NCBI RefSeq assembly: GCF_003688935.1
Contig: NZ_REGE01000005.1
Location: 81,867-105,866, forward strand
Direction: 5' to 3'
Length of the DNA stretch: 24,000 nucleotides
DNA from: Corynebacterium macginleyi
GTDB lineage: Bacteria; Actinomycetota; Actinomycetes; Mycobacteriales; Mycobacteriaceae
Of this stretch, positions 1-24,000 are shown piece by piece (position 1 is the first letter of the stretch; each line of letters begins with the position of its first letter). The notes beneath the pieces are model-generated. The model saw only the letters and a list, made by a program, of their open reading frames with translations. It was not told the DNA's origin and searched no databases. The translations under genes and the position numbers were made by a program.

Positions 1-1592
1 TATCCCAATGCCGCAAGCTGCAGCTTCGCCGCCTCTGGTGAAAGTTTCAGCTCATCGGCGGACATGGTGACCACGGAATTTAGCAGCGGGCGATAAAACA
101 GGCGCGAGTGCAACTCTGAAATGCGCATCCTGATGCGCCGCAAATGCGCAAGCATCCCCTGCACCGCAGACTTAGTGCCCTGCGGCGAAAATCCAGAAAT
201 CACCGCGAGCCAGTTAAGGCCCGCTTCATCCTCGTCTGCCGGCAGCGTATGCGTGCGGCGGAAACGCTCCAATTGCAGGCGATGTTCTAAAAGGCGCAGG
301 AATTCATAGGCCTCGATGAGCTGCGTGCCATCTTCGCGTCCTACGTAGCCGGCGGAGATAAGGGCGCCTAGGGCATCCACTGTCGACAGCGCGCGCAGGG
401 ATTCATCGGAGCGGCCGTGCACCAATTGCAGCAATTGCACCGCAAATTCGATATCGCGCAGCCCGCCGACCCCCAGCTTGAGCTCGCGGTGTTTGAGCTC
501 ATCCGGCACATTATCTAAAACGCGCCGGCGCATGGCCTGGACGTCTTCCACGAAGGAATCACGCTGCGAGGCCGTCCACACCATCGGTTGGATCTGATCC
601 AGGTAATCCTGCCCCAGCGGCAGGTAGCCGGTCATCGCCCGCGCTTTGAGCAGGGCCTGAAATTCCCAGGTTTCTGCCCATCTGCGGTAATACGTCACGT
701 GCGAATCTAGTGTGCGCACCAGCGCGCCAGACTTGCCCTCGGGCCGAAGGTTCGCATCGACATCAAAAAATGTCGTGGACCCAATCCGGTTAAACTCCGC
801 GGCTAGACGGGTAGCCTTGGGCGTTGCCTTGCTGCCGACGAAGATAACGTCCACATCAGAAATATAGTTAAGCTCGCCGGCACCGCACTTGCCCATCGCC
901 ATGACCGCAAGCTGTGCATCGAGCGGATCGTCGCCGTAGATCTTGCGCACCGCGACAGCGAGAGAGGCGGTAAGGGCGGCATCGGCAAGCGCTGTAGTCA
1001 GCGTGGTGACCTGCCGGAAACTTAATTCCGGCTGCGGGCGGGATCGCCGCTTGCGGGAGTGAAAGGTCCCCGCCACATCGTGCGCGGCAAGGCGCATCAT
1101 CAGCGTGCGGTACTGGGTCCGCATCTCCTCTTTATGCTCGCCTTTACTCGCGCGGTACGTACCCGGCGCGCTGAGATCGTCTCTCGCCGGATCGGGAACA
1201 TCGAGCTCTGCAGCAAACCTTGCTGGTTGCGCGCCGACCACCTCAAGCAGGCTGGTAAACATCTCTTCAGGCTCCGGAAGCGGCTTTTTCAGCTCTGCCC
1301 ACAGCTCTGGGTGGGCAGCGAGGTGATCCCCAAAGGCCGTTGACGCACCCAAGAGTGCGAGAAGGCGCACCCGCACCTGCTCATTACTGCGGATTTCGGC
1401 ATCGAGCTCCGGGGCCTGCTCGTAAATGCGCACGAGGTTGTTGAGTGCCAAATCTGGATCACCAACCGCAGCCAGGGTCCATAAAAGGTCAACGGACTCC
1501 AGATTATTCCATCCCAATTGTTCTAAGTCTTGTGCAGCATGGGCCCGGCTAAGGCCCAACGAGGCCGGTGACGGCACCGTGTCGGGACGCAT
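1..1592 (-). CDS. glnE: Glutamine synthetase adenylyltransferase GlnE, N-terminal part (runs off the left edge of the window)
   Basis: Absent from the ORF track because it stays open to position 1. My minus-strand translation from the ATG at 1592-1590 gives MRPDTVPSPASLGLSRAHAAQDLEQLGWNN... An AGGAGA SD overlaps the glnA2 stop. The translation contains the nucleotidyltransferase signature AMGKCGAGELNYISDVDVIF (about 900-841), in frame with that start. It lies 7 nt downstream of glnA2, the operon order known in Corynebacterium and Mycobacterium. Confidence 0.9.
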   Translation of the reverse strand, partial: MRPDTVPSPASLGLSRAHAAQDLEQLGWNNLESVDLLWTLAAVGDPDLALNNLVRIYEQAPELDAEIRSNEQVRVRLLALLGASTAFGDHLAAHPELWAELKKPLPEPEEMFTSLLEVVGAQPARFAAELDVPDPARDDLSAPGTYRASKGEHKEEMRTQYRTLMMRLAAHDVAGTFHSRKRRSRPQPELSFRQVTTLTTALADAALTASLAVAVRKIYGDDPLDAQLAVMAMGKCGAGELNYISDVDVIFVGSKATPKATRLAAEFNRIGSTTFFDVDANLRPEGKSGALVRTLDSHVTYYRRWAETWEFQALLKARAMTGYLPLGQDYLDQIQPMVWTASQRDSFVEDVQAMRRRVLDNVPDELKHRELKLGVGGLRDIEFAVQLLQLVHGRSDESLRALSTVDALGALISAGYVGREDGTQLIEAYEFLRLLEHRLQLERFRRTHTLPADEDEAGLNWLAVISGFSPQGTKSAVQGMLAHLRRIRMRISELHSRLFYRPLLNSVVTMSADELKLSPEAAKLQLAALG

Positions 1593-1599
1593 TATTCTC

Positions 1600-2937
1600 C
1601 TAGAAATTCAGGTTGTTGCGCAGCTCGACTGCAGTAATTTGGCGCTGATACTCGCGCCATTCTTCCCATTTGGCGCGCAAAAAGAACTCGAAGACGCGCT
1701 CGCCCAAGACCTCCGCCATGAATTCGGACTTTTCAAATTCACGCAGGGCTTGGTCCATGCTGGAGGGAAGATCCTTATACCCCATGGCGCGGCGTTCGCG
1801 GTGGGTGAGCTGGTGGACATCATCTTCTGCAGGATCGTCTAATTCATAGCCTTCCCGGATACCCCGCAGCCCAGCGGCGAGGATGACCGCATAGCCCAAG
1901 TATGGGTTCATGGAGGCATCGATGGATCTGATCTCCACCCGTCGCGATTCCTCCTTAGTCAGGCGGTACGTCGGCACGCGCACTAGGGCAGAACGGTTCT
2001 GCACGCCCCATGTGGCCGTCCCCGGCGCCTCATTGCCAAACATCAGCCTCTTATAAGAGTTGGGCCATTGGTTGATAATCGGACTCATCTCTGTAGAGTG
2101 CTCCAAAATTCCGGCGATGAATTGCTTGGCGGTGCGTGAGAGCGAAAATTCATCATCCGGGTCATGAAAAGCGTTGGACTGGCCTTCAAAAAGGCTAAAG
2201 TGCGTGTGCATTCCAGAGCCCGGAAGATCCTCAAACGGTTTAGGCATAAACGTCGCCCGCACATTTGAATCCGTAGCTACCTGCTTAATAACCCTCCGGA
2301 AGGTCATAATATTATCCGCCATGGTCAGCACATCGGCGTGGCGAAGATCGATTTCCTGCTGACCCGGCGCGGTCTCGTGGTGGCTAAATTCGGTGGCGAT
2401 GCCGAGCGATTCCAACGCCAACATCGCGCGGCGGCGAAAAAGCGGCGCGGTATCATGCGTCGCTTGATCGAAATACCCCCCGTTATCGGTAGGTACCAGG
2501 TCTGTCAGCTCCCGGCTATGTTCCAACAGATAGAACTCGATTTCTGGCGAGGCCATGCAGGTAAATCCATCCTTGGCCGCCTCCGTAACCTGGCGGCGCA
2601 GGATATGGCGCGGATCCACCACGGAGGGCTGGCCATCCGGCTGCGCAATATCGCAGAACATGCGCGCCGTTTGCAAATCCGGCTCGTTGTCATCAAAAGG
2701 CAGGATTTGGAAGGTGGAAGGATCCGGCAACGCGATAGTGTCCGATTCAGAGATACGGGAAAAACCCTCTACCGACGAGCCATCAAAGCCAACCCCCTCC
2801 TCAAAGGCGGATTCGAGTTCGGAGGGACTCATCACTACGGATTTGAGGGCGCCCATGATATCTGTAAACCACAAGCGGATAAAACGGATATCGCGTTCCT
2901 CAACGGTGCGTAAGACGAATTCGTGTTGGCTATTCAT
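1600..2937 (-). CDS. glnA2: Glutamine synthetase type I, GlnA2-type (445 aa)
   Basis: Full-length ORF with GS motifs GFDGSSVEGF, GSGMHTHFSLF and NPYLGYA. It sits immediately upstream of glnE. Confidence 0.93.
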   Translation of the reverse strand: MNSQHEFVLRTVEERDIRFIRLWFTDIMGALKSVVMSPSELESAFEEGVGFDGSSVEGFSRISESDTIALPDPSTFQILPFDDNEPDLQTARMFCDIAQPDGQPSVVDPRHILRRQVTEAAKDGFTCMASPEIEFYLLEHSRELTDLVPTDNGGYFDQATHDTAPLFRRRAMLALESLGIATEFSHHETAPGQQEIDLRHADVLTMADNIMTFRRVIKQVATDSNVRATFMPKPFEDLPGSGMHTHFSLFEGQSNAFHDPDDEFSLSRTAKQFIAGILEHSTEMSPIINQWPNSYKRLMFGNEAPGTATWGVQNRSALVRVPTYRLTKEESRRVEIRSIDASMNPYLGYAVILAAGLRGIREGYELDDPAEDDVHQLTHRERRAMGYKDLPSSMDQALREFEKSEFMAEVLGERVFEFFLRAKWEEWREYQRQITAVELRNNLNF

Positions 2938-3133
2938 GCCCTAAACCTTACCGGCTCACCGCTAAGCAGTGCGCAGTTCATTAGTCAATTTCCACATGGT
3001 CAGATTCGCAGGTCGCCAGAGTATTCAGGGGGTAACAAGCGGGGGTTAATGCAACAGGTATGCCGGCAGGCACATGCTTTGCTGGTGAGGCAAGCGAACA
3101 CCTGTACATGCTTTCTAAAGGAAGAACGCTACT

Positions 3134-4174
3134 ATGACCTCTCACGTCGATGAATTTTCTGCCAGCGCTATCGATGCCATCGTTACTGCCGCCCAATACG
3201 GGTGGTCCCCAGACGATTTACGCCACATTCTTGGTTCTTATTCCTATCCCCTCATCTACCGCGCCAGCCCTCACGTACCTGCCCGCATTACCTCACCTGC
3301 ACTCCGCAAAGCATGGTTGCAATTAGAAGCGCCGCAAGAAAATTTCGTTCCCCGCGATAAAATGCGCGCCATCATAAAAGAGCTGGTACATCTGCCGCGG
3401 TTGCGCGATACCGAGCTTTTAGCAGGCGGCGAGCTAAGCCAGGCCGAAAACTCTAGCGACCAGCAGGATAAACTCCGCCGCAAGGTCTTGGGGCTGCTGC
3501 GCAAAGCAGAATCCACGTCCTTTGTAGAAGAGGCAGAGGTACTCATTTCCAAGGCGCAATCGCTACAGCAAAAATACCGCATCGAAGATCTTTTAACCGT
3601 TGACCAGCCCCGCCTTATTTCCCACCGAGTGCACGTGCACCCGCCGTATATCAAGCACCAGGTCACCTTGTTGGGCACCATCGCCAATGCCAATGGCTGC
3701 ACCAGCCTACTCATCCACGAAAAGGGTCTGGCCTGCATCATCGGCGCACCCGAAGACGCTGCGCACTGCGCCGACTTGTTCTCCTCCTTGAACCGCCAAT
3801 GCGATTGGTACATGCGCAACAGTGAAGGTGCCGAATTTGCGCGCGTAACACAGACTACCGCTGCCTATCGACGCAGCTTCCGGCTTTCCTATGCCGCCCG
3901 TATCGGGGAACTGCTGCAGCTGGCCAATGAAGACGGTATTGAAGAAAAACTCGATGAATCCCCTTACTGCAGCCACCACGCAGAACTCATCGCCACCCAA
4001 ACGCTGCCCGCACTCCAAGCGCGCACCGATCATGCCGAGGAAACCCGAAACCGCCTATTTCCCAATCTGAGTACTTCTACGCTATCCATGAATAGCTTGC
4101 ATGGCATCACTGACGGTATCACGGCCGCGGATAAGTCTCACTTAGGCGGGTCTGCCATGGGCATCGATTCTTGA
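3134..4174 (+). CDS. Conserved actinobacterial hypothetical protein with a DUF2786-like helix
   Basis: 346-aa ORF with an AAGGAAG SD about 9 nt upstream of the ATG. The segment KLRRKVLGLLRKAESTSFVEEAEVLISKAQSLQQKY matches the DUF2786 pattern (K..LLakAEsT.f.eEAea...KAqeL) as I remember it. Confidence 0.65.
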   Translation: MTSHVDEFSASAIDAIVTAAQYGWSPDDLRHILGSYSYPLIYRASPHVPARITSPALRKAWLQLEAPQENFVPRDKMRAIIKELVHLPRLRDTELLAGGELSQAENSSDQQDKLRRKVLGLLRKAESTSFVEEAEVLISKAQSLQQKYRIEDLLTVDQPRLISHRVHVHPPYIKHQVTLLGTIANANGCTSLLIHEKGLACIIGAPEDAAHCADLFSSLNRQCDWYMRNSEGAEFARVTQTTAAYRRSFRLSYAARIGELLQLANEDGIEEKLDESPYCSHHAELIATQTLPALQARTDHAEETRNRLFPNLSTSTLSMNSLHGITDGITAADKSHLGGSAMGIDS

Positions 4175-4300
4175 TACCGGCGGCCCTTGCTCCGTAGCTT
4201 CCTCTGTCTGCTTTCAGTCCATGGTTTTGGTAGCGCATTTCTACCTGTACGCACAGCAAACGCTGCGAAATTTTTTAAGGCGGTGGCTGCGCCTCACGGG

Positions 4301-4306
4301 TAGAAT
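4301..4306 (+). promoter_or_regulatory. Candidate -10 box TAGAAT upstream of the CYTH/CHAD gene
   Basis: GGGTAGAATCG lies 43 nt upstream of the ATG at 4349. I see no clear -35, which is common in Corynebacterium. Pattern match only. Confidence 0.3.
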
Positions 4307-4348
4307 CGCAGATGAAATTAATTGTTGTAAAAGCTTAAGGGTACGTGA

Positions 4349-6070
4349 ATGTCAACACAGACTTTTCTGGAAGTAGAAGCGAAATTCGCCGTAGCGGAAT
4401 CGACTCAACTGCCTGAACTTACTCGACTCGAATCCGTTGACCATATTGCAGAAACACGCCATCACGCTCTATCTGCTATTTATTACGACACGGAAGATTT
4501 GCGCCTGACACACGCCAAAATCACCTTGCGCCGCCGCACCGGCGGCAATGACGATGGCTGGCACATCAAGATCCCAAGCGAGAGTGGACGCACCGAGATC
4601 CACGCCGAACTGGGAGAACCGGTAGACGGCAAATACGAAGTACCCCAAGAACTTGTGCAGCAGGTGCGCTCTGTCGTTCGCCACAACGAGTTAAACCCCA
4701 TCGCGCAGGTGGATAATAACCGCACCGAGATACTGCTTGCGGACGAGCAGAACAATCCGGTCGCAGAATTCTGCGATGACCACGTCACCGCCTTTTCTTT
4801 TCTGCCCGGCGGGCAGCAGCAATCCTGGCGCGAATGGGAAATGGAACTCGCCGGTGAGCTTCCAGGTACGGAAGAAGGAAGCCACTTTATACGCCGCGCC
4901 ACATCCCTTCTCATCGGCGCTGGGGCTCGCGTTTCTTCGTCCCCGTCTAAGCTAACGACGGCCTTGGGCGATTCTTACAGCAATGCTCCCCTTCCGCCTG
5001 CGCTAATCACCCCAGATGTTGAGAAGGATTCCCCAGCAGCCGCGGTGATTGCAGCGCTGCAGGCCAACCGCGACAAGCTCATCGATTACGATCCGCGCGT
5101 TCGCCGCGATGAATGGGACTCGGTGCACCAAATGCGCGTGGCCACCCGTGAGCTGCGCAGCCACCTACAGACTTTTCACGGCATTGTCGTCGGCCCGCAG
5201 ATCGAGAAAATCGAAGCCGATCTCAAGGAGCTCGCCAACATTTTGGGCGTTGCCCGCGATGCGGAGGTCGTCGAAGAGCGCTGGCTAGAGCTCTTGGAAT
5301 CCGAGGATTCCGATACCTTGGATGCCGCCACTCGCGAGCACATCTCCCGCGATATGGCAACCGCCTACCGGCGGGCACACCGGAGGATTATCGCCGCACT
5401 AAATTCTGAGGAATACCTCGAATTACTCGAGTCCCTTGACCGCCTGCTGGCGAATCCCCCTACTGCCGGTTCCCAGTCCGCAGAAGATACCGACGGTACT
5501 GATGATTGCGTTGCCGTTGACCCGACCGGGGCTGCAGTCGATAATCCAGCCGAAGATGGCGCGGACACGAACGCGGCAGAGGAGGAATCTAACGCTGAAA
5601 CGGGCGATACGCAGACCGAGGACGTCGATGTCGTCATGGCGCGCCACCTAGAAAAGGCCTACAATAAGCTGGTCAAGCGGCATAAGAAGGCCGTGGACAA
5701 CTGGAATAACGCGGAGCTGTCGCTACAGGAGCGCGAGAATTACTTCCACGATATGCGCAAGGCTGCGAAGAAATTGCGTTACGCAGCAGAGGCAGCCGGT
5801 TCAGCAACGAAACTAAAGACCAAGCGCCTGTATAAGAGCTGCAAAAAGATGCAATCGGTTTTGGGGGATTTTCAAGACTCGGTGACCTCGCGGGATAAAT
5901 TGCTAGAACTGGCCCGCAATGCTCACCGCCGCGGGGAAGATACCTTCGGCTACGGCCTGCTGTACCAGCGCGAACGCGCTATCAGCCTGGCTGCCTTAGA
6001 GGATTACACTGAATCCTTCAAAGACATCGAGGCCGCGTTTAAACCGCTGCGCAAAAAGCTGAAGAAATAG
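4349..6070 (+). CDS. CYTH (triphosphate tunnel metalloenzyme) plus CHAD domain protein (573 aa)
   Basis: The N-terminus carries the ExExK signature (FLEVEAKFAV) and YYDTEDLRL...ITLRRRTGGNDDGWHIKIP. The C-terminal half has CHAD-type helices (VHQMRVATRELRSHLQTF, FHDMRKAAKKLRYAAE). Confidence 0.88.
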   Translation: MSTQTFLEVEAKFAVAESTQLPELTRLESVDHIAETRHHALSAIYYDTEDLRLTHAKITLRRRTGGNDDGWHIKIPSESGRTEIHAELGEPVDGKYEVPQELVQQVRSVVRHNELNPIAQVDNNRTEILLADEQNNPVAEFCDDHVTAFSFLPGGQQQSWREWEMELAGELPGTEEGSHFIRRATSLLIGAGARVSSSPSKLTTALGDSYSNAPLPPALITPDVEKDSPAAAVIAALQANRDKLIDYDPRVRRDEWDSVHQMRVATRELRSHLQTFHGIVVGPQIEKIEADLKELANILGVARDAEVVEERWLELLESEDSDTLDAATREHISRDMATAYRRAHRRIIAALNSEEYLELLESLDRLLANPPTAGSQSAEDTDGTDDCVAVDPTGAAVDNPAEDGADTNAAEEESNAETGDTQTEDVDVVMARHLEKAYNKLVKRHKKAVDNWNNAELSLQERENYFHDMRKAAKKLRYAAEAAGSATKLKTKRLYKSCKKMQSVLGDFQDSVTSRDKLLELARNAHRRGEDTFGYGLLYQRERAISLAALEDYTESFKDIEAAFKPLRKKLKK

Positions 6071-6129
6071 CGCGGCTGGGACACCGGCCCTGCCGAGCTG
6101 GGCGATTTCAGGTGATGGTCCGAAAACAA

Positions 6130-6324
6130 CTACTCCCAGCCATCATCTTCTTTATCTGCTGCATCGGCTGCCTTGGTGCGAGCGCGCGCAATTTCTATGG
6201 CGCGCTCGGCCTCTTCACGGGTGTCATAGGGCCCCATGCGGTTCTCCCAGCCGGATACTTTGCCCCTGCTGACTTTTTTGGTGGAAGGGTCGTAATACCA
6301 CTTCTCATCTGCTGTAATCGCCAC
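6130..6324 (-). CDS. Small conserved hypothetical protein (about 64 aa from a GTG start; the track ORF extends to 6411)
   Basis: The ORF track gives 6130..6411. I prefer the GTG at 6324-6322 because an AAAGGGA SD lies 5 nt upstream and the upstream extension (MLVHGYCGYPPQTGGAH...) looks non-native. The core sequence is EKWYYDPSTKKVSRGKVSGWENRMGPYDTREEAERAIEIA. The start choice is uncertain. Confidence 0.6.
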   Translation of the reverse strand: MAITADEKWYYDPSTKKVSRGKVSGWENRMGPYDTREEAERAIEIARARTKAADAADKEDDGWE

Positions 6325-6574
6325 GGTAGTCCCTTTCGTCTCTATGATTTTGGGCAGCACGTGTGCCCCGCCTGTCTGTGGTGGGTACCCACAATACCCA
6401 TGTACGAGCACACGCGCCCGCTAGAATATGAGGTCAGTATTTCTTCTGATTCCTCCCGTGCACCGTCAAATAGGGCAAGGGAGCCGCTTTATCGGCTACT
6501 TTGTCCGTGGCGCTAGCCCCGCCACGTAGCCGCGTGTTTTTATCTGCCGAATTGAAAAAGGAGCTTTTGCCTTC

Positions 6575-7849
6575 ATGCCACTGTGGTCGACGCCAGAGTC
6601 CCCTATTGCCGCGCGTGTTGCACAACAACACGCCTCTATCGTGGGAACTGACCCCACCCATACCGCCAGCGCACCCGGGACCTGGCCGCTCATGGGTGAG
6701 CATATCGATCATTATGGCGGCATCGTTGCCGCAAGCTTGTCGGATCTGCGCGCGGCGGCGGCCGTCAGCTTACGCACAGACGGCATCGTGGCTGTCCACT
6801 ACATTCCGACTAGGGGGGAGCCTGTGCACGATTCCATTGGCCTCCAGGAGGTGGCTACGCTCGCAGCGGCGCAACAACCCACAACGGACTCAGAAGGGCA
6901 ACCGGTCATCCCGCCTGCACCTGAAGGTGGTCTAGCCGCGCGCATCGGCGGCATCGTGCACACCATGATTAACCGCCAATTACTATCCCGGGAGACGGCA
7001 GGGGCAGATATCACGATCGTGAACGATATCCCCGCCGATATCGGCTTGGGCGCTGCATCGGCGGCGGATGTTGCCACAGCGCTTGCATTAATGGGCCCGG
7101 TCGATAACCTCGATGCGCCCTTGCGCGTGCGCGTTGCGGAAGTCTGCACTCAGGCTGTGACCACTTTTGCTCATCAGCCAGCTCTTCGCGCGCGTCACAC
7201 TGCCGCGCTGCGCAGCAGTGGTGACGGCGTGTGCATCATCGACTATGCCGATGGATCAGTCACCCACGCGCCCCACGTCGTGGACCAAGACGTAACGGCC
7301 TTTGCCGTGGCGGTACCCGGGGGCAATGCGGAAGAGCAATCACAGGCGATTAGTGCTATCCGCCAGCGCCAGCAATTTATTGATGACGCCTGCCATTCCT
7401 TCGGCACGGAGTCGCTGCGCCTATTGCCCGATGCGCAACAGCGGGTGGTGGAGTGGCTCAAGGCAGTGCACAAGGTCTACGGCGAAGACGGGCGCCCCAG
7501 CATCACAGCGGCTACCGAGTGGATGGCATTTTATGCTGAGGAAAACACGCGTGTGGAGCACTTCGTGCGTTATCTGCGCTCACACCGCCGCAATGAACTC
7601 TTCCCCATTGTGTTGCAATCACAGGCCTCGCTAACCAATATTTATGGCTTTGATTCCGCGGAAAAGATCGCGGAGTTAGTCACAGTCCGCGGCGCGCTCG
7701 CCGCGCGCTCGGCGCACGCAGGGCTATCCAATGCCGTTATCGCCTATGTCCCGAGCAATCGCGCGACAAACTTCGCAGCGGACCTAGCAGACGATGGTTT
7801 CTTGCTGGTGACATTGGCCGCGGGCGAGCCCGCGAAGATAGAAGATTAG
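6575..7849 (+). CDS. GHMP-kinase-fold, galactokinase-like protein with degenerate catalytic motifs (424 aa)
   Basis: The N-terminal galactokinase signature is recognisable: APGTWPLMGEHIDHYGG, compared with the canonical APGRVNLIGEHTDYNGG. GHMP motif II is degenerate: IPADIGLGAASAA instead of P.G.GLSSSAA. Confidence 0.75.
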   Translation: MPLWSTPESPIAARVAQQHASIVGTDPTHTASAPGTWPLMGEHIDHYGGIVAASLSDLRAAAAVSLRTDGIVAVHYIPTRGEPVHDSIGLQEVATLAAAQQPTTDSEGQPVIPPAPEGGLAARIGGIVHTMINRQLLSRETAGADITIVNDIPADIGLGAASAADVATALALMGPVDNLDAPLRVRVAEVCTQAVTTFAHQPALRARHTAALRSSGDGVCIIDYADGSVTHAPHVVDQDVTAFAVAVPGGNAEEQSQAISAIRQRQQFIDDACHSFGTESLRLLPDAQQRVVEWLKAVHKVYGEDGRPSITAATEWMAFYAEENTRVEHFVRYLRSHRRNELFPIVLQSQASLTNIYGFDSAEKIAELVTVRGALAARSAHAGLSNAVIAYVPSNRATNFAADLADDGFLLVTLAAGEPAKIED

Positions 7850-7861
7850 AGGATTAGAGGA

Positions 7862-8322
7862 GCGAATGAGCCGACCTATAAGCCGGATTCTGTCTAACCG
7901 CGGCACCCCAGCCAGTGAGGATACCGCGCGGCGATCATCCATCTAGACCAACCGTTGCCAGTTGGTTCCAGCAGCTACCTTCAGGCTCGAGCGAGCAGCC
8001 TTAAAACGCCTGATCGGGCCCTGCAACGTGGCAGGGCCGTGATGCCTTGCTCCCGGTGGGGTTTACCCAGCCACCGCCATCACTGACGATGCTGGTGCGC
8101 TCTTAACGCACCGTTTCACCCTTACCTTGTGTCCCCAACTTGGGCCGAAACGCAAGTGGAGGCACAAGGCGGTCTACTTTCTGTTGCACTTGCCCGCGGG
8201 TCACCCCGGGTTGCCGTTAGCAACCACCGTGCTCTGTGGAGTCCGGACTTTCCTCGGCGCCCACGTAGCAGCATTCATGCTGCCCGTTTGCGGCGACGCG
8301 ATCGCCCGGCCGGCTCATTCGC
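7862..8322 (-). ncRNA. rnpB: RNase P RNA, bacterial type A
   Basis: The minus strand reads GCGAAUGAGCCGGCC...GAGGAAAGUCCGGACUCCACAGAGCA...GGUAAGGGUGAAACGGUGCGUUAAGAGCGCACC...ACAGAAUCCGGCUUAUAGGUCGGCUCAUUCGC. The universally conserved P4/CR-I (GAGGAAAGUCCGG), CR-IV/V (ACAGAA.CCGGCUUA) and GGUAAGGGUGAAA.GGUGCGGUAAGAGCGCACC blocks are all present. The 5' and 3' ends pair over about 15 bp to form P1. Confidence 0.95.
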
Positions 8323-8329
8323 GCTACCT

Positions 8330-8335
8330 AGTCTA
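8330..8335 (-). promoter_or_regulatory. Candidate -10 box TAGACT for rnpB, overlapping the stop codon of the upstream gene
   Basis: The minus strand reads ...CTACGCTAGACTaggtagcG, so TAGACT ends 7 nt before the first P1 nucleotide (8322). Its TAG is the stop codon of the RNase H/phosphatase CDS. The -35 is poor. Confidence 0.35.
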
Positions 8336-9496
8336 GCGTAGCCCTTCCAGGTGTCCCACATCGTTGAATCCATGCACCATAGAACCACCGTCCCAGAACT
8401 CGACCTCTGAGAGCGCAGCCAGATCCAAAAACAGGTGGTGGAAGGTGGCCGGACCAGCATTCAGAGCCTGGCAAAGGAAGGATTTGATGGGGTTGACATG
8501 GCTGACAATCAGTACCGTCTTGCCGCTATAGCGCCACTGCAATTCCTTGCGGGCAGCACGCACGCGACGATTGACGGCCTGCAGCGATTCCCCGCCGGGA
8601 CATGGTGCGGCGGCATCGTGCAACCACTGCTCGTGGATCTCTGGGTCGCTCTGGCGTGCTTCGGCCGCAGTCTTTCCTTCCCACTCGCCAAAGTCCACTT
8701 CACGAAGGTTTTCTTCGGTAACGACGTCGATATCGCGACCATGTGCAACGGCGGCCGCCATATCCTGGCAGCGTTGTAACGGCGAGCACACGATGGCGTC
8801 AATAGTGGTACCGACAAGCGCCTGTGCCGCGGCGAGCGTCTGCTTTTTGCCTAGTTCAGTAAGACCTGGATTGGTGAGCCCAGAATATTGCTTGGCTGCA
8901 GACATCTCGGTCTGCCCATGTCGCAGCAGAATGAATCGCGTTGTATCGCCGCGATCGCCCAGCCAGTCGGCAGGGTGTGGCGCGGTGGTATCCCACTCCT
9001 GCTCGCCCTCGACCGGCATAGGCGCGGCAGGCATGGACTCGGCAGGCTCATCGGTATCGCTCTTAACGATGCCCACCGTGTGGCCTGCCGCGGCCGCGTC
9101 CATAGCATCGTTGGATAGCGCGTCCGCCACCTTATTTTTCGCGCGCGGCACCCACTCGAGACTGAAAGAAGAAAATCCATCGATATGCGTGCGCGCCTGC
9201 AGGGCCAACTTTTGCATATCGGGGTGTTTAATTTTCCAACGCCCGTTAATCTGCTCCACAACGAGCTTGGAATCCATATAGAATTCCACCTCGCTGGCAC
9301 CGAGCTCAGAGGCGGCCTCGAGCCCACGCAATAAGCCGTGGTACTCGGCCACATTATTAGTGGCTTTGGTTCCTACCACATAGACAATTTCGCGCAGGAT
9401 AGTTGTGCCATCTGCGTCATAAAGGACGGTGCCTGCCCCGGCTACTCCCGGGTTGCCGCGCGAGCCACCATCGGCATAGATGATGACCTTCATCAT
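8333..9496 (-). CDS. Bifunctional RNase HI / histidine-phosphatase (CobC-like acid phosphatase) protein, Rv2228c-type
   Basis: The N-terminal domain is RNase HI: MMKVIIYADGGSRGNPG, NNVAEY, MDSKLVV, NKVADALSN. The C-terminal domain is a phosphoglycerate-mutase-family phosphatase: RFILLRHGQT...LIVSHVNPIK. I place the start at the ATG at 9496, which forms an ATGA overlap with the upstream stop. The track ORF start at 9532 would overlap the upstream gene by 40 nt. Confidence 0.9.
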   Translation of the reverse strand: MMKVIIYADGGSRGNPGVAGAGTVLYDADGTTILREIVYVVGTKATNNVAEYHGLLRGLEAASELGASEVEFYMDSKLVVEQINGRWKIKHPDMQKLALQARTHIDGFSSFSLEWVPRAKNKVADALSNDAMDAAAAGHTVGIVKSDTDEPAESMPAAPMPVEGEQEWDTTAPHPADWLGDRGDTTRFILLRHGQTEMSAAKQYSGLTNPGLTELGKKQTLAAAQALVGTTIDAIVCSPLQRCQDMAAAVAHGRDIDVVTEENLREVDFGEWEGKTAAEARQSDPEIHEQWLHDAAAPCPGGESLQAVNRRVRAARKELQWRYSGKTVLIVSHVNPIKSFLCQALNAGPATFHHLFLDLAALSEVEFWDGGSMVHGFNDVGHLEGLR

Positions 9497-10209
9497 GCGA
9501 GGCGTACCAGGTAGGAACCACAGTCGCTGCACTGCGGTAACTCATCAGCAGGCGCATTGCGCACGGCGCTTTTATCGACGGGTGGTAATACAATGAAACA
9601 GCCACCACAAGCCCGGTTGCCCTTGAACTGCGCGGCGCCGACGCCGTTTTCTTGCCGCTGCGCGTCGTATTCCGCAAGGGCATCGGAGGGCAGTTGTTCG
9701 CGCAAATCCGCGATACGCACGGCGGGATCGGGCTGGTTATCCGCGGCCTCTTGCGCGGCTTCCGCGGCGCGGCGCAGCATTTCTAGCTTGCGCTCGGACT
9801 CCGACACGCGCGCGCCGTGCACATCCAGGTTGGACCGTAGCGCATGGATCTCATTGTGTGCTTCTTGCAGCTCACTCATCAAATCCGCGATGCGGGACTT
9901 GGTGGCGTAAAGATCGTGTTCAATATCCTTGCGCTTCTTAGCATTCAATTCAGCGCCGAGCTGGCCCTTGTCATCGCGTTCGCGCCTGCGCAGCTTGCGT
10001 TCATCGGCCTGGATGCGCAGGATTTCATTTTCCATATCATCGACAGCCATTTGCGCGGAACCGGAGGCATCGAGCAAGCGCTTATGTTCTTGTTGCGCCT
10101 TGTCGTATTCGATCTTTTCCGCCAGCTCTTTATTCCCGCCAATGCCTTGCGAGCGTTCCAAGTTGGCCAATTCCAGCAGGACCGGTTGTAGTTCTGGCGA
10201 CAATTTCAC
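9493..10209 (-). CDS. Coiled-coil protein with a C-terminal C4 zinc ribbon (DUF164 / HP0958-like, Rv2229c-type)
   Basis: About 190 aa of charged heptad-like sequence precede CGGC-N22-CSDC. The GTG start directly follows the Nif3 TAA stop, with an AAAGGAG SD 6 nt upstream inside the Nif3 3' end. Confidence 0.85.
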   Translation of the reverse strand: MKLSPELQPVLLELANLERSQGIGGNKELAEKIEYDKAQQEHKRLLDASGSAQMAVDDMENEILRIQADERKLRRRERDDKGQLGAELNAKKRKDIEHDLYATKSRIADLMSELQEAHNEIHALRSNLDVHGARVSESERKLEMLRRAAEAAQEAADNQPDPAVRIADLREQLPSDALAEYDAQRQENGVGAAQFKGNRACGGCFIVLPPVDKSAVRNAPADELPQCSDCGSYLVRLA

Positions 10210-11352
10210 TTATGACTCCTTTGGGCGTGCGGAGATGGTCCACGGATCAGTTCGCAGACTAATAATTTCCGTATTTAGTTCTAATGCTGTTTCTACAATA
10301 TCGCGTGCTTGTGCCGTCCAGGGAAATTCGCTGGCCCAGTGGGCGGTATCGATGACCGCTGGTCCTCCGCCACGCAGATGCTCGTCCACCGGGTGGTGAC
10401 GTAGATCGGAAGTGACGTAGACATCGACACCCAGCCGCGCCACGGCCTCGAGGAAGGAATCCCCTGCGCCGGACGAGACCGCCACGGTGCGCACCCTCTG
10501 CTCCGGGTCGCCCGCGGCTCTGATGCCCCAGGCGGTTTCAGGCAGGGCGTTGGCCACCTGTTGCGTAAACTCCCGCAGGCTCATCTCGCGGGGCAGCTCG
10601 CCCACGCGTCCCAACCCCAGTGCGGTATCGAGATCACCACTTCCGGACGTTTTCACGATGTCATAGGCGGGCACCTCATACGGGTGCACCTCATGCAGCG
10701 CCGCAATCAACGGGGCCCGCAGCGAGGCGGGAGCCACAAACTCCACCCGCACTTCTTCGCCGCGGTGCAGCTTGCCGATGTCCCCTTCTACCGGCTCCGC
10801 GCCCTCCTCCGGCTGAAATTGTCCGGCGCCTGAAATATCAAAGCAGCAATGAGAATAGGCACCGATGTGGCCAGCGCCGGCATTAAAAAGCGCCTCCTTT
10901 ACCTGCTCCACGCTGCCGGTAGGAATATGCACTCCCCACTTATCTATGGTCTCTGGCTCCTCCGGCACGATGGGCCGACCTGGGTTAATGCCAACGAGTT
11001 CCGCGAGCTTATCATTAACCCCTGGGCGGGCTTTATCGGCGTTGGTGTGGGCGGCAAAAAGCGCCACACCATTTTTAATCAGGGTATGTACGACTCTACC
11101 TTTGGGGGTATCGGCCGCCACGGATTCCACTCCGCGCAATAGCAGCGGGTGGTGGACTACCAACATGTCTGCGCCAAGCTCAACTGCGCGAGCCGCTACT
11201 TCTTGAGTGCATTCCAAGGCAAAGGCGACGGTGCGCACCTCGTCTGCGGGATCGCCGCAGATTAGCCCCACCGCATCCCACTTTTCGGCCAAATGGGGCG
11301 GATAGGCCTTATCCAAAACGCGGCGCACATCGCCCACTCGCACAGCAGACAT
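10210..11352 (-). CDS. Nif3-family dinuclear-metal-centre protein (GTP cyclohydrolase I type 2 homologue), long form with an inserted domain
   Basis: Motifs present: MLVVHHPLLLRG, LFAAHTNADKA and VYVTSDLRHH. An AAAGGAG SD lies 7 nt upstream of the ATG. Confidence 0.88.
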   Translation of the reverse strand: MSAVRVGDVRRVLDKAYPPHLAEKWDAVGLICGDPADEVRTVAFALECTQEVAARAVELGADMLVVHHPLLLRGVESVAADTPKGRVVHTLIKNGVALFAAHTNADKARPGVNDKLAELVGINPGRPIVPEEPETIDKWGVHIPTGSVEQVKEALFNAGAGHIGAYSHCCFDISGAGQFQPEEGAEPVEGDIGKLHRGEEVRVEFVAPASLRAPLIAALHEVHPYEVPAYDIVKTSGSGDLDTALGLGRVGELPREMSLREFTQQVANALPETAWGIRAAGDPEQRVRTVAVSSGAGDSFLEAVARLGVDVYVTSDLRHHPVDEHLRGGGPAVIDTAHWASEFPWTAQARDIVETALELNTEIISLRTDPWTISARPKES

Positions 11353-11452
11353 GGGGATACTCCTTTATGGTCGTTTACGCTCGATTCTTGTAAATTACAC
11401 TAGTGCTATATCCTGCCCCCACTACAGTACTATCTGCGCAAAGGGTTTTCGC

Positions 11453-11944
11453 ATGACTGAATCTTCTTCTCACTCGGGTCTCTACCTTGTCTTCGTGTGC
11501 ACCGGCAATATCTGCCGCTCACCCATGGCCGAAATTATCGTCCGCGATGAATTGGAAGATGCCATGCTTGACCTCGTCGCCACCGTGGATTCCTGCGGAC
11601 TTGGCGGCTGGCACGTAGGGCAAGGCGCAGATGAAAGGGCCGTTGCAGAATTGCGCCGCGCCGGACACGATGGGGCCTCGCACCGCGCAACCAAATTGGG
11701 CGAAGAACACATGGACGCTGACCTATTCCTTGCGATGGATTCCGGTCACTACGATTCACTCATCGATGCGGGCATTGAGCCTGCCAAGGTCCGGCTAATG
11801 CGCAGCTTCGATCCGAGTGCGCCGGAAGGCGCTGAGGTCGCCGACCCTTACTATGGCACCGAAAAAGACTTCGAAACCACGCGCAAAAATATCGAAGCCG
11901 CCGTTCCCGGCCTGCTGGATTGGATTCGCGAGAACCACGACTAA
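11453..11944 (+). CDS. ptpA: Low-molecular-weight protein-tyrosine phosphatase
   Basis: CX5R(S/T) P-loop VCTGNICRSPMAE and DPYYG motif. I chose the start at MTESSSHSG (AAAGGG SD 7 nt upstream) rather than the track start at 11351, which overlaps the divergent Nif3 start. Confidence 0.9.
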   Translation: MTESSSHSGLYLVFVCTGNICRSPMAEIIVRDELEDAMLDLVATVDSCGLGGWHVGQGADERAVAELRRAGHDGASHRATKLGEEHMDADLFLAMDSGHYDSLIDAGIEPAKVRLMRSFDPSAPEGAEVADPYYGTEKDFETTRKNIEAAVPGLLDWIRENHD

Positions 11945-11954
11945 ACTTGGGGGC

Positions 11955-12920
11955 ATGCTAAAGACGTTCCTCAAGCCTGGCTGGGTGCTCATGCTACTTT
12001 TCGTGGTGGCATTTTCCTACCTGGCCTTTAGCGTCCTTGCCCCATGGCAATTGGGAAAGGACGAAGACATTGTAGAACGCAATGAAAACATCACGCATGC
12101 CTACGAGGCCGACCCACAGCCGGTTGAGCAGCTCTTAGATGAAGACGGCGCCATTTCCGGTGATGAATGGTCCCGCGCCACACTCACGGGGCACTACCTG
12201 GCCGAAAAGGAAGTCTTGCTTCGCCTGCGCCCCGCCGGCTCCGGTCCGTCCTATCAGTCCTTGGTGCCTTTCCGCACCGACGGAGGCCTGACCATGCTAG
12301 TTAACCGTGGTTGGATAAGCGCCAAGGAAGGCAATGCGGTCCCGGATATCCCGCCCGCTCCCTCTGAAAAGGTGAGCATTACCGGCATGGTGCGCTCAAA
12401 TGAGGCAGAGCATCAAACCTCCCCCATCACACAGGAAGGCTACCGGCAGGTCTATTCCATCCACACGCAGCAGGTGGGCTCGCTTATCGGTGTCGACTTA
12501 GGCCATGATTACATCCAGCTCTCTGAAGGCCAGCCGGGGGTACTCACTGCCATGCCCATCCCGCAACTCGACCGCGGCAACCACCTTTCCTATGGCTACC
12601 AGTGGATTGCCTTCGGTATTATGGCTCCGCTAGGTTTGGGCTACTTTATATGGTCCGAGATCCGCGAGCGCCGCCGCCTGCACGAAGAAGAAGCCGCTAT
12701 GCAGGCCCTCGACGCGGATGCAGAATCGCTTGCCGATGCCACCACCGAGACCGAATCTCACGCCGGGGCTACCTCGCAGCCCGAACCACACACACAGTCG
12801 TCAAGCTCTGCCTCGCATACGTATGCCGCTGCGCTGCGCAACCGCTCACGCTACGGAGATTCCAAACCGGACCACTATGCCAAGCTGAAAAAACGCCGCC
12901 GCGAGCGCTACGAACCGTAG
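11955..12920 (+). CDS. SURF1-like membrane protein (cytochrome oxidase assembly family) with a charged C-terminal tail
   Basis: From MLKTFLKPGWVLMLLFVVAFSYLAF (N-terminal TM) through ...LLRLRP...VNRGWI... to a second TM (HLSYGYQWIAFGIMAPLGLGYFIW). The start at 11955 lies 10 nt after the ptpA stop. The track start at 11817 lies inside ptpA. Confidence 0.85.
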   Translation: MLKTFLKPGWVLMLLFVVAFSYLAFSVLAPWQLGKDEDIVERNENITHAYEADPQPVEQLLDEDGAISGDEWSRATLTGHYLAEKEVLLRLRPAGSGPSYQSLVPFRTDGGLTMLVNRGWISAKEGNAVPDIPPAPSEKVSITGMVRSNEAEHQTSPITQEGYRQVYSIHTQQVGSLIGVDLGHDYIQLSEGQPGVLTAMPIPQLDRGNHLSYGYQWIAFGIMAPLGLGYFIWSEIRERRRLHEEEAAMQALDADAESLADATTETESHAGATSQPEPHTQSSSSASHTYAAALRNRSRYGDSKPDHYAKLKKRRRERYEP

Positions 12921-13045
12921 TCGTGGGCTAGCCAGGGCGCTGTCTCGGCCGCATATTTGCCCACACGGAGGCGACTGAGTTCACGACAAAATTGTCACCC
13001 TGTTTCTGCGAATGCAATCGTGATACTTGATAGGTCAGCCGGGAC

Positions 13046-13273
13046 ATGCTTGACACTATGAACAGCCCCAATCGCAACCTCGCCATCGTCACAGCAGTCC
13101 GTGAGCAAGAGCGCAGTCCATCTAAAGTAGTCAAGGAATGCAGAATCTCTCGCCTACGCGTCTACCAAATCCTTAATGCCTCCGACAACAGAGGCACCCA
13201 ACCCATCGGACCGAAATCCCGCGCCCCGCGCACTCGACCCCAAGCCGTTCCAGACGCACATTTTGCTACTTAA
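13046..13273 (+). pseudogene. N-terminal HTH fragment of an IS481-like transposase
   Basis: NRNLAIVTAVREQERSPSKVVKECRISRLRVYQIL...GPKSRAPRTRPQAVP resembles the HTH plus S-R-x-P-x-x-x-P linker at the N-terminus of IS481/IS3-type transposases. There is no DDE core downstream. Confidence 0.55.
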
Positions 13274-13423
13274 CCCCCTATTCACCCCATGAGGCCGACC
13301 GTAGACGCACCGAAACCAGCTATCTCACCTATCAAGGTGAGAAGTCTGCTCCCTGGGGGACTTATCGCCGGTTTCACGTTCTTTAAAACTAAAAAGTTAA
13401 CTTTTAACAACATACGGCTGCCG

Positions 13424-13690
13424 ATGGTTGAAGCTCTTATACAAATCGCCGAGGCGCGAGGTTACCCATCCGGTGGCATCGCGGCGGCCCACCCCGGACA
13501 CGACGGAGTACACGAGTTCCGCGCCGACCGCTTCGCAGCACGCCTCCTTATCTCCCCTGTCGAATACGCCGCTGCAGAAACCATCTACGGACCACATCCA
13601 GCACCCTGGCCAACGAACTCGGTGCTACGGCCAAAGTCCTCACAAGCTGGCAAGCTCTACATGAAAGAAAGCCAGTACTCCCCGTGTTAA
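13424..13690 (+). pseudogene. ImmA/IrrE (COG2856)-like metallopeptidase fragment, frameshifted
   Basis: HPGHDGVHEFRADRFAARLLISP matches the H-E-x-x-H...E.eAN.FAa.LL.P region, but the catalytic Glu is lost and the spacing is shortened. The expected C-terminal ...ANELGATAKVLTSWQALHE continues in a different frame. Confidence 0.5.
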
Positions 13691-13751
13691 CACACCATTT
13701 CCAAATTCAGATATGTAAATAAAGCTCAAACCCGTTACCGAAAGGAAAATC

Positions 13752-14048
13752 GTGTTCAAGTTTAAGAAGTGTGTGGCTACTGTTGCTATTGCTACGGCGA
13801 TAGGTTGCGGGTCCCCTGCTGTGGCGTCCGCTGCGCCGGTAGTACCTGCCGCAACGAGCAGCTCCGACGAGCTGTTTCAAGCATATGCGATTGCTTTGAG
13901 CATTGGAGCTGCGGCTTTCTACGGCCTCCCCAAAGAGGCACAAGACTGGATTCTTAGCAATTCCGCGATTCTAAAAATGCTCAATTTCCAGTCCAACAAG
14001 GCTAGTGAGGATTATGCCCGTATGAAGGCCTCGCTGACTGAAAGCTAA
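13752..14048 (+). CDS. Small secreted protein or possible lipoprotein (98 aa), function unknown
   Basis: GTG start with an AAAGGAAAA SD 3-4 nt upstream. The signal peptide is MFKFKKCVATVAIATAIGCGSPAVASA|AP, with either an AxA cleavage site or an imperfect lipobox AIGC. The mature part is helical and Ala-rich. A hairpin follows at 14086-14115. Confidence 0.6.
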   Translation: MFKFKKCVATVAIATAIGCGSPAVASAAPVVPAATSSSDELFQAYAIALSIGAAAFYGLPKEAQDWILSNSAILKMLNFQSNKASEDYARMKASLTES

Positions 14049-14080
14049 GACCACAACCACTTCAGGACGTAACAAGACGC

Positions 14081-14115
14081 AAAAAGGGGCCACTTGGTTT
14101 ATACCGAGTGGCCCT
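14081..14115 (-). terminator. Intrinsic-terminator-like hairpin oriented for the minus strand
   Basis: GGGCCACT (14087-14094) pairs with AGTGGCCC (14107-14114). On the minus strand the stem is followed by CTTTTTG. It may act bidirectionally for the 13752-14048 gene. Confidence 0.45.
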
Positions 14116-14124
14116 ACCCATGCG

Positions 14125-14378
14125 GTGAATCGGTGCGTGAAGGATGGGCATATCCCTGGACGGTTGACTCCCTACGGCTTGCGGCATGTGGCGGCGGGGC
14201 TGATGTTAGCGTCTGGTGCGTCGGTGAAAGCGGTACAAAAGCAGTTGAGGCATAAGTCTGCGATGCTCACCCTCGATACGTGTGCGGACTTGGTTGTGGT
14301 GACCTTGATGAGGTGGCGGGCCGGATGGATGAGAGGCTTCGTGAAATACCGTCGGGCGCGCCGTGCTTTTCAAGGTAG
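14125..14378 (+). pseudogene. C-terminal fragment of a phage-type tyrosine integrase (5'-truncated, frameshifted, catalytic Tyr replaced by Cys)
   Basis: LTPYGLRHVAAGLMLASGASVKAVQKQLRHKSAMLTLDTCADL matches the box II region (..HDLRH....L...G.....vq..LGH.s...T.d.Y.hl), but TGT (Cys) occupies the place of the catalytic Tyr. The expected tail GDLDEVAGRMDERLREIP is in another frame (14298-14378). The N-terminal roughly 250-300 aa of a normal integrase are absent. Confidence 0.8.
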
Positions 14379-14401
14379 CGTTTTTGTCGTGGGATTGAGT
14401 A

Positions 14402-14435
14402 AGACCCCTATTCCGATTTCTCGAAAAAGGGGTCT
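14402..14435. repeat. 8-bp inverted repeat AGACCCCT...AGGGGTCT between the integrase remnant and the tRNA 3' end
   Basis: 14402-14409 pairs with 14428-14435 across an 18-nt loop. There is no flanking T-tract, so this is not a classical terminator. It could be an att-arm or recombination-site remnant. Confidence 0.35.
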
Positions 14436-14439
14436 AATC

Positions 14440-14515
14440 TGGTGCGGCCTGAGGGGATCGAACCCCCGACCTATTGGGTGTAAACCAATTGCTCTTCCAG
14501 CTGAGCTAAAGCCGC
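14440..14515 (-). tRNA. tRNA-Val (anticodon UAC), CCA encoded
   Basis: The minus strand reads GCGGCTTTAGCTCAGCTGGAAGAGCAATTGGTTTACACCCAATAGGTCGGGGGTTCGATCCCCTCAGGCCGCACCA. It folds as a cloverleaf: 7-bp acceptor stem, GCTC/GAGC D stem, ATTGG/CCAAT anticodon stem with loop TTTACAC, and a GGGGG/CCCTC T stem with a TTCGATC loop. Confidence 0.95.
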
Positions 14516-14522
14516 ATGCGCC

Positions 14523-14550
14523 CTTGCGCTGTCATGTACAGTAGCGCAAG
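14523..14550 (-). terminator. Hairpin downstream of the DUF3052 gene (possible terminator or processing element upstream of the tRNA)
   Basis: CTTGCGCT (14523-14530) pairs with AGCGCAAG (14543-14550) across a 12-nt loop. It lies 33 nt beyond the DUF3052 stop. It has no T-tract, hence the low confidence. Confidence 0.3.
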
Positions 14551-14582
14551 CTTATAAAGCAACACAAATCAGCTGGTAAAGA

Positions 14583-14981
14583 CTATTTTTTGGTGTATCC
14601 ACGCTGGACCAGGCAGGAGCCTTGCCACTCACCTAAACGCTCAGCTTTGGTTTGTACCAAGCCAGCCAGCTGCGCCGATTCAGAAATGAGCCCGGGTTCA
14701 ACAGTACCCGGCTTGCCTGCACCCGGGGTCAGCAACCAAACAGCACCGTTATCCGCGAGCGGGCGACTGGCATCGACCAAACCGTCCACGAGGTCACCGT
14801 CTTCCTCGCGCCACCAGAGAAGGACTACATCGCACAGTTCATCATTTTCCTCTTCGAGGAAATCCTCACCGAGTACGGCTTCGATCGATTCAGAGATTGT
14901 AGTGTCACAATCCTCGTCCCACCCAAGCTCTAGAGCGATCTGCCCTTCCTTGATTCCGAGCTTGACAGCAGCGTCAGCCAC
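14583..14981 (-). CDS. DUF3052-family protein (Rv2239c-like), the conserved neighbour of aceE
   Basis: 132 aa, starting MADAAVKLGIKEGQIALELGWDED...VWLLTPGAGKPG. GTG start with an AAGGAAGGA SD 8 nt upstream. The position divergent from aceE matches mycobacterial and corynebacterial synteny as I remember it. Confidence 0.8.
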   Translation of the reverse strand: MADAAVKLGIKEGQIALELGWDEDCDTTISESIEAVLGEDFLEEENDELCDVVLLWWREEDGDLVDGLVDASRPLADNGAVWLLTPGAGKPGTVEPGLISESAQLAGLVQTKAERLGEWQGSCLVQRGYTKK

Positions 14982-15305
14982 TATGCATTTCCTTCCTTAA
15001 CCAGTGAATTCTTTCCCACACCCCACCTGCGCATAACACGGAGGGCGAGCGTTATTACATGTAGTGTAACGTCCCAGGGCGTTTTTTACTTGCTATAGCA
15101 CCCCCTTCGATCAATTTTCAGGGCTTTTCTACCCACATCGGGATCTGTTTTGGGGAACAAATAGTGCCGTTTAGGGGTCTTCTACCCACGTTTGTTCGCT
15201 GCCCTAGGGCCGTAAACCGCAGGTGGTGAGGGGGTCACTGGAAAGCGCCGTGTTTTATCCGGACTAGACTCCCACTCACGATCAGGGAACGCGTATCGTA
15301 GGAGT

Positions 15306-15318
15306 TAAACTTTGCAGA
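15306..15318 (+). promoter_or_regulatory. RamB-box-like motif TAAACTTTGCAGA in the aceE leader
   Basis: 11 of 13 positions match the C. glutamicum RamB consensus A(A/G)AACTTTGCAAA. It lies 21 nt upstream of the aceE ATG, just 5' of the AGGAGG SD. Confidence 0.35.
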
Positions 15319-15338
15319 CCCTAAATTAGGAGGTTTAC

Positions 15339-18083
15339 ATGGCCGAGACGGACCCCGCCAAGGGCGATTCCAACTTTCCCCTTATCCGCGATGGTGTTGC
15401 ATCGTACCTTCACGATAGCGACCCAGAAGAAACTCGCGAGTGGATGGATTCCCTCGATGGTCTGCTAGACCATTCAGATCACGAACGCGCACGCTACCTG
15501 ATGCTGCGCCTTCTGGAGCGCGCCACCGCTAAACGCGTGGAGCTCCCTTCGTTGACGTCGACGGACTTCGTCAACACCATTCCCACCGACATGGAGCCGG
15601 AATTTCCTGGCGATGAGGAGCTAGAAAAGCGCTACCGACGTTGGATCCGCTGGAACGCTGCCATCATGGTGCACCGCGCGCAACGCCCCGGCATTGGCGT
15701 CGGTGGGCATATCTCCACCTATGCGGGTGCCGCCCCACTCTACGAAGTCGGACTCAACCACTTCTTTAAAGGCAAAGACGATCCTTCAGGCGGCGATCAG
15801 GTCTTCTTCCAGGGCCACGCCTCCCCAGGAATGTACGCCCGCGCCTACATGGAAGGTCGCCTCTCTGAGGAGGATCTCGACGGCTTCCGTCAAGAAGTCT
15901 CCTTAGGTGAAGGCAAGGGTCTGCCTTCTTATCCGCACCCGCGCCTGATGCCATGGTTCTGGGAATTCCCCACCGTCTCCATGGGTCTAGGGCCAGTCAA
16001 CGCTATTTACCAAGCACGCTTCAATAAGTACCTAGAAACCCGCGGCATCAAGGACACCTCAAAGCAGCACGTCTGGGCTTTCCTGGGCGATGGCGAGATG
16101 GACGAGCCAGAATCCCGCGGCCTGCTGCAGACTGCTGCGTTGTACGAGCTGGATAACCTCACTTTCGTAATCAACTGCAACCTGCAGCGTCTCGACGGCC
16201 CAGTGCGCGGTAACACCCAGATCATTCAGGAACTAGAGTCTTTCTTCCGCGGCGCTGGCTGGGACGTCATCAAGGTCATTTGGGGCCGCGGTTGGGACAA
16301 GCTGCTGGAAAAGGACACCGAAGGTGCCCTCGTCAACGTAATGAATGCCACCTCAGACGGTGATTATCAGACCTTCAAGGCTAACGACGGCGCCTATGTG
16401 CGCGAGCACTTCTTCGGCCGCGATGAGCGCACCGCTAAGCTGGTAGAAGACATCACCGATGAAGAGATTTGGGCGCTACGTCGCGGTGGCCACGACTACC
16501 GCAAGGTCTATGCAGCGTACGCTCGCGCCCTGGAGAACAAGGGCTCGGGCAAGCCGACCGTCATCTTGGCCCACACCATTAAGGGCTACGGCTTGGGCCA
16601 CAACTTCGAAGGCCGCAACGCTACCCACCAAATGAAAAAGCTGACGCTGGAGGATATCAAGAACTTCCGCGACAAGCAGGAGATCCCATTCTCTGATGAA
16701 GAGCTAGAAAAGGACCCATACCTGCCACCGTACTACCACCCGGGTAAGGATTCTCCGGAAATTAAGTACATGCTGGAGCGCCGTAAAGAACTCGGCGGCT
16801 TCCTCCCTGAGCGCCGCGCGGACTTCACTCCGCTGGAAGCACCTGCTTTGGACAAGCTGCGCTCCGTACGCAAGGGTTCTGGCAAGCAGGAAGTCGCTAC
16901 CACCATGGCCTTGGTGCGCACTTTCAAGGAAGTCATGCGCAATAAGGAACTAGGCAAGCGAATCGTGCCCATCATCCCGGATGAGGCCCGTACCTTCGGT
17001 ATGGACTCCTGGTTCCCCACCATGAAGATTTGGAACCCGCGCGGTCAGAACTATGTGCCGGTGGACCACGACCTGATGTTGTCCTACCGCGAGGCCGCCG
17101 ATGGCCAGATCATGCACGAGGGCATTTCTGAAGCCGGTGCGGCGGCATCTTTTACCGCCGCCGCAACCTCGTATGCCACCCAGGGCGAGGCCATGATTCC
17201 GCTGTACATCTTCTACTCGATGTTCGGGTTCCAGCGCACTGGCGATGCCTTCTGGGCCGCCGGCGACCAGCTGGGCCGCGGCTTTATCATCGGCGCTACC
17301 GCCGGCCGTACCACCCTAACTGGTGAGGGCCTCCAGCACATGGACGGCCACTCGCCTATCCTGGCAGGCACCAACCCGGCAGTCATTTCTTACGACCCGG
17401 CCTTCGGCTTTGAAATTGCGCATCTTGTAGCGCGCGGTATCGAGCGCATGTACGGCAAGGACAGCGAGCCGGTCATGTACTATCTCACCGTGTACAACGA
17501 GCCAGTCCGTCAACCGGCTGAGCCGGAGGACTTGGACGTGGAAGGCCTGCACAAGGGTATCTACCACTTCAATACCGCTGAGAATGGCTCTATCCCGGCT
17601 AATATCCTGGCTTCGGGTGTCGGCATGCACGAGGCTCTTCGCGCTCAAGAGATTCTGGCTGAAGACTACGATGTCAGGACCTCATTGTTCTCCGTGACCT
17701 CTTGGAACGAACTAGCCCGCGACGGTGCCCGCCGCAATAAGGAGGCGTTGCGCAAAGGTGAGGAGCCCTCCGAGGCATTCGCTACCTCCCAGCTCAAGGA
17801 CTTCGAAGGCCCATTCGTCGGTGTCTCGGACTTCACCACCGAGTTGCAGGAGCAGATTCGTCCCTACGTCCCTGGTACCTACATCACGTTGGGGGCAGAC
17901 GGCTTCGGCTTCTCCGATACGCGCGAGGGCGCTCGCCGCTTCTTCAATATTGACGCGGAATCGATCATCGTCGCCGTGCTCGATGGTCTTGCTCGGGAAG
18001 GCAAGATTGATCGCTCCGTCGTAGAAAAGGCAGCCTCCGAACTGAAGTTGGATGACCCGACTGCACCTAATAGCGGCGAGTAA
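15339..18083 (+). CDS. aceE: Pyruvate dehydrogenase E1 component, homodimeric type (914 aa)
   Basis: Full-length ORF with an AGGAGG SD 5 nt upstream. The TPP-binding motif is [39 protein letters not shown]- and C-terminal regions are typical of AceE. Confidence 0.97.
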
Positions 18084-18115
18084 CCCCTCCTACACGTCCA
18101 CAACAAAGATATAAC

Positions 18116-18160
18116 TCAGGCGCTTCCGGCTTAGTGCTGGAAGCGCCTGAAATATTTTTA
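18116..18160 (+). terminator. Rho-independent terminator of aceE
   Basis: A 12-bp perfect stem, TCAGGCGCTTCC (18116-18127) with GGAAGCGCCTGA (18139-18150), has an 11-nt loop and is followed by AATATTTTTA. Confidence 0.85.
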
Positions 18161-18236
18161 AACCCTCACCTTCTCCCCGATACCGCCTGTCCGTATTTCC
18201 CTATGCAGCGGGCTGATCACTACTACACTGAGCACT

Positions 18237-18536
18237 ATGGCAAATGACCTCAGTGCCCAATTACAGGCAAAGTTCCAGGGTTCTGCTCCGGATAAGGACC
18301 AAAAACCGGATCAGGATACGTTGGGCGAACTCATCGCTCTCATCGTCAAAGTCACCGCTACAGAGGCTGAACTTGGCAGAGACACTGCGCTCTCGGATGT
18401 TGGTGTTGAATCCCTCGAGCTTATAGAGCTTACCGTACGTGCAGAGGAGCTTTTTAAGGTGCGCCTTACTGAGGAAACAATGCTTAACTGCGACACCATC
18501 GGCGATATCGCTGACTATTTGGAGGACCACCAATGA
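18237..18536 (+). CDS. acpM: Discrete acyl carrier protein (99 aa) with an N-terminal hydrophilic extension
   Basis: Phosphopantetheine attachment motif DVGVESLELIELTVRAEE (the Ser within G-x-[DE]-S-L) and an acidic four-helix ACP pattern. The symbol follows the C. glutamicum acpM-nagD gene pair. The SD is weak. Confidence 0.8.
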   Translation: MANDLSAQLQAKFQGSAPDKDQKPDQDTLGELIALIVKVTATEAELGRDTALSDVGVESLELIELTVRAEELFKVRLTEETMLNCDTIGDIADYLEDHQ

Positions 18537-19321
18537 TTTCTTACCTATCCGACATGGACGGCGTACTCATTAAGGAAGGGGAAATGATCCCCGGTGCCGA
18601 TAAATTCATTCAGGCGCTAAAAGATAACAATATTGAATACATGGTGCTAACTAACAACTCCATGTCCACCCCGCGCGACTTGGCAGCACGCCTGCGCAAT
18701 ACCGGCCTGGATATCCCGGCCGAGCGCATCTGGACCTCCGCCACAGCGACGGCCAATTTCTTGGCTACCCAAGCCAGCTCCAGCAAAGCCTACGTCGTGG
18801 GAGAGTCCGGCCTGACCACCGCGCTCCATGAGGCCGGTTGGATCCTCACCAACGACGACGCAGACTTCGTGGTACTTGGAGAAACCCGCACCTACTCCTT
18901 TGAGGCCATTACCACAGCTATCAACCTCATCCGCAACGGTGCCCGTTTCATAGCCACCAACCCGGATGTTACGGGACCTGCTCCCGAGGGCGTCCTCCCG
19001 GCGACCGGCGCGGTAGCCGCATTGATCACCGCCGCTACCCACCGCGAGCCCTACTACGTAGGAAAGCCCAATCCAGTCATGATGCGCTCAGCGCTCAACC
19101 ACATAGGCGCGCACTCTGAAAACACCGTCATGATTGGTGACCGCATGGATACCGATGTAAAGGCGGGCTTAGAAGCAGGTATGCGCTCGATTTTGGTGCG
19201 CTCCGGCATTTCAGACGATCGCGAAATCTCCCGCTACCCTTACCGTCCGACCGCTATATTCAAATCGGTGGCAGAACTCCCGGAAAGGATCATGGATCCT
19301 TTCGCCGACGAAGAATCTTAA
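18533..19321 (+). CDS. nagD: HAD-IIA (NagD-type) sugar or nucleotide phosphatase
   Basis: Motif I is LSDMDGVL, motif II is VLTNNS, followed by GKPNP and GDRMDTDV. The ATG overlaps the ACP stop (CAATGATT), which indicates translational coupling. Confidence 0.88.
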   Translation: MISYLSDMDGVLIKEGEMIPGADKFIQALKDNNIEYMVLTNNSMSTPRDLAARLRNTGLDIPAERIWTSATATANFLATQASSSKAYVVGESGLTTALHEAGWILTNDDADFVVLGETRTYSFEAITTAINLIRNGARFIATNPDVTGPAPEGVLPATGAVAALITAATHREPYYVGKPNPVMMRSALNHIGAHSENTVMIGDRMDTDVKAGLEAGMRSILVRSGISDDREISRYPYRPTAIFKSVAELPERIMDPFADEES

Positions 19322-19413
19322 ACGATGCCCCCGCCGCGCGACCTAAGTCGTGCGGCTGCGCACATGCGGATTCGCTCGACCCCATTGCTTTCGAGCCGAC
19401 TAACTCATGCGTT

Positions 19414-19827
19414 TTAGCTAAAGCACACGGTGGCACTAAAACCATAGCGCTGGGCAAGGTAAGATACCGCGCTATCCAACGCCGCAAGTTCCATCTCAGT
19501 TCCAGTAAGCACCTGACGACAGCCAATGCCAACGTTTTTCGCCCCGATGCCCGCGGCTGCACCGTAGACGAGCGCCTCCATAGAGATCTCGTCGCGGTAC
19601 CACCGAGTGCACCACAGAGCGGTCAGCAGATCATCTCCTGGGACGATGAACTCCGATTCGGTGCGAATGCACCGATCCATAGCTCGCTCTACTTCTGGGC
19701 GCAGCGAGCGCGGCATCCCAGAAATTTTCAGCACACCTGTAACAACGACGGCCGCACCGTTGCGGCTGGGCCACGCGTAATTGGAGGCTGACTGATGAGC
19801 CGGGACTGTAGTAACGCAAGTATTCAT
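19414..19827 (-). CDS. Hypothetical protein (137 aa from the ATG; the track ORF starts at a TTG at 19848)
   Basis: The ATG at 19827 has a GGGAGA SD 8 nt upstream. Composition resembles the neighbouring genes. I cannot assign a motif with confidence. Confidence 0.5.
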   Translation of the reverse strand: MNTCVTTVPAHQSASNYAWPSRNGAAVVVTGVLKISGMPRSLRPEVERAMDRCIRTESEFIVPGDDLLTALWCTRWYRDEISMEALVYGAAAGIGAKNVGIGCRQVLTGTEMELAALDSAVSYLAQRYGFSATVCFS

Positions 19828-20353
19828 AGCCGATTTCTCCCTCGACAAACCAGCACTGCGGACCTACACGCGTGGTGTGCGCCGCAATGCAAGACGAGCT
19901 TCGTCTTCCCCTACGAACTGTCTATTGCGTCTGCGCACAATTTTCCCGAGTCACACAACCCTCTTCAACCCTCAACTTTCACTTCAACCCCCAAGTCCTC
20001 AACCTGAACTCGAAGTCTAAACTGTGGCTAAAGTTGTTGAAGGAATTAAAGTTACAAAAGTGAAATTTGAGAGATGTACCCTGAATCTGTTCGTCCCGAA
20101 GCAACTTTTTAGCAAGAGCCACCCACAAGGCGGATACCAGCAGAAACACTTACTCAATAGTGCTCATCCCCTGACACCTCGGCCGAAAACTACCCCACTT
20201 CCCATAGAAGCAAAGCTCTTCATGAGTCACTATTGGTAAACCCATAGCGGGGGTAGCGGGGCACCGCGCCCAACCTCGTCCCCTGCTTTAAAAAAGACGC
20301 ACAGCACCATCGGCGGAGAGATCGATATACATTTATTTTGTTTAAGAAATAGA

Positions 20354-20383
20354 TTGACACGATCCTCACACGCCGCCTATACT
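20354..20383 (+). promoter_or_regulatory. Near-consensus sigma-A promoter: TTGACA, 18-nt spacer, TATACT, with an AT-rich upstream element
   Basis: TTGACA lies at 20354-20359 and TATACT at 20378-20383. It is preceded by ATATACATTTATTTTGTTTAAGAAATAGA. The predicted +1 is near 20390. Confidence 0.65.
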
Positions 20384-20438
20384 GTGATGAATTCAAACAA
20401 TCCGGTTTGAATTCCCTCCCTACTCAAAGGACTTTCCT

Positions 20439-20546
20439 ATGTTTGACCTTTCTTCTGCTTTCGGATTCCAGGTTCTCTCCCTCGTTGACGGCATCTTCAC
20501 CCAGTTCGCCATGTTCATCGAAGGCCTTGGTCTGCCGGTATTCTAA
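20439..20546 (+). CDS. Unannotated small ORF, 35 aa: MFDLSSAFGFQVLSLVDGIFTQFAMFIEGLGLPVF (acidic, leaderless, amphipathic; PorA/PorH-like candidate)
   Basis: ATG at 20439 with an AAAGGA SD 7 nt upstream and a TAA stop at 20544-20546. It has a dedicated promoter 56 nt upstream and a strong terminator 14 nt downstream. It is too short to appear in the >=60-aa ORF track. Confidence 0.6.
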   Translation: MFDLSSAFGFQVLSLVDGIFTQFAMFIEGLGLPVF

Positions 20547-20559
20547 AAAGAGCAGCTTT

Positions 20560-20600
20560 AAGCTCCCCACTCCACTGGAATGGGGAGCTTTTCCCGTTTT
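20560..20600 (+). terminator. Rho-independent terminator of the small ORF
   Basis: A 10-bp perfect stem, AAGCTCCCCA (20560-20569) with TGGGGAGCTT (20581-20590), has an 11-nt loop and is followed by TTCCCGTTTT. It lies between convergent genes. Confidence 0.8.
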
Positions 20601-20629
20601 CCTATCAAGGAAAATCTACGATGGAGTAC

Positions 20630-21448
20630 TTACAGCGCCTGCCAGATCTTCGTATTGGTTTCATTCCACAGCGGCTTTGTCCAGTCACCAAATTCTCGGT
20701 CAGTTAATGCCACCATGGCGTAGTCTCCGGCCAACCAGAGAAAGGTTCCGGACATGCCGAAGTGGCCGGTGGCATCGGTAGGCAAGGCTCCCATCCAGTG
20801 GTCTTTTTCACCGCGAATTTCAAATCCAAGCCCCCAGGTGCAATCCTTAAAGCTTCCGTAGCCGGGCACGATTCCGCGCAAACCAGCAAAATGAACACGG
20901 CGCATATCGGCCACAGTGCTGGGGTGCAGGATCTGCGGGTTTTGGACCTCGGCCGCAAATGCCGCGAGATCCTGCGCGGTAGAGACCAAGCCGTGCCCAG
21001 CCGAACCCTCTAAACGGGTGGAGGACATTCCCAGCGGCTCGCACACACCTTCACGGAGGTACTCCGCAAACTCGATGTCAGTGGCATCTTCAACGATATC
21101 TGCTGCCCACTCATATCCGGCGGAAGAATAAATGCGTCGCTCGCCTACAGGCTTTTGCTGGGCGCGAGAATCGAATTTTACTCCCGCAGCATGAGCTAGC
21201 AGGTGTTCGAGTGTGGAGCCTTCCGGACCAGCAGCCTGGTGCAAATCCACCGCGCCTTCTTCCACGGCCAACAGCACTGCGTAAGCCGACACCAGCTTGG
21301 TAACGGAAGCGACCGGAAATTGGTGCGACGTATCGCCTACCGTGTCTATAACCTCGCCACAGTGGATCAACGCTCCGGCCACAGTATCTACGGGCCATTG
21401 ACTTATCTGCTGCAATTCGCTCATAGCTTTCAGTCTACTGTTCATCAT
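20630..21448 (-). CDS. Serine hydrolase of the beta-lactamase / penicillin-binding (class C-like) family
   Basis: S-x-x-K motif (VASVTK), a Tyr motif (IYSSAGYEW) and H-x-G (GHFGMSGTF). 272 aa with no obvious signal peptide. The start is uncertain (M1, M2 or M9). Confidence 0.85.
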   Translation of the reverse strand: MMNSRLKAMSELQQISQWPVDTVAGALIHCGEVIDTVGDTSHQFPVASVTKLVSAYAVLLAVEEGAVDLHQAAGPEGSTLEHLLAHAAGVKFDSRAQQKPVGERRIYSSAGYEWAADIVEDATDIEFAEYLREGVCEPLGMSSTRLEGSAGHGLVSTAQDLAAFAAEVQNPQILHPSTVADMRRVHFAGLRGIVPGYGSFKDCTWGLGFEIRGEKDHWMGALPTDATGHFGMSGTFLWLAGDYAMVALTDREFGDWTKPLWNETNTKIWQAL

Positions 21449-21564
21449 GGCCCCTAAATGCGGCGTCCTGGTTGGTACGGAAGTAAACCCGTGGTTACTG
21501 AAAAGGGAATTTTTGGTGTAATGTGGCGTGAGCGGTTGCAGACCCTTCCAATCCTAGAAAACTT

Positions 21565-23271
21565 ATGAATATGACTAGCATGAATCACAGCGCCCAAACA
21601 GAGATGTCTAATGTCAACCGCCGCAAATTCCTCAAAACTAGCGGCACGGTCGGCGCCGCATTAGCGTTCACCACCACTGCGAGCACAACGCAGGCCACCA
21701 CTGCTCATGCACAAAGCAGCCTATCTTCACGCCCAGAACCACAGATGATAGAGCCCGCGCCCGGTGAACATCCCTTCCTGCACGGAGTAGCGTCGGGTGA
21801 TCCTATTCCAGATTCCGTTGTTCTGTGGACTCGTGTGACGCCAGATCTGGATGCGATGCCTGGCTCTGGTGCGGGTGCGCCCACCACAGTGGTATGGGAG
21901 ATTGCGCGGGATGAGGAGTTTAGGGACATCATCAAGCGCGGCGAAGTAACCACCGATCCTGCACAGGACCACACGGTCCACGTGGATCCTCACGGCCTTG
22001 AACCAGAAACCGTGTATTACTTCCGCTTTCATGCCCTAGATAGGATCTCCCCCGTGGGCCGCACCAAAACTGCACCAGCGGTGACTGCATCCCCAAAGGA
22101 GCTAACCTTCGGTGTAGCCAGCTGTGCCAACTGGGAGTCCGGCTTCTTTCAAGCCTACGGCGATATCGCACAGCGCGGACGGTCAGGTCAACTAGATTAT
22201 TTGGTCTTTCTGGGAGACTATATCTACGAATACCCACAACGCGAATACGCCGGTTTTGGTCCAGTGCGTCTACACCACCCCGCGCACGAGATTACGACTC
22301 TGGAAGATTATCGCACGCGCCTAGGTCGCTACCGTACCGATGAAAATCTCCAAGCGGCGCATGCTGCCCTGCCGTGGATCGCAGTATGGGACGACCACGA
22401 AACCGCAAATGATTCTTGGAGGGAAGGCGCCGAAAACCACACGGAGGGAGAAGAAGGCACCTGGATCGATCGCCGAAACGCCGCGATGCAAGCCTACTTT
22501 GAATGGATGCCGGTGCGTGCAAGCAACCCATCCAATAACGGCCATCTCTACCGGAGTTTGACCTTTGGGGATCTCGTAGAACTGACCATGATGGATCTGC
22601 GCACTTACCGCGATAAAAAGGTGACCTTCGGCCCTATCAAGATGTCTGCAGATGGGCGAAGTATGCTCGGCTCGGAGCAATACGAGTGGTTGGTCAATAA
22701 GATCGATACCTCTGCCGCCACATGGAATATGCTGGGCAACTCCGTCATGTTCTCGCCTATGAACCTGGCTACCCTGCAGCATAACGACACGCTAGCCCCT
22801 ATATCGTCCTGTCTATCGTCCAATATCACCGGTATTCCGGTCAATGGCGACCAATGGGATGGCTACTCAGCAGAACGCCGGATGCTAATCGATGTTCTTG
22901 CCAAGAGCGAGTCCCACGCCCTCTTTGTTACCGGCGATATCCACTCCGAATGGGCACACAATGTAAGCAAGGATGGGCACACCTTCGGAGCCGAAATGGT
23001 TTGCTCGTCTATCTCTGCCCCCAATATCAACGAACAGCTTCGCCTTCCCGAGGGCAACAGGCTCTCCAAGTTGGCTGAGCGCTACCTTTTGGAGGCAAAC
23101 CCGCATACACGCCACGTGGACCTCGATCACCACGGATATAGCTATGTCACAATCCGTCCGGATTCTGCGGAAATGCACTGGCTGCGCGTCGAAGATCTCC
23201 TCAACCCCTCCGCACCAGTAAACGAAGCCGTCACGCTAACATGGCGTCCGAATGAGGGGTTTAGCTCTTAA
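21565..23271 (+). CDS. phoD: Tat-exported PhoD-family alkaline phosphatase / phosphodiesterase
   Basis: Twin-arginine signal NRRKFLKTSGTVGAALAF...AHA. PhoD metallophosphatase motifs VFLGDYIYE, VWDDHE and FVTGDIHS. The true start may be the ATG at 21604 (MSNVNRRKF). Confidence 0.92.
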   Translation: MNMTSMNHSAQTEMSNVNRRKFLKTSGTVGAALAFTTTASTTQATTAHAQSSLSSRPEPQMIEPAPGEHPFLHGVASGDPIPDSVVLWTRVTPDLDAMPGSGAGAPTTVVWEIARDEEFRDIIKRGEVTTDPAQDHTVHVDPHGLEPETVYYFRFHALDRISPVGRTKTAPAVTASPKELTFGVASCANWESGFFQAYGDIAQRGRSGQLDYLVFLGDYIYEYPQREYAGFGPVRLHHPAHEITTLEDYRTRLGRYRTDENLQAAHAALPWIAVWDDHETANDSWREGAENHTEGEEGTWIDRRNAAMQAYFEWMPVRASNPSNNGHLYRSLTFGDLVELTMMDLRTYRDKKVTFGPIKMSADGRSMLGSEQYEWLVNKIDTSAATWNMLGNSVMFSPMNLATLQHNDTLAPISSCLSSNITGIPVNGDQWDGYSAERRMLIDVLAKSESHALFVTGDIHSEWAHNVSKDGHTFGAEMVCSSISAPNINEQLRLPEGNRLSKLAERYLLEANPHTRHVDLDHHGYSYVTIRPDSAEMHWLRVEDLLNPSAPVNEAVTLTWRPNEGFSS

Positions 23272-23310
23272 ATATTTAGTGGGCAGTTGTTAACTCCTGC
23301 ACGTTCGAGA

Positions 23311-23345
23311 CAAAAAGTGAAATAGCCCCTTTGGGATATTTCACT
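23311..23345 (-). terminator. Rho-independent terminator of the OYE gene (possibly bidirectional with phoD)
   Basis: AGTGAAATA (23316-23324) pairs with TATTTCACT (23337-23345), with inner CCC/GGG pairs. On the minus strand the stem is followed by TTTTTG. Confidence 0.75.
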
Positions 23346-23393
23346 CTCTATCACTCGCGTGCTCTTTCCCGCCTACGTGCCGCGGACTACGCG

Positions 23394-24000
23394 TTAGTCC
23401 ACGGCAGTTTCATAATCAATGTAGCCGCGCTCGCCACCATCATAGAAGGTAGCCTGATCCGGCTCATTAAGGGCCAGACCTTCTTGCCACCGGCGCACCA
23501 AATCCGGGTTAGCAATGAACTGACGACCCACTACAACGGCATCCACGTAGTCTAATTCCAGCTCGCGCTCGGCATCTTCCTTAGTAGTAACCGTGCTGAA
23601 ACCATCATTCATCAGTACCTTGGTTTTTCCATTAGCGCGAGCCTTCTTTGCCAGGGCCGAGATGAGATCGCCTTCCGGCTGGGCGTGCAGGAAGGATACA
23701 TAAGCTAGGTTCAATGGGGCGATGGCGTCCAGCAGGCCGCCGTAGGTGGCCACCATGTCTGCCTCGTCGTCTTCAACAATGCCTTGCACGAGGTGGGCCG
23801 GGGAGAGGCGCACGCCCACACGGTCAGCACCAATTTCATCTGCGACAGCACGAATTACCATCTCAGGCAGGCGCCAGCGGTTTTCGGGGCTGCCACCAAA
23901 TTCGTCGTCGCGCTGATTAGCAGACGATGCCATGAATTCGTGTAGCAGGTAGCCATTAGCATTGTGAATCTCTACACCGTCAACGCCCGCGTCGACGGCG
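23394..24000 (-). CDS. Old Yellow Enzyme family NADH:flavin oxidoreductase (NemA-like), C-terminal part; the N-terminus lies beyond the right edge
   Basis: HEFMASSANQRDDEFGGSPENRWRLPEMVIRAV matches the OYE pattern H.FLS...N.R.DeYGGS.ENR.R. The reading frame stays open to position 24000, upstream of the track's Met at 23933. Confidence 0.85.
   Translation of the reverse strand, partial: AVDAGVDGVEIHNANGYLLHEFMASSANQRDDEFGGSPENRWRLPEMVIRAVADEIGADRVGVRLSPAHLVQGIVEDDEADMVATYGGLLDAIAPLNLAYVSFLHAQPEGDLISALAKKARANGKTKVLMNDGFSTVTTKEDAERELELDYVDAVVVGRQFIANPDLVRRWQEGLALNEPDQATFYDGGERGYIDYETAVD

Follow-up and report, generated by a model that had tools for sequence, protein, structure and literature searches.

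A micro-gene of the Corynebacterium tuberculostearicum/accolens group for an acidic, leaderless helical peptide, tentatively of the PorA/ProtX-like mycomembrane type

Results

A complete expression unit in the aceE-phoD region

The analysed window, i.e., the whole stretch of 24,000 nucleotides, carries in this order aceE, acpM (PP-binding), nagD (HAD-IIA), a 137-aa hypothetical gene on the minus strand, the peptide gene under study, a beta-lactamase-family gene on the minus strand and phoD. This agrees with the first-pass annotation, which had placed the peptide in an acpM-nagD...phoD neighbourhood away from groEL2/ppk2. A complete expression unit comprising promoter, Shine-Dalgarno sequence, 35-codon ORF and terminator was confirmed at positions 20354-20602, and all of the elements listed for it before (promoter, AT-rich element, AAAGGA Shine-Dalgarno sequence, ATG at 20439, 35 codons and hairpin) were present. 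The features are the following:

20322-20353, plus strand: AT-rich block TCGATATACATTTATTTTGT..., candidate UP element adjoining the -35 box on its 5' side
20354-20383, plus strand: sigma-70/SigA-type promoter TTGACA-18-TATACT, 11 of 12 matches
20389-20414, plus strand: perfect palindrome GAATTCAAAC-N6-GTTTGAATTC, placed where the transcript is predicted to begin
20426-20431, plus strand: Shine-Dalgarno sequence AAAGGA, 7 nt upstream of the ATG
20439-20546, plus strand: 35-codon CDS (type A allele), ATG to TAA, peptide MFDLSSAFGFQVLSLVDGIFTQFAMFIEGLGLPVF
20560-20602, plus strand: intrinsic terminator with a 10 + 3 bp stem and a T-rich tail, based on folding and conservation

A search of both strands of the window revealed the promoter to be the sole sigma-70 match reaching 11/12 or better, with 0.12 such matches expected by chance from first-order Markov simulations. 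Its -35 and -10 hexamers are invariant in the type A and type B alleles described below. The AT-rich block is largely kept across all six aligned alleles; the sequence farther upstream shows just 51-73% identity between non-sister lineages. Judging from the position of the -10 box, transcription would start near 20390, giving a leader of about 49 nt. The palindrome is unique in the window (0.53 chance matches when up to 3 mismatches are allowed), and its stem is kept in 6/6 alleles, among which no covariation was found; it may form a stem-loop at the 5' terminus of the mRNA or serve as the operator of some regulator. The Shine-Dalgarno core AAAGG is invariant in all alleles, and its 7-nt spacing to the start codon is kept in type B.

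In the terminator, AAGCTCCCCA (20560-20569) pairs with TGGGGAGCTT (20581-20590), complemented by 3 inner pairs and followed by TTTCCCGTTTTCC. The fold has an energy of -22.8 kcal/mol, a stability that 0/200 shuffles reached (z = -3.7). The T-rich tail expected from the first-pass annotation is present, but it is no continuous T-tract, being interrupted by CCCG. The stem is the same in all alleles except that of locus L021, whose 3' arm carries a single T-to-C change. Since the peptide gene and the beta-lactamase-like gene ending at 20630 are convergent, the terminator probably serves both of them.

On its sequence, positions 20354-20602 constitute a monocistronic gene with a predicted transcript of about 210 nt. 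The consensus promoter with its AT-rich block, the 5' stem-loop, the Shine-Dalgarno sequence, the codon usage, which is aceE-like, and the terminator are signals that point to high and constitutive expression. Neither a mycoloyltransferase gene nor any other gene for an envelope partner is present in the 24-kb window. A six-frame check of the neighbouring 137-aa ORF (19414-19827, minus strand) revealed a pS of 0.37 versus a pN of 0.09, conforming with a normal gene.

The gap had been described as looking empty in the ORF track. This applies to NCBI-sourced entries, none of which contains the peptide, but the ORF is called in Logan, ENA and JGI assemblies (protein P0001, 22 contigs). For the P0001 homologue search, the 35-aa query was lengthened by 5 upstream in-frame codons. 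A Pfam scan yielded no family for the peptide, nor did the NCBIfam models for type A and type B, and phmmer against 1.84 billion representative proteins returned the peptide itself only, the query being too short to reach distant relatives. There was also no match to the peptide among PDB sequences, plasmids, phages and viral contigs, and a literature search for its sequence retrieved nothing.

Distribution, allele classes and coding evidence

Several lineages of the C. tuberculostearicum/accolens group carry the unit at one and the same syntenic site, flanked by nagD and the 137-aa gene on one side and by the beta-lactamase-like gene on the other. It was found in at least five lineages (types A and B; proteins P0001-P0005; loci L001, L002, L017, L019 and L020-L030), and the alleles fall into two classes, type A encoding 35 aa and type B encoding 41 aa. 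C. tuberculostearicum, C. curieae and C. phoceense lack the gene; in the first of these, the non-homologous spacer of 240 nt contains no analogous small gene either. A metagenome match (L018) was discarded as false, originating from an AT-rich contig without ORF.

The peptide frame is the only one without stops across all seven alleles. Both indels between types A and B are in frame, and the start and stop codons are kept; the reading-frame check in relatives proposed earlier revealed an intact frame. With statistics resting on 35-41 codons and seven distinct sequences in two allele classes, the comparison of A with B gave a dS of about 1.0, a dN of about 0.35 and a dN/dS of about 0.33. Ser14 is kept despite a switch between the codon families TCC and AGC, and it belongs, together with S5 and S6, to the invariant serines, the latter two lying in the segment SSAFG (A) or SSSDFG (B). 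The polar replacements in type B (A7D, Q11D, G29K) are all on the polar face of the predicted helix and the hydrophobic replacements all on the hydrophobic face. The directions of the helical moment of A and B are 16 degrees apart, and the type B moment exceeds that of 99.8% of permutations of the replaced residues. Because the frame, the in-frame indels, the dN/dS ratio, the codon switch at Ser14 and the preserved polar stripe agree, the comparative sequence data confirm the unit as a genuine, selected protein-coding micro-gene, and the earlier claim of a self-contained coding gene stands.

These data also bear on the possibility that RNA is the main product, in the form of an sRNA or dual-function RNA of about 210 nt whose ORF is incidental or secondary. 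The near-invariance of promoter, 5' palindrome and terminator across A and B would fit such an RNA. Constraint at the RNA level would likewise be compatible with the conservation of synonymous sites in type A, which are 3-4 times more conserved than those of neighbouring genes (window versus L001: 2 synonymous differences at 25 sites, P = 0.0002-0.002). However, the A and B coding sequences share only 56-59% nucleotide identity, yet keep frame, start, stop, invariant residues and amphipathic pattern; a pure RNA function is disfavoured because these protein-level features persist at such low identity. Further, a strong Shine-Dalgarno sequence is conserved at optimal spacing, the 5' stem lacks covariation, and a search of 19800-20800 with Rfam gave nothing credible at E <= 10 and no match at gathering thresholds. 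We consider an RNA as main product quite improbable. An sRNA reading drawn from better-conserved UTRs was rejected as an artefact of comparing A with B; within type A, no segment is better conserved than the CDS (91-96%).

The sister species represented by L001 (type A) and L002 (type B) have flanking genes that are 94-96% identical and a CDS identity of 59%. For this pair, about 12.8 synonymous differences were estimated at 22 sites; tested as 12 differences, this excess has a probability of P = 3.5e-6 to 6e-4 at the rates of neighbouring genes. Within type B, 5/5 changes are non-synonymous, and all are in the C-terminal tail. The divergence of the CDS only, as observed between these sister species, hints at diversifying selection.

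Physical properties of the peptide

The type A peptide contains no K, R or H and has the acidic residues D3, D17 and E28, resulting in a net charge of -3, a pI of about 4.05 and a GRAVY value of 1.25; the net charge of type B is -5. The calculated mass of unmodified type A is 3845.5 Da (average) or 3842.9 Da (monoisotopic). Neither type carries a signal peptide. In its translation, the type A peptide is as first described, i.e., leaderless, without basic residues and with three acidic ones. The amphipathic single helix proposed for it was recovered as well: AF2 predicted one helix for type A (residues 3-29, pLDDT 82.7) and one for type B (residues 10-40, pLDDT 81.5), and the whole-length helical hydrophobic moment of type A was 0.255 (p = 0.01 versus shuffles). 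The amphipathicity of type A is real but moderate. Its predicted helix displays a narrow stripe of polar and small residues (S6, A7, Q11, S14, D17, G18, T21, Q22, A24, E28) and is followed by a short non-helical tail, GLGLPVF. At its C-terminus, type A reads ...GLGLPVF or ...GLGLQVF, and its last 20 residues are free of Ser; the C-terminal region of type B contains S39 in L002 and P0004 and a Cys in P0005.

Summed insertion energies were compared for the best 19-residue segment on a scale that ignores position dependence; values of +6.9 kcal/mol for type A and +8.2 for type B were obtained, next to +7.1 for PorA, +9.1 for PorH, -2.8 to -0.7 for KdpF, AcrZ and CydX, and +2.0 kcal/mol for TisB and Fst. 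By this physical chemistry, the peptide is like PorA/PorH and unlike inner-membrane microproteins or type I toxins.

Characterised bacterial proteins of less than 50 aa are mostly single-helix membrane proteins, and the peptide, being very hydrophobic and helical, could accordingly be a cytoplasmic-membrane or cell-associated microprotein which, as KdpF, AcrZ and CydX do, modulates a larger complex and is unrelated to the mycomembrane. KdpF is also without basic residues. Against this assignment stand the insertion energies, which are far from those of the bona fide inner-membrane microproteins, and the mid-helix residues D17 and Q11/Q22, which are conserved or more acidic in type B. The positive-inside signal is missing, the gene is monocistronic without a partner gene, and the deep allele divergence between sister species would be unusual for a housekeeping subunit. 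Taking both sides into account, we regard a microprotein of this kind as unlikely.

A small hydrophobic helical peptide whose gene stands alone and has a structured 5' UTR is also reminiscent of membrane-damaging type I toxins restrained by antisense RNA, which read-through from the convergent gene could yield. The search revealed no antisense promoter-like site, though, and type A is without the basic residues that type I toxins typically have. In addition to the insertion energy, which is unlike that of TisB or Fst, the near-consensus promoter, the Shine-Dalgarno sequence and the aceE-like codons suggest constitutive expression, not tight repression, and the Shine-Dalgarno sequence is not strongly sequestered in the predicted fold. 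The chance that the peptide is a toxin of this type appears very slight.

Comparison with PorA, PorH and the single-peptide porins

The first-pass annotation had proposed a channel peptide of the PorA/PorH type and had noted no sequence identity to either protein. The latter was upheld: neither peptide type matched the NCBIfam models of PorA (NF033925) and PorH (NF033937/NF033938) at E <= 10, and alignment scores of PorA and PorH versus the peptide were no better than those of shuffled sequences. As positive controls, the C. glutamicum PorA and PorH sequences gave 7.2e-24 and 6.6e-10 on the same models. The proposed kinship itself stands as far as the physical chemistry is concerned; it does not extend to sequence or to the locus, which in every lineage looked at is not between groEL2 and ppk2 but in the aceE...phoD region.

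The structural traits of the functional class are found in the peptide, namely a size below about 60 aa, no presequence (initiator Met only), acidic character and a predicted amphipathic alpha-helix. PorA (45 aa) and PorH (57 aa) are likewise very small, leaderless, acidic, amphipathic helices, and the helical moment of PorA is 0.20 compared with 0.255 for the peptide. A hallmark of the class is the O-mycoloylation of Ser by Cmt1/MytC. PorA is mycoloylated at Ser15 in ...DVLSGSG..., to which the invariant Ser14 in ...QVLSLVDG... of the peptide may be compared; PorH carries its mycolate on the C-terminal S56, and type A has no C-terminal Ser. O-mycoloylated serines lie among Ser, Gly and Ala, and no strict motif applies (PMC11066868); the segment SSAFG/SSSDFG fits this loose pattern. 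A further difference is that PorA/PorH form the hetero-oligomeric major porin of C. glutamicum and relatives, encoded by a two-gene operon, whereas the peptide is encoded by a single gene without a partner.

Genes of the PorA/PorH/PorACj type are defined by their position between groEL2 and ppk2 (PMC3792995, PMC5944148). PorACj and PorACur were missed by BLAST with PorA, and PorACj has 11-14% conserved residues versus PorA/PorH (PMC3792995, PMC5944148). Because these two are invisible to BLAST from PorA, missing sequence similarity does not by itself place the peptide outside the mycomembrane class. PorACj (40 aa, C. jeikeium), PorACur (C. urealyticum) and, by prediction, the peptide are alike in consisting of one small amphipathic helix that carries a polar stripe, a likeness drawn from published descriptions of the former two. 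In PorACj/PorACur, the stripe is heptad-like, and the homo-oligomeric pores are proposed to be barrel-stave assemblies of 8-10 helices. Their species, which are lipophilic corynebacteria, share human skin as host environment with the species carrying the peptide. For PorACj/PorACur, channel activity has been measured and the genes lie at groEL2-ppk2; the peptide, in contrast, is known from sequence and has another locus.

Comparison with ProtX and phenol-soluble modulins

The closest known analogue of the peptide, which the first-pass annotation had not named, is ProtX (Cg2875/Cgp_2875) of C. glutamicum, a leaderless, mycoloylated peptide of 38 aa serving as a phage receptor (PMC5310785, PMC9671496). 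Modified by O-mycoloylation, ProtX is linked to the cell wall and exposed at the surface (PMC5310785, PMC9671496, PMC13643282), and its adducts in C. glutamicum add about 478-531 Da (PMC5310785); for phage Cog, it is the adsorption receptor, and PorA is required after adsorption (PMC9671496). Like the peptide, ProtX is hydrophobic, acidic and predicted to be helical, is encoded by a stand-alone tiny gene and has no PorA/PorH homology (PMC5310785, PMC9671496).

For the sequence comparison, 30 of the 38 ProtX residues were rebuilt from published primers, eight residues being missing. In a gapless alignment with the peptide, an F-D near the N-terminus, the LVxxIF core and both C-termini line up. 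Local alignment of the 30 residues versus shuffles gave p = 0.106 for the window allele, 0.054 for L001 and 0.58 for type B, a similarity that is not significant, and a database query with the partial, X-padded sequence yielded no candidate in a collection that appears to lack ProtX itself. ProtX differs from the peptide in its locus (cg2875 region versus aceE-acpM-nagD...phoD region) and in its C-terminus, where it is mycoloylated at the penultimate Ser37 (PMC5310785) and type A ends in GLPVF without Ser. It further belongs to the SigD regulon (PMC11175481). The peptide promoter, in contrast to this SigD dependence, is of the SigA-type TTGACA/TATACT. In the region 20250-20440, GTAAC, which we take to be the SigD -35 core, was not visible.

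Beta-type phenol-soluble modulins (PSMs) of staphylococci are leaderless, amphipathic helical peptides with formyl-Met and of similar length, some of them net acidic. The peptide, being leaderless, small, helical and amphipathic, might likewise be secreted or released at the surface and act outside the producer as a PSM-like surfactant, a signal, or in antagonism or immunity, with A and B as pherotypes. The CDS-only divergence between sister species, a pattern of peptide-pheromone and bacteriocin loci, and the solely non-synonymous changes within type B would both be in line with this. However, the neighbours include no receptor, transporter, immunity or processing gene, and no dedicated exporter or regulator is evident. 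The moment of the peptide is far below that of delta-toxin (0.60), its hydrophobicity is higher than that of PSMs, and alignments with PSM-beta1 and delta-toxin give no convincing similarity (p = 0.04-0.73). The low moment, combined with the very high mean hydrophobicity, makes a soluble surfactant form less likely, and the anionic charge is atypical of membrane-active bacteriocins. Overall, an external action of the peptide seems improbable.

Discussion

A possible mycomembrane peptide

We infer, with a probability of roughly 40%, that the peptide is a new, lineage-restricted PorA/ProtX-like mycomembrane peptide that is a member of none of the known families. It would be exported without a signal sequence, as are PorA, PorH and ProtX, and would reside in the mycomembrane, the outer membrane of mycolic acids. 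O-mycoloylation would probably affect an invariant serine, either within the S5-S6 motif where the helix begins or at S14. The peptides would then probably self-associate with their acidic stripes facing one another. This might result in a small cation-selective pore like that of PorACj/PorACur or in a surface-exposed, ProtX-like component. The divergence of types A and B between conserved control elements would reflect diversifying or balancing selection on a surface molecule. Phages, which in C. glutamicum make use of ProtX and PorA, might be the agents of such selection. Counting against a mycomembrane peptide are the lack of homology to known mycomembrane peptides, the different locus, the SigA-type promoter, the lack of a mycoloyltransferase or another envelope partner in the window and, for type A, the absence of a C-terminal Ser.

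A more far-reaching version, which we consider rather doubtful, is that of a lineage-restricted and possibly recently born micro-gene founding a new mycomembrane family, of which two ancient CDS classes are exchanged or maintained between invariant promoter and terminator arms. Its product would be a strain-specific surface determinant (phage receptor or pore) of corynebacteria abundant on human skin and in the nose that is exported and lipidated by the leaderless-peptide pathway.

Significance

In the communities of human skin and nose, the C. tuberculostearicum/accolens group is dominant. Corynebacterial mycomembrane proteins are few and poorly understood, and the export, mycoloylation and assembly of the leaderless PorA, PorH and ProtX are an open question (PMC13643282). 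Outside C. glutamicum, the PorA/PorH-type genes were all found through their position at one locus. If the mycomembrane assignment is true, a peptide that is physically alike but unrelated in sequence and encoded elsewhere would imply that the class is broader than the groEL2-ppk2 locus and that such genes are missed by current annotation, as exemplified here by the lack of an NCBI-sourced entry and of a Pfam or NCBIfam family. In that case, a surface peptide that is strongly expressed and falls into two deeply divergent allele classes would also be a candidate in this group both for a phage receptor and for a marker in strain typing. The two allele classes further provide a compact natural experiment, with a swapped CDS between conserved control elements and a retained polar stripe, and this combination reveals the residues that matter.

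Expression unit of the peptide gene

The unannotated peptide gene was found to be a stand-alone unit with its own promoter, and every element that the first-pass annotation had listed for a complete expression unit, from the AT-rich element to the hairpin, was present in the sequence.

Elements of the peptide unit
20322-20353 (+), AT-rich block upstream of the promoter, read in the sequence
20354..20383 (+), promoter TTGACA-18-TATACT, sigma-70 consensus match of at least 11/12
20389-20414 (+), perfect 10-bp inverted repeat GAATTCAAAC-N6-GTTTGAATTC with spacer AATCCG, directly 3' of the -10 box, from about the predicted +1
20426-20431 (+), Shine-Dalgarno sequence AAAGGA, 7 nt 5' of the ATG
20439..20546 (+), peptide ORF, ATG to TAA, 35 codons, encoding MFDLSSAFGFQVLSLVDGIFTQFAMFIEGLGLPVF
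20560-20590 (+), GC-rich terminator hairpin of 10 + 3 bp, 13 nt past the stop, then TTTCCCGTTTTCC

The promoter was the sole sigma-70 match of at least 11/12 on both strands of the entire 24-kb window, against 0.12 in simulated sequences. The terminator, folding at -22.8 kcal/mol (z = -3.7), is probably common to the peptide gene and the convergent beta-lactamase-like gene, and no antisense promoter was detected at the peptide gene. The AT-rich block, the exact TTGACA and TATACT hexamers, the palindrome, the Shine-Dalgarno sequence and the terminator were kept in every allele. Almost unchanged among alleles, the palindrome would fold as a 5'-terminal stem-loop of the mRNA; such stem-loops are classic mRNA stabilisers. 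Its place directly 3' of the -10 box would suit an operator just as well, and the stem of the palindrome showed no covariation among the alleles by which to separate the two. The codon score of the peptide gene equalled that of aceE, the top score in the window, and the overall picture given by the expression signals is that of a small mRNA predicted to be strongly expressed.

Coding status and allele classes

The unit was recovered at the same site in L001 (Corynebacterium sp. LaCa142), L002 (sp. MSK072) and many Logan, ENA and JGI assemblies, in two allele classes (L numbers, loci in other Corynebacterium assemblies; P numbers, distinct protein variants).

Allele classes of the peptide
Type A, 35 aa: window (P0001); L001 and L017; L029 (P0002); L020-L022 (P0003)
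Type B, 41 aa: MPDMPETYSSSDFGFDLLSAFDGFFTQIAMILEKIVGQSLF in L002 and L019; variants P0004 and P0005

Judged from these sequences, the peptide ORF is a real protein-coding gene. In a six-frame check of seven alleles, the peptide frame alone was stop-free in all, the +1 frame (124-aa ORF, 20407..20781) and an antisense 48-aa ORF being broken in type B. Alignment resolved the length differences between the types into two indels, 15 nt and 3 nt long and both in frame, with the ATG of both located 7 nt after a conserved AAAGG and the TAA at the same place. Nei-Gojobori analysis of A versus B gave dS ~1.0, dN ~0.35 and omega ~0.33, which, together with the frame kept open in all seven alleles, bears out the gene proposed in the first-pass annotation. 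Fifteen residues were invariant in the five distinct proteins (M1, S5, S6, G9, F10, L13, S14, D17, G18, F20, T21, Q22, A24, G31, F35). Ser14 is read from TCC in type A and from AGC in type B; that a serine persists across both codon families points strongly to constraint at the protein level. The type A coding sequence was the best-conserved segment of the region (91-96% identity), compared with 81-87% for the neighbouring genes in window comparisons (84-96% among other lineages) and 55-83% for upstream non-coding DNA.

L001 and L002, carrying type A and type B, respectively, are sister species, with acpM, nagD, the 137-aa gene and the beta-lactamase-like gene 94-96% identical and a dS of 0.14-0.25 in acpM, nagD and the beta-lactamase-like gene. 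Their peptide coding sequences shared 59% identity at a dS of ~1.1, an excess of synonymous differences with P = 3.5e-6 to 6e-4. Between the types, the -35/-10 boxes, the 5' UTR palindrome, the Shine-Dalgarno sequence and the terminator were nearly identical; therefore, the divergent block is essentially the coding sequence, a pattern typical of old alleles maintained or recombined at loci under diversifying selection. This pattern also fits a secreted amphipathic or pherotype-like peptide, a reading that we regard as unlikely given the extreme hydrophobicity of the product and the lack of a partner gene.

Within type B, all five differences were non-synonymous and fell in the final nine residues. 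Between the window and L001, 2 of ~25 synonymous sites differed, compared with 9-10 predicted by the neighbouring genes (P = 0.0002-0.002). This may reflect codon bias from high expression, the codon score being as high as that of aceE, or else a constraint on the RNA or a recent exchange of alleles. An sRNA or dual-function RNA would be in line with the low dS and the invariant UTRs but would leave unexplained the kept frame and amphipathic pattern at 56-59% nucleotide identity, and is considered improbable.

Peptide chemistry and predicted structure

The composition of the peptide was as described in the first-pass annotation, with no K, R or H and three acidic residues; its pI is ~4.05 and its GRAVY value 1.25. 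The helical moment over the whole peptide was 0.255 (p = 0.01 versus shuffles), similar to that of PorA (0.20) and far below that of delta-toxin (0.60), so that its amphipathicity is real but moderate. AlphaFold2 predicted a single continuous helix for both types, spanning residues 3-29 in type A (pLDDT 82.7) and 10-40 in type B (pLDDT 81.5). The aligned helix cores differed at 10 residues, with A7D, Q11D and G29K all on the polar face and seven hydrophobic swaps all on the hydrophobic face. The moment directions were only 16 degrees apart, and the type B moment of 0.372 exceeded 99.8% of permutations of the replaced residues. The polar face on a single helix, as originally proposed, is thus upheld.

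Summed insertion energies of the best 19 residues were calculated on the Hessa scale for the peptide and for comparator sequences, of which those of PorA and PorH were validated by NCBIfam matches. Values were +6.9 kcal/mol for type A (window) and +8.2 kcal/mol for type B, compared with +7.1 and +9.1 kcal/mol for PorA and PorH, +2.0 kcal/mol for the type I toxins TisB and Fst, and -2.8 to -0.7 kcal/mol for the inner-membrane microproteins KdpF, AcrZ and CydX. The helix consists otherwise of Phe, Leu, Ile and Val, with a conserved Asp and two Gln at its middle, and as a monomer would make a poor plasma-membrane transmembrane segment. The insertion energy speaks against a plasma-membrane microprotein, as do the acidic residues in mid-helix and the divergence of the alleles, and this reading is doubtful; a type I toxin is highly improbable.

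Relation to known mycomembrane peptides

The first-pass annotation had proposed a PorA/PorH-type channel peptide or a new family. Membership of the PorA or PorH families was ruled out, as no model was matched at E ≤ 10 while PorA and PorH controls matched the same models at 7e-24 and 7e-10. Alignment scores against PorA/PorH were not above those of shuffled sequences, and the gene lies in the aceE...phoD region, not at the groEL2-ppk2 location that defines PorA/PorH genes, in agreement with the lack of sequence identity and the different locus remarked on initially. What stood of the proposal is a new family with a likeness in chemistry, the insertion energy and, for PorA, the helical moment being similar. 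Small corynebacterial pore peptides diverge past the reach of BLAST (PMC3792995, PMC5944148); the failed homology therefore weakens the claim that the peptide is a PorA, not that it works like one.

By analogy, the closest known counterpart is ProtX (Cg2875), a mycoloylated 38-aa protein without signal sequence, unrelated to PorA/PorH, that serves as adsorption receptor for phage Cog (PMC5310785, PMC9671496). Membership of the ProtX family is unlikely: a gapless alignment with 30/38 ProtX residues, rebuilt from primers, showed FD at the start, an LVxxIF core and coincident C-termini without reaching significance (p = 0.05-0.11 for A, 0.58 for B), and the peptide gene has neither the C-terminal Ser site nor the SigD dependence of ProtX.

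We favour, at a probability of roughly 40%, a leaderless, PorA/ProtX-like peptide of the mycomembrane. Its helices would be good staves for a bundled oligomer enclosing an acidic lumen, a model proposed for PorACj, PorACur and PorA/PorH (PMC3792995, PMC5944148, PMC13643282). Candidates for O-mycoloylation are Ser14 and the invariant SS(S) motif that opens the helix; this modification prefers Ser among Ser, Gly and Ala and follows no strict motif (PMC11066868). A surface-exposed phage target would explain the allele pattern, too. The initial observation is thus confirmed and its interpretation partly supported, with the mycomembrane site, the mycoloylation and a role as channel or receptor being predicted. 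The gene itself is real and unannotated; it represents a new sequence family whose physical chemistry resembles that of PorA/PorH/ProtX, its division into two allele types is striking, and its interest for specialists of the corynebacterial envelope is moderate to good.

Distribution

The distribution of the peptide gene is narrow and lineage-restricted. When 1.84 billion representative proteins were searched exhaustively with phmmer, the peptide itself was the sole match, and a profile search of a 5.8-billion-protein collection returned the five A/B variants only. A metagenome scan yielded further A and B copies and otherwise one false match; plasmids, phages, viral contigs, PDB sequences, Pfam, NCBIfam and Rfam gave zero matches, and a literature search none to the peptide sequence. 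Homology to the window ended at 20069 in C. tuberculostearicum and C. curieae and restarted within the beta-lactamase-like gene in C. curieae and C. phoceense. The site is taken up in C. tuberculostearicum by ~240 nt of unrelated, GC-rich spacer that holds no ORF of this kind. In C. curieae and C. phoceense it is occupied by another ORF of 225-270 aa with the sequence ...VVYPQP/NP...GLSNGGGMA... (- strand; L005 ~4859-5536, L006 4858-5670, L007 4891-5685); genes are therefore gained and lost at this intergenic hotspot.

Genomic neighbourhood

The peptide gene follows aceE, acpM, nagD and a 137-aa hypothetical gene (-), in this order, and precedes the beta-lactamase-like gene (-), phoD and a gene for an OYE-type oxidoreductase. 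The genes around the peptide are housekeeping genes, and no transporter, mycoloyltransferase, regulator or mobile element adjoining the peptide gene was found within 24 kb. The convergent neighbour, a 272-aa beta-lactamase-family protein, was 90% identical in LaCa142 and MSK072, ~80% in C. tuberculostearicum, 78% in C. curieae and ~65% in C. phoceense. In the L020/L021/L022 lineage, phoD is absent here (region matching window 21565-23271), and the beta-lactamase-like gene is directly followed by the oxidoreductase gene.

The 137-aa protein (19414..19827, -) is conserved across the species complex and is under purifying selection (pS 0.37 versus pN 0.09 in frame), and matched no Pfam or NCBIfam family. 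On its leader/promoter side, a non-coding stretch of ~240 nt (19828-20070) was 73-75% identical to C. tuberculostearicum and C. curieae, with a 29-nt core (19890-19918) of 93% identity in C. phoceense. It carries three GGGTTGAAG-like repeats and the hairpin GAAGACGA-AGC-TCGTCTTG, showed a coding signature in no frame and no Rfam match, and may be an undescribed cis-regulatory leader.

Elsewhere in the window, ordinary actinobacterial genes with no apparent link to the peptide gene encode a DUF2786/DUF7168 protein (3134-4174, +), a CYTH-CHAD protein (4349-6070, +) and an RNase H and histidine-phosphatase fusion protein (8333-9532, -). A class A RNase P RNA (279 bits; 7863-8317, -) and tRNA-Val(TAC) (14440-14515, -) are likewise ordinary.
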